Numbered from the stretch's first letter, positions 1 through 64,000 are shown. The stretch: 64,000 bases of DNA from Bacilli bacterium (GCA_041655535.1 JBBAFH010000004.1:4276-68275), one strand, 5' to 3'. The notes: generated from the letters alone by a model not told the origin. Numbers and translations: made by a program.

Positions 1-1130
1 ACCAATTGCAATTATATCTATTTTATATTTTTTAATCAGATCAAGCATTACCCGCTTACTCTTATCATATTCCAACCTTGGTTCATGTGGATATATAACT
101 TTGATGTCAATTTTTTGACCAGTATAATCAATAACCGCAAGTTTACATCCGGTACGATAAGCTGGATCTAAAGCTAATATCATTTTATCTTTTAATGGCG
201 ATTGTAATAATAAGTTTTCTAAATTTTTACTAAAATTTAAAATTGCTACATCTTCAGCTTTAAGTGTTAAATCTGATCTAATCTCTCTTTCAATACTAGG
301 TGAAATTAGACGTTTATAGCTGTCAGCTATAGCCCCTTTTACAATATCAACAACAAATGATTTTTCATCTTTAATAATTTTAGAGTTTAAATAATTAATT
401 ATTTCATCAGTGTTGATAGAAATGTTAACTGTTAATACTTTTTCCTTTTCGCCACGATTAATAGCTAATACTCGATGTGGTTTTACAAATTTTAAACTTT
501 CACTATAATCATAATATATTTCGTATGTTTTGTTTTCATCCGCTGCATTCTTTTTAAGTTTACTAACTAACTCACCGTGGATAAATGTGTTAACTCTAAT
601 CCATTTGCGATAATGAGCATTATCACTTACGTTTTCAGCAATAATATATCCTGCTCCAGTTACTGCTTCATCAACTGTTTTTACTTCATTAGTTATAAAT
701 TGAGCAGCAAGAGTATTTATATCACCAGTTGTTGGAAATTCCATTATTAATTTAGCAAGAGGCTCCAAGCCTTGTTTAATTGCTTCAGTTGCTTTGGTTT
801 TTTTCTTTTCTTTAAATGGACGATATAAATCTTCTACTTCAACTAATTTAATCGCTTTCATTATTTCTTTCTTTAATTCTTCAGTCATCAAATCTTTTTC
901 TTCAATTAATCTAATAACATCTTCTTTTCGTTTAAGTAAATTAACTTGGTATTCATATACTTCATTTATTGATCTTATTTGCTCTTCATCTAAATTACCA
1001 GTTCTTTCTTTACGATACCGAGCAATAAAAGGAATCGTATTCCCCTCGCTTAATAAATTTAATGTTTCAGTAACTTGTTTATTACTGATTTTCAAATTAA
1101 TTCCTATTTCATTTATAATATCTTCATTCA
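1..1130 (-). CDS. tex: Transcription accessory protein Tex (S1 RNA-binding), N-terminal part; C-terminus lies beyond the window start
   Basis: The minus-strand translation begins MNEDIINEIGINLKISNKQVTETLNLLSEGNTIPFIARYRKE, a typical Tex N-terminus. The start codon ATG is at 1128-1130 (complement) and the reading frame runs to position 1. Confidence 0.8.
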
Positions 1131-1170
1131 TAATCTTGTCTCCCTACTATGTCACTAACATTATAACATA

Positions 1171-2367
1171 TTAGTCGTCTTTTTTCTTGGCAAATGATGC
1201 TTTTTTTACTGATTCTGGCCCGAATTTATTATTTAAATTGTCAACTATTTTTTCTAATTCTAACTTCTTTTCTCGTTCGTTTATATTTTCAAATAGCGAT
1301 ACTTGATACGTGTTTTGATTAGTTAAAGCATCTAGCCTAATCCCTATTAATCTTACAGGTTCTTCATCCCAAAGTTCATCAAATAATTTTTTAGCAACTG
1401 TGCTTATTTCTGATGTAATATTTGTTACATTTTTCAATTTAGTCTGACGAGTCTTATTGTTAAAATATTTATCACGAAGAATAACTGCTATTACACCAGT
1501 ATAACGTTCTTGTTTTCTAAGCGATAAAGCAACATTATCAGCAATTTTATCTAACACTTTATATAAATCCCTTTTGTTACTATAATCATATTCTAAAGTA
1601 ATTGTATTACTTATTCCCTTTGGGGCGACCTCTTCGCTAATAACTTCCGAATTATCAATGCCATTAGCAATTTCAACGTATTTTACTGCTTGGTTTTTAA
1701 AGTATTTATATAACTTATTGGGATCAGATACCGCCAAATCGCCTATGGTATTTATACCTAATTCTTTCATTTTAGGTGTTGTCTTTCGTCCGATTCCAAA
1801 TAATTCTGAAATAGGTAAAGGCCACATTTTGGTTTCTATCTCTTCCATATAAAGAGTATGCACTAAATTAGGTTTCTTAAACTCTGATGCCATTTTCGCA
1901 CATAGCTTATTATTACCTATTCCGATATTTACTGTAAAACCTAATTTATTTTGTATTTCATTTTTGATTTTATAAGCAAACTCTAATTCATCACCATATA
2001 ATTTTTTGACTTTTGTATAATCTAAAAAACATTCATCAATTGAATATATTTCAATATCTGGTGTGTAATTACTAAGTAACTTAAATAATTCATTTGACAT
2101 CTGTGAATATAGTTTATGATTTGGCGGATACACTTTAAGCACCTTACATTTCTTTCTAGCAGCATATAGAGTTTCACCAGTTATTATTCCTAATTTTTTC
2201 GCACTAGGTGACTTTGCTAAAACTATTCCCGCACGGCGACTTTCATCCCCACCAATAACGGCATAACTGTCTCTAATATCGTACTTAAATCCACTTTTCA
2301 AAAGTGACACTGCCGTCCATGATAAAAAGGCATTATTAACATCAATATGTAAGATAATTCTTTTCAT
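1171..2367 (-). CDS. dinB: DNA polymerase IV (Y-family translesion polymerase)
   Basis: 398 aa; the N-terminus ILHIDVNNAFLSWTAV and the overall architecture match the ImpB/DinB family. Confidence 0.85.
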   Translation of the reverse strand: MKRIILHIDVNNAFLSWTAVSLLKSGFKYDIRDSYAVIGGDESRRAGIVLAKSPSAKKLGIITGETLYAARKKCKVLKVYPPNHKLYSQMSNELFKLLSNYTPDIEIYSIDECFLDYTKVKKLYGDELEFAYKIKNEIQNKLGFTVNIGIGNNKLCAKMASEFKKPNLVHTLYMEEIETKMWPLPISELFGIGRKTTPKMKELGINTIGDLAVSDPNKLYKYFKNQAVKYVEIANGIDNSEVISEEVAPKGISNTITLEYDYSNKRDLYKVLDKIADNVALSLRKQERYTGVIAVILRDKYFNNKTRQTKLKNVTNITSEISTVAKKLFDELWDEEPVRLIGIRLDALTNQNTYQVSLFENINEREKKLELEKIVDNLNNKFGPESVKKASFAKKKDD

Positions 2368-2409
2368 TTTATCACCACTTTAATTATAACACGGACAAAT
2401 GTTCTTATA

Positions 2410-2436
2410 AAGAAAAAAACAGATATATATCTGTTT
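2410..2436 (-). terminator. Rho-independent terminator downstream of the ZIP transporter gene
   Basis: Hairpin AACAGATATATATCTGTT at 2418-2435, flanked by an A-run on the plus strand (a U-run on the minus-strand transcript). Confidence 0.5.
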
Positions 2437-3184
2437 AGTGAAATAATGTGCTAATAAGCATAATCAAAATACCAATGATAATTCCAATAATATTATTTTG
2501 CTTACTATTTCCGTGCTTAATATGTGGTAATAATTCAAATACAACAATATAAACAAGCATTCCTTGAGTTATTGCTAAAACAATTCCGAGTAAAGTTGAG
2601 CTATCTAAAATACTACCGCTTAAATACATGATTAATCCACCAACAAAAGTAGAAATTGATATTAAAAATAAAATTATTGATGTTTTAGAAATTTTCGTTT
2701 TAGATTTATCAAGTGCCGAAGTAATAACCATTCCCATTGGAATGTTATGTAGACCAACCCCTAACCCCATTAATAATCCCATTGATACTGAAGTGGTAAC
2801 TGTTGCATAAATAGCCATTCCTTCAATCACGTTATGTAATATAATAGCGATACTTGAAACAAGTCCTAAATGAAAAAGTTCTGATCCATGCCCATGACCG
2901 TGATTGGGAATCAAACTTTCTAAAGCCATTAGTATTAATAATCCTAATGTTGAAAAACCAATAACCATTAAGGTTGTAACAAAGGAATCATAATTTTCTC
3001 CTAACAATTCAAATGATTCGGGAACTAAATCTAAAATTAATAACGATACTATAACTCCTAGTGCAACACTAATTGAAAAATGAACGAATTTATCATTATT
3101 TTTAGTTAATTTAACAATTGCTGTTCCAATTAAAATAAACATACCAATAAATAATGTAAATAATAAACCAGTTAATTCGTACAT
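2435..3184 (-). CDS. zupT: ZIP family zinc/metal transporter (ZupT-like)
   Basis: 249-aa polytopic membrane protein with the HGHGHGSE His-rich motif and a ZIP-like helix pattern. Confidence 0.7.
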   Translation of the reverse strand: MYELTGLLFTLFIGMFILIGTAIVKLTKNNDKFVHFSISVALGVIVSLLILDLVPESFELLGENYDSFVTTLMVIGFSTLGLLILMALESLIPNHGHGHGSELFHLGLVSSIAIILHNVIEGMAIYATVTTSVSMGLLMGLGVGLHNIPMGMVITSALDKSKTKISKTSIILFLISISTFVGGLIMYLSGSILDSSTLLGIVLAITQGMLVYIVVFELLPHIKHGNSKQNNIIGIIIGILIMLISTLFH

Positions 3185-3197
3185 ATTATCATCCTCT

Positions 3198-5585
3198 CTA
3201 ATTAAAATGTTTTGGATATTTCGCTTTTAATTTATAATACACTCCCGTTAAATATTTAAAATTAGTAATTGAAATAACCATTAATATCCCTAAAATAATC
3301 CATAGTTTCAAAGTCAATTCTGTAAGTGAAAATAAATCAGGCAGTCCTAAAACACCAATTAAAAAACCTGAAATTCCAAACACCATTAACCCCAATCTAA
3401 TTATATTAAAAGGAATTGATATTCTATATAATAACACAAATCCCATAAAAGCACTAATAAGTACTGATAAAGTTGTGGTTTCTTTGAGCGATAAATTTAG
3501 TAGTTGACCAATAATCATAATAAGAACGATATTTATCACATTAGTAAATGCTGTTGGCATCGCTTTACTTATTACATTTGTTAGAAAATTACCTTTAATT
3601 CTTTCGTTATTTGGTTCGATTGCCAAAATGAACGATGGAATACCTATTGTAAAAACACTTGTTAAACTAAGTTGTATTGGTTCAAATGGATACGGAAAAC
3701 TAATAAATAAAAATAAAATTGCTAGAACTGTTGCATAAATTGTTTTTGCCAAAAACAAAGTTGCTGATCTTTCAATATTATTAATAGTCCTTCTTCCCTC
3801 ACCAACAACGTGAGGCATTGCATCAAAATTAGAATCTAATAATATTAATTCAGAAACATTTCTAGCAGCATCACTTCCACTAGCCATAGCAACTCCACAA
3901 TCAGCTGATTTAAGTGCTAGAACATCGTTAACACCATCTCCAACAAATCCAACAGTATGTCCTTTTTCTTGCAATGCTTTAATTATTATTTTCTTTTGAT
4001 TTGGACTAACACGTCCAAAAATATCAAATTTAGTAGCGGCTTCTTTTAATTCTATTTCGTCTTTTATAAGTGATGCATCAATGTAATTAGAATTAGTATA
4101 TAAACCCAATCTCGAAGCAATATCAACAACAGTTAATACATTATCTCCAGATATCACTTTAATGTTAACACCTTGATCATCAAAATATTTAAGTGTTTTA
4201 ATTGCTTCTTCACGAATGTTGTCTCTAAGAAGAATTAAGCCTACAGGTTTTAAATCTCCTGGTAGTTGTTGGTCTCTAAATTCGCTATCACTACTTGCTA
4301 AGACTAGAACTCGATAATTAATCGAATATTTATTGACCAGTTTTTCAACTGTTTGATAGTTAGTTTTTAAAACAAATTCAGGTGCTCCAATTACATAAGT
4401 TCCTTCATTTTTGAAACTGACACCTGACCACTTTCTTGATGATGAAAATGGAATAATTTGTTTTATTTCAAATGAAGTATCCATATTATACTTTTCTTGT
4501 AAAGCTTTCATTGTATTGTTAGTATCAAGATTATTGACAACTTCTGACATTATTTTATTAATATTAGTTGTTTTATCAATAGAAATGAAATCAACAAATT
4601 TCATTTGACCATCGGTCAATGTACCTGTTTTATCAAGACAAATAGTATCGATTCTCGCTAATGTTTCAACACTGTATAATTGTTGAATTAAGACACGATG
4701 ACGGGCTAAACGAATAACACTGATAGCTAAAACAGTACTTGTAAGAAGGACTAATCCTTCTGGTATCATTCCAATTAACGCAGCAACAGTATTAATAACA
4801 GCTTTATTTAAATTGTTATCATCAATTGATAATTGTTTTAAAAACAGGATTATTCCTAGTGGAACAATAACAATTGAAATATATTTAATTATCTTGTTTA
4901 AAGAATACATTAATTGTGATTTTTTTTGTTTTAATGTTTTTGCCTCGCTTGTTATTTTAGCGGTATAATTATCAGTTCCAACATGTGTTATTTGAGCCAT
5001 TACTTTACCACTAACAATGAAACTTCCAGATAATAATTGATCTCCTATATTTTTATAGATTGGATCAGATTCACCTGTAATTAATGATTCATTTACTTCA
5101 CAATTACCATCTAATACAACAGAATCACAGACAACCTGATTACCACTTTCAATAATTGTTAAATCATCGATAACGATTTCATTTAGTGGAATCAGTTCTT
5201 CATTACCATTTCTTACAACCTTAGATTTACTAGCAGTAATTAATGATAATTTATCTATAATTCTTTTAGCATTTATTTCTTGAATAATACCAATCAATGT
5301 ATTACAAATAACGACTCCCATGAAGGCAACGTTTTTAAATGATCCAACTGATAAGACTGCAATTGCTAGACCAAAGTTTAAAAAGTTAAATAGTGTAAAA
5401 ATATGACTACTAATAATTTCAGATATCGTTTTACTAGGAACAACTGTATCATAATTAACTTGATTATTATCTATTCTCTGATTAACTTCTTTTAATAAGA
5501 GACCTGTTTTCATATTTGTTTGATATTCTTTCATATTTTTGACCCCATTCAATTTAATTATAACATTGAATTTTTTAATAAACAA
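3198..5585 (-). CDS. Cation-transporting P-type ATPase (Ca2+/Mg2+-type)
   Basis: Contains the DKTGTLT phosphorylation motif and the GDGVNDVLALKSADCGVAM hinge motif, with 8-10 TM helices. The start may be the internal Met (MKEYQ...). Confidence 0.85.
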   Translation of the reverse strand: MFIKKFNVIIKLNGVKNMKEYQTNMKTGLLLKEVNQRIDNNQVNYDTVVPSKTISEIISSHIFTLFNFLNFGLAIAVLSVGSFKNVAFMGVVICNTLIGIIQEINAKRIIDKLSLITASKSKVVRNGNEELIPLNEIVIDDLTIIESGNQVVCDSVVLDGNCEVNESLITGESDPIYKNIGDQLLSGSFIVSGKVMAQITHVGTDNYTAKITSEAKTLKQKKSQLMYSLNKIIKYISIVIVPLGIILFLKQLSIDDNNLNKAVINTVAALIGMIPEGLVLLTSTVLAISVIRLARHRVLIQQLYSVETLARIDTICLDKTGTLTDGQMKFVDFISIDKTTNINKIMSEVVNNLDTNNTMKALQEKYNMDTSFEIKQIIPFSSSRKWSGVSFKNEGTYVIGAPEFVLKTNYQTVEKLVNKYSINYRVLVLASSDSEFRDQQLPGDLKPVGLILLRDNIREEAIKTLKYFDDQGVNIKVISGDNVLTVVDIASRLGLYTNSNYIDASLIKDEIELKEAATKFDIFGRVSPNQKKIIIKALQEKGHTVGFVGDGVNDVLALKSADCGVAMASGSDAARNVSELILLDSNFDAMPHVVGEGRRTINNIERSATLFLAKTIYATVLAILFLFISFPYPFEPIQLSLTSVFTIGIPSFILAIEPNNERIKGNFLTNVISKAMPTAFTNVINIVLIMIIGQLLNLSLKETTTLSVLISAFMGFVLLYRISIPFNIIRLGLMVFGISGFLIGVLGLPDLFSLTELTLKLWIILGILMVISITNFKYLTGVYYKLKAKYPKHFN

Positions 5586-5628
5586 TTACATTTTTTAAAA
5601 AAACGAGTTGGGTTAACAACTCATTTAA

Positions 5629-6549
5629 TTATATTTTTAAATGTTTTCGAACTGCTCGCCAGCTACCTACCATACCAACTAAAATACCTATCATTACCAG
5701 AACGCCCGATACATAATAAACAAATGGTGAGGGATTGATAAGTTTTATAAATGGCGAGAACAATTGTCCATTAAAATTTTTGAATAATGCCATATATCCA
5801 TATGAAGTAATAATTATAGGTATAATTGAACCAAGTATTCCTAAAAATAGGCCTTCTAAAATAAATGGTATTTTAATATTTATGTTTGATGCTCCCACTA
5901 AACGCATAATCCCAATTTCAGTTCTTCTTGAAAATATAGTTATCTTAATCGTATTTGAAATCAAGAAAGCGGTTACTAAGACTAAAGAGACCACTATAAT
6001 AAAACTTATTTTTTCAACAACTTCAAACACTTTTACTAATTGCTCAACCATACCTTCTCCATATTTTACAACAGCAACGTTTTCCATCTCACTAATTAAA
6101 TTAGCTGTATCTCCAATTTTTTCAATATCAGTTACTTTAACCAAAAATGTGTTTTGAATAGGATTTTCATCTAGTGACCAACCTTCCATAATGTTTTTGA
6201 AAATATCAGAAGATTCAATCATATCATTGGTTATATCTTCCTTAGATTGAAATTCATATGATTCAACATTTTGTAATGTATTAATTTTCTCTTCTATTTC
6301 TTTTATTTCATCGTCTGTTGCTTCATTTTCAATAAAGGCAACGATAGTTACATCTTTTTCAACTAAAACAGCAAAATTATTAACATTGTAAGATAAAACT
6401 ATTGAAATAGAGACAACTAATAAAGTAATTGTTATCGATGATATTGATGCCATTGATAAAGAGAAATTTCGAAAAACACTTTTAAATGAATCTCTTATAT
6501 TACGACCTAAAATTCTAAATATTCTCATTTTTATATGTTCCTTCCTCAT
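5629..6549 (-). CDS. ftsX: Cell division ABC transporter permease FtsX
   Basis: 306 aa with the FtsX topology (TM helix, large extracellular loop, three C-terminal TM helices), immediately downstream of ftsE. The start may be the internal Met at 6528. Confidence 0.85.
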   Translation of the reverse strand: MRKEHIKMRIFRILGRNIRDSFKSVFRNFSLSMASISSITITLLVVSISIVLSYNVNNFAVLVEKDVTIVAFIENEATDDEIKEIEEKINTLQNVESYEFQSKEDITNDMIESSDIFKNIMEGWSLDENPIQNTFLVKVTDIEKIGDTANLISEMENVAVVKYGEGMVEQLVKVFEVVEKISFIIVVSLVLVTAFLISNTIKITIFSRRTEIGIMRLVGASNINIKIPFILEGLFLGILGSIIPIIITSYGYMALFKNFNGQLFSPFIKLINPSPFVYYVSGVLVMIGILVGMVGSWRAVRKHLKI

Positions 6550-7210
6550 AATCTTTTAATATTCTTCCAGCATCTAACAATATAACCCTCTTTTTCATTT
6601 TCTTGACAATCTTACGATCATGAGTAACCATAATAATTGTCGTTCCTAATTTATTAATTTCATCTAAAACATCCATTATTTCAGAACTTGTTTCTTCATC
6701 TAAGTTTCCAGTTGGTTCATCACAGATTAACAGTTTTGGACCATTAACAATTGCTCTAGCAATAGCTACTCTTTGTTGTTCTCCACCAGATAATTGATTA
6801 GGGTAACTTTTAAGACGATTTTTTAATCCTACTAGTTCTAAAACTTTAATAACTCGTTTATGAATTTCATCTTTTGGCGCTCCAAATATTTCTAAGGCAA
6901 AAGCAACATTTTCATAAACAGTAGATTTTTCTAAAAGTCGGAAATCTTGAAAAACTACGCCTATTTGTCTTCTCAGTTTATAAACTTTACTATTTTTTAA
7001 TTTAGCAACATCTATTCCACCAACAATAATTTGTCCACTTGTTGGCTTTTCTTCACGATAAAACATTTTTATTAACGTGGATTTACCACACCCAGTCGAT
7101 CCTATAATAAAAACAAATTCTCCTTTTTTTATTTTCAAATCTAAATCGTATATGGCGGTAACACCGGTATTATATACCTTTTTAGCCTTACGAATATTTA
7201 TTAGGTCCAT
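6515..7210 (-). CDS. ftsE: Cell division ATP-binding protein FtsE
   Basis: Walker A motif GSTGCGKST, an ABC signature LSGGEQQR and Walker B LLICDEPTGNLD; 231 aa. Confidence 0.9.
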   Translation of the reverse strand: MDLINIRKAKKVYNTGVTAIYDLDLKIKKGEFVFIIGSTGCGKSTLIKMFYREEKPTSGQIIVGGIDVAKLKNSKVYKLRRQIGVVFQDFRLLEKSTVYENVAFALEIFGAPKDEIHKRVIKVLELVGLKNRLKSYPNQLSGGEQQRVAIARAIVNGPKLLICDEPTGNLDEETSSEIMDVLDEINKLGTTIIMVTHDRKIVKKMKKRVILLDAGRILKDYEEGTYKNENI

Positions 7211-7227
7211 AATATCACTACTTTCAT

Positions 7228-8329
7228 TTATATTATATTTATTTTTAAATTAGCATTTATAAACATATCAATATCACCATCTAACACTTTTACAGCATTA
7301 CCTGTTTCTGTATTAGTTCGATGATCTTTAACCATTGAATAAGGATGTAAAATATAACTTCTAATTTGTGAACCAAAGTTAATATCAACCGGTCCACCTT
7401 TAATATCTTTTAGTGTTTGTTCTTGTTTTTCTAATTCCAAAAGATATAATTTATTTTTTAAAATTTCAAGTGCTTTTTCTTTGTTTTGAATTTGACTTCT
7501 TTCATTTTGGCAAGTTACAACTATTTTTGTTGGCACATGTGTAATTCTTACTGCGCTATCAGTTGTATTAACTGACTGTCCACCTGCTCCACTACTTCTA
7601 TATACATCAATAACTAAATCATTTTCTTTTATTTCAATATTTACTTCATTATCAAATAATGGAGCAACGTCAACAGAAGCAAAGGAAGTATGTCTTTTAG
7701 AGTTAGAATCAAATGGTGATATTCTAATTAGCCTATGAACCCCAATTTCATTTTTTAAATATCCATATACATTCAAACCTTTAACAAGGATAGCTACAGT
7801 TTTATAACCTGTCTCATCTCCCTTTTGAAAGTATATAATTTCAAAAGAATATTCCTTTTTTTCAAAATATCTAATATACATACGATAAAGCATAGCAGCC
7901 CAATCATTAGCTTCGGTTCCGCCAGCACCAGAATGAATTTCTAGTATTGCATCTAATTTATCATATGGTCCATTTAGTAAAAGAAGGTTTTCTAAATCTT
8001 CTAATCTTTTCAAAATAACATTTACATTATTTTCAATCATTGATTTAATTTCATTATCAAATTCTTCTTTTAACAATTGTAGCAGTTCTAAATCATTGGT
8101 AATTGCCTCTTTTACAGAGACGACACCATCAATAGTTTTTTTGAGTTCATTGTATTCTTCGATTATCTTTTCGTTATTTGATTTGTCGCTCCAAAAATCA
8201 GGGGCATTCATAATTTGCTCTAAATCCTGCTTTTTATTTATTTTAGAATCAAGGTCAAAGAGACACCCATAATTCATTAGTTCTTTTTAAATAATCATTA
8301 TAAAAATTGTATAATTCACTTAGTTCCAA
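7228..8329 (-). CDS. prfB: Peptide chain release factor 2, requiring a programmed +1 ribosomal frameshift
   Basis: Carries the SPF motif (SPFDSNSKRHTSFASV) and the GGQ motif. A short upstream frame (TTG start at 8329-8327, reading LELSELYNFYNDYLKRTNELWVSL) ends at the in-frame UGA within CTT TGA C (8260-8254). An internal SD-like GGGTG sits 3 nt upstream of CUU. The downstream frame continues FDLDSKINKK. Confidence 0.9.
8254..8268 (-). other. prfB autoregulatory +1 frameshift site: internal SD-like GGGUG, then UCU CUU UGA C
   Basis: The sequence reads GGGTGTCTCTTTGAC on the minus strand, analogous to E. coli AGGGGGUAUCUUUGAC. Confidence 0.85.
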
Positions 8330-8427
8330 TTATCATCACTCCTGTGCATTTATTATATCAAATATACTACTATTTTTCTACCCATAATAAAACTATTAGT
8401 ATAATTTTTACTAATAGTTTTTACACT

Positions 8428-8709
8428 CTATTGACTAATTTTTTTTAGAACAAAATACTTACACTCATATGAGCAACTGTCATTAATATATGATTCTTTT
8501 ACTTTAATATCATTGATTTTTTTATAATTCGGACTTCCTTTATCACAAAATCCTTTAAGTCGCATTTTACCATATGACCAATCACCAACAATATAATCAA
8601 AATCATCAAAATATTCAGTTATTTTTTCTGTAACAATTTCTAAATCAAAACCTTCTTTATAGTTTTCGATTAATTCATATTCTTTATCGTTTATTTTATA
8701 TTTTTTCAT
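8428..8709 (-). CDS. YutD-like protein (DUF1027 family)
   Basis: 93 aa with the motif DDFDYIVGDWSYGKMRLKGF, which resembles the YutD family. Confidence 0.5.
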   Translation of the reverse strand: MKKYKINDKEYELIENYKEGFDLEIVTEKITEYFDDFDYIVGDWSYGKMRLKGFCDKGSPNYKKINDIKVKESYINDSCSYECKYFVLKKISQ

Positions 8710-8719
8710 TTTACACCTC

Positions 8720-10417
8720 TTAATACGATTTTTTAAATGCTTCTGATACTTCTTTATATTTACTTAAACTTGAACTAGCATTCCATGTCATATACCCACC
8801 ATCTAATCCGGCATCATATAATCCTTGAATTTGTTCTGAAATCTTTTGTGCATCATATTCAATTCTTGGAGCCCGAATGGCATTATAAGTTTGAATCCAA
8901 GTTCTGACAACAGCTGGAGTCGGAATTTCCTTTTGTCTAACAGCAACATAATTTTCTCCCCAAAATTTTAGTAATTTATAAGGAATTGTCCAAACAATTT
9001 CGTCAAACTCATATTCATGTGCATTAAAATGATCTGGATAAGGCATTGGACTAATAACATCAACTACATTTGAAATTGCTCCCCAATATTGGCCATAACC
9101 AGTTACATAAGGATGAGCTGCTTCACCAAAAACATCAGCCGCAACATAAACGCCAAGTTGATGGATTTCATCAGTTGCATACATTAAAAACCCTTGAATT
9201 GCTTGGGCCTTATCTTCTTTGTAAATGTTTTTCATATCAATTGTTCCTTCTTGTTCCAGCTTAAGTGTTCGATCCGGAAAACGTACATAGTCAAATTGTA
9301 TTTCATGAAAGCCCATTTCTTTTGCAGCTTCTTTTCCAAGCTCTACATTAAATTCCCACACCTTACGATTATAAGCACTCGGCCAGAAGGAACCATTGTG
9401 ATTAAAAGGTTCACGAGTGACATTATCAATAATCGCACTCTCAGGGTTATCTTTTATAAAATACGAATCTTTAAAAACCGTTATTCTACCAATTACATAA
9501 AAACCTTCGTCAATTAATTTTTTAATTGCTTTTTGATAATATTCAAAACTGTTATGAGCTCTTTCAAAGTTAGTAGGAGAATATTTTTTCATAATTGGAG
9601 AGGCATAACCCGGTGATGTATTATCTTTAATATCAACTACGAAGGCATTAATATTTGATTCTTTAGCAATCTTGATATATTCATCAATATTTCCTAAAAC
9701 ACCACCATTTAAATATAAACTACGAACTTCTTTTGGCATGATATTATCATCAAATTTGGGTTTCACACGGGGATAATAATCCAGATTTCCTGCCGCTCCT
9801 CCACCTAATCTATCAATTCTAGTTAAATGCTTCTGATACATCCCTTTTTCATCATAATTTTGAAGGGCTAATTCTTTTGTTTCAACTAAATATTTGCCAT
9901 ATACATAACCTGTAATATCTCCATATTTAATTTTATATTTATTAACTTTTCCATCAGCTATTAATTTATCAAATCCAAGAATTTCAACTTCCTCACCTTT
10001 TTTAATCATTGAAGCGATCGAACTATCATTAACATTATTATATACAGTAACAGGAGTTCTTACATATAATTTTTCTTCCAAGACAGCCTCCTCTACTTTA
10101 CTAACTAAACTTTTCTTTTCAATCAAATATAATTTATCATTATATTTGATTTTGTAATATGTTTTTTCTTGATGGGTCAATTCCTTAGAATAATAATTTA
10201 CAGTCGTCCCTCTTGGAATCGTCCCTGCTTCAATAAAGTTCTCATCATATAATTTAATTGTCGAGACGTTGCTTGCAACAAATACTTTGTTTTTACTAGA
10301 CGTTAATCCACCATTTTTTAAATTTTTAGGTAGAATGAACAACAATAATACAGATAATACAAGTATTCCTATAGCAATAAGCACCCTTTTAACATTAAGT
10401 TTTTTAGTCATAACCAT
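8720..10417 (-). CDS. Membrane-anchored putative glycoside hydrolase-like protein (GHL/DUF4015-type TIM barrel)
   Basis: An N-terminal TM helix followed by a beta-rich region and then a C-terminal domain with the motifs NAFVVDIKD...GFHEIQFDYVRFP, typical of the GHL-type putative hydrolase families. Confidence 0.5.
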   Translation of the reverse strand: MVMTKKLNVKRVLIAIGILVLSVLLLFILPKNLKNGGLTSSKNKVFVASNVSTIKLYDENFIEAGTIPRGTTVNYYSKELTHQEKTYYKIKYNDKLYLIEKKSLVSKVEEAVLEEKLYVRTPVTVYNNVNDSSIASMIKKGEEVEILGFDKLIADGKVNKYKIKYGDITGYVYGKYLVETKELALQNYDEKGMYQKHLTRIDRLGGGAAGNLDYYPRVKPKFDDNIMPKEVRSLYLNGGVLGNIDEYIKIAKESNINAFVVDIKDNTSPGYASPIMKKYSPTNFERAHNSFEYYQKAIKKLIDEGFYVIGRITVFKDSYFIKDNPESAIIDNVTREPFNHNGSFWPSAYNRKVWEFNVELGKEAAKEMGFHEIQFDYVRFPDRTLKLEQEGTIDMKNIYKEDKAQAIQGFLMYATDEIHQLGVYVAADVFGEAAHPYVTGYGQYWGAISNVVDVISPMPYPDHFNAHEYEFDEIVWTIPYKLLKFWGENYVAVRQKEIPTPAVVRTWIQTYNAIRAPRIEYDAQKISEQIQGLYDAGLDGGYMTWNASSSLSKYKEVSEAFKKSY

Positions 10418-10458
10418 TCTCCTATCTAGATACTATTAGTATATCACAGTGAATAATT

Positions 10459-11235
10459 TTATTCCACGGGAACTAATACATTTGGAGAACTTTTATTAAG
10501 ACCATTAAAATAATAATTAGGAACAGTACCTTGAATAAGTTTTATAGCGATTGGTATACTCGTATTATATATAATTTTTTTAGACACAAAAGGTAGAATT
10601 ACTTGTTCATTAAGTTCTATATCAATACTTATCTCAATCATCGCATTATTAATACCATAGTTAGTAATATTAGTATTTATCCGACTAATAACTTCTCCTA
10701 CTAAATTAAATCTAACAGGAACTTTCGGACCTAAATTAGACAATAACGCATTTTTAGCAATTATTCCTGATGGTATTTCAAAAATAATCCCGTTTTTTAA
10801 TTTTTCTAAATCATAATCATCAAAGTTTTCATCAATGATGTCCACCTTATCCAAATTACCTTTTACGATATTTTTAAGATTTTTTTGAACACTACTTGTA
10901 ATAATTGTTAATAAACGATTAACAAAGATTGGATTAAAATCAATGGTCTTTATTTCATCATTATTATCTTTACCAATAATCAATAATTCATCAACCTTTA
11001 AATCTTCGGTAATAACATCATTAACCGCTCTGTTAATAACAAGGTTTGAAAAACGTTTCAATTCTATTTCTGCATAATTTATAAGCGTTGGAGTAATTTT
11101 ATTATTTATATATGAAAATGTTATGTATAAGGTACCAACAAACAAAATAAAGATGATGATAAAGAAATGTATTCCAGAGATTTTAAAACTTTTAAATGAC
11201 AGTAAATGTTTCTTTTTCAGCCTTATTCTACCCAC
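10459..11235 (-). CDS. yunB: Sporulation protein YunB family
   Basis: 258 aa with a single N-terminal TM helix and a YunB-like length and composition. Confidence 0.5.
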   Translation of the reverse strand: MGRIRLKKKHLLSFKSFKISGIHFFIIIFILFVGTLYITFSYINNKITPTLINYAEIELKRFSNLVINRAVNDVITEDLKVDELLIIGKDNNDEIKTIDFNPIFVNRLLTIITSSVQKNLKNIVKGNLDKVDIIDENFDDYDLEKLKNGIIFEIPSGIIAKNALLSNLGPKVPVRFNLVGEVISRINTNITNYGINNAMIEISIDIELNEQVILPFVSKKIIYNTSIPIAIKLIQGTVPNYYFNGLNKSSPNVLVPVE

Positions 11236-11309
11236 TCTTTAACACCACCTATATAATTATATGTAAGTATATAATTATATATTTTGACAATAATATTAAG
11301 GGTGATTTG

Positions 11310-11765
11310 ATGGATTTAGAAAAAATAATGAGTAAAGATTTAATTGTTGGAAGTGTTGATGATAAACTATCTGATATTGCATTATTAATGCAACAACGTG
11401 ATATAGGTTTTATGCCAATTGCTGAGGAAGATCAAATTGTTGGAGTTATAACTGATCGTGACATTGTCATAAATTGTTTAAGCAATAACGACACTGATTG
11501 TGAGGTTAAAGATTATATTACCAGAAACATTATTTCAATTGATATTAATGATAGTATTGAAGATGCAATTGAAATAATGGGTGATGAAAAGATTAAACGA
11601 TTATTAGTAAGTAATGATGGTAATCTAGTAGGAATTATCTCTTTATCGGATATAATAACTACTAATATTGATAATCAGATTATAGTTGATAATTTAAAAA
11701 AACTTTGGAAAATTGATAAAAATACTGACCACTTAAATCCCAAAGTTGATGAATTTAAACTATAA
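11310..11765 (+). CDS. CBS domain-containing protein
   Basis: A tandem CBS pair (IVGVITDRDIV...LVGIISLSDII). The start is chosen at an ATG with an upstream AAGGGTGA ribosome-binding site. Confidence 0.75.
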   Translation: MDLEKIMSKDLIVGSVDDKLSDIALLMQQRDIGFMPIAEEDQIVGVITDRDIVINCLSNNDTDCEVKDYITRNIISIDINDSIEDAIEIMGDEKIKRLLVSNDGNLVGIISLSDIITTNIDNQIIVDNLKKLWKIDKNTDHLNPKVDEFKL

Positions 11766-11836
11766 AAATGAGGCTATTATAATACAAATATAAAAAAGCA
11801 AACACCTTTGTGTTTACTTTTTATTATAATTTCATT

Positions 11837-12262
11837 TTACTTTTGTTTTTTTTCTTTATCTGTTTCTTCAAGTTTTGACAAGATTTCTTTGGTTACTTTA
11901 ATTGAATTTTCACGAATTGAATTAGCCATGTTTTCAAAAACAGGAGTACCTTTTTCAACTGTATATTCAACTAATTCTTCAACCATGTCTTGAATATCTT
12001 TAGCTTTTTTCTTGGCAATCTTTAACATTTTTTCTTTATCAAGATCTTCTAATTCCATTTTAATTTCAAAAATTCTTGTTTCAATATTTTCACGAACTTC
12101 ATCCATATCAACTTCTTTTAATTTTTCTAAAAAATCTTCAATCGCAATTTTTAAATCATTACGAGTTTCACTACCTTTTTTAGGTGCGAACAAAACCCCT
12201 AATCCAGCACCTACTAAAGCACCAGTTAAAAATTTACCAAAACCACTTTTCTTTTTACTCAT
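11837..12262 (-). CDS. ytxH: YtxH-like protein (general stress / DUF948-associated)
   Basis: MSKKKSGFGKFLTGALVGAGLGVLFAPKKGSETR is the YtxH signature, followed by a coiled-coil tail. Confidence 0.75.
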   Translation of the reverse strand: MSKKKSGFGKFLTGALVGAGLGVLFAPKKGSETRNDLKIAIEDFLEKLKEVDMDEVRENIETRIFEIKMELEDLDKEKMLKIAKKKAKDIQDMVEELVEYTVEKGTPVFENMANSIRENSIKVTKEILSKLEETDKEKKQK

Positions 12263-12578
12263 TTTCTTCTTCTCCCTTCTTTTTCTTTTTTGATCTTTTT
12301 GTAAAAAATGATACAATTCCGTTACTAACAAAACTAATTATTTTATCATTAAACGAAACTAATGAATCGGTTGTCATATCAATAATGTCAAATAATCCAT
12401 TTAATCTACTAGCCTTATAATTTACATCATCAACTACCTTATTAACCTTCATAATTGTTTTAATAAGATTGATAATTAAAATAATTAATGCTATTAAAAG
12501 TATACTTAATAATGCATATATTATGAATGGAAAAATCGTATCTACCCAACTATTCACGAGTATCATCCCCTCTTTCAT
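12255..12578 (-). CDS. DUF948 family membrane protein (YtxG-like)
   Basis: Small protein with one TM helix and a coiled-coil tail, immediately upstream of the ytxH-like gene, as in the B. subtilis ytxGHJ cluster. The start codon is uncertain (TTG at 12590, ATG at 12578 or 12566, or GTG at 12557). Confidence 0.5.
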   Translation of the reverse strand: MKEGMILVNSWVDTIFPFIIYALLSILLIALIILIINLIKTIMKVNKVVDDVNYKASRLNGLFDIIDMTTDSLVSFNDKIISFVSNGIVSFFTKRSKKKKKGEEENE

Positions 12579-13344
12579 ACATTGAATCAATTAACTCAAA
12601 TAATTCGCCTTCAGTAATTTTGTCATCTTCATCATCAAACATTCTTTCAATCTCAGAAGCAATCATGTTGTCACTGTTGTCGATTTCCTCAACTTGTTCA
12701 TCTAAATCAACGTCAGTTAAAGTTATATTTTCAAAAATTTCATCATCTTCTTCATTATTATGATACGATATTTCTTCTTTATTCTTTAATTCTTCAAATA
12801 AATCTTTTTCAACATGTTCAACAATTTCTTCTTTAAACAAAATAGAATTAGTACTTAAAATTTCACTTTCAAGTTCCTCTTCTAAAGTACCAAAAGCTTT
12901 CTTTCTGACTACATCAATGGAGATTTCTTTAGAAGGACAATGAATATCTGCCATCGGTTTTTGTTTAACTGAAATATCATCTTTACTATAATTTTTATCC
13001 AATATACCATAAATTGGGGAAATGATTGGCGATGGTTTAAAAACCATTGGTTTCTCTTTTTCCTTTTCCTTCAGTGATTCATTATAATTATATCTCTTTT
13101 TATTAACTTGATTATTTTTCAAGCTAGTTGAACGAAGATCTTCAAAATCACTATCGCTAAAAAACACAGGAGTTGGATTTTTTTCAATATTATTAACAAC
13201 ATCACTATCACTAATAGTATTGACTTTTTCAGGCTCGTCCTTAGTTGGAGATGCGATTTCAACCTTAATAACTTCTTTTTTTATTGGTTCTTGTTCTTCA
13301 ACCACATCGGTAAATAAATCTTTAATTTTATTAAAAAGCCCCAC
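12550..13344 (-). CDS. Acidic hypothetical protein with an N-terminal amphipathic helix
   Basis: 264 aa. N-terminus MGLFNKIKDLF, followed by a very acidic, Glu/Asp-rich C-terminal part. No confident family assignment. Confidence 0.5.
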   Translation of the reverse strand: MGLFNKIKDLFTDVVEEQEPIKKEVIKVEIASPTKDEPEKVNTISDSDVVNNIEKNPTPVFFSDSDFEDLRSTSLKNNQVNKKRYNYNESLKEKEKEKPMVFKPSPIISPIYGILDKNYSKDDISVKQKPMADIHCPSKEISIDVVRKKAFGTLEEELESEILSTNSILFKEEIVEHVEKDLFEELKNKEEISYHNNEEDDEIFENITLTDVDLDEQVEEIDNSDNMIASEIERMFDDEDDKITEGELFELIDSMYERGDDTRE

Positions 13345-13354
13345 TCAATTCACC

Positions 13355-13963
13355 TCATTCATTAATTATTTCTTCTTCATATTGTAAGAAATTTTTAGTT
13401 TCTTTTTTAGATGTAAAAATATCATATTTTTCTTCACGATTAGTAAAGAATTCACTATTTAACATTAACTTAATAACATTATTGTTAAACTTAATTGTTG
13501 ATAATATATATGATGCATCTAAAACAACATCTTCAATCATATTCTTTGGCACTAATGATTCGATTTTAGCATAATTATACATAAACTCAACGAAATACTT
13601 ATCGTCAACTTTATTAATTTCTAAGTATCCTTTTTTACCATTGATATTTATTGGTTTTGAATAATAAGCGTTTTCATCAACTTTATATTTAGTTTCTTTG
13701 TTGTGATAATAACTAATTACATCAATATATAAATAATAATAATTTCCATTTGAATATAATTTGTTATTCAATTCTGTTGTGTCTAAATAATTAACGCCCC
13801 TTGGTATGTAATATTTATATCCCTTACCTATTTGATTAAATAATTTATTATCTTTTGATAATACGACACTGACAATATTTTCAATACTTTTGGTATCAAT
13901 TCTAACTATTGTACAACCACTTAGAAGTATTAAACAAATTAATATAATCGCTATTTTTTTCAT
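13355..13963 (-). CDS. Lipoprotein (hypothetical)
   Basis: Signal peptide with the lipobox LLSGC. Confidence 0.6.
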   Translation of the reverse strand: MKKIAIILICLILLSGCTIVRIDTKSIENIVSVVLSKDNKLFNQIGKGYKYYIPRGVNYLDTTELNNKLYSNGNYYYLYIDVISYYHNKETKYKVDENAYYSKPININGKKGYLEINKVDDKYFVEFMYNYAKIESLVPKNMIEDVVLDASYILSTIKFNNNVIKLMLNSEFFTNREEKYDIFTSKKETKNFLQYEEEIINE

Positions 13964-14040
13964 CTTACACCCCAGTACTTATATTATACCAAATTTCTAT
14001 ACTTATAAAAGTCTATTTCTTTTTATTTGTCAATTAGTTG

Positions 14041-14670
14041 TCACTTTTTAACTTCAACCTTATAAATAGTTGAACCAGTTTTAGAAAACTTCTCTTCATA
14101 TTCTGTCATAATATTAAGTTTATCATTATCTTTATGAAGATCTAACGATATTCGCTCTATTTTATACTCATTATCCGTTAAAGATTTTAAAGAATATTCA
14201 AATAGTTGGCGATTGTCTGTTTTCATGATAATTTTCTTGTCTGTTTTAAATATTGATTCATACTTTTTTAAAAACTCAGGGCTTGTTAAACGACGATGCG
14301 CATGTCTGTTTTTAGGCCATGGGTCAGAAAAGTTTAGATATAAAGTGTCTATTTCTTTATCAAAAATTTCTTCTACGTTAATTGCATCTTCATTTATAAA
14401 GCGAAGATTATCTAATTTTATATCATCTAATTTTTCAATTGCTCTTATTAATACACTATCATACTTTTCAATTCCAATATAATTGATATGAGGATTTAAT
14501 GTAGCATTTTCGATAATGAATTTACCCTTGCCAGTTCCAATTTCTAAATGAAGAGCATTATTGTTGTTAAATATCTTTTTATAATGTCCTTTATGTTTTC
14601 TAAAATCAATAATAACATAATTAGAATTATCAATTGTTTCTTTTGCACCTTTTACTTTTCTTAATCTCAT
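14041..14670 (-). CDS. trmB: tRNA (guanine46-N7)-methyltransferase
   Basis: Motifs LEIGTGKG and FSDPWPKNRHAHRRL. Confidence 0.9.
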   Translation of the reverse strand: MRLRKVKGAKETIDNSNYVIIDFRKHKGHYKKIFNNNNALHLEIGTGKGKFIIENATLNPHINYIGIEKYDSVLIRAIEKLDDIKLDNLRFINEDAINVEEIFDKEIDTLYLNFSDPWPKNRHAHRRLTSPEFLKKYESIFKTDKKIIMKTDNRQLFEYSLKSLTDNEYKIERISLDLHKDNDKLNIMTEYEEKFSKTGSTIYKVEVKK

Positions 14671-14725
14671 ATAATCTCCTCATAATAATTATAACATGCT
14701 TCCTAAAATATATAAATAAAAATAT

Positions 14726-15094
14726 TTACTCTTCTAAAATAAAGTCATAATCATACAAATTGCCATTTTTGGTAATTTTAACATAGGAATTGATAGAAAT
14801 TATCTTTTTTGTCTTGGGATTACGAATATCAACTTCAACATATCCTTGATCTGTTAATTCGCCTATGGTAATAGTTATTGCTTCGCCATCGTTTTTAGGC
14901 AACGAAAGTTTATTGTCAATAGCCCAATTTTTAGTGCTCAAAACAATATTGTTAACTTGATCATTATACATTTTATCTCTTGCTTCTTTAATATAATTAT
15001 CAACACCAGGATATGCTATTAAAAAGATTAGTCCTAGTAAAAGCATAACTGCCAATAATTCGATTAATGTAAATCCTAATTTATTTTTTTTCAT
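14726..15094 (-). CDS. ComGC-like type IV minor pilin / pseudopilin
   Basis: The N-terminus MKKNKLGFTLIELLAVMLLLG is a prepilin peptidase site (G|FTLIE). The start codon has a GAGGT ribosome-binding site. Confidence 0.75.
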   Translation of the reverse strand: MKKNKLGFTLIELLAVMLLLGLIFLIAYPGVDNYIKEARDKMYNDQVNNIVLSTKNWAIDNKLSLPKNDGEAITITIGELTDQGYVEVDIRNPKTKKIISINSYVKITKNGNLYDYDFILEE

Positions 15095-15116
15095 ATTTAA
15101 CCTCATTCTTTAAATA

Positions 15117-16613
15117 TTAAAACCCTGGAATAACTAAACGTGAACTGTCATCAATACCGCTACCACCGGCAATTCGATGAAACTGAAATGGACCACTAGA
15201 AACACTACCATCATTATCTCCACCACGTTCAAACCAAGAGTTTGTTGAATAAACGAAGTTGCTACTATCACCATACCAGCCTCTCGTTTCACCGGTAGCA
15301 TCGCCAAGTTTTCTTCTATCATATGCTAATTGATCATCATAAGTTGTACCGTAATTATATTTATCAATATATTTGCTCATAATGACACTATCAATAGTTG
15401 TCTGTTCAAAGCCTGATAATGATACATTTATTATCGTATTTCCACTTTCAAACATACCACCCATAACATATTCAAATGAGCCACCACTCATATCGTATAC
15501 ACCATATATATTACCTGTAGTACTCTGATTAGTATTAAAAACATAATCCCCATCACCAGTTAAGAATGATATGTTATCATTTATCGTAATTTCCTCAATT
15601 CTTCCATATTTACTATGACTTAAGTAAGCAACTGCTCCCCATTCCATATTTTTAATCATGTGAGCATCAGTATTAATTGGTAACCCATATACTGTTTCAT
15701 TGTTAAATAACTTAATTATTTCAAAAAATGAACTTGTCGTTTGTTCTTTAAGTGACGGATAATTTGGTTTAATTGAAGGTTCTGTAGGAGTACCCGTTAG
15801 TTCAAACTTACCTATCCAAAATCCTGATAACTCTCCACCAAAAGTAAAGGCTGGGTGTGTTAAATAAGTTCCGTTGGTATTTCCAGCTGATTTAGGGGTT
15901 TGTTTCTTTTCAAAAATTATTTCAATTTCTCTTGGTGAACTCACTTCAGAATTAACATTAAATAATTTATATTTATATCTCGGTATCCATACTAAATGCG
16001 CTAATACATCATCTTCTTTTATTTCTGTTTTAGGTTCTGCAGACATATAATAAGATCTTGTTGTTTCGGTAACTAATACAACATTCGCCCATTCCTGAAT
16101 TTTATAATCATACCATTTATCATAAGTATCGGCTTTTACCCATTTTGTTGCATCCCATATAACAGGAATCATACCTGGACTCAAAGTTGGCCTGTTAGCT
16201 CCCGTCTTATCAACATAAAATGGCTTAGTAATTTTTTCAACACATTCATTTTGATTAACAATTTTATAATCAATGTTAGTATTGCTTTCATAATTGACTT
16301 TAACCACTTTGGTTAGGTCAATTTTTTTACCAGTACTAATACTTGTTAAGTCATTACTTAATTCTCCTGTATCCACTAAAGTTTTTAATGAAACACAAAA
16401 AACGCTATCATTATTTAGGGGATAATTTTGTTGATTTTTTTCAAGATAAAAATCGGTCGAATTATAAATTAATTCTTTAGTAGCTTTATCTATATCTTCC
16501 GTACTTCTCTTTAATTGGTTAACGATCGGTGGAAAGGCTAACACGAGCAAGAGCCCGATCAAAAAAATTACTCCTAATACTTCAACTAATGTAAAACCAT
16601 TTTTCTTTAACAC
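15117..16613 (-). CDS. Large type IV pilin-like protein with a C-terminal FGE-sulfatase (SUMF1)-like domain, paralog 2 (GTG start)
   Basis: The N-terminus MLKKNGFTLVEVLGVIFLIGLL is a class III signal peptide. C-terminal motifs EWGAVAYLSHSKYG, GNIYGVYDMSGGSFEYVMG and WFERGG resemble the FGE-domain motifs (EWEYAAR, YGLYDMxGNVWEW, RGGSW). Confidence 0.7.
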   Translation of the reverse strand: MLKKNGFTLVEVLGVIFLIGLLLVLAFPPIVNQLKRSTEDIDKATKELIYNSTDFYLEKNQQNYPLNNDSVFCVSLKTLVDTGELSNDLTSISTGKKIDLTKVVKVNYESNTNIDYKIVNQNECVEKITKPFYVDKTGANRPTLSPGMIPVIWDATKWVKADTYDKWYDYKIQEWANVVLVTETTRSYYMSAEPKTEIKEDDVLAHLVWIPRYKYKLFNVNSEVSSPREIEIIFEKKQTPKSAGNTNGTYLTHPAFTFGGELSGFWIGKFELTGTPTEPSIKPNYPSLKEQTTSSFFEIIKLFNNETVYGLPINTDAHMIKNMEWGAVAYLSHSKYGRIEEITINDNISFLTGDGDYVFNTNQSTTGNIYGVYDMSGGSFEYVMGGMFESGNTIINVSLSGFEQTTIDSVIMSKYIDKYNYGTTYDDQLAYDRRKLGDATGETRGWYGDSSNFVYSTNSWFERGGDNDGSVSSGPFQFHRIAGGSGIDDSSRLVIPGF

Positions 16614-16636
16614 GTTACACCTACTCTCATAATATT

Positions 16637-16665
16637 ATTATACCTTTTAATCATCTTTTTGTAAA
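16637..16665 (-). promoter_or_regulatory. Sigma-A type promoter for pilin-FGE paralog 2
   Basis: -35 TTTACA, a 17-nt spacer, -10 TATAAT. This duplicates the promoter of paralog 1. Confidence 0.6.
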
Positions 16666-16692
16666 TTAAAAGGAAGTTATTTTCAAACTTCC
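16660..16692 (-). terminator. Intrinsic terminator after pilin-FGE paralog 1
   Basis: Hairpin GGAAGTT-N7-AACTTCC followed by a U-run on the minus-strand transcript. Confidence 0.55.
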
Positions 16693-16697
16693 TGTTT

Positions 16698-18251
16698 TTA
16701 TAATCCGGTTATTGTAAGGCGTGATCCGCGATAACTATCAATATGCCCTGGACTTTGATCAAATCCAAAAATTCCAATTCCTTCGCTTGTACTATGACTT
16801 AATTGTCCACCCCGATAGAACCATGAATTTGTCGTTGATAGAAAATTACTATAATTATCATACCACCCTCTTGTTTCACCAGTAGCATCACCAAGAATTC
16901 TTCTATCATATGCTAATTGATCATCTGAAGTTGTACCATAATTATATTTGTTTATATATTTATTCATATTTATATAATCTATTGTCTCTTGCGAAAATCC
17001 TGAAGACGATGTATTAATTGTTACATTTCCAATATTAAACATTGATCCCATAACATATTCAGTAGCTCCACCACTCATATCATAAACTCCATAAACATTT
17101 CCGGTTGTACTAGCCTCACCACCATTTAATGTATTATAAGCATGTTCGCAACCTGATGTTCTAATAACTTTAGCCGCTGTTCCAGCACAGCCAGTTATAA
17201 AAGTATTACTTGGATTCATCCAAATTTCTTCATTTTTACCATACTTACTATGGCTTAAATATGCGACTGCTCCCCATTCAATGTTTTTTATTAAATGAGC
17301 ATCTGATGTTTCGGGTAATCCATAAGGTATTACATTATTAAAATATTGTAACATTGAAAACATAGTACTTATGTTTTGACCTCTTAATGATTCTAAATTA
17401 GGTTTTATTGTAGGTAATACTTGTGTTCCAGTTGTTTCAAATTTTCCTATCCAAAAACCATCAATTTCCTTATCGTTATAAGTAAAGGCTGGGTGTGTTA
17501 AATAAGTACCATCCATTAACCCATTTGATTTCCCGCGGTTTGCCGGTTCGAAAACAACTTCTATTTCTTTTGGAGTTGATAAAGTTGCTTTAACATTAAA
17601 TAATTTGTATTTATACCTTGGTATCCAAACCAAATATGCCAAAATATCTTCTTCTTTTATATTTGTTCCTGATAAAGCATTTTTATAATCATCCCTTTTA
17701 GTATCGGTGACTAATACAACATTCGCCCATTCCAAGTTAGTATAATTATACCATTCTTGACTAGTATCTGCTTTAACCAGTTCTGAACCATGCCATTTAA
17801 CAGCTATCATTCCGCCAGTCAACCTCGGTTTAGAAGCACCTGATTTATCAGCATATCCTGGCTTTTGAATTTTTTCTTGACAGTTATTTTCATCCACAAT
17901 GCTGTAATCAATGTTAGCAGCATTCTCAATTTCTGCTTTGACTATTTTAGATAAATTCACTTTTTTTAATGAACTCGTATTTGTAATATTCTTATCTAAA
18001 TCACCGCTATTAACTAATTCTTGTAGAGGAATACAAAAAACACTTCCCTTAACAATTGGATAGTCATTAACTTTTTTATCTAGATAACTACTAGTAGCGG
18101 TATATATTAAGTTTTCGGTTGCTTTATCAATATCCTTACTAGATTCTCTAATTTGATTCATAATTGGTGGGAATGATAATAATAACAATATCCCAATAAG
18201 TAAAATAACGCCTAGTATTTCAACTAACGTAAATCCATTTTTCTTTAACAT
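16698..18251 (-). CDS. Large type IV pilin-like protein with a C-terminal FGE-sulfatase (SUMF1)-like domain, paralog 1
   Basis: The N-terminus MLKKNGFTLVEILGVILLIGILL is followed by conserved blocks shared with paralog 2 (AYLVWIPRYKYKLFNV, EWGAVAYLSHSKYG, GNVYGVYDMSGG, QLAYDRRILGDATGETRGWY). Confidence 0.7.
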   Translation of the reverse strand: MLKKNGFTLVEILGVILLIGILLLLSFPPIMNQIRESSKDIDKATENLIYTATSSYLDKKVNDYPIVKGSVFCIPLQELVNSGDLDKNITNTSSLKKVNLSKIVKAEIENAANIDYSIVDENNCQEKIQKPGYADKSGASKPRLTGGMIAVKWHGSELVKADTSQEWYNYTNLEWANVVLVTDTKRDDYKNALSGTNIKEEDILAYLVWIPRYKYKLFNVKATLSTPKEIEVVFEPANRGKSNGLMDGTYLTHPAFTYNDKEIDGFWIGKFETTGTQVLPTIKPNLESLRGQNISTMFSMLQYFNNVIPYGLPETSDAHLIKNIEWGAVAYLSHSKYGKNEEIWMNPSNTFITGCAGTAAKVIRTSGCEHAYNTLNGGEASTTGNVYGVYDMSGGATEYVMGSMFNIGNVTINTSSSGFSQETIDYINMNKYINKYNYGTTSDDQLAYDRRILGDATGETRGWYDNYSNFLSTTNSWFYRGGQLSHSTSEGIGIFGFDQSPGHIDSYRGSRLTITGL

Positions 18252-18273
18252 GGTGCACCTACCTTATATCTTT

Positions 18274-18302
18274 ATTATACCTTTTAATAATTACTTTGTA
18301 AA
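18274..18302 (-). promoter_or_regulatory. Sigma-A type promoter for pilin-FGE paralog 1
   Basis: -35 TTTACA, a 17-nt spacer, -10 TATAAT, then the ribosome-binding site AAGGTAGGTG. Confidence 0.6.
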
Positions 18303-18316
18303 TTAAAAAAAAACAA

Positions 18317-18508
18317 CTAGTTAGTTGCTTCTTCTTTTTTGACGATTTCTTCTTTTCCTTTGTAATTTCCACATTCAGAACATACACGATGTGGTCTTAT
18401 ATCAGCACCACATTTTGGGCATTTAGTTGTTTGATTTTCACTAATTTTATAATGTGTACGACGCATTCTTTTGCTTGTCTTACTTGTTTTTCTAAATGGT
18501 ACAGCCAT
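18317..18508 (-). CDS. rpmF: 50S ribosomal protein L32
   Basis: [22 protein letters not shown] with a CxxC...CxxC zinc ribbon. Confidence 0.9.
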
Positions 18509-18523
18509 GTTAACACCTCTTTC

Positions 18524-19006
18524 TTATAATAATTCCTTTAACTTTTCCAATTCTGGATTAATCTCTTCGATTGGTTCCGTTTCGGTTATTAGTTTCCAAC
18601 CATTTCCTTCTGCTTGATAGTCTCTGGCCTTTTCACTTACAACCTTCATGGGAATTTCAACTAATATATTTTCCCATATTATTGGAAAAATATCAATAGT
18701 ATTTTCACTCTTTTTAACAATCTCACTGATTTCTTTAATAATTTCGCCTAGTTTTTCGTCTATTGTTACTTTAAATGGGTAGTTTACCGGTTCTAAAGTT
18801 AGTGAACATCTAAGAACCATAACACCAGTAATTTCCATTTTAACATTATAATCAATTGATTGTTTAGTAATAATACCGTTTACTTTTACATCTTTTAGTT
18901 CAATCAAATCAGTATTATTTAACTGTTCTTCAGTAAATTCTAAATGCTCATCAATTATAACTTCTTCATCTATATCATTATTCAATCTTGTTAAATCAAT
19001 ATTCAT
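18524..19006 (-). CDS. yceD: YceD/DUF177 family protein (23S rRNA accumulation protein)
   Basis: 160-aa acidic protein immediately upstream of rpmF (a conserved gene pair). Confidence 0.7.
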   Translation of the reverse strand: MNIDLTRLNNDIDEEVIIDEHLEFTEEQLNNTDLIELKDVKVNGIITKQSIDYNVKMEITGVMVLRCSLTLEPVNYPFKVTIDEKLGEIIKEISEIVKKSENTIDIFPIIWENILVEIPMKVVSEKARDYQAEGNGWKLITETEPIEEINPELEKLKELL

Positions 19007-19109
19007 TATTCACCTTCTCGCACTATGATTATACCTTTTTTTATTGAAAATAGCAATCAATATCGTTTGAAAAATTGATTAGTTGTGCTAAAATATAAGT
19101 GGTGATTAA

Positions 19110-20261
19110 ATGAAAAGTGTTGGAATAATTTGTGAATATAATCCTTTTCATAATGGGCATCTATATCATCTAAATAAAGTAAAAGAATTATACCCAGATT
19201 TTACGATTATTTTAGTTATGAGCGGGAACTTTCTCCAAAGAGGAGAATCAAGCATTATTGATAAGTGGTCCAAAACAAAGATTGCATTAGAGCATGGGAT
19301 TGATTTAGTTGTTGAACTACCTTATGCTTTTTCAAGTCAAAGTGCGGATCTTTTTGCAAGAGGTAGTATTGAGTTATTAGATCATCTTAAAGTTGATGCA
19401 ATCGTCTTTGGAAGTGAAACTAATGATATCGATCTTTTAACAAAAATAGCTGATTTAAGTATGTCAGATAACTTTAACGAGTCCGTAAAATCATATATGG
19501 ATTTAGGTTTTAGTTATCCGAAAGCATTATCAGAAGCAATAAATAAAACAACAGGCGACAATGTTGACACTCCAAATGATATATTAGGTATTAGTTATAT
19601 TAAAGAATTAAAACGACTTAATAGTTCAATAAAACCAGTAACTATTAAAAGAACAAATAATTATCATTCACTTGAATTAAACAATGATATTGTTAGTGCG
19701 AGCAGCATTAGAAAGGCCCTTTTAGACGGTATTGATGTTATCAATTATGTTCCTGAAAATTCTTATAAATACTTAAAAAAAGAATTACACTTTATTGACA
19801 ATTACTTTTCGCTTCTAAAGTATAAAATATTGTCGGAAATTGACACGTTAAATGTTTATCAAACAGTTGATGAAGGAATTGAGAATAGAATTAAAAAATA
19901 TATTATTCATTCTAAATCATTAGATGAATTAATAATGAACATTAAAACTAAAAGGTATACTTACAATAAAATAAGAAGAATGCTTACTCATATTTTATGT
20001 AACTTTACAAAAGAAGAAGCAAATAATTTTGAGCACATAGAGTACGTTAGAGTGTTAGGTTTTACAAATAATGGCAAACAATATTTAAGTAAAATAAAAA
20101 AGGACTTACTAATTCCTTTAATAACTAATTACTCAAAACTTAACAATAAGATGCTTGATTTAGAGTTTCGTGTTACTTGTGTTTATGCATCAATATTAAA
20201 TGAAAAAGATAAAATTAACCTTATCGAGAGTGAATATAAAAACCACCCTTTGATAAAATAA
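19110..20261 (+). CDS. tmcAL: tRNA(Met) cytidine acetate ligase (YlbM/TmcAL nucleotidyltransferase)
   Basis: GIICEYNPFHNGHLYH nucleotidyltransferase motif, typical of the DUF795 family. Confidence 0.75.
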   Translation: MKSVGIICEYNPFHNGHLYHLNKVKELYPDFTIILVMSGNFLQRGESSIIDKWSKTKIALEHGIDLVVELPYAFSSQSADLFARGSIELLDHLKVDAIVFGSETNDIDLLTKIADLSMSDNFNESVKSYMDLGFSYPKALSEAINKTTGDNVDTPNDILGISYIKELKRLNSSIKPVTIKRTNNYHSLELNNDIVSASSIRKALLDGIDVINYVPENSYKYLKKELHFIDNYFSLLKYKILSEIDTLNVYQTVDEGIENRIKKYIIHSKSLDELIMNIKTKRYTYNKIRRMLTHILCNFTKEEANNFEHIEYVRVLGFTNNGKQYLSKIKKDLLIPLITNYSKLNNKMLDLEFRVTCVYASILNEKDKINLIESEYKNHPLIK

Positions 20262-20273
20262 TTTTATCTTTTT

Positions 20274-21680
20274 TTATAGTTCTTTTATTTTTAAAAAGTT
20301 TGTTATTTTATTAGCTTCATTAATTGGAAAACCACCAGTTATAACAATTATATCTTTTTCTTTTAAACTCAAAAACTCTTTTGCTCTATTTATCGAATCA
20401 CTAACTATTTCATCTGTTGTTTCGTATGTTGGTACAATAACAGAATAAACTCCCCAGTTAAGCGATAAAGAACGAGCTATTTTTTGAGTTGGGCAACTTG
20501 CTAAAATAAGTGATTTCGGTCTTAAAGAACTGATCTTTTTAGCGGTATAACCACTCATTGTTGCTGCGACAATTACCTTAACATCTAATAGATTAGCATT
20601 AGCAACAACACTAGATGCTATTGCCCCAGTAATATCTGGAACAATTTTACATGTTGTTTGTTTTTTATAATCAATATATTTTTCAGTGTTTTCACAAATA
20701 TCTGACATATATCTTACTGAATCAATCGGATGTTTACCAACAGTTGTTTCACCACTCAACATAACAGCATCAGTACCATCTAACACAGCATTAGCAATAT
20801 CACTAACCTCTGCTCTCGTTGGTCTCGCTCCTTTTTGCATTGATGATAACATTTCAGTTGCAACAATACATATTTTCCCTTTTTTGCGACATTTTTCTAT
20901 GATCATTTTTTGTAATATTGGTAATTCATGAACTGGCATTTCAACACCTAAATCTCCACGAGCAACCATTATTCCATCACTATATTCAATAATTTCATCA
21001 ATGTTTTCAATAGCAGTACTACTCTCGATTTTTGAGATAATTTTCATTGTACTATTATTTTCATTCAAAATTTCCTTTACTACTAATATATCTTCCTTTG
21101 AAGATACAAATGAAAGTGCTAAAAAGTCACCATCATTTTCACACGCATATACAATATCTTCTTTATCTCTATCATTAATAAATGGCATATCCAATTTAAC
21201 ACCCGGAACATTTATTCCTTTACGTTCTCCTAAAACACCACCATTAATAATTTTACACGTAATACCTTCTTTATTTTTTTCGATAACTAATAACTTCATA
21301 AGTCCATCTTCTAATAAGACAATATCATTAATTTTTACCGAATCAAGGGCTTCTTTATAATTAATGGTTATTTTATCAACTGTTCCTAAGATATCCTCTT
21401 TTACTATTTTAATGTTTTTTCCTTCTTCTAAAACTATTTCACCATTTTCTAAGTTTCCAGTTCGAAAATCCGGACCCTTAGTATCAAATAATATAGCCAC
21501 ATTGCTATGTGTTTCTTTATTAATCTTTTTAACAATGGAAATAGTTTCTTCTTTTTCAATATCAGTTGCATGTGAAAAATTAATTCTAGCAACATTCATT
21601 CCACTATCAACCATTTTTAACATTGTTTCATAATTACGACTCGCCGGTCCTATACTACAAATTATCTTTGTTTTTTTCAT
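20274..21680 (-). CDS. pyk: Pyruvate kinase
   Basis: MKKTKIICSIGPAS...MNVARINFSHA and the catalytic MVARGDLGVE motif. Confidence 0.9.
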   Translation of the reverse strand: MKKTKIICSIGPASRNYETMLKMVDSGMNVARINFSHATDIEKEETISIVKKINKETHSNVAILFDTKGPDFRTGNLENGEIVLEEGKNIKIVKEDILGTVDKITINYKEALDSVKINDIVLLEDGLMKLLVIEKNKEGITCKIINGGVLGERKGINVPGVKLDMPFINDRDKEDIVYACENDGDFLALSFVSSKEDILVVKEILNENNSTMKIISKIESSTAIENIDEIIEYSDGIMVARGDLGVEMPVHELPILQKMIIEKCRKKGKICIVATEMLSSMQKGARPTRAEVSDIANAVLDGTDAVMLSGETTVGKHPIDSVRYMSDICENTEKYIDYKKQTTCKIVPDITGAIASSVVANANLLDVKVIVAATMSGYTAKKISSLRPKSLILASCPTQKIARSLSLNWGVYSVIVPTYETTDEIVSDSINRAKEFLSLKEKDIIVITGGFPINEANKITNFLKIKEL

Positions 21681-21728
21681 ATATACTTCTCCTTTTCAAA
21701 AATTAAAGCAATGAAATTTTAACATAAA

Positions 21729-21756
21729 TCAAAAAAAAAAGCAATTATTTGCTTTA
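21729..21756 (-). terminator. Terminator after mutM
   Basis: AAGCAAATAATTGCTT hairpin followed by a U10 run on the minus-strand transcript. Confidence 0.55.
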
Positions 21757-22575
21757 TTTTTGACACTTTTTACAATAGTAAGTTCCGCGTCCTCCTACTT
21801 TTATTTTAATTAGTGTCTCATTACAATCTTTACAAGGTTCTCCTTCTTTACCATGAACTAATAACTCATGTTGAAAAAGGCCGTGTACTCCTTCACTCGA
21901 TGTATAACTTCTAATTGTTGTTCCACCAGCCCTGATTGCTTTTTCCAAAACAATTTTAGTGTTATCTATAATTAATTGAAGTTCTTTTTTAGTTAGATCT
22001 TTAGATTTTTTCAAAGGATTAATTTTGCTTAAAAAAAGTATTTCATCAGCATAAATATTCCCGATTCCAACAATTATTTGTTGATCTAATAAAACTGTTT
22101 TTATAGGGAGACTTTTGTTCTTGTATTTTTCTTTTAAGTAATTGATCGTCAATTTTTCGTCGTTAGGTTCAAGCCCCAATTCATTTAAAGGACGACTATC
22201 GTAAACTTCTTCCTTTTTTATTAAATGCATTTTCCCAAATTTTCTGGTGTCTTGATAACGAAGTTCATAATTATTATCTAATACAAATATAACGTGTTCA
22301 TGTTTGTTTTCAATTGTACCAATTGGCTTAATATTATACTTACCTTCCATTCTTAAATGACTAAGTAAAAAATAATTTTCAAGCTCAAACATTAACCATT
22401 TACCACGACGTTTTATATCGATTATTTGTTGATTTTTAATTTGTTTTATAAATTCACTAACATTTGGAAATTCAATGATTTTGGGATAATTAACTTTGAC
22501 ATCAACAATTTTGTTATTTAGTATTTGTCTTTTCAATGTTTCTTTTACAGTTTCTACTTCTGGTAATTCTGGCAT
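21754..22575 (-). CDS. mutM: Formamidopyrimidine-DNA glycosylase
   Basis: N-terminal MPELPEVE and a C-terminal zinc finger CxxC...CxxC. Confidence 0.9.
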   Translation of the reverse strand: MPELPEVETVKETLKRQILNNKIVDVKVNYPKIIEFPNVSEFIKQIKNQQIIDIKRRGKWLMFELENYFLLSHLRMEGKYNIKPIGTIENKHEHVIFVLDNNYELRYQDTRKFGKMHLIKKEEVYDSRPLNELGLEPNDEKLTINYLKEKYKNKSLPIKTVLLDQQIIVGIGNIYADEILFLSKINPLKKSKDLTKKELQLIIDNTKIVLEKAIRAGGTTIRSYTSSEGVHGLFQHELLVHGKEGEPCKDCNETLIKIKVGGRGTYYCKKCQK

Positions 22576-22589
22576 ATAACACCTTCTTA

Positions 22590-23318
22590 CTATCTTAACT
22601 TAATTTCTTCATCACCAATTATCGTTTTAACATTACTAATCAATCGGTCATTTATTTTACTAAAGTATAATTCAAGGTTATTATCATATTCCCCTTTTAT
22701 TTCAATGGAATCAGATAATACACTACCCATATTTATTAGTTTTATATTATTATCGAAAAAAGAGTTTATCTTATCTTCAAGAATTGGATAATGAGTGCAT
22801 CCTAAAATTAAATATTTAATTTGTTTTGTTTTTAACGGTTCTAAATATTCTTTTATTTTTAAATCACATATTTCAGTATCAACTTGTTCATTTTCAATAA
22901 TCGGAACAAAATCAGGGCATTCCATTGTTATTAAACCATTTATCTTTCTTGAAAATGCATCGCTTTTAATAGTCATACTTGTAGCAATAATTCCAATATT
23001 ATCATAATTAAATTTATTAACATAATCAATTGTTGGACTAATAATATCGATTAATGGAACTTCATATTTATTTTTAAAATCATCATCAATATTAGAACTA
23101 ATTGTTCCACAAGCAATGACAATTATATCGACTTTCTTATCCATTAAAAATTGAATACTCTTATCTGCTAACACGAATAATTCATCTTTACTTTTATTTC
23201 CATATGGCATGTTTTTAGTATCACCAAAATAAATATAATGATTATGAGGATGGGTTTTAATTAATTCTTTTAAAACCGTTAATCCTCCAATACCAGAATC
23301 AAATAGTCCTATTCTCAT
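22590..23318 (-). CDS. murI: Glutamate racemase
   Basis: Motifs GLFDSGIGGLTV and ACGTIS, and later GCTHYP. Confidence 0.9.
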   Translation of the reverse strand: MRIGLFDSGIGGLTVLKELIKTHPHNHYIYFGDTKNMPYGNKSKDELFVLADKSIQFLMDKKVDIIVIACGTISSNIDDDFKNKYEVPLIDIISPTIDYVNKFNYDNIGIIATSMTIKSDAFSRKINGLITMECPDFVPIIENEQVDTEICDLKIKEYLEPLKTKQIKYLILGCTHYPILEDKINSFFDNNIKLINMGSVLSDSIEIKGEYDNNLELYFSKINDRLISNVKTIIGDEEIKLR

Positions 23319-24598
23319 TTTACATTTATTTTATCAAGATTCCCCATATATGGTCTTAGAGTTTCAGGAATATTGACACTTCCATCAGCATTCAAATTAT
23401 TTTCTACAAAAGCAATCAACATACGAGGTGGTGCCACTACAGTATTATTTAAAGTGTGAGCGAAATATTTATTATCGCCATCTTTTACTCTAATACCTAA
23501 TCTTCTACTTTGAGCGTCAGTTAAATTTGAGCAACTACCAACTTCAAAATATTTTTCTTGTCGTGGACTCCAAGCTTCAACGTCTAAACTCTTATATTTT
23601 AAATCAGCTAAATCCCCAGAACAACATTCTAACGTTCTAACCGGTATATCTAAATTTCTAAATAATTCAACAGTATAGTTGTACATTTTGTGATACCATT
23701 CTTCACTTTCTTCTGGTTCACATACAACAACCATTTCTTGTTTTTCAAATTGATGGATTCGGTAAATCCCTCGTTCTTCTAAACCATGAGCACCTTTTTC
23801 TTTTCTAAAACATGGTGAATAACTAGTTAGAGCAATTGGTAATTCAGTTACATCAGTAATCGTATTTTTAAATTTACCAATCATTGAATGCTCACTAGTA
23901 CCAATTAAATATAAATCTTCACCTTCAATTTTGTACATCATCGCATCACGTTCTTCAAAACTCATAACTCCATCAACAACATCACCTCTAATCATAAAAG
24001 GTGGGATAACATATGTAAATCCTTTATCAATCATAAAATCTCTAGCATAAGTTAAAATTGCTGAATGTAGACGTGCTATATCACCAGTTAAATAATAAAA
24101 GCCAGAACCACTAACACGACGAGCACTTTCTAAATCAAGCCCATCTAATTTTTCTAATATATCAACATGATATGGCACTTCAAAATTATATTTGGTTTTT
24201 TCACCAAATGTTTCAACTTCTACATTCTCACTATCATCTTTACCAATTGGTACCGTATCGGCAATAATATTAGGTATTTTCATCATAATATCCTTGATTT
24301 TTTGAGATAATTCAGCTTCTTCAGTTTCTAATTCTTCGATTCTTTTATTAATTTGATTAACTTCTTCTTTTATTTTATTAGCATCATCAACTAATTTTTC
24401 GCGCATTAAAGCACCTATCTCACTAGACTTATTATTTCTAGCGCTTCTTAAATTGTCACCTTCTAATTTTAATTCACGATTTTTTTCATCAAGCACTAAA
24501 ACCTCATCAACTAATGGTAATTTGTGATCTTGAAATTTCTTTTTTATATTTTCTTTAACTAATTCCTTGTTATTTCTAATTAAATTTAAATCTATCAT
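23315..24598 (-). CDS. serS: Seryl-tRNA synthetase
   Basis: Class II aaRS motifs with an N-terminal coiled coil. The true start is MIDLNLIRNN at 24598; the longer ORF extends into the leader. Confidence 0.9.
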   Translation of the reverse strand: MIDLNLIRNNKELVKENIKKKFQDHKLPLVDEVLVLDEKNRELKLEGDNLRSARNNKSSEIGALMREKLVDDANKIKEEVNQINKRIEELETEEAELSQKIKDIMMKIPNIIADTVPIGKDDSENVEVETFGEKTKYNFEVPYHVDILEKLDGLDLESARRVSGSGFYYLTGDIARLHSAILTYARDFMIDKGFTYVIPPFMIRGDVVDGVMSFEERDAMMYKIEGEDLYLIGTSEHSMIGKFKNTITDVTELPIALTSYSPCFRKEKGAHGLEERGIYRIHQFEKQEMVVVCEPEESEEWYHKMYNYTVELFRNLDIPVRTLECCSGDLADLKYKSLDVEAWSPRQEKYFEVGSCSNLTDAQSRRLGIRVKDGDNKYFAHTLNNTVVAPPRMLIAFVENNLNADGSVNIPETLRPYMGNLDKINVK

Positions 24599-24601
24599 AA
24601 T

Positions 24602-24800
24602 ACTCTCCTTTTTTTTGTAAAAAAAGACTATTTGCAGGAGCATAAAAATGCGGTACCATCCTACTAATAGTCTTGATTTTAATAACGGCACGACCGGAAA
24701 TGTTTACATTTCACTCCAGAATAGATTCATAAAAGTTTATTATTAGTTTTCACCAGCTACTAACTCTCTATAAATAATTACTTTTACTACTAGTTTCTTT
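24602..24800 (-). promoter_or_regulatory. T-box riboswitch leader of serS
   Basis: A T-box sequence AGGATGGTACCGC lies within the loop of a terminator hairpin AAGACTATT...AATAGTCTT, followed by U7. Upstream stem I elements include AGAGA and a GAAUCUA candidate Ser specifier. Confidence 0.7.
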
Positions 24801-24824
24801 CAACATTTTATCAATATATTTATA

Positions 24825-24853
24825 ATATTACCATTTATTAAAATTAATGTCAA
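24825..24853 (-). promoter_or_regulatory. serS promoter
   Basis: -35 TTGACA, a 17-nt spacer, -10 TAATAT. Confidence 0.5.
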
Positions 24854-24871
24854 TGACTATTATATTTTATT

Positions 24872-25765
24872 CTATTCAATATGCGGACTCATATGAATAG
24901 TCATATAAGTTATTTTTGCATCATAATTTTTGATTTTTGATTCAATAAGATCAATTGTATCATGAGCAGCATTTAATAATAAGTCATTTTTTAAAATTAC
25001 ATCACCTTCTAATTTGTAATATGGTCCATATTTTAAAATAACCAGTTTTTCAACTCCAATAACATTTGAAGTATTTATAATAATATCATTTATTTGTTTT
25101 AGATATTCTTCATCAGTTACTTGCTCTCCAGTTGTCATACTAATATTTTTTTTAACAATTCCAAATCCAACATTTATAATGAATACACCAACAATAACAC
25201 CTGCAATTTTATCAGAATACTGTAATAATTTATATTTATCAGCAAATTGCATTGCAATTGCTGAAAGCATTACAATTATCGAACTAAGTACATCAGTTGC
25301 GCTCTCTTTACCACTTGCAATTAAAATACTATTATCGTGCTTTTTTCCATTATTAACTAAGAAGCTTGCTAATAACAATTTAGTAATAATAGTTATTAAA
25401 CTAATTATTATAACAATTCGACTTGGATAAGCTATTTGGCTTTTCATCATTTCACTGATTAATGTAAAACCCACTAAAATTATCACTATTCCAATAATTA
25501 AACTTGTTATATATTCGGTCTTACCGTGGCCAAATGGATGTTCGCTATCTGCTGGACGTTTGGCAAAATTATTACCAATGATAGCAATAATATCAGTAAC
25601 CAAATCACTAAAGGAATGAACTCCGTCAGCTATTAATGCCCCAGATGAACCAAGAATACCTGAAGTGATTTTCATAGCAACCAACAAAATATTAACTAAA
25701 AAACTAACAATCATAACTTTTTCTATTTTTCCTATAGAATTTTTTAGTTTATGATTTAAACTCAT
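24872..25765 (-). CDS. Cation diffusion facilitator family transporter (CzcD-like)
   Basis: Six TM helices; motifs HSFSDL and HPFGHGKTE; a C-terminal cytoplasmic domain. Confidence 0.8.
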   Translation of the reverse strand: MSLNHKLKNSIGKIEKVMIVSFLVNILLVAMKITSGILGSSGALIADGVHSFSDLVTDIIAIIGNNFAKRPADSEHPFGHGKTEYITSLIIGIVIILVGFTLISEMMKSQIAYPSRIVIIISLITIITKLLLASFLVNNGKKHDNSILIASGKESATDVLSSIIVMLSAIAMQFADKYKLLQYSDKIAGVIVGVFIINVGFGIVKKNISMTTGEQVTDEEYLKQINDIIINTSNVIGVEKLVILKYGPYYKLEGDVILKNDLLLNAAHDTIDLIESKIKNYDAKITYMTIHMSPHIE

Positions 25766-25786
25766 ACAATAACATCCTCTTTCAAT

Positions 25787-28369
25787 TTATTTTGCTTGGT
25801 ACCAATTTATACCATAATTTATATCAACCTTTAACGGCACTAATAATTTATAAGTGTTTTCCATCGTTGTTTTAACTATTTCAGTTACCGTGTCCAATTC
25901 TGATTCTAAAACATCAAAAATTAACTCATCGTGAACTTGCAAAATCATTTTACTCGTTAAGTTTTTTTGCTTAAATTGATCAGCAATTTCAATCATTGAT
26001 TTTTTAATAATATCAGCACTGGTTCCTTGAATTGGGGTATTTAAAGCAATTCTTTCCCCCTGTTGCCTAATCATATAATTTTTGTTAGATAGTTCTAAAA
26101 TATTACGTTTACGATTAAATAAAGTTTTTACATATCCCTTTTCATATGCCTCTTTAATAGTACTATCCATGTATTCTTTAATTCCCGGATAAGTTGATAA
26201 ATATTCATCAATAAAATCTTTAGCCTCGCTTATCAAAATATCTAAATTTTCAGACAGTCCAAAACTACTGATTCCATATATTATTCCAAAATTAACCGCT
26301 TTTGCAATTCTTCGCATGTTAGAAGTGACTGCATAATCTTCTACCTTGAAAATATCCATGGCAGTCTTTGTATGAATATCCATGTCATTATTAAAAGCTT
26401 CTATTAACGCATTAACCTTAGACATGTGAGCAAGAATACGAAGTTCTATTTGTGAATAATCACAACTTAAGATTAAAGAATTATTGCTTGGAACAAATGC
26501 TTTTCTTATCAGTCTTCCATATTCATAGCGAATTGGAATGTTTTGTAAATTAGGTTCGACTGATGATAAGCGACCTGTTCTAGTTAAAGTTTGATTATAA
26601 ATTGTATGAATTTTATTATCATCCATAACAGTGTTTAATAATCCATCAATATACGTTGTATATAATTTAGTTAATGTCCGATATTCAATAATTTTTTCAA
26701 TTATTGGATGGCTTCCTTTTAGTTTATTTAAAACATCGATAGCTGTTGAATAACCTGTTTTGCCTTTTTTACCATGCTTAAGTCCCAATCTTTCAAACAA
26801 AATTTCTCCTAATTGGCTAGGTGATGATATATTAAAAACTACACCTGCGTCATTATAAATATCATTACTTAGCAATTCGATTTTTATTCTAATTTCTTCA
26901 CCCATTGAACTTAAAATGTTTTTATCAACATTAACACCGTCCAATTCCATATTAGCAAGTACTGTCGCTAATGGTAGATCAATCTCATTATATAGTTTCA
27001 ATGTTTCTTCTTGTTTCATTTTATCATGAAGCATATCACGTGTTTCATAAATAAATTTGGCTTTTACAATAGCATTATATGCGATATTAGAAATATCGGG
27101 TCTAACAAATTTAGTTTTACCGTAAACCTTATCGTAAAAAGGAATTTCATAATTCATTTGATTAGCCATATAAGCAATATCATCTTTTACATTATAATCT
27201 AATAAATATCCAGCGAGCATCGTATCAAAAACAATATTATCGATTTCAATTTCTTGCCTTTTTAGTGACACATACATTTTTTTTATATCATAAGTATATT
27301 TATTATTGTTTCTTAAAAAATCAGGGTTTTTAAGCAATACTTCTTTTGGTATAAAAAAACTGTTTTGTTCATTATAAACACCAAGTCCTAAAATTTCACT
27401 TTGATGATAATTAACACCTAAAACCTCTAAATATATAGCACACGTTCCATCAATTTTAATATCTTTAACATTACTTATTATATTAACTTTTATCTCTTTA
27501 TTGTTTTTAACTTCTTCTTTTTTCAAAAACGAATAAAATTCTAATTCTTCATAAATTTTATTTAAAGCTTCACGATCACCACTCGTATATAATATATCAT
27601 CAATACATATTTCCATCGGAACATCTTTTACAATTGTTGCTAATTCATAACTTAAGTATGCATTTTCTTTATCCTCTATTAGTTTTTCTTTAAGTTTTCC
27701 TTTTATGTTATCAATGTTTTTGTAAACGTTGTCTAAACTTCCATATTCTTGTAATAATTTTAGGGCTGTTTTTTCTCCAATTCCTTTTACACCAGGAATG
27801 TTATCAGAGGGATCTCCTTGTAAAGCTTTTAAATCAATAACCTTTATTGGTTCAATTCCGTATTCTTCAAAAAAATTCTTGTCATTATATCTAATATAAT
27901 CTTTTTGTTTTAATAATTTAATATCTACATCAGTTGATATTAATTGCAATAAGTCTCTATCACTACTAACTATTGTCCCAATATATTTGCTTTTCTCATC
28001 ACAATACTTAGAAAAAGTTCCAATAATATCATCTGCTTCATAATCATCTATTTCATAATATTTAACACCCATATGAGTTAATATTTCTTTAGCAAGCGGA
28101 AATTGTTTTTTTAATTCATCAGGTGTTTCACTACGACCGGCTTTATATTTATCATATTTGTCATGGCGAAAAGTCCTACCCTTATCAAAGGCTACGATCA
28201 TATAAATCGGTTTTTCTTCATTGATTATTTTATTAATCATATTGACAAAACCATATATAGCATTAGTTGGAAAACCTTTGCTATTTTGCATAAAATTGCC
28301 ATTGTAGGCAGTTGCATAATAACTCCTAAATAATAAATTGTTACCATCGACCATGATTATTTTTTCCAT
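25787..28369 (-). CDS. polA: DNA polymerase I
   Basis: 860 aa. N-terminal 5'-3' exonuclease motifs (VDGNNLLFRSYYA) and the C-terminal polymerase motifs (DYSQIELR, QVHDEL). Confidence 0.9.
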   Translation of the reverse strand: MEKIIMVDGNNLLFRSYYATAYNGNFMQNSKGFPTNAIYGFVNMINKIINEEKPIYMIVAFDKGRTFRHDKYDKYKAGRSETPDELKKQFPLAKEILTHMGVKYYEIDDYEADDIIGTFSKYCDEKSKYIGTIVSSDRDLLQLISTDVDIKLLKQKDYIRYNDKNFFEEYGIEPIKVIDLKALQGDPSDNIPGVKGIGEKTALKLLQEYGSLDNVYKNIDNIKGKLKEKLIEDKENAYLSYELATIVKDVPMEICIDDILYTSGDREALNKIYEELEFYSFLKKEEVKNNKEIKVNIISNVKDIKIDGTCAIYLEVLGVNYHQSEILGLGVYNEQNSFFIPKEVLLKNPDFLRNNNKYTYDIKKMYVSLKRQEIEIDNIVFDTMLAGYLLDYNVKDDIAYMANQMNYEIPFYDKVYGKTKFVRPDISNIAYNAIVKAKFIYETRDMLHDKMKQEETLKLYNEIDLPLATVLANMELDGVNVDKNILSSMGEEIRIKIELLSNDIYNDAGVVFNISSPSQLGEILFERLGLKHGKKGKTGYSTAIDVLNKLKGSHPIIEKIIEYRTLTKLYTTYIDGLLNTVMDDNKIHTIYNQTLTRTGRLSSVEPNLQNIPIRYEYGRLIRKAFVPSNNSLILSCDYSQIELRILAHMSKVNALIEAFNNDMDIHTKTAMDIFKVEDYAVTSNMRRIAKAVNFGIIYGISSFGLSENLDILISEAKDFIDEYLSTYPGIKEYMDSTIKEAYEKGYVKTLFNRKRNILELSNKNYMIRQQGERIALNTPIQGTSADIIKKSMIEIADQFKQKNLTSKMILQVHDELIFDVLESELDTVTEIVKTTMENTYKLLVPLKVDINYGINWYQAK

Positions 28370-28437
28370 ATTTTCACCTAATCTAATTATAACATAATTA
28401 AAGAATATTAAAAAATAAAAAAAGTACCATTTGGTAC

Positions 28438-30732
28438 TTATTCTAAACTTTGAGTTGTATTTTCTGTTTCTAAATTTTGATTTAATTCTGGTTTTTCTAA
28501 AGTTGTATCAGTTTCTACAGGTTTCTCTTCTTCTGCAACTGGGCCTCCTGGAATTTCTTCAACTGGTCCAGTTGGTTCTTGTTGAACAACTATTTCTTCA
28601 ATAAACTTTATTTGTAAACTCTTATCAATTAAATCATATAAACTAGTTCCCGGATTTTTGCTTTGATAAATTACTTTACCAATTTGGGATTTACTATAAT
28701 CCGGATCATCTTCCTTCACTTGTACTTCATCTACCAAAATACTTATTTTATATTTTTTTAACCAATTTTTGAAAGCAACATAATCTCCACCAACAAAGTT
28801 TGGTAATATGCATAAACTGTGTTCTTTGTTTTCTTCCATTGAACAGTCTGGAATAGTTTGTGGCGTTTCAACAATATTCAATATCTCAACAATATCCACT
28901 TTAATATCTCTAACATAACTTATATCCATATTAGCATATGGCGTTTGAGCAGTAACTGAACCAACGGTGTGTGACGGATTACTTGAAGTAATATAATTTT
29001 TAACTACTTTAAATCCATGTTTTTTTGCGTATGTATCTACTGTTGCCTCGCTACTTCCAATAAAGTTAGGCAATAATGAAAGCCTTGATTCATTATAATT
29101 ACCTTTACCAACAACATTTTCAGTATATGGTTCATTAATATCAAAACTTAATGTTTTAATAACTTTCGCTTCTTTTTCTCCTAAATTTATTTTCATTGCA
29201 TTAGTAATATCTCTAACACTACCTTTATAAGGTATAAAGTTGTAAAGATTCATTCTCATACCTTGATTATCAAACGCACTGTAGTCCATAATATGCTCAC
29301 TGTAACCACTAATATATAGTCTTTGGAAGCCTAATACTTCTTCAACTTTCATAGCTTTTGTTTTGTCTAAAACATCTTTTCCAATATTATAGAACGATAA
29401 AATTTCAGAAGTTTGCATATTTGTTTCCATATTCAAACTAACTACATCTAATAAATCATAAATCATATCAATACTTTTTAAGTTTTTGAGCTTATTAAGA
29501 ATTCCTTTTATAACTAATTGTTGGTTTTGTCCACGAACGAAATCATTAGTACCTGCATTTCCCCATGCACTACCACAAATATTGCTATTGTCATTACGGT
29601 TACGAGAAAGTGCTAAAGCTTCTTCCCCATTCAAAGTCTTTAATCCCTTTTTTAAATATATTGTGTTCTTCCCCCAACGGCGATTACTATCTTGTTCACA
29701 AAAACTATAAGGCACATCAACCTCTACTCCACCAAGAGCATCTACTAATTTCACAACACCTTTAAAATTAATTTTAAAATAATAATCAATAGTAACATCC
29801 AAAAAGTTTTCTATAGTTTTAGTCATACAATCTTCCCCATACCAGGCTGCATGAGTTATTTTGTTTTTTCTTTGATTGTTAAAGCAAGCAATTGGAACAT
29901 AGCTATCCCTTGGGATACTAACAATTGTTGTCTTTAAAGTTTTAGGATTAAAAGTCAAAACCATTAAAGCATCACCATTAAATGTTCCAGAACTTATATT
30001 TTCAGCTTCTGAGTCTACTCCCATTAACAACATGGTAAAAGGTTTATCAATAGATTTCCCACGATTACTAATTTTTCTTTCAATCATTTTTTCTTTAGTA
30101 TAAATAACTTTAGTTTTGTCTAATATTGGTTTTATTGTTTCTATACTTTGAAACATGATTTTATAATTAGTTGGTAAAAAGATATATAACACTTCACCTT
30201 TATCCAACGCCTCAATAAGAGATGCATAACTATCAAAATATACAACTTCATTTTTTAGTTTTTTTTCTTTTATAATGTCTTTGGCAATTTGATAACCATC
30301 AATGCTTTTTTCATCACTCAATATTCCTATTTTAGAATCTCCTATTTTTCCAATAGATGAGACACTATTTTCATGATCAGTTATTAAACTAGTTGAATAC
30401 ATTGTATGATTATTACTAATATTACTTAATTTTGAATATACTTTATTAAAGTTTAAATATATTACAAAAGAGATAATAATATATATCGATATTCCTGTTA
30501 AAAAGAATATATAATTTTTTTTCTTGTTTTTAATTAAAACCTTAATAGCTAACCAAGCAAATAATAACCAAATTAATATAATAACAATACTACCAACAAT
30601 TCTGAGTACTGTTTCAATCCCAGTTAGCAATGAAATGGAATAAATTAAATGAATATTTACAGCAGCAAGTAATACTATTAAAATAGCAATTGTTCTAAAA
30701 GCACGGATATTTTTCATTATTTTTTCTAACAT
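28438..30732 (-). CDS. LytR-CpsA-Psr (LCP) family protein with N-terminal TM helices and C-terminal PASTA-like repeats
   Basis: LCP core: LLMGVDS...SIPRDSYV...LVDALGGVEVDV. The start is chosen at ATG 30732 with a GGAGG ribosome-binding site; the longer ORF runs to 30840. Confidence 0.75.
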   Translation of the reverse strand: MLEKIMKNIRAFRTIAILIVLLAAVNIHLIYSISLLTGIETVLRIVGSIVIILIWLLFAWLAIKVLIKNKKKNYIFFLTGISIYIIISFVIYLNFNKVYSKLSNISNNHTMYSTSLITDHENSVSSIGKIGDSKIGILSDEKSIDGYQIAKDIIKEKKLKNEVVYFDSYASLIEALDKGEVLYIFLPTNYKIMFQSIETIKPILDKTKVIYTKEKMIERKISNRGKSIDKPFTMLLMGVDSEAENISSGTFNGDALMVLTFNPKTLKTTIVSIPRDSYVPIACFNNQRKNKITHAAWYGEDCMTKTIENFLDVTIDYYFKINFKGVVKLVDALGGVEVDVPYSFCEQDSNRRWGKNTIYLKKGLKTLNGEEALALSRNRNDNSNICGSAWGNAGTNDFVRGQNQQLVIKGILNKLKNLKSIDMIYDLLDVVSLNMETNMQTSEILSFYNIGKDVLDKTKAMKVEEVLGFQRLYISGYSEHIMDYSAFDNQGMRMNLYNFIPYKGSVRDITNAMKINLGEKEAKVIKTLSFDINEPYTENVVGKGNYNESRLSLLPNFIGSSEATVDTYAKKHGFKVVKNYITSSNPSHTVGSVTAQTPYANMDISYVRDIKVDIVEILNIVETPQTIPDCSMEENKEHSLCILPNFVGGDYVAFKNWLKKYKISILVDEVQVKEDDPDYSKSQIGKVIYQSKNPGTSLYDLIDKSLQIKFIEEIVVQQEPTGPVEEIPGGPVAEEEKPVETDTTLEKPELNQNLETENTTQSLE

Positions 30733-30923
30733 TTTTAAATTTACCTCCAAATCAACAATAACATTATATACTTTTTTCAAATAATAAACAAGAAAATGTT
30801 TTTCAAAATTATAAGTTGACACAATTATTAATATTAACAAATTTTATTTATCTATTGTTATTTAAATAAAATCTCTTCAAATTATTGATTTTAATTAATA
30901 TGTTTGATATAATTCATACACAT

Positions 30924-30997
30924 GGGTCTATAGCCAAGTGGTAAGGCATGGGACTGCAACTCCCTGATCGTTGGTTCAAATCCGACTAGGCCCTCCA
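30924..30997 (+). tRNA. tRNA-Cys (GCA)
   Basis: 74-nt cloverleaf: acceptor GGGTCTA/TAGGCCC, anticodon loop CTGCAAC, T-arm GTTGGTTCAAATCCGAC, 3' CCA encoded. Confidence 0.8.
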
Positions 30998-31036
30998 AAT
31001 TAAAAATAATTCCTATTTGGAATAAAATAAAAAAAT

Positions 31037-31060
31037 CGTGTGATAGAACACGGTTTTTAT
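31037..31060 (+). terminator. Terminator after tRNA-Cys
   Basis: CGTGTGATAGAACACG hairpin followed by T5. Confidence 0.5.
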
Positions 31061-31101
31061 TTTATTAAATTTGCTGTATAATACTTATTATGAGGTGTTA
31101 T

Positions 31102-31572
31102 ATGGAAATTTTAATAAGACAAGCTACCGTTAATGACTTTGATTCTATAAATGAAATTGCCAATCAAGAGCATGAAATGCACATTCAACTAAGACCGGAT
31201 TTATATAACTATAGTGATATTATTCTTACAAATAAATGGTTTTCAGAATTACTAGATAATGGTTCTATAATAGTTGGAGAATTTAATAAAAAAGTTGTTA
31301 GTTATGGTATTTTTTATATCAAAAAAACAAATGAACCTTTATTAATTAACAAAAAAGTAATGTATCTTAAAGCAATAGCTAACGAAAAAAATTACATAGG
31401 TCTTGGAATTGGAAAACAAATGATGAATTATATAATTAAGTTAGCCAAAGAAAACAAATGTGATCTAATAGAACTACAAGTTGATAGCGAAAATAAACGA
31501 GCAGTCATTTTTTATGAACATTTAGGAATGACTGAAAAGTCTAGAGTAATGGAATTAAAATTAATTGATTAA
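31102..31572 (+). CDS. GNAT family N-acetyltransferase
   Basis: Motif A-like GLGIGKQMMNYII. The start has a GAGGTG ribosome-binding site, and an extended -10 TGTATAAT lies upstream. Confidence 0.7.
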   Translation: MEILIRQATVNDFDSINEIANQEHEMHIQLRPDLYNYSDIILTNKWFSELLDNGSIIVGEFNKKVVSYGIFYIKKTNEPLLINKKVMYLKAIANEKNYIGLGIGKQMMNYIIKLAKENKCDLIELQVDSENKRAVIFYEHLGMTEKSRVMELKLID

Positions 31573-31575
31573 TTT

Positions 31576-32052
31576 TTAATTACTGCAATTATTAGAAAAC
31601 AAAATAAATTCATCTAGAATATCTTTGTTTTCTTTAAAAAACTTGATAAACATTTGCATTCTTTCAACTGTTTCATTATCAATAACATGTTCCATTAATT
31701 CTGTTTGAATCAATATATTTTGTTGACATCCTAATAGTTTCAAAAAATTTTCAAGCGTTAAATGACGTTTTAATAAAAAAGAACCGAGCCTTTCACCTTT
31801 ATTAGTTAAGGTAATAATTCCATATTTCTCATAATTTAATAAACCTATTTCACCTAGCTTTTGTGTCATTTTTGATACTGATGAGTTTTGTACATTTAAT
31901 AATTTAGCCAATTGATTTGTTCTAATATAGTTGTTTTTTAAGCTGTTTCGATAAATCATTTCTAAATAATCTTCCATAGCTGGAGTGATTTTTTTTTCGT
32001 TGTTTTTTAATTCATATCCCCTGACTGTATGAAATTCGTTATCCACTTTCAT
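31576..32052 (-). CDS. mntR: DtxR/MntR family metal-dependent transcriptional regulator
   Basis: AMEDYLEMIY...IRTNQLAKLLNVQNSSVSKMTQKL, similar to B. subtilis MntR. Divergent from feoAB. Confidence 0.75.
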   Translation of the reverse strand: MKVDNEFHTVRGYELKNNEKKITPAMEDYLEMIYRNSLKNNYIRTNQLAKLLNVQNSSVSKMTQKLGEIGLLNYEKYGIITLTNKGERLGSFLLKRHLTLENFLKLLGCQQNILIQTELMEHVIDNETVERMQMFIKFFKENKDILDEFILFSNNCSN

Positions 32053-32124
32053 ACCTCATTTCTCTTTTTACTAATATTTTATGTTTTAATGTCAACTCCA
32101 TGATTGAATATCATATTTTAGTAT

Positions 32125-32143
32125 AGAGAAAACTTTTTTCTCT
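32125..32143. promoter_or_regulatory. Palindromic candidate operator in the mntR-feoA divergent intergenic region
   Basis: AGAGAAAA-CTT-TTTTCTCT, a perfect 8-bp inverted repeat. Confidence 0.35.
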
Positions 32144-32184
32144 GGTCTAAGTTATAAGGAGATGATCTTATAAACAATCAAATT

Positions 32185-32409
32185 ATGCCTCTATTACAAG
32201 TACCGATTAAATCAAAAGCAAGAATTAAAGAGATTGCAATTGATGGACCAATTAGAAGAAGGTTACTTGATCTTGGTCTTATTGAAGATACAATAATCGA
32301 AGTATTGCAAAAAAGTCCTTTCGGTGATCCGATTGCATACGGAATTAGAGGAGCCGTCATCGCTCTTCGTAGTGAGATAACCTCTAACATATTAATTGAA
32401 AAAGTTTAG
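32185..32409 (+). CDS. feoA: Ferrous iron transport protein A
   Basis: 74-aa SH3-like FeoA directly upstream of feoB. Confidence 0.8.
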   Translation: MPLLQVPIKSKARIKEIAIDGPIRRRLLDLGLIEDTIIEVLQKSPFGDPIAYGIRGAVIALRSEITSNILIEKV

Positions 32410-32427
32410 TTAGTTTTAAGGAGTGAA

Positions 32428-34566
32428 ATGATGTTTAATGGTAAAAAAAATAAGTGTCCGGACAATATAAAAATAGAGAAAAAAACACAAAACGATATCG
32501 TCATAGCTCTAGCAGGTAATCCTAATGTTGGTAAAAGTACTGTTTTTAATGAATTAACAGGTTTAAACCAGCATACTGGTAATTGGCCCGGGAAAACTGT
32601 AACTATTGCTGAGGGTAATTATATATATGAAAACAAAAATTACATTTTAGTTGATTTGCCCGGAACATATTCATTGATGGCTAATTCAGTTGAGGAAGAA
32701 GTGGCTAGAGACTTTATTTGTTTTGGTAATCCTGACTTAACAATCGTTGTCGTTGACGCTACTTGTTTAGAACGAAACTTAAATTTAGTTTTACAAACGA
32801 TTGAAATTACTTCTAATGTGATAGTATGTGTGAATTTAATGGATGAAGCTAAAAGAAAAAAAATCGAAGTTGATCTTGATAAATTATCCTCTGAACTTGG
32901 AGTCCCTGTTGTAGGTACGAGTGCGAACACAGGAAAAGGTTTAGATGAGTTAAAAAAAATAATTGATACAAACATATCCAATATAAATAATAAAGTCATC
33001 AATATTAATTATGATGATCAAATTACGGAAGAAATAATTAAAGTTGAAAACGAATTGAAAAAGGATAATAAGGACTTGATAAACACAAAATGGTTATCAC
33101 TTAAGTTAATTGATGGTGACGAATATTTGCTGAATTCCATTAAGAAATATATTAATTTAGATTTTTTTGAAAATGATAAACTAACAAATGCCGTTCAAAA
33201 AAGTAAAGATAATTTAGCAAACATTGGTTTAGATAAAAATAAATTACGCGATAAAATTGTTTCAACTATTGTTAAACAGGCGGAATCCATAAATCAAAAA
33301 GTTGTAACAACTAATCCCAAGGAATATAACTCAAGAGATCGTAAAATTGATAAAGTTCTTACTTCAAAGTTATTTGGTATCCCCATAATGATTGCCTTGT
33401 TAGGATTGATATTTTACATTACTATAAGCGGTGCGAATATTCCTTCAGCTATTATTGCAGACTTTTTATTTTGGATTGAAGAACGATTAATGGATTTCTT
33501 CCTTTGGCTTGGAACTCCGGCTTGGGTTCATGGTGTTCTGGTGTTAGGAATATACAAAACAATAGCTTGGGTTGTTTCAGTAATGCTTCCTCCTATGGCA
33601 ATATTTTTTCCCCTATTTACCCTTCTTGAAGATTTAGGATATTTACCAAGGATTGCCTTTAATCTTGATAAACTATTTAAAAGTGCAAATGCTTGTGGAA
33701 AGCAAGCATTAACTATGTGTATGGGCTTTGGTTGTAATGCAGTTGGAGTAATAGGATGTAGAATCATTGATTCCCCTCGAGAAAGATTAATTGCTATTAT
33801 TACCAATAATTTCGTTCCATGCAATGGTCGTTTTCCAACTTTAATAGCGGTTATAACAATGTTTTTTACAGGAATCATTATATCACCTTTACAGCCCTTA
33901 CTTTCAACTATTATATTAACGAGTGTAATTGTCTTTGGAGTGATGATAACCCTTTTCATATCAAAATTATTATCCAAAACTATTTTAAAAGGAATACCTT
34001 CTAGCTTTACATTAGAGTTACCACCTTACCGTAAACCGCAAATTGGCAAAATTATAGTTAGATCGGTTTTAGATAGAACTTTATTTGTTTTAGGTCGTGC
34101 TATTTTAATTGCTGCTCCAGCTGGATTAGTAATTTGGTTACTAGCAAATATTAATGTTGGGAGCAGCAGTGTATTAAGTCAATGTGCTAATTTTCTTAAT
34201 CCTTTTGCCACTTTTATCGGTTTAGATGGTTACATCTTGATGGCTTTTATATTGGGTTTTCCAGCTAATGAAATAGTGGTTCCAATAATTATTATGTCTT
34301 ATATGGCAACCGGAAGTATGTTGGAACTTGCCAGTTTAAATGAATTAAAAACATTATTAGTTAATAACGGATGGACATGGTTAACAGCAGTATGTGCGAT
34401 GCTCTTTTCACTTATGCACTGGCCATGTGGTACAACATGTTTAACTATAAAAAAAGAAACTCAAAGTAAAAAATGGACACTTATTTCTATATTAATCCCA
34501 ACTATTACCGGTATTATCATTTGTTTTATCGTTACTAATGTCGCACGTTTATTTGGATTAGTATGA
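32428..34566 (+). CDS. feoB: Ferrous iron transport protein B
   Basis: G-protein domain (GNPNVGKST, DLPG) followed by a polytopic membrane domain; 712 aa. Confidence 0.9.
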   Translation: MMFNGKKNKCPDNIKIEKKTQNDIVIALAGNPNVGKSTVFNELTGLNQHTGNWPGKTVTIAEGNYIYENKNYILVDLPGTYSLMANSVEEEVARDFICFGNPDLTIVVVDATCLERNLNLVLQTIEITSNVIVCVNLMDEAKRKKIEVDLDKLSSELGVPVVGTSANTGKGLDELKKIIDTNISNINNKVININYDDQITEEIIKVENELKKDNKDLINTKWLSLKLIDGDEYLLNSIKKYINLDFFENDKLTNAVQKSKDNLANIGLDKNKLRDKIVSTIVKQAESINQKVVTTNPKEYNSRDRKIDKVLTSKLFGIPIMIALLGLIFYITISGANIPSAIIADFLFWIEERLMDFFLWLGTPAWVHGVLVLGIYKTIAWVVSVMLPPMAIFFPLFTLLEDLGYLPRIAFNLDKLFKSANACGKQALTMCMGFGCNAVGVIGCRIIDSPRERLIAIITNNFVPCNGRFPTLIAVITMFFTGIIISPLQPLLSTIILTSVIVFGVMITLFISKLLSKTILKGIPSSFTLELPPYRKPQIGKIIVRSVLDRTLFVLGRAILIAAPAGLVIWLLANINVGSSSVLSQCANFLNPFATFIGLDGYILMAFILGFPANEIVVPIIIMSYMATGSMLELASLNELKTLLVNNGWTWLTAVCAMLFSLMHWPCGTTCLTIKKETQSKKWTLISILIPTITGIIICFIVTNVARLFGLV

Positions 34567-34805
34567 TAATTGTTCACTTTACAAATTATTTACTTTGTAA
34601 AGTGATTGACGATGTCATAAACTCGCGACAGTTATAAATAAAATTAATGATTTTAAAGAAGAATATAATATATCAGATCAAGATACTATTTTAATACTTA
34701 AAGATATTTTATATCAGGAGTATTTAAAAAATAAACAATAAAATAAGTACATCACATAATTCATTAAAATATAATTTTTAAATAAAAAGAAGAGTTTGAT
34801 AACTC

Positions 34806-35360
34806 TTAAATAATAAGCTGCATAATTGCTAAAATAATAATTATAATTCCTGTTATTAATGATTCATATTTTTTGAAAATTTTTAATTTAAAATTATTTC
34901 CTATATAAAGTCCTGCAACAAGTAAAATGTAACCAATTATAACTGTTGAAATTACACTGTAAAGTATATTGAAGCCGTGAAGGCTAAATCCGATTCCAAT
35001 CCCAATATTATTTATACTCAAAAAGAAACTAACGATGATTATTTCTTTTAAACTAATTTTTTGTAAATATTTTATATCTTGTGCCTCTGATTTTGTTTCA
35101 TATTTGTATTTAACAATTGTTACAATACCAATTACTAATAATAATATAAACCCAATTAACGATGAAACCTTTTCTAGATAGTATTCACTTATTAGTTTTC
35201 CAAACATCATTGATATTAATGTACCTAATGTAGTAATAAAAACAATTAATATTTGGTGAAATACACTTATTTTTACTTTGTTTATACCATATATAAGACC
35301 TAATGTTAAATTATCAAAATTGATTGATAAAGAAAACAAAATAATAGTTAAAATTTCCAT
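34806..35360 (-). CDS. MntP/YtaF family (DUF204) putative manganese efflux pump
   Basis: Two DUF204-like repeats, six TM helices. The ATG start at 35360 has an AAAGGGGG ribosome-binding site. Confidence 0.55.
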   Translation of the reverse strand: MEILTIILFSLSINFDNLTLGLIYGINKVKISVFHQILIVFITTLGTLISMMFGKLISEYYLEKVSSLIGFILLLVIGIVTIVKYKYETKSEAQDIKYLQKISLKEIIIVSFFLSINNIGIGIGFSLHGFNILYSVISTVIIGYILLVAGLYIGNNFKLKIFKKYESLITGIIIIILAIMQLII

Positions 35361-35607
35361 TAAAAAAACCCCCTTTAGTAATATATTCAATTATCTAATT
35401 TAGGGGATCTTTGTTTATTTAATCAATAATCTGTTCATTATTACTCTTACTAATTTTAATCTTTCTATATCGTAGTAATATCAATTATTTTAGTTACATA
35501 ATTTTCAATATATTGTTTTGGAATTATTAATGACAAATCTGCCATTATTTGTTAAAATAGATATATATTAAAACCACTAATTTATATGGTTATAGAAAGG
35601 AAAAATT

Positions 35608-36471
35608 ATGTTAGAAATTAAAAAACTTACTAAATATTACAAAGATATATTAGGTATTGAAAATTTATCAATTTCTATTAACAGAGGTGAAATATTTGGT
35701 TTTATTGGGCCTAATGGTGCTGGTAAGAGTACAACCATTAAATGCATTATGAATCAAATAAATTCTTCATCTGGAGAAATTTATATTAATAAAGTTATTA
35801 ATGATAAAAATGACTTGAAATTAAAAAATATGATCGGTTATTTACCTGACGAAGTACATTTATATGATGATTTATCGGTTAATGAAATGTTGCAATATTC
35901 TAATAGTTTTTATAAAAAAGACTATTCTAAAAGAATTAATTATTTAGTTGAAAAATTGAATATTGATACAACAAAGAAAATAGAAGAATTATCTTTAGGA
36001 AACTTAAAGAAAGTCGGTATTGTTTTAGCAATGATGCATGAACCTAAAATTCTTATTTTAGATGAAGCAACTAGTGGACTTGATCCATTGGTCAAAGAGA
36101 CGTTTTACGAATTACTTCTTGAGGAAAAAGAAAAAGGAACAACTATCTTTTTCTCTTCTCATAATTTAAGTGAATTAAAAAAAATTTGTGACCGTGTCGG
36201 TATTGTTAAAGACGGTCATTTAATAGCATTAGATTCAATTAAAGAATTAACTAACAATCACTTACAAATAATAACTGTTATGTCAAAAGATATTTCAAAA
36301 ATAAGTAAGGAATTAGATCAAGATATAATTAGTCAAGATAAGAGCACTCTTAAATTTATCTTTAAGGGTGATATTAACAATTTAATTAAACAACTTTACA
36401 AGTATAAGATTGAAAAATTATTGATAGAAGATCCCTCAATTGAAGAAATCTTTATGCATTATTATAAATAG
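35608..36471 (+). CDS. ABC transporter ATP-binding protein
   Basis: Walker A GPNGAGKST, signature LSLGNLKK and Walker B ILILDEATSGLD. Confidence 0.85.
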   Translation: MLEIKKLTKYYKDILGIENLSISINRGEIFGFIGPNGAGKSTTIKCIMNQINSSSGEIYINKVINDKNDLKLKNMIGYLPDEVHLYDDLSVNEMLQYSNSFYKKDYSKRINYLVEKLNIDTTKKIEELSLGNLKKVGIVLAMMHEPKILILDEATSGLDPLVKETFYELLLEEKEKGTTIFFSSHNLSELKKICDRVGIVKDGHLIALDSIKELTNNHLQIITVMSKDISKISKELDQDIISQDKSTLKFIFKGDINNLIKQLYKYKIEKLLIEDPSIEEIFMHYYK

Positions 36472-36479
36472 GAGGAAAT

Positions 36480-37271
36480 ATGTTAAAAAGAGAATTAAAA
36501 ATAAATAGAAAAGGCTTAATAATATGGACTATTGTTGGTTTATTCTTGTTTAGTATTACATATATTACTTACTTTAACATGGATATGAGTGAGACGTCTA
36601 AATCCATAAACGACATGCTAGCGGTTATGCCAAAAGAAATTATTAAGATGTTTAACATGGATATTGTCGGTATAGATACAGTCTTTGGGTGGTTTAAAAC
36701 TGAAGGTTATACATTTATTACTTTAATTACTTGCTTATATGCCGCTATCCTTGGTTCAAATATTTTGTTAAAAGAAGAAAATGACAAAACAATTGAGTTT
36801 CTACACTCTAAGCCAATTACTCGCAGCAATATTGTTTCTTCTAAAATATGGAGTGGTTTAATAAATATTGGTATAATGTTTGCTATTTTAACACTATTTA
36901 ATATTATCGGAATGGCTTTAAGTGATAACTTACAAATTAAATTATTGTTGATGTTATGTTTAGCGCCTATGGCAACTGCTATCCCATTATTCTTTGTTTG
37001 CATGTTTATTTCAACTTTCTTTGATAAAACATCTAAAGTTAATGGAATTGGTATCGGGTTAGTATTTATTAGCTACTTTTTACAATTAATATCTTCAATT
37101 AATGATGATGTTAGTTTCTTCAAATACTTTTCATTATTTACATTGTCTGATGGAAGAGAAATCATCACTAATAATAGTTTAAATCTTGCATCAATAATTA
37201 TTTCACTAATAATTATAATTATTAGTGTTACTGGTATCTATTATAAATATAATAAAAAAGAATTAGTATAA
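36480..37271 (+). CDS. ABC-2 family transporter permease
   Basis: Six TM helices; translationally coupled to the upstream ATPase gene. Confidence 0.7.
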   Translation: MLKRELKINRKGLIIWTIVGLFLFSITYITYFNMDMSETSKSINDMLAVMPKEIIKMFNMDIVGIDTVFGWFKTEGYTFITLITCLYAAILGSNILLKEENDKTIEFLHSKPITRSNIVSSKIWSGLINIGIMFAILTLFNIIGMALSDNLQIKLLLMLCLAPMATAIPLFFVCMFISTFFDKTSKVNGIGIGLVFISYFLQLISSINDDVSFFKYFSLFTLSDGREIITNNSLNLASIIISLIIIIISVTGIYYKYNKKELV

Positions 37272-37301
37272 AAAAGCACATCAGTTGATGTCTTTTTTTT
37301 A

Positions 37302-38459
37302 TTAATAATTAATTTTAAGTTCTTTTTTTATATTAGTCATATGATTTTTAAGTTCCTTTTTTAAAACCTTAGGATTTGAAATTTCTTTTGCATCTAAACC
37401 ACAAGTATTTAATATGTCGTAGTTTTCTTTCAATCCCATATTGTTAATAAAATTGCAAAAGTTTCTCTTTGCTTCTTTAGGATCTTGTTGATATTGTTCA
37501 GCAAAATAAGTAGCAATAAGCGTTCCATAACCGTATATAAAACCATCTCTTATGTCAAACTTAAGCGTCTTATGCTTACAAGGTGGCAATTCTGGAATTA
37601 CTTTTCCTAAAACTTTCGTAACTATATCTTTTTCAATAAACATTCCCTCACGAAGTTCGTTAGGCTCCAACTCCGGATGAGTGAAAAAACGAATTGCTGT
37701 AAAATTGTCTAGTGTCTCATTGTATAAATTGTTTAATTCAAATAGTGTATCATATTGACTTAATCTATTTTCAAGAGAATAATTTAAAAATAACTTTTCG
37801 AAATACATTGAAGGTACTTCTAGGTAATTAGTAAAAGCATATTCTATTGATTGCTTAGGATTTTTGTAGTGAACCATTTCATTATGAATGGCATGTCCGA
37901 ATTCATGGGCTAGAGTAGCAATTGCACTAATATCAAAATTATCAATATCACAAATAATATATGATTTACCCAATTTTGAAGATTTGAAACAAACTCCTTG
38001 GTAATCTTCATACATTTCTTGAATAGATACCTGATTATTATCAATCATTTTTTTTATTGATTTATAGTATTTGGGGTCATACTTATTGAAAAAATCATAC
38101 AATATCTCAATTGCATCATTCGGTCTAAAATAATTTATTTTATTTTGATTGTAAGCTTTAAAGTCAATCTCTTTAAATATGTTCAAAATGTTTTTGGAAG
38201 TAATCTCATGAAAATCTTTCATAGTATTTATATCATAATAATATTTAAAAGCGAGCTTTTCAAAATGTTTTATTTGATCATCATATAAAGCAGCCAAATG
38301 CTCATCTATTATTTCACCATAACTCACTAATTCATAGACATCATATAATGGTAATAAACTATTAGATATTTGTGCTTTCATTGATGATGAGCTTGCTCGC
38401 TCATACATTAACTCCAATTTTTTTATTTCAGCTATTAATTTTACTACATCAATACTCAT
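37302..38459 (-). CDS. Putative zinc metallopeptidase (HEFGH motif, M3/PepF-like)
   Basis: HEXXH motif AHEFGHAIH. The ATG start at 38459 has a GGGGGA ribosome-binding site. The longer ORF to 38756 reads through the antisense of tRNA-Gly and is an artefact. Confidence 0.55.
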   Translation of the reverse strand: MSIDVVKLIAEIKKLELMYERASSSSMKAQISNSLLPLYDVYELVSYGEIIDEHLAALYDDQIKHFEKLAFKYYYDINTMKDFHEITSKNILNIFKEIDFKAYNQNKINYFRPNDAIEILYDFFNKYDPKYYKSIKKMIDNNQVSIQEMYEDYQGVCFKSSKLGKSYIICDIDNFDISAIATLAHEFGHAIHNEMVHYKNPKQSIEYAFTNYLEVPSMYFEKLFLNYSLENRLSQYDTLFELNNLYNETLDNFTAIRFFTHPELEPNELREGMFIEKDIVTKVLGKVIPELPPCKHKTLKFDIRDGFIYGYGTLIATYFAEQYQQDPKEAKRNFCNFINNMGLKENYDILNTCGLDAKEISNPKVLKKELKNHMTNIKKELKINY

Positions 38460-38576
38460 AACTGTCCCCCTGTTGAATTTATGATAACCTATATTCACTT
38501 TAAAGTCAAACGTAAGTATCAATTTATTTATATTAAACATAGACAAATTAATATAAATAAGGTATAATTTATGTAT

Positions 38577-38650
38577 GCAGGTGTGGTTCAATGGTAGAAT
38601 GTCGCCTTGCCAAGGCGAAGACGCGAGTTCGATTCTCGTCACTTGCTCCA
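38577..38650 (+). tRNA. tRNA-Gly (GCC)
   Basis: 74 nt: acceptor GCAGGTG/CACTTGC, anticodon loop TTGCCAA, T-loop GTTCGATTC, CCA encoded. Confidence 0.8.
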
Positions 38651-38667
38651 GTTGCGAGAAAGTTGCT

Positions 38668-38707
38668 ACCCCATTGTAATTAGTAATGATTATAATGGGG
38701 TAGCACT
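38668..38707 (+). repeat. Perfect 11-bp stem hairpin (GCTACCCCATT...AATGGGGTAGC) immediately 3' of tRNA-Gly
   Basis: An inverted repeat with an 18-nt loop and no U-run. It is either the tRNA terminator or a remnant of the attachment site. Confidence 0.5.
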
Positions 38708-38763
38708 TAAAATAAAGAAAACAGTTAGATAAAAGGTTGTTCCTAGAAAGGAGCAACTTTTTT

Positions 38764-39072
38764 ATGTTAGAATTTAAAACAATAAGGTACTTAAAAGCCG
38801 ATAAAGACTTTTTAAAGTTTATTGGTAAAGATAATCAAATACAATTAAAAGCAAGTGATGGTGTGATATTAGAGATTAAAAAAACTAATATTAAAACGAT
38901 TAAACCCATTATTTATGAAATAGTTGATTTAGATTTAATTATCTACCATTATGCAAGTGATAACTTAAATAATAAAAGATATTACATACCAAATACTAAA
39001 AAATCTTATACTTTAAATCAACTTAAAGAGTTGATTAGAAATATGCTAACTACAAAAATCGTTGACAAATAA
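38764..39072 (+). CDS. Hypothetical small protein upstream of the serine recombinase (candidate recombination directionality factor)
   Basis: 102 aa; AGGAG ribosome-binding site; first gene inside the left end of the element. Confidence 0.4.
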   Translation: MLEFKTIRYLKADKDFLKFIGKDNQIQLKASDGVILEIKKTNIKTIKPIIYEIVDLDLIIYHYASDNLNNKRYYIPNTKKSYTLNQLKELIRNMLTTKIVDK

Positions 39073-39129
39073 AAATTTTAGTCTATAATAAAGGGCAATT
39101 AATTTATATTTGGTCAAAGGCGAAGTAGT

Positions 39130-40929
39130 ATGTATAACCTTATTACTTTGCCTTTTTTGTATAGAAAGGGAGATGGTAGATTGAACAAACGAGTTGGGAT
39201 ATATGTTAGAGTTAGTACGGAAGAACAAAGAGATTATGGTTATTCAATTGATGGACAAATTAGAGAATTAAATGATTATTGTAAAAAACAAAATTATGTA
39301 ATTGTTGATATTTATAATGATGCAGGACATAGTGCCAAAGATTTAAAACGACCAAATATGGAACGAATGCTTGAAGATATTAAAAATGGTGTCCTTGATA
39401 TTGTTGTAGCAGTCAAAGTTGATAGATTAACTCGTGAAGGTTATGATGGACATTGGTTTTTAAAATATTGTAAGGAACATAATTGTATGATAGATTTACT
39501 TTATGAAAATTATGATATAAATACACCTAATGGCGAGATGTTATATGGTATGAATGTATTATTTGCTCAAAGAGAAAGACGAGAAATCGCAAGTAGAACA
39601 AAGCGTGGTATGGAAGAAGCCGTAAAGCAAGGAAAATACCCTAATAAAGCCCCGTATGGTTACATTAAAGATGAAAATGGTATATTGATACCAAATCCTA
39701 TTACTTCGCTTGTAGTAAAAGATATTTATGATATGTATTTAAATGGTATGTCTAGTGTTGATATTATGGAAAAACTTAAAAATGATAATAGATATACTGA
39801 TTATTTTAATGTAAGACCACAAACAATAATTGGAATAATTAAAAATTCAGTATATAAAGGCGATTTAATATGGGGACATACTAAACGAAAAAAAGAAGAT
39901 GTTATTTATATCGAAAATCATCATATACCACTTGTTACAAAAGAAGTATGGGAAAAAGCCCAAGACCAAATTATTAAAAATACTAATGGTGGTTATGGTG
40001 AGAAAATTCATATTTTTAGGGGAATTATTAAATGTCCACATTGTCATAAGCCAATGAGTAATTATTTTTCTAAAAAAAGAAAAGGTAAAAGAATCAAAAA
40101 TACTTATTATCTTATTTGCCATAATAGAGAATGTGAAGATTATAAAAAATTATATAATACTGGTAAAATAGAAAAAGAACTATTACCACTATTACAAGAT
40201 TTATGTGTCTTTTCAATATTAAATGATAATATCATAAACATACCTAATTTAAAAGATAAAAATGAATTATTATCACTTGAAAAAGCACTTGATGAATTAA
40301 TTAAAAAAGAAAATAATATCATAAGTTTATTTGCTGATAATCGTTTAAACAAACAATTATTATATAACAAGATAAATCAAATAATTAAAGAACGAGAAAT
40401 TATAAACAATAAAATAGAAAAATTAAAAGATGAAAAACTGTTTAGATATGATGATGACATACAAGAATTATTTGATAAAAGAGAACAACAACCTAATTGT
40501 GAAATATTAAATATATGGAATATCTTAACTAGAGAAGCCAAGCGAGATATAATTCAAAAATATGTAAAAGAAATAGAAGTTAAAATAGATAACAACTATG
40601 ATATAACTATTGAAAAAGTAATATTCTATAATGACTTTTTACAAAATGACTTATTTAGTTTTAGTGAATATCTAATAGAAAAAGCCAATGAACGAAATAA
40701 TACTTTTGAAATTAAAGGAATATATGAAGAAATAGAATTTAATGAGTTAATGAAAAAATTAAAACCAAAAGCCATATTTAATTTCGATGAAATAGTTAAA
40801 ACGAGAAATTATGAATATGAAAACCAAATGACCGAGTCAGAAAAAATAAAGAGTAATAAAACTTTGTTTATATATGGAATTAAAGAAAATGAAGAAATGA
40901 ACAACTTTAAAATAGTTGTTCCAAGTTAG
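39130..40929 (+). CDS. Large serine recombinase (resolvase domain, recombinase domain, zinc ribbon, coiled coil)
   Basis: GIYVRVSTEEQ catalytic Ser motif, a DRLTR motif, a zinc ribbon CPHCHKPMS...CHNREC, and a C-terminal coiled coil. An alternative TTG start lies at 39181. Confidence 0.85.
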   Translation: MYNLITLPFLYRKGDGRLNKRVGIYVRVSTEEQRDYGYSIDGQIRELNDYCKKQNYVIVDIYNDAGHSAKDLKRPNMERMLEDIKNGVLDIVVAVKVDRLTREGYDGHWFLKYCKEHNCMIDLLYENYDINTPNGEMLYGMNVLFAQRERREIASRTKRGMEEAVKQGKYPNKAPYGYIKDENGILIPNPITSLVVKDIYDMYLNGMSSVDIMEKLKNDNRYTDYFNVRPQTIIGIIKNSVYKGDLIWGHTKRKKEDVIYIENHHIPLVTKEVWEKAQDQIIKNTNGGYGEKIHIFRGIIKCPHCHKPMSNYFSKKRKGKRIKNTYYLICHNRECEDYKKLYNTGKIEKELLPLLQDLCVFSILNDNIINIPNLKDKNELLSLEKALDELIKKENNIISLFADNRLNKQLLYNKINQIIKEREIINNKIEKLKDEKLFRYDDDIQELFDKREQQPNCEILNIWNILTREAKRDIIQKYVKEIEVKIDNNYDITIEKVIFYNDFLQNDLFSFSEYLIEKANERNNTFEIKGIYEEIEFNELMKKLKPKAIFNFDEIVKTRNYEYENQMTESEKIKSNKTLFIYGIKENEEMNNFKIVVPS

Positions 40930-40937
40930 GTAAATAT

Positions 40938-49771: not shown

Positions 49772-50614
49772 TTATGATTCATTATTATTAGTACTTATTG
49801 CCATTTTGTAATTACTAGCATTTAAAGCTATTCCTAACACAAAAACAAATGACAAAATATAAATCCAAATCATCATTACCATGATACTTGATAAACCACC
49901 GTATATTGCATCATAATTGGCTATATTACTAACATAATATGAGTAGATAGATGTTACTATCATCCAAGCGAAAGTTGTAAAAAGCGCACCTTTTCTTGTA
50001 TACTTGCTTGGTATCAATGAATCTGGTGCAAAAGCATAAATTAAATTAATGTTAAAAAAGATTGCTACAAATCCAAGTGGCCATTTCATGAAGACATAAA
50101 TTGCATATAATGTTTCAAAAAATTCACTACCTGGATATAAAGTTATAAATAATTTTAAAATGCTATTTCCAAATGCCAAAACAATTAATATAAATATAAA
50201 AAGAAAAACTAACATTATTGCTAACATAACTGCTTTTATTCTTCTTTTTATTGTTGTTGAACTTTCTTTTTTATATAACGTGTTTGATGATGTTATAACA
50301 GAATATAATCCATTAGATGCAATCATGAAACCAATTATTAAATAGACACCAACATTTAAATTAAAACCTGTTCCATTCATAAAAGGTATTAAAATATCGC
50401 TTACATCTTGTGGAAATGTTTTAATCATAAAATTCATTAAAGTGTCAGTAGATATTGGTAAAAAAGACGCCAGTAAGACAAAAAGCGTTAATACTGGTGT
50501 AATCGATATTACAAGAGAAAACGCTAAATTGCCAGGTAATATTTCCATTTCTGGTTTCTTTATTACGCTAATCAAAGTTAATATTTTTCTTTTTATTATT
50601 GACATTTTCATCAT
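49772..50614 (-). CDS. YihY/BrkB family membrane protein
   Basis: 280 aa with six TM helices, typical of the YihY family. Confidence 0.6.
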   Translation of the reverse strand: MMKMSIIKRKILTLISVIKKPEMEILPGNLAFSLVISITPVLTLFVLLASFLPISTDTLMNFMIKTFPQDVSDILIPFMNGTGFNLNVGVYLIIGFMIASNGLYSVITSSNTLYKKESSTTIKRRIKAVMLAIMLVFLFIFILIVLAFGNSILKLFITLYPGSEFFETLYAIYVFMKWPLGFVAIFFNINLIYAFAPDSLIPSKYTRKGALFTTFAWMIVTSIYSYYVSNIANYDAIYGGLSSIMVMMIWIYILSFVFVLGIALNASNYKMAISTNNNES

Positions 50615-50623
50615 CCTAATTAC

Positions 50624-52717
50624 TTACTTTTCATCATTTTCTTGTGATTCTTTATTATCACGCATATCAAGGGTTGCTTCGTTGATTGCATCATCAATTG
50701 TTTTAATTGCATCAACAATCATACTATAACCAATAGCAGCACCAAAATTATGAGTAAGATCTTTTAATTCTTTGTTTAATTTTTTTATAGAGGAGATAAC
50801 TGCTTTTTCATCGTGACCAACCATGTAAATTAAAAACTCATTACCGCTAGTACGAATAATATCACTGTTTTCAACTTGATTTAAAATCAAAATATTAGCA
50901 GCTTCAGTAATAACTTTGTCTCCTTCAACATGTCCATAATTATCATTAATATATGAAATGTTGTTTAAATCTACAACAACAATTGCTTGAGGATAAACTT
51001 CACTGTTATCCCATATTTCTAAATTGTCATTTAAATAATTACGGTTTTTAAGTGATGTTAATTGGTCTATATATTTCATTTTATTTTCTTTTGAAACAAT
51101 AGTTGTTTTTTGATTGTCTTTGCTCTTTTTAATAGATTTATTTACTAATATAGTCGCAAATATTATAATTAAAGCAGCAGTCATAACAATCAACGATCTT
51201 ATAATAATCGGCGATTTATCAATATTAAATAATCCATAATAGCTATTATTGACAATGCTTTTATTACATACAAACGATAAGTAAAAATCTAAAAAGTTTT
51301 GAAATGTTTCATTCTCTTTGATATCTCTTACAACAAGACCACTATCGTTTTCTAATGTTTCTTCGTAATATACTTTATAATCTTTAAATTTATTACTACT
51401 ATAGTAATTATATACTTCTTTATCAATCGCAATAACTGAATTTTTTTTCATGTTTTTAAGTAATTCAGAAACATTATCATAGCTCTTAATTTTTAATTTA
51501 TTTTGTAATAAATAATTCGATACTTCGCTATTATTAACTGTTATTAATTCCTTGTTTTCTAATGAATTTAAAGAATTTACAACTAAGTTATTATTAATAT
51601 TTGCAATAATTACTAATTTATTATTATAAACTGGGATAGTTTTATAGACATCCATACTGTATTTATTATTTACATTATTTTCATACATTAAATCTATTTT
51701 ATTACTATTAAATGCATCAAACATCGAATCATTACTAGTGTATTTATTGAAAATTATTTCAATATCAGCTGTTGATGCAAATTTTTTAAGAAAAACACTA
51801 TTATAACCAAGAAGTTTATTATTAATTATAATGTCATATGGAGCGTTTGGAGTAAACCCATAAGTATATCTCTTACTACGGAAGTTAACAACGTTTTTTT
51901 CGGTTACATTAGTAAAACTAAAATAACTGTCGCTCAAATGATCATTGTAACTATTTTCAAAATTTTCTTTTGACCATTTTTCATAAAATTTAGTTAAGAT
52001 ATTATTAAGTTTTTCTTTATCGCCCAATGTAATAACATAATCTTTTTTCATTTCAGTTACATTATAAGCGATATGTAATTGTTTGTTTTCTAAAATTTTA
52101 TTTAAATATAAAGTCTTGGGAACAAGCATAGCATTAATAGGATTAAGTTTTTCATCTTCATCTATTTCTACTTCTGGTTTAATAATTTCTTCCCACATTT
52201 TGGTAGCATTATCATAACTTTTGAAAACATTATTAGATCCATTTTTCAAATATTTACTTGCACTATCTAAATCACTTTCTAAAACACCAATAACAAAACC
52301 TTCAATTTCATTTAAATCAATAATTTTTTTCTTTTCATTTGTAACAAGAACATAATTATCTTGATAAATTAAAATATCTTTTTTAGATGCTTTATCTACT
52401 ATATTAAATGCATAATCAGTGTTCACTTTTGTATTATATTGAAATGATAATTTATTAAGCGCCAGTCCAGTTGTTTTTTCTAAGTTATTTAAGAAATCAA
52501 AAAAGACACCTGCACCATTATAGTTGAAAATAGGAACTTCGTTAATAAGTCCTATATCCATTACAGTATTTTTATTACTTTCAATCCATTGCTTCTCGAT
52601 CAAGTTAAGAGTTGTTTTTTTATCTTCTTTAGTGAAAATATACACTCCACCTAATATTAATATAATTACGATGATTATTAAAGGAATAATCACTTTTTTG
52701 TTTTTCATTGTTACCAC
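50624..52717 (-). CDS. Membrane protein with large extracytoplasmic domains and a C-terminal degenerate GGDEF domain
   Basis: GGDEF-domain motifs DQLTSLKNRNY and VVDLNNISYINDNYGHVEGD are present. The active-site motif is SGNEF instead of GG[DE]EF. Two TM helices flank an extracellular region of about 500 aa. Confidence 0.65.
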   Translation of the reverse strand: MVTMKNKKVIIPLIIIVIILILGGVYIFTKEDKKTTLNLIEKQWIESNKNTVMDIGLINEVPIFNYNGAGVFFDFLNNLEKTTGLALNKLSFQYNTKVNTDYAFNIVDKASKKDILIYQDNYVLVTNEKKKIIDLNEIEGFVIGVLESDLDSASKYLKNGSNNVFKSYDNATKMWEEIIKPEVEIDEDEKLNPINAMLVPKTLYLNKILENKQLHIAYNVTEMKKDYVITLGDKEKLNNILTKFYEKWSKENFENSYNDHLSDSYFSFTNVTEKNVVNFRSKRYTYGFTPNAPYDIIINNKLLGYNSVFLKKFASTADIEIIFNKYTSNDSMFDAFNSNKIDLMYENNVNNKYSMDVYKTIPVYNNKLVIIANINNNLVVNSLNSLENKELITVNNSEVSNYLLQNKLKIKSYDNVSELLKNMKKNSVIAIDKEVYNYYSSNKFKDYKVYYEETLENDSGLVVRDIKENETFQNFLDFYLSFVCNKSIVNNSYYGLFNIDKSPIIIRSLIVMTAALIIIFATILVNKSIKKSKDNQKTTIVSKENKMKYIDQLTSLKNRNYLNDNLEIWDNSEVYPQAIVVVDLNNISYINDNYGHVEGDKVITEAANILILNQVENSDIIRTSGNEFLIYMVGHDEKAVISSIKKLNKELKDLTHNFGAAIGYSMIVDAIKTIDDAINEATLDMRDNKESQENDEK

Positions 52718-52721
52718 CTTA

Positions 52722-53195
52722 CTAATTAGTCCATATAAATGTCAATGATGTTTTATGCTTATACCCAACCATTGGATAATATTCACTATTTTCTAATTCA
52801 TTAACTATAAATAATTGAAAATCAAAATATTTTTTTTCTTCATCATTAAATTTCTCCAAGATTTTATCCCCAAATGACTTTGAAGTTATTAAATCTAAGT
52901 CGCCTTTAATATGAATTGTATAATTAATTGTTCTCCCAGATAAATGAGAATCAATTTTTTCGATTTTTTCTTCTTTGGCTAATTCTTTTACTTCTTCTTT
53001 TAATCGATTGTCATTAATATTAAAGTTTTCTATTTCATCTAACCGACTTCCGTATAAATCTTTACGAATATCTGGATATAATAGTTCTTTAACACCGATG
53101 TATGCAAAAATCATTAATATTAAAAAAACACCTACTAAAATAATTTTTAACTTATGTTTTTTTATAAATTCCATAGTTTGCTCCTCCAATCCCAA
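52722..53195 (-). CDS. Hypothetical membrane-anchored protein
   Basis: 157 aa with an N-terminal TM helix. Confidence 0.4.
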   Translation of the reverse strand: MGLEEQTMEFIKKHKLKIILVGVFLILMIFAYIGVKELLYPDIRKDLYGSRLDEIENFNINDNRLKEEVKELAKEEKIEKIDSHLSGRTINYTIHIKGDLDLITSKSFGDKILEKFNDEEKKYFDFQLFIVNELENSEYYPMVGYKHKTSLTFIWTN

Positions 53196-53227
53196 ACATT
53201 ATACTACAAAATTAAAAAATGCGCAAA

Positions 53228-54646
53228 TTAGTGATTATTAAGTTCTTGAACTAATAATTCAGAGGCTTTTGTTGGATTTACTTGCCCTTTTGTTTCTTTC
53301 ATTATTTGACCCATTAAGTATTTTAAAGCACGATCTTGACCATTCTTATAGTCAATTAATGATTGTTGATTATTATTGATAATGTTTTTAATTACTTCTA
53401 AAATTAAATCATCATTATTAATTTGCTTTAAACCTAAATTTTCAATAATTGTCTTAACTGTTCCTCCATTTTCAAGTAGTATAGGAATTATTTTTTTAAT
53501 ATGTGTAGAAGATATTTCACCCTTTTCATAAGTTTCAATTAATTCCTTAAAATTGTCTGTTGTTAATTTTATGTCTTTAATCACTAATTTATTTTTGTTT
53601 AAATAGTTTAGAACATCACCAGTTAATATATTTGATGCTATAACCGGATTAGTAACTTCAATTACTTCTTCAAAAAATTGACATAATTCATAATTACCAA
53701 TAATTGTTTTTATATTATTTTGATTAATATCTAAACGATTATACTTTTCTCTTAATTCACTTGGAAGCATAGGTAGTTTGTTTTTAATATTTAAGATAAA
53801 TTCGTCAGTCAAATGTAGTGGTGGAAGATTGGGTTCTGGAAAATATCTATAATCGTTATTAGTTTCTTTTACTCTCATAGATATTGTAGTACCTGCTTTA
53901 TCATCAAATCTTCTTGTTTCACCGATAACTTTTTGACCACTTTCAATTACAGAACGTTGACGATTGATCTCATATAAAATACTTGCACCAACATTACTAA
54001 TAGAACCAATGTTTTTAACTTCGGCTTTAGTACCTAATATATCACTTCCTTTTTCTTTGAGTGATACATTCGCGTCACATCGCATACTTCCTTCTTCAAT
54101 TTTCACATCACTTATACCTAAATATAAGAGTATTTCGCGGATTCCTTCTAAATAAGCAACAGCCTCTTGATCATTTGAAATAACCGGTCTTGTTACAATT
54201 TCAATTAACGGAACTCCTGAACGATTAAAATCTAAAACAGTACCTCCTTGACCATGAATACTTTTTGCGGTATCTTCTTCGATATGAATTCTTTCTATCT
54301 CAATTTTTTTAGGTTGACCAGAAACATTTATTGTTAAATATCCATCATAACCAATTGGAGTTCGGTTTTGGGTAATTTGATAACCTTTAGCTAAATCTGG
54401 ATAAAAATAATTTTTACGGTCAAAACTCATCTCTTTATTTATCTTGCAATTAAGTGCAAGTGCTGCTTTTAAAGCCATAACCACAACTTCTTTATTTAGT
54501 TTAGGAAGTGTTCCAGGATATGCAATATCTATTAGACTAATATTTTCATTGGGTAAACTATCAAATTTGTTTAAACTATTAGAAAAAACTTTTGTTTTAC
54601 TCTTAAGTTCAACGTGTATTTCAATACCAATAGTTGGTTCTAACAT
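53228..54646 (-). CDS. gatB: Asp-tRNA(Asn)/Glu-tRNA(Gln) amidotransferase subunit B
   Basis: MLEPTIGIEIHVEL... with the C-terminal GatB/YqeY domain. Confidence 0.9.
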   Translation of the reverse strand: MLEPTIGIEIHVELKSKTKVFSNSLNKFDSLPNENISLIDIAYPGTLPKLNKEVVVMALKAALALNCKINKEMSFDRKNYFYPDLAKGYQITQNRTPIGYDGYLTINVSGQPKKIEIERIHIEEDTAKSIHGQGGTVLDFNRSGVPLIEIVTRPVISNDQEAVAYLEGIREILLYLGISDVKIEEGSMRCDANVSLKEKGSDILGTKAEVKNIGSISNVGASILYEINRQRSVIESGQKVIGETRRFDDKAGTTISMRVKETNNDYRYFPEPNLPPLHLTDEFILNIKNKLPMLPSELREKYNRLDINQNNIKTIIGNYELCQFFEEVIEVTNPVIASNILTGDVLNYLNKNKLVIKDIKLTTDNFKELIETYEKGEISSTHIKKIIPILLENGGTVKTIIENLGLKQINNDDLILEVIKNIINNNQQSLIDYKNGQDRALKYLMGQIMKETKGQVNPTKASELLVQELNNH

Positions 54647-56088
54647 TATATATCCCCTCCTGGTTTTAGATTTAGATTAAGGTTTTTTTCAATTAAATTG
54701 GCAAGCTTATAAATTTTTTGTTCTTCAAAATAATTACTCATAATTTGAAGTCCAATTGGCATATTCTCACTATTGAATCCAATAGGCAAAGATAGAGCAG
54801 GAATTCCTGTCATATTAGCAGGTATTGTTAAAATATCATCATAAAATTTATGATTATAATTTTCACTTTTTTGATTAAGTGGATATGCTACATTAGAAGT
54901 AGTCGGAACCAATATATAATCGTAATTTTTGAAAACATTAACAATACTATCAGTAAGACTTTTTCTAACTGCTAATGCTTTATAATAATATTGATTAGCG
55001 TTCTTCCCACTCAAAACATAAGTTCCAATCATAATTCTTTTTTTGACTTCTCTACCAAATCCTTCAGTTCTAGTATTTTTATATAGCTCTTCAATATTAT
55101 TATAATTTTTACTAATATAACCATATCTAATTCCATCAAAACAAGATAAACTACTGCTCGCTTCTGATAAAGCAATTATTTGATATAGTGATACAGAATT
55201 TTCCAAATATGGAATATCAACATATTCAACTAAATATCCATTTTCTTTTAATAGTTTTAAAATATTTTCAAACTCGTTACGAACTTCTTCGTTCATCTCA
55301 AACTTTAAATAAAAAGATGGAACGCCTATCTTTTTACAATTTCCATCAATTTCTAAATCAGTAAAATTGCTATCATTATTAAAAGTTGTATAGTCATTAT
55401 TATCAAGTCCGGAAATAGCTTCTAAAAGTAGTGCATTCTCATAAACATTTCTAGCGATAGGTCCTACTTGATCAAGACTTGCAGCAAATGGTATCACTCC
55501 GTATCTAGAAACCCTTCCATATGTTGGCTTCATTCCAACAACACCACAAAATGATGCTGGTTCACGGACACTACCTCCAGTATCACTGCCTAATGATAAA
55601 GGCACTAAACCTCCACTAACGCATGCAGCACTACCGCTACTACTACCTCCAGGAACACGTTCCTTGTTCCACGGATTCAATGTTTTTCCGTAGTAACTCG
55701 TTTCTCCAGTTGACCCCATTGCAAACTCATCCATATTAGTTTTTCCGATAACAATCATATTTTTATCTTTTAATTTTTGAACAACAGTTGCATCATATAC
55801 TGGGACAAAATTATCTAACATAAGGGATGCACAAGTAGTCTTCAAATTTTTAGTAACAATATTATCTTTAATTGCAATCGGTATGCCAAACAAAGGGTTG
55901 TCCACTTCTAGAGATTCAAGTTCAATTGCTCTATTTCTCGCACCTTCAATATCAAGTGTTATAAAAGCATTAAGCTCTGAATGTTTTTCTCTTTCAATAA
56001 ATTCATTAACCAAGTCAATCGGTTTAATCTTTTTTTCTTTTAATAAATTATGTATTTCTAAAATTGTTAAATCTAAATAATTACTCAT
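54646..56088 (-). CDS. gatA: Asp-tRNA(Asn)/Glu-tRNA(Gln) amidotransferase subunit A
   Basis: Amidase signature GGSSSGSAA; 480 aa. Confidence 0.9.
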   Translation of the reverse strand: MSNYLDLTILEIHNLLKEKKIKPIDLVNEFIEREKHSELNAFITLDIEGARNRAIELESLEVDNPLFGIPIAIKDNIVTKNLKTTCASLMLDNFVPVYDATVVQKLKDKNMIVIGKTNMDEFAMGSTGETSYYGKTLNPWNKERVPGGSSSGSAACVSGGLVPLSLGSDTGGSVREPASFCGVVGMKPTYGRVSRYGVIPFAASLDQVGPIARNVYENALLLEAISGLDNNDYTTFNNDSNFTDLEIDGNCKKIGVPSFYLKFEMNEEVRNEFENILKLLKENGYLVEYVDIPYLENSVSLYQIIALSEASSSLSCFDGIRYGYISKNYNNIEELYKNTRTEGFGREVKKRIMIGTYVLSGKNANQYYYKALAVRKSLTDSIVNVFKNYDYILVPTTSNVAYPLNQKSENYNHKFYDDILTIPANMTGIPALSLPIGFNSENMPIGLQIMSNYFEEQKIYKLANLIEKNLNLNLKPGGDI

Positions 56089-56375
56089 TCAATCACCTTT
56101 GGTACTAAAATATAATCTGCTTCTCTATTAGAAACTCTACTAAGCACTTCTTCTTTATCAATTTTTTCAACCACTATACCATCTTCAAAACAATTGATAT
56201 TGTTAGTTGGTGAAAATAAAATATCTTTATTATCTATTTCTAAATTTTGAATATTATCAATTTCTTCGACTACTTGATTTAAACTTAATACATAATCATC
56301 AATTTCTTTATCTGTTGAGTTAAGCATTGCAAATCCTAAGACACGCTTAACTAAATTTTTATTTATTTCGTTCAT
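56085..56375 (-). CDS. gatC: Asp-tRNA(Asn)/Glu-tRNA(Gln) amidotransferase subunit C
   Basis: 96 aa; translationally coupled to gatA. Confidence 0.85.
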   Translation of the reverse strand: MNEINKNLVKRVLGFAMLNSTDKEIDDYVLSLNQVVEEIDNIQNLEIDNKDILFSPTNNINCFEDGIVVEKIDKEEVLSRVSNREADYILVPKVIE

Positions 56376-56376
56376 T

Positions 56377-57414
56377 TTATCCTCCTAAAATATAAACTTT
56401 ACTTTTTAGACTATTACTTCCTTTATTAATAAAGGCAAGAACAGAATTGTTTGATTTAACAACTACTTGAATCGTTAGTTGACTATCAAAATTATCCATT
56501 TCATTACTAATAGTATTACTTAAATAAAGTAATTCTCCGCTATTAAACGTCCCACTGTGGACTGTAATTTCAATATTTTGAAGTTTATTGTTTTGATACA
56601 ATCCTTTTGCCGAAACGTTTATGCTTTCTTTTATTTTTTTAATTTGTTTTTCTAAATTACTAAATGCATTATATATATTAATATCATTAGTAAGCACATA
56701 ATTAGAATTTAAATATTGATACTCATAGTTAATCTTACTTAATGTAATACTCTCATCGGTTGTAACTCCAACATACTTGATACCGCCAGGAAGCATCGCA
56801 TTGGGGCGATTTTGTAAATATACTCCAATTACTACTCTCACTTCTTTTAATTTTGGGTTAGTTCTTATATATTTAATAACGCTCTTAGCCTTTTCAATAA
56901 TAATCGGCTCTAGTGTAGCTATTGGAACTTCTTCATAATCGTAATTACCTAAGTCAGTAAGATAAGATTGATACGGATTAATTATTAATCCAATTGTTAA
57001 TCCTTTCAAATGGCCATTATTAGTTAAATAATTTTGTTCATAAATACTTGATACATAAGTTGGAGTTAATTCAACACCGTTTATTTGAACTATTTCTTCT
57101 TTATTTAAATTATCTTTTGATAACAATTCTTGTAAATCTCCTCGACTAAAATATTGTCCGGCTTGATATAAAGAATTAGTCGTTTTAAAATAATTACTTG
57201 ATAGCATCATATAAGAATTTTCAACATCATTAATATCATAATTATTTAAAACATTATTTACAACATAACTTCCACTAACAGATGGTTTATAGGGCGATGC
57301 AACTTGATAATATTCATTATTAAAATCAATCTGGATTTTTCTATCAATCTTATCCACTTTACTACAACCAACTAAAAACAAACTTGCTAAACCTATTAGT
57401 AACAACTTTCTCAT
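56377..57414 (-). CDS. camS: CamS family sex-pheromone lipoprotein (YerH-like)
   Basis: Lipobox LFLVGC. It sits immediately upstream of gatCAB, which is conserved synteny in Firmicutes. Confidence 0.6.
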   Translation of the reverse strand: MRKLLLIGLASLFLVGCSKVDKIDRKIQIDFNNEYYQVASPYKPSVSGSYVVNNVLNNYDINDVENSYMMLSSNYFKTTNSLYQAGQYFSRGDLQELLSKDNLNKEEIVQINGVELTPTYVSSIYEQNYLTNNGHLKGLTIGLIINPYQSYLTDLGNYDYEEVPIATLEPIIIEKAKSVIKYIRTNPKLKEVRVVIGVYLQNRPNAMLPGGIKYVGVTTDESITLSKINYEYQYLNSNYVLTNDINIYNAFSNLEKQIKKIKESINVSAKGLYQNNKLQNIEITVHSGTFNSGELLYLSNTISNEMDNFDSQLTIQVVVKSNNSVLAFINKGSNSLKSKVYILGG

Positions 57415-57477
57415 AACATCACCATCACTATAATTATAACATGAATGGTTTAATATATGAATAGTTTAACTTGTTGA

Positions 57478-57510
57478 AAAAAATAAAAAAATTGGTGTTT
57501 TATTACCAAT
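57478..57510 (-). terminator. Terminator after efp
   Basis: ATTGGTAATAAAACACCAAT hairpin followed by a U-run on the minus-strand transcript. Confidence 0.55.
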
Positions 57511-57531
57511 AATTATTATAACCTTTTTTGT

Positions 57532-58089
57532 TTATGCTCTTGAATCATATTTTCCATCTTTAGTAGAAACAATAATCATTTCATCTGTTTCAATAAATAA
57601 TGGAACTTTTACAACTAATCCTGTTTCTAACACTGCTTCTTTAGTAGCATTATTAACAGTATTACCACGAACAGATGGTTCAGTACTAATAACCTTGTAT
57701 TCAATTTTTTCAGGTAATGAAATACCTAATAATTCACTTTCATAAAAAGTTAATTCAACATCCAAACCTTCTTTTAAATATTCAATTTCATCTTCAATTT
57801 GATTTTTGTCTAATTCGATTTGCTCATACGTTTCCATGTTCATAAAATTATAAGCATCTCCATTAGCATATAGAAATTGCATTGAAATTCTATCAATCGC
57901 TGCTTTTCCAACCTTAATTCCAGCATTAAATGTATGTTCTACTGTTGATCCGCTTCGTAAGTTTTTTAATTTACTTCTAACAAAAGCAGGCCCTTTTCCT
58001 GGTTTTACATGTAAAAATTCGATTACTTGATATATGTTTCCGTCAAACTCGATAGTCATTCCGTTTTTTAAATCATTAACATTTACCAT
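57532..58089 (-). CDS. efp: Elongation factor P
   Basis: MVNVNDLKNGMTIEFDGNIYQVIEF...KPGKGPAFVRSKLKNL, including the conserved KPGKG loop. Confidence 0.9.
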   Translation of the reverse strand: MVNVNDLKNGMTIEFDGNIYQVIEFLHVKPGKGPAFVRSKLKNLRSGSTVEHTFNAGIKVGKAAIDRISMQFLYANGDAYNFMNMETYEQIELDKNQIEDEIEYLKEGLDVELTFYESELLGISLPEKIEYKVISTEPSVRGNTVNNATKEAVLETGLVVKVPLFIETDEMIIVSTKDGKYDSRA

Positions 58090-58109
58090 ATTGGTCTCCT
58101 TTCAAGCAA

Positions 58110-58277
58110 CTATTTCTTTTCTTTATGTAAAGTTACAGTTTTAGATTTTGGACAAAACTTTTTTATTTCAATTCGTTCGGGAGTATTTCTTTTGTTTTTT
58201 TCAGTACGATAATTTTCTGAACCACACACTGTGCATTGTAGTGTTATTCTTTCACGTGCTTCTCCTTTTTTAGCCAT
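58110..58277 (-). CDS. rpmG: 50S ribosomal protein L33
   Basis: [62 protein letters not shown] ribosome-binding site. Not in the supplied ORF track because it is shorter than 60 aa. Confidence 0.85.
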
Positions 58278-58318
58278 GTTTTTCCCTCCTTTAATACATA
58301 CGCTACTATTATAGCAAA

Positions 58319-60418
58319 TTATTTGTAAATTTCAAAGATTTTTTTTGCAACCTCAAAAGATATTCGACGATTAACAGTACTTCGATAGCCACTTTTAGCA
58401 AAAACTGGTGAAATATCTGGTGAAATAACTGTAAAAGCAATCTTTGGATTATCATAAGGTGCAAATCCTGCAAATGTATGACTATAAGTCTCTAAATCTA
58501 CAATACCATCTAAATCACTATCAATAAAGCTCTCACTAGTACCTGTTTTTCCTGCTGGTTTCATAGATGCCGGCATATAACCAACACCTGTCCCCCCACT
58601 AGCAGTTACTTGTTTAAATCCCTCTTGAATTCTTTTCAAATGTTCATCCTTAGTATTTAACTTATTTAACACTTCTGGTTCCTTATTATAAACAATACTT
58701 GTAAGTCCTTCTTTTGTCGGTGCATAAACACTTTTTAGTAAGTGAGGTGCGATACGATAACCTCCATTAGCAATCGTTCCAATATATTGAGATAATTGAA
58801 TTGGAGTATAAGTATCATATTGACCAATCGAAAAGTCAAGTAAGTGCCCTGAAAGTGTGCTGTTTCCTTTATAACCCAATCCCTCATTTGGAAGGTCTAT
58901 TTGAGTTTTAACGCCAAGTCCGAATTCCGCAAATGTATTACGATATATATCAAATGTTTTTGGATCAATTGATAGTGCTTCGTCATATTTGTATATACCT
59001 TTACCTACCTTTATGGCTGTTTGATATTGATAAGAGTTTGATGAATATTTCAAAGCTCCAACATCATTAATTCGTCCAAGATAACGCCATGAACATTTTA
59101 TTGGTGTTGCAGCTATTTTAATACAATAATCATCACGAATTTCACCAACTTTTAATACCCCTTGATTAAATCCAACAATATTAGAGGCACCTTTAACAAC
59201 TGATCCCATAACAACAGATGAGTTTATTATTCCTGGTGTATAATCATAAATTTCATATTTATCATCAACTTGAACAATTTGTTTAGCTGACATAGCAATT
59301 ATTTCACCAGTATTAGGATCAGTTATAACCACAAATGAACGATTATAGTATTCCGTGTTTGGTTCTTTCTTAGTAGCCATTAATTCTTGTTCTAAAATTT
59401 TGTCAATTGTTTTTTGAAGTTCAATATCGATTGTAACAACAATATCATTGCCGCGTTGACCCTCTTTAATTAGTTTGGAAGTACCATCACTTAATAATTC
59501 ATAGGTGTTTTTTTCACCCTTTAAATAGTCTTCGTACTGATATTCTAAATAACTAATACCAACACGATCGTTAAGACTATAGCCCTTAGCTAAATAGAAA
59601 TCTTTCAATTCATAAGGCAATCCTGATTCACTTGTTGAAACACTTCCAAGTATAGTTCTAAAAGTATCTCCATAAGGATATACCCTTTCCCAATCTAATC
59701 TAGTATTAAAACCTCTTAATTTATGAATATTTTCTGATATTTTAGCATATTCATGATCAGTAATTTTTTCTTTTTTAATAACCTTTTCAGAATAATAATA
59801 TCCTTTATTCATTAAATAATAAATATATGCTGCTTCTCGATCAAGTTCTTTATATTCATCTAGCTCCTCTTGCGTAATTCTTTCTATCTTTAATTCTTCT
59901 ATATCATCAAGGGTTAGCCTACGCTCATCTAGTTGTTTCCATTCTTCATCCGTAATTTTAGTTAATCCTTTTTCACGATTATTACGTAGCCAAAACTCTT
60001 TTAAATTTCTAGCAGATAAATCGCTATAGTCAACGTCTAAAATTTTAGCAACTTCATGAGCCATCTTTAATTCTTCTTCTCTTGTTATGTCATTAACTTT
60101 TTTATAATAAATAATTTTTATTGGTTTATTGTCAACGATTAAACGATGATGACGGTCATATATTCTCCCCCTTGGAGCAGATGGACCTAAAACAATATTT
60201 TGATTTAACAATTTAACTCTATTTTCATAATGTTTTTGTCTTATTATTTGAATAGCAAATAAATTACCAATGATAATGATATTTAAAAAAATTATTATCA
60301 TAATTAATACACTGTACCTTTTTTCAATTATTTCTTTAATATTTCTATATTTCTTATAGTAACTAAATTTTATATTAGTCTGTTTTCGACGTTTGTTATT
60401 TTTGAATATTTTTTTCAT
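58319..60418 (-). CDS. Penicillin-binding protein 2 (class B transpeptidase, FtsI/PBP2B-like)
   Basis: N-terminal TM helix, a dimerisation domain and a transpeptidase domain with SxxK, SxN and KTG-type motifs (KTGT). Confidence 0.8.
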
Positions 60419-61010
60419 ATAGCTTGTTTATTTCTATAAAATCAATAATATTAAAGAAATTTTTTATATATTCACCTCGGCGATTTTGATATAACAAGTA
60501 ATATGCGTGTTCCCATAAATCAATAGTCATAATTGGAATAAGTCCGTATAAATATGGTGTTTCCTGATTGGAAGTATTAATAATCTCTAATTTTTTTTCA
60601 TGATTTATAACTAAAAAGGTATAGCCTGATCCTTTAAGTAACGTTGCTGTTTTAATGAATTCATTTTTAAAGTTTTCAAAACTTCCATATTCTTCATCAA
60701 TTGCTTCTTTTAGTTTACCTTTAGGAGTATTGTTTTTATGTGGACTCATACTTAACCAATATAAATTATGATTAAGAACTCCACCAGCATTAAACAAAAT
60801 ATCCCCTCTAACTTCAAGCGGAAATGAATCAATGTTTACAACCAATTCTTCAAGCGAATATCGATAATCATAATTAATACTATTTAAAACTTTATTTAAA
60901 TTATCTAAATAGCCATGATGATGTTTTTCATAATGTATCTCAACTGTTCTTGAATCAATATCCGGTTTTAAATCACCATAAGAATATTTTAATTTTGGAA
61001 TCTTATACAT
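60396..61010 (-). CDS. sodA: Superoxide dismutase (Fe/Mn)
   Basis: HHxKHH at the N-terminus and a C-terminal DxWEHAYY. Confidence 0.9.
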   Translation of the reverse strand: MYKIPKLKYSYGDLKPDIDSRTVEIHYEKHHHGYLDNLNKVLNSINYDYRYSLEELVVNIDSFPLEVRGDILFNAGGVLNHNLYWLSMSPHKNNTPKGKLKEAIDEEYGSFENFKNEFIKTATLLKGSGYTFLVINHEKKLEIINTSNQETPYLYGLIPIMTIDLWEHAYYLLYQNRRGEYIKNFFNIIDFIEINKLYEKNIQK

Positions 61011-61093
61011 AATATCTTCCTTTCTTTTTAATTATAGTTATTAACACGCATTATTATTACCAATTAAACATATGCTATTTCGAGGTGCATAGA

Positions 61094-61357
61094 ATGAATG
61101 AATTTTTAATAAAACAGTATATTACTAATCTCACATACGGAGATATAAGCTCATTTGCAAGTAAGAGTGGGATAACTTTAAATAATGATGAAACAGAAAT
61201 TATTTATAATAATATTAAAAACAATTGGCGAACTATTCTCTATGGTAATCCAAGAGGAATATTAAATGATCTAAAAGATCAATTAGGGTCCGAAACTTAT
61301 AATAAAGTTGAAGAACTTTATATTAGTTTTAAGGAAAAATTTCAAAATTATTTATAA
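61094..61357 (+). CDS. Small hypothetical protein (possibly YqfT-like)
   Basis: 87 aa, convergent with nfo. The resemblance to YqfT rests on gene context only. Confidence 0.35.
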   Translation: MNEFLIKQYITNLTYGDISSFASKSGITLNNDETEIIYNNIKNNWRTILYGNPRGILNDLKDQLGSETYNKVEELYISFKEKFQNYL

Positions 61358-62259
61358 TAATTTCTAATATCTTCAATTAAATTAGGATTATAAGTTTTTT
61401 CTTTAATCATTTCTATCTCAAATTTATATGGTGGATAAACTTTTTCTTTACTATCATCAGTAGCCGTTACATAAGGCGTTTCTAAAATTTTGGGAACGTC
61501 TTTTAATAATGGATGATAAATAACTTTAATTAAATTATCAAAGCCAATTGTTCCCTCTCCAAAGTTTGCGTGACGGTCCTTTTTCGCACCAATATCATTG
61601 ATACTATCATTAACATGAATACATTCGATTTTTTTAATACCAATAATTTTATCAAACTCTTTTAATACATCATCAATTTTTTCTACTAAATATCCTGCGT
61701 CATTAATATGACATGTATCTAAACAAACTTTTATGTGCTCATTATACTTAACTCCATTAATAATTTGTTTTAACTCTCCAAAAGTAATTCCTATCTCACT
61801 TCCTTTGCCAGCCATTGTTTCTAACAAAATATCTACCTTTGAATCTTTTTCCAAAACAATGTTTAAGGCATTAATAATATTATTTATTCCTTCTTCACGA
61901 GTAAGCTTAACATGACTTCCAGGGTGAAGGACCAGTTTTTTAAGACCAAGCTCTTCTACTCTTTTGATTTCTTCTTTTAAAAATCTAATAGCAAAATCAT
62001 AATTAGCACCACTACCTGCTAAATTAACAATATATGGAGCGTGAACAACAATATTGTTAACATCAATATTATGTTCTTTCATTAATTCATAAGCCGCAAT
62101 TGTTTTTTCTTTTTCAATTGGTGACCTCGCTGTATTTTGAGGCGCTCCAGTATAAATCATAAAAGCATTTGAGCCATAACTCAAAGCTTCATTGACACTC
62201 CCTAATAATTGATTTTGTTTTTTAAATGATACATGTGATCCAATATTTAATTTTTCCAT
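61348..62259 (-). CDS. nfo: Endonuclease IV (AP endonuclease)
   Basis: MEKLNIGSHVS... with the His/Asp/Glu metal ligands of a TIM-barrel Nfo. Confidence 0.85.
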   Translation of the reverse strand: MEKLNIGSHVSFKKQNQLLGSVNEALSYGSNAFMIYTGAPQNTARSPIEKEKTIAAYELMKEHNIDVNNIVVHAPYIVNLAGSGANYDFAIRFLKEEIKRVEELGLKKLVLHPGSHVKLTREEGINNIINALNIVLEKDSKVDILLETMAGKGSEIGITFGELKQIINGVKYNEHIKVCLDTCHINDAGYLVEKIDDVLKEFDKIIGIKKIECIHVNDSINDIGAKKDRHANFGEGTIGFDNLIKVIYHPLLKDVPKILETPYVTATDDSKEKVYPPYKFEIEMIKEKTYNPNLIEDIRNYYK

Positions 62260-62268
62260 AAATACCTC

Positions 62269-64000
62269 CTAATCTAAATACTCGATTTCATTTACAATTA
62301 TTTGTAACTTATCAAATCTTTTTTCAACTTTTCCTGATAATTTAATAATATCACCAACTTTTATATTAGCATTTTTCTCGTGAACTTTTGGAAACAAAAC
62401 AATATCAATAGTACTTATTTCATCACTACCCGTAATAAAACTCATAACATCATCCTTTTTAGTTTTTATTTCTTTAACTCGATCTACGTATACAATTAAC
62501 GATATTACTTTATCAAAATAATTTTTTAAATCAACAATAGATATGGTTTGTTCCAGTTTGTTTTTATATTCAGTTATTGGGTGATTACTTATATAAAATC
62601 CAAATGTTTCTAATTCTATTTTCATTAATTCCTTTTTACTATACTCCGGAATAATTTTAATTTCGGGTTTTAATGCAAATTCTTCCCCAATATCTTTTAT
62701 TAGTTCAGCATAATTAATAATAACATCCAAATTTTCAGTCATTGTTTTCTTATTCATCCCAATTGAATTAAAACAACCAGCATTTATTAAACTTACCATT
62801 GTTTTTTTCGTAACACTTTTACCGTAAGTTCTTCTAACAAAATCATATATATCCTTATATTTACCATTTTTTCTTTCATTTATAATAACATTAGAAGCAG
62901 CTCCACCAATATTTTTAATAATTGATAACGGATATATGATTCCTTTGTCACTAACTGCATATTCAGAAAAACTTAAATTTATATCTGGAGGAATTATTGA
63001 AATGTTGTTACTTTTACATTCATAAATATACTCTTTAGTCTTTATCTCACTGCCAACAACCATAGATAGCAAAGCCTTCATAAAATATAGTGGGTAATGA
63101 GCTTTTAAATACGCCATCTTATAAGCAACAATTGAATAGGCAACAGAGTGAGAACGATTGAATCCGTACGATGCGAATTTCAATATTAAATCATAAACAT
63201 CATTAGCAACCTCTTTAGAATAACCTTTATTTATACTTCTACTAACAAACTTATCTCGTTCAGCAATCATAATTGATTGATTTTTTTTGCTCATTGCTCG
63301 ACGCAACAAATCCGCTTCGCCAAACGAATATCCAGCCATTACACTAGCTATTTGCATAATTTGTTCTTGATAAACAATTATTCCATAAGTTGGTTTTAAA
63401 ATGGTTTTTAAATCGGGTGAGGCATATTCTATATTCTCTTGACCATGTTTTCTTCTAACATATGAATCAATGTTTTTCATTGGACCTGGTCTAAATAAAG
63501 CATTAGCAGCAACTATCTCTTCGAAACTAGTTGGATGTAATTTCCTCAAAAAGTTTTTCATGCCATCTGATTCAAATTGGAAGATACCAGTAGTTAACAC
63601 ATTAGTAAAGATGTTTAGGGCTTCTTTATCATCAAGCGGAATATTATTAAAATCAATGTCTATATTTAAATTTTTTTTAATATCATTAATAACATCACTA
63701 ATTAACGTTAAATTACGAAGTCCAAGAAAATCCATTTTTAATAATCCAATTTCTTCTAAATAATCCATATCATAACCAGTAGTATAAAATTCCTCATGCT
63801 TTTTATCAATAGGAATTACTTCATCTAAATCAATTCTGGACATAACAATACCAGCTGCATGAACAGAGGTATGACGTTTCAATCCTTCGAATTTAGTGGC
63901 TATTTTATACATTTTAAGTAATTGGGGTTTATTTTCCAAATATACTCTTAACTTTTCATTCTTTTTATAATTTTCTAATAAAGACAATGATGAACCAAGC
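62269..64000 (-). CDS. dnaE: DNA polymerase III alpha subunit (DnaE), C-terminal part; N-terminus lies beyond the window end
   Basis: Fingers/beta-binding region FEGLKRHTSVHAAGIVMS and a C-terminal OB fold. The ORF is open to the window edge. Confidence 0.8.
   Translation of the reverse strand, partial: LGSSLSLLENYKKNEKLRVYLENKPQLLKMYKIATKFEGLKRHTSVHAAGIVMSRIDLDEVIPIDKKHEEFYTTGYDMDYLEEIGLLKMDFLGLRNLTLISDVINDIKKNLNIDIDFNNIPLDDKEALNIFTNVLTTGIFQFESDGMKNFLRKLHPTSFEEIVAANALFRPGPMKNIDSYVRRKHGQENIEYASPDLKTILKPTYGIIVYQEQIMQIASVMAGYSFGEADLLRRAMSKKNQSIMIAERDKFVSRSINKGYSKEVANDVYDLILKFASYGFNRSHSVAYSIVAYKMAYLKAHYPLYFMKALLSMVVGSEIKTKEYIYECKSNNISIIPPDINLSFSEYAVSDKGIIYPLSIIKNIGGAASNVIINERKNGKYKDIYDFVRRTYGKSVTKKTMVSLINAGCFNSIGMNKKTMTENLDVIINYAELIKDIGEEFALKPEIKIIPEYSKKELMKIELETFGFYISNHPITEYKNKLEQTISIVDLKNYFDKVISLIVYVDRVKEIKTKKDDVMSFITGSDEISTIDIVLFPKVHEKNANIKVGDIIKLSGKVEKRFDKLQIIVNEIEYLD

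Follow-up and report, generated by a model that had tools for sequence, protein, structure and literature searches.

Few surface machines of bacteria are as widespread as type IV pili. How do these filaments come by their binding specificity? Two large proteins encoded between rpmF and trmB in the genome of an uncultured gut-type Bacilli member start like type IV pilins and continue into a bulky globular head. What is such a head for, and is it carried on a filament at all? The answer that we consider probable is that two modular type IV (pre)pilins, which have diverged from each other, are encoded here next to a pilin without a head, the two large ones carrying fixed lectin-fold heads for ligand binding on a filament.

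Gene organisation of the rpmF-trmB interval

The locus was analysed within a 64-kb stretch of DNA (hereafter, the window). Three intact genes coding for proteins of 517, 498 and 122 aa occupy the rpmF-trmB interval on the minus strand:

16698-18251, minus strand: paralog 1, 517 aa, start MLKKNG/FTLVE; class III signal (residues 1-6), pilin module (residues ~7-128, with Cys73/Cys124), linker, then FGE-subtype C-type lectin module (residues ~140-517)
15117-16613, minus strand: paralog 2, 498 aa, GTG start, leader and architecture as in paralog 1
14726-15094, minus strand: small headless pilin, 122 aa, start MKKNKLG/FTLIE, 22 nt downstream of paralog 2
18317-18508: rpmF, flanking gene, confirmed by Pfam
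14041-14670: trmB, flanking gene, confirmed by Pfam
yceD: flanking gene, confirmed by Pfam

All sequence features that the initial annotation had claimed for this locus were found in their places on the minus strand, including the tandem of large paralogs, which lie side by side and are 57% identical across their full length. The small pilin ORF spans 14726-15106, with the ATG at 15094 being the likelier start, in agreement with the public MAG record. Translational coupling of this gene to paralog 2 had been proposed but is not supported: its start lies 22 nt past the paralog 2 stop and is preceded by its own GAGG.

The genes had also been described as inserted between rpmF and trmB. The location is correct, but the wording suggests a recent event, whereas at least eight other species, down to 40% identity, keep the gene in this place on the downstream side of rpmF. 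A sister MAG has the same intact three-gene arrangement, including an intact paralog 2 ortholog (84%). The level of conservation between the two genomes (90% and 84%) is like that of the housekeeping neighbours, and the headless pilin is under purifying selection in the same comparison.

Pilin modules and filament machinery

The class III prepilin signal is present in all three proteins, with Gly, Phe at +1 and Glu at +5 in the leaders of both large proteins (MLKKNG/FTLVE) and of the small one (MKKNKLG/FTLIE). The proposal of prepilin-type N-termini was borne out by profile searches: TIGR02532 scored above its cutoff of 16.3 bits in all three proteins (17.3, 17.5, and 27.5 bits), and PF07963 about at or above its cutoff of 21.2 (21.0, 22.4, and 30.4 bits). 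Pfam and NCBIfam matches to the three proteins are confined to the N-terminal pilin part, and single-sequence phmmer searches against PDB returned pilin N-termini only. The family profile matches solved pilins with E-values from 1e-7 to 1e-4. The module has the pilin fold, in which a small beta-sheet packs against the extended helix of the N-terminus, and is complete: it includes Gly-1, Phe+1, Glu+5, the ~50-residue helix, the beta-sheet and a conserved Cys pair. With the pilin part (~1-128) linked to a head that is not pilus-specific (~140-517; both boundaries are those of the model), the large proteins have the architecture of modular pilins.

The name "ComGC-like" given earlier to the small pilin is not supported, as its NF040999 score of 22.9 bits is well below the cutoff (75) and the match covers only the N-terminal helix. 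The closest relative of this protein is the pilin module of the adjoining paralogs, and a homolog search returned only the protein itself and its sister-genome ortholog. It is a copy of the pilin module of these paralogs that has no head and is specific to this lineage.

No assembly ATPase or platform genes had been noticed next to the locus. This holds across the whole 64-kb window, where a Pfam scan of about 40 ORFs found no assembly genes. Screening of about 85 related loci (~1.4 Mb) for Walker-A and A24 motifs likewise turned up neither a prepilin peptidase nor an assembly ATPase or platform gene. An ABC-transporter-like pair accounted for the sole candidate for type IV pilus machinery in this screen, at locus L021.

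The most likely role of the locus is to display two heads of fixed specificity at the cell surface, on a type IV filament with the machinery encoded elsewhere. A prepilin peptidase encoded elsewhere would cleave the proteins after Gly6, and the hydrophobic helix would dock the large protein into the filament. Given the bulk of its head, the large protein would most likely sit at the filament tip or be a subunit of low abundance, and the headless pilin may serve as an adaptor or belong to the filament core. The lectin-fold head would bind an external ligand, be it a glycan, a protein or a cell surface, and the two paralogs would provide two specificities.

Alternatively, the large proteins could stay unpolymerised as surface receptors anchored in the membrane, with no other function for the class III signal and the helix than secretion and anchoring of the head. 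The archaeal "bindosome", in which sugar-binding proteins have pilin-type signals, would be an analogue. We consider this unlikely, though to be taken seriously, as filament machinery is missing near any of the approximately 85 loci and the family genes are scattered singly amid housekeeping genes. Moreover, some relatives carry the same head on degenerate pilin-like helices without Glu5 or on plain membrane anchors, and the head is also found without a pilin module in other proteins. The anchor thus looks interchangeable, and the head does not strictly need a pilus. The orders RFN20 and ML615J-28 were reported to have no sortases (PMC10868615), which is relevant only if our MAG belongs there; pilin-type anchoring could stand in for sortase-based display in these Bacilli lineages. 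However, the complete pilin module is retained, which counts against receptors of this kind, and the maintenance of a headless pilin beside the large genes under purifying selection is easiest to understand in a polymer. In monoderms, moreover, pilin genes commonly lie apart from their machinery, which further weakens the receptor explanation.

The head has the fold of DGR variable proteins

The model of the head (~380 residues) produced by AF2 has a pLDDT of 91.8 and shows the FGE-subtype C-type lectin (CLec) fold. The top match to the head, both by structure and by sequence, is TaqVP (PDB 5VF4), found by Foldseek with an E-value of 4.7e-10; it was also the only PDB match for the profile of the C-module alone (E 8.4e-4). 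The predicted head is the scaffold used by diversity-generating retroelements (DGRs) for variable ligand-binding proteins, and its C-terminal ~40 residues are the predicted binding surface.

The initial annotation had assigned the head to the FGE-like domains. An FGE-type fold is indeed indicated by the structure and the family profile; the Pfam check failed, as PF03781 has no match in the window proteins even at E≤1. Weak sub-threshold matches to PF03781 occur in 22 of 60 relatives, with 3.7e-4 as the best E-value. These matches, along with five invariant polar residues of the head (R212, H253, K270, D391, and E459), would suit surface-anchored FGE-like enzymes with formylglycine-generating or other oxidase/sulfoxide-synthase-type chemistry, as the title of the initial annotation would have it if taken literally. 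This explanation is largely refuted and very improbable. FGE activity requires two active-site cysteines. In paralog 1, cysteines are found at positions 73, 124, 355, and 368 with none in the C-terminal 150 residues, while paralog 2 has only Cys73 and Cys124, leaving its lectin module without any. Accordingly, the RGG...SRL segment has no catalytic Cys pair in either paralog, which, along with the lack of an above-threshold Pfam match, sets the window proteins apart from human SUMF1 and SUMF2 and from bacterial FGE. The segment corresponding to the FGE active site (the catalytic site is discussed in PMC6328139) is the most variable one in the family and is hypermutated by DGRs in relatives, which is incompatible with a conserved active site. 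The nearest structure is, by a wide margin, that of a non-enzymatic variable protein. The FGE-like motif of this family should not be taken as a sign of sulfatase-maturation chemistry. The strong conservation of the polar motifs LTHPAF, GFWIGKFE, and GDATGETRGW within the head's N-terminal half could point to a constant site, which might be catalytic.

DGR diversification in related species

The DGR connection, which is the main result of this analysis, was absent from the initial annotation. At 10 out of 80 related loci, the gene ends in a DGR variable region (VR) of ~120 nt, which is accompanied by an adenine-specific template repeat (TR). TR/VR mismatches are located almost only at TR adenines (15/15, 16/16, 19/21, 18/20, 10/10, and similar). 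The DGR cassette has the order target, TR, MutS_I protein, bAvd (PF22296), RVT_1, the latter with IGNYTSQ/YMDD motifs; bAvd and RT are present at all six DGR loci scanned with Pfam. The prepilin N-terminus GFTLIELL was found in six of the eight DGR targets examined. The TR encodes Asn at the variable sites, and entropy within the family is highest in the TR-Asn columns (3.14 vs. 1.63 bits, p 5e-6). Several VRs per genome are found in the family, with at least five in one MAG, and some of them are remote, as in locus L031, whose VR corresponds to the TR of L034. The VR segment in these related species is a genuine DGR variable region.

We speculate that the family constitutes an undescribed system of uncultured Bacilli (Mollicutes-like), both host-associated and environmental, in which DGR-type heads are carried on type IV filaments, some of them hypermutated and others, such as the two in the window, frozen as adhesins of fixed specificity, and in which one DGR acts on several pilin genes at once. 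This reading is tentative, and we rate it as somewhat short of probable. If it is true, type IV pili would be the second pilus class, after the type V pili of Bacteroides, with retroelement-programmable tip specificity, and the static pair beside rpmF would form a conserved set of core adhesins. A search of the literature on DGRs with prepilins, type IV pili or Mollicutes/RF39 found no account of a link between type IV pilins and DGRs, apart from a passing mention ("G-type pilin ... scarcely represented"; PMC11661182).

Static copies in the window

Both large genes of the window have a segment equivalent to the VR of their DGR-linked relatives:

16713-16823, minus strand: VR-equivalent segment of paralog 1, residues 477-513, WFYRGG...GSRLT; predicted ligand-binding surface
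15132-15236, minus strand: VR-equivalent segment of paralog 2, residues 460-494, WFERGGDNDGSVSSGPFQFHRIAGGSGIDDSSRLV

The paralog 1 segment can be aligned column by column with the VR and TR of DGR-linked relatives, and each position of the paralog 2 segment has its counterpart in the TR-encoded peptide of locus L016. The window proteins thus have the C-terminal CLec scaffold with the VR position at the extreme C-terminus expected of DGR targets. A sensitive blastn search of the locus against the whole 64-kb window found no TR: the sole similar sequence is the other paralog, with unbiased mismatches (G6 C5 A4 T6). Neither RT nor Avd is encoded in the window.

As remote VRs clearly exist in the family and our view is limited to one 64-kb window of the genome, the two genes might be active targets of a DGR that lies outside the window and diversifies them in trans. 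The 3' end is the most GC-rich part of each large gene, and a few of the differences from the sister genome are Asn<->Asp/His/Tyr substitutions at TR-Asn positions of paralog 2, both of which would suit such targets. Nevertheless, active diversification is highly improbable. Comparison with the sister genome has shown that synonymous differences are evenly spread, with 8-9 of them inside the VR-equivalent segments (in paralog 2, nine within the last 18 codons), meaning that no template homogenisation takes place. The GC content of the segments is 0.40 in paralog 1 and 0.425 in paralog 2, compared to 0.57 (0.52-0.66) in true VRs, and the 3' GC of the window copies falls in the low mode of the family distribution, which is bimodal. 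No GC-rich hairpin or IMH-like 3' end is present at either large gene: an AT-rich terminator-like hairpin comes after one of them, and nothing of the kind after the other. Finally, identical protein sequences were recovered from independent samples. The window copies are therefore fixed, non-mutating versions that retain the scaffold, with two different sets of residues at the variable positions, and they evolve under ordinary purifying selection.

Distribution of the family

With at least 590 loci among GTDB species and 3,549 clusters (50% identity), the family is large. Uncultured Bacilli/Mollicutes-like MAGs are the source of almost all of its members. The small downstream pilin was considered as a conserved partner of the large proteins and rejected, being present at none of 81 other loci. 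An origin as domesticated phage receptor-binding proteins or as a part of a prophage is disfavoured to the point of being barely credible: tail-fibre proteins of phages (Mtd) are the typical DGR CLec proteins, and a resemblance to phage RBPs was reported for the DGR targets of cellular Bacillota (bioRxiv 10.1101/2024.11.15.621889), but only six weak matches (26-34% identity) were found in 2.9 million viral contigs against the at least 590 cellular loci, the neighbours are conserved housekeeping genes in conserved synteny, and there are no phage genes nearby.

Relation to known systems

Modular pilins are known to bear an effector module at the pilus tip (PMC8179133). The suggestion that pilins with an FGE-type head are not a described class goes too far: modular pilins are established, the IPR012902-IPR005532 architecture is listed for eight proteins in Dataset S1 of Raynaud et al., 2021 (PMC8179133), and thousands of such proteins are present in databases. 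The architecture is therefore already catalogued.

The window proteins share with Streptococcus sanguinis PilB (vWA) and PilC (ConA-like lectin) the class III signal, a small pilin module, a short linker, a bulky effector from a family that is not pilus-specific, and a monoderm host. They differ in the effector, which is a predicted FGE-type CLec, and in gene location: PilB and PilC are encoded in the pil operon together with the machinery, while the window genes lie beside rpmF and the family is scattered.

The type V pilus tip adhesins of Bacteroides (bioRxiv 10.1101/2024.11.15.621889) resemble the family in being pilus subunits with a DGR-diversified C-terminal CLec head, and in the coexistence of static and diversified paralogs in one genome. 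However, they are made as lipoprotein precursors and assembled by strand exchange, whereas the window family has type IV class III signals and belongs to another phylum; type IV pilins are not mentioned in that paper. TaqVP, the DGR variable protein of Thermus aquaticus grouped with TvpA and Mtd, is a single domain without a pilin module. The window proteins share ~17% sequence identity with it and have no TR, RT, Avd or signs of diversification.

The locus belongs to an unstudied family with thousands of members, all of which combine a pilin with the high-diversity binding scaffold of DGRs. The family offers a ready structural model with a defined predicted binding surface, and the presence of DGR-diversified and frozen copies side by side in the same genomes is a practical advantage for its study. 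It may also explain how sortase-poor uncultured gut Bacilli display adhesins. In annotation, the label [quoted passage not shown] conceals this large divergent FGE/CLec branch, which Pfam misses.

Transcription signals and the extent of duplication

Three putative transcription signals are located upstream of and between the large genes:

18274-18302, minus strand: promoter-like site P1, TTTACA-17-TATAAT, upstream of paralog 1, 11/12 consensus matches
16637-16665, minus strand: promoter-like site P2, TTTACA-17-TATAAT, upstream of paralog 2, 11/12 consensus matches, homologous to P1
16671-16693, minus strand: intergenic terminator-like hairpin with U-run between paralog 1 and P2, AGGAAGTT-N7-AACTTCCT

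The near-identical promoters noted earlier for the large genes were recovered as the joint best promoter-like sites within 14000-19200, situated 22-23 nt 5' of the respective start codons. Promoter-like sites in general are not enriched in this region (29 found vs. 33.8 expected), and the promoters and the terminator are predictions from consensus matches only. Each large gene would be transcribed from its own sigma-70-type promoter, and the small pilin is probably co-transcribed with paralog 2. The intergenic hairpin has an 8 bp stem and a 7 nt loop followed by the U-run, with a folding energy of -8.9 kcal/mol (z -2.99; 2 of 200 shuffled sequences fold equally well). As for the proposed duplication of a whole terminator-promoter-gene cassette, the nucleotide homology of the two gene copies reaches 18308/16671, which places the promoter within the duplicated segment but the intergenic hairpin outside it. 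A separate, weaker hairpin is located 3' of rpmF.

Gene structure and position of the pilin locus

Three genes coding for pilin-like proteins are located between rpmF and trmB:

18317-18508, rpmF, flanking the pilin ORFs on one side
16698-18251, minus strand, paralog 1, 517 aa
15117-16613, minus strand, paralog 2, 498 aa, GTG start
14726-15106, minus strand, small pilin ORF; the ATG at 15094 is the more probable start (122 aa)
14041-14670, trmB, flanking the pilin ORFs on the other side

The start at 15094 is also the one chosen in the public gene calls of the MAG to which the window belongs (GCA_964587455.1, contig CAZPLC010000005.1). Paralogs 1 and 2 are 57% identical over their full length. 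As the initial annotation had proposed for the two large proteins, all three open with a class III prepilin signal (MLKKNG/FTLVE or MKKNKLG/FTLIE, the slash marking the cleavage point): TIGR02532 exceeds its cutoff in each, and the PF07963 scores lie at or above theirs. The organism is AT-rich (~27% GC) and is a walled monoderm, since the window encodes a PBP, an LCP protein, an LtaS-like protein and YunB.

Each large gene is preceded, at a distance of 22-23 nt, by a predicted promoter matching TTTACA-17-TATAAT in 11 of 12 positions. These are the two best promoter-like sites of the region, in agreement with the earlier proposal that each gene has its own near-identical promoter. Nucleotide homology between the copies spans these sites, reaching 18308 and 16671. 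A hairpin followed by a U-run is located between the paralogs (16693-16671; -8.9 kcal/mol, z -3.0). rpmF is also followed by a hairpin, but a different and weaker one, so the duplicated unit comprises promoter and gene without the terminator that had been included in the suggested cassette. The small pilin gene starts 22 nt beyond the paralog 2 stop codon, and its co-transcription with paralog 2 is plausible.

The genes had been described as inserted between rpmF and trmB. The location is correct, but the rpmF-adjacent position is long-standing rather than the result of a recent insertion: the yceD-rpmF-family gene order is found in at least eight further species, with identities as low as 40%, and a tandem pair occupies the position in five of these. 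For comparison, 80 GTDB loci with family genes were fetched; in L017, L022, and L024, the a-copies fall into one orthologous group and the b-copies into another, a sign that their duplication is old. Duplication in the window lineage is more recent (58% identity).

Family extent and proposed role

We consider it fairly probable that the locus encodes two modular type IV pilins with lectin-fold heads of fixed specificity and a headless pilin, the machinery being encoded elsewhere. Paralogs 1 and 2 would be cleaved at the prepilin signal and polymerised by this machinery into a filament, presenting the heads, possibly at its tip, where they may bind a ligand. The main rival reading, in which the N-termini anchor the proteins without polymerisation, appears rather unlikely to us. 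A canonical class III N-terminus is present in 88 of the 120 closest relatives; degenerate pilin-like helices or plain anchors occur in others, and such interchangeability of anchors favours the rival, as does the lack of linkage between assembly machinery and family loci. The reported absence of sortases from the orders RFN20 and ML615J-28 (PMC10868615) perhaps points the same way.

A full-length query retrieved more than 7,800 family proteins (90% clusters), almost all of them from MAGs labelled 'Bacilli bacterium', Mollicutes or Tenericutes. Viral contigs contributed just six weak matches, and a phage origin of the family is very improbable. At least 590 family loci occur in GTDB species representatives, several per genome being common. 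A search with the head alone found 3,549 clusters at 50% identity (1,090 of them at E<=1e-30), including giant proteins with 5-9 head copies (e.g., P0121, 3713 aa; P0122, 4516 aa; P0138, 4340 aa), so the lectin-fold module is also used in surface proteins that have many heads and lack a pilin N-terminus.

Several loci deserve separate mention. Four tandem, closely similar genes for ~150-aa pilins lie between housekeeping genes in L062 (3078-5118), ~5 kb upstream of the family gene; no assembly genes were found nearby, and these are candidate major pilins. In L005, a 532-kb metagenomic contig, a heliorhodopsin gene (11605-12378) directly follows the family pilin gene. L006, L007, L011, L014, L028, and L062 are titled 'uncultured Muribaculaceae' or 'Ignavibacteriales'; their synteny is of the Bacilli type (yceD-rpmF, SpoIIP) and their genes are AT-rich, and these labels are probably wrong.

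Fold of the head

The initial annotation assigned the large domains to the FGE-sulfatase fold. The Pfam check that it proposed came out negative: PF03781 matches neither large protein at a threshold as loose as E<=1, and gives weak matches in 22 of 60 family members (best E 3.7e-4). The proposed structural check did bear out the fold: an AlphaFold model built from an alignment of 60 sequences is confident (pLDDT 91.8, pTM 0.79) and retrieves FGE-subtype C-type-lectin-fold proteins exclusively, Foldseek ranking TaqVP first (E 4.7e-10), followed by Mtd, PvdO, TvpA, and FGE. A profile of the C-terminal module matched a single PDB sequence, again TaqVP (E 8.4e-4), with motifs in common. Thus the fold call was correct, but the closest kin of the head are DGR (diversity-generating retroelement) variable proteins, not enzymes. 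Unlike FGE, the window paralogs lack the catalytic cysteine pair: the paralog 2 head has no cysteine and that of paralog 1 only Cys355 and Cys368, within an insert. An FGE-like enzymatic function is accordingly most unlikely.

In paralog 1, residues 208-275 and 453-463 (~17427-17630 and 16863-16895) carry the motifs VWIPRYKY, LTHPAF, GFWIGKFE, and GDATGETRGW, with R212, H253, K270, D391, and E459 invariant. This conservation goes far beyond the needs of a variable-surface scaffold; the motifs may have a structural or metal-binding role, or may form a constant binding site.

DGR cassettes in relatives

A reverse transcriptase of ~350 aa with DGR-type motifs (IGNYTSQ and YMDD) is encoded ~1.3 kb downstream from the family gene in eight of the 80 fetched loci. 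These eight loci and two others contain a near-copy of the family gene's final 60-160 nt, located 100-800 bp downstream. Mismatches between the variable region (VR) and this template repeat (TR) are almost confined to adenines of the TR (15/15, 16/16, 19/21, 15/17, 15/16, 6/6, 16/17, 11/12, 18/20, and 10/10). The TR encodes Asn at variable sites, e.g., RVNRGGNANNGSNAGLFNVNRNTGNAWTNNGSRAVVVAG. In three related loci the TRs are near-identical while the VRs differ, each VR being followed by a small GC-rich hairpin. The cassette order according to Pfam is target (N_methyl), TR, MutS-domain-I protein, bAvd, RVT_1, and six of the eight targets have a GFTLIELL prepilin N-terminus. The ~123-aa protein encoded between TR and bAvd matches MutS domain I (PF01624, E ~1e-9):

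L046, 12219-12596, MutS-domain-I accessory gene of the DGR cassette
L034, 7487-7858, the same
L052, 12292-12660, the same

Across the whole family, variability is highest at the TR-Asn columns (3.14 vs 1.63 bits, p 5e-6), which are framed by the invariant residues W477, R480, G481, G493, F495, G502, and R511.

DGR-linked genes have 57% GC in their final 120 nt, against 34% in the gene body. Across the family 3' GC is bimodal, and 24 further genes without a TR in the fetched flank belong to the high mode. Single MAGs contain several genes with identical framework and 3' end and different variable codons (L050, L055, L058, L063, and L066 in CAKOLI01; L031 and L034 in CALVRW01), coexisting with AT-rich static paralogs of the same amino-acid framework. 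Apparently, one DGR serves multiple, partly remote, pilin targets. In L075, tandem family genes (9485-11179 and 11358-12884) share 203-nt 3' ends that are 99% identical (GC ~0.60), a pattern suggesting either recent gene conversion or that one cDNA retrohomed into both genes.

Static state of the window genes

No TR-like sequence, reverse transcriptase or Avd gene was found across the 64-kb window; the sole match was paralog against paralog, with unbiased mismatches. All three genes are also present and intact in the sister MAG GCA_028706395.1, with amino-acid identities (paralog 1 90.3%, paralog 2 84.3%, small pilin 91.8%) in a range similar to that of the neighbours trmB (88.5%) and pyk (93.2%). 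Synonymous differences are spread evenly through the VR-equivalent segments (16713-16823 in paralog 1, 15132-15236 in paralog 2), with 8-9 in the last 18-37 codons, which excludes homogenisation of the segments by a template. Non-synonymous change is mildly enriched at codons ~441-480. The 3' GC of the paralogs (0.40 and 0.425) falls in the low mode. Taken together, the missing DGR components, the identities to the sister genome, the synonymous pattern and the low 3' GC mean that the window genes are conserved, neither pseudogenised nor hypervariable. Diversification by a DGR acting in trans, conceivable from the remote targets in relatives, is highly unlikely here.

Modular pilins are an established concept, and the exact IPR012902-IPR005532 architecture has been listed, without discussion, for eight proteins (PMC8179133), so pilins with an FGE-fold domain cannot be called an undescribed class; the window proteins are new static members of this catalogued but unstudied architecture. 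DGR-diversified pilus adhesins are known from Bacteroides type V pili (bioRxiv 10.1101/2024.11.15.621889), and a DGR survey has 'G-type pilin' among rare target domains (PMC11661182). The searchable literature yielded no account of the present family, or of type IV pilins serving as a DGR target family. At the family level, the connection of type IV pilins with DGRs is a new variation on known kinds.

Elsewhere in the window, a plus-strand island (38700-44300, GC 0.21-0.27) within a mostly minus-strand region codes for a serine recombinase (Resolvase/Recombinase/Zn-ribbon) and a Mob_Pre relaxase (especially 39130-40929 and 40938-42179), alongside a DUF7689 protein and small unknown ORFs. It is probably an integrated mobilisable element.
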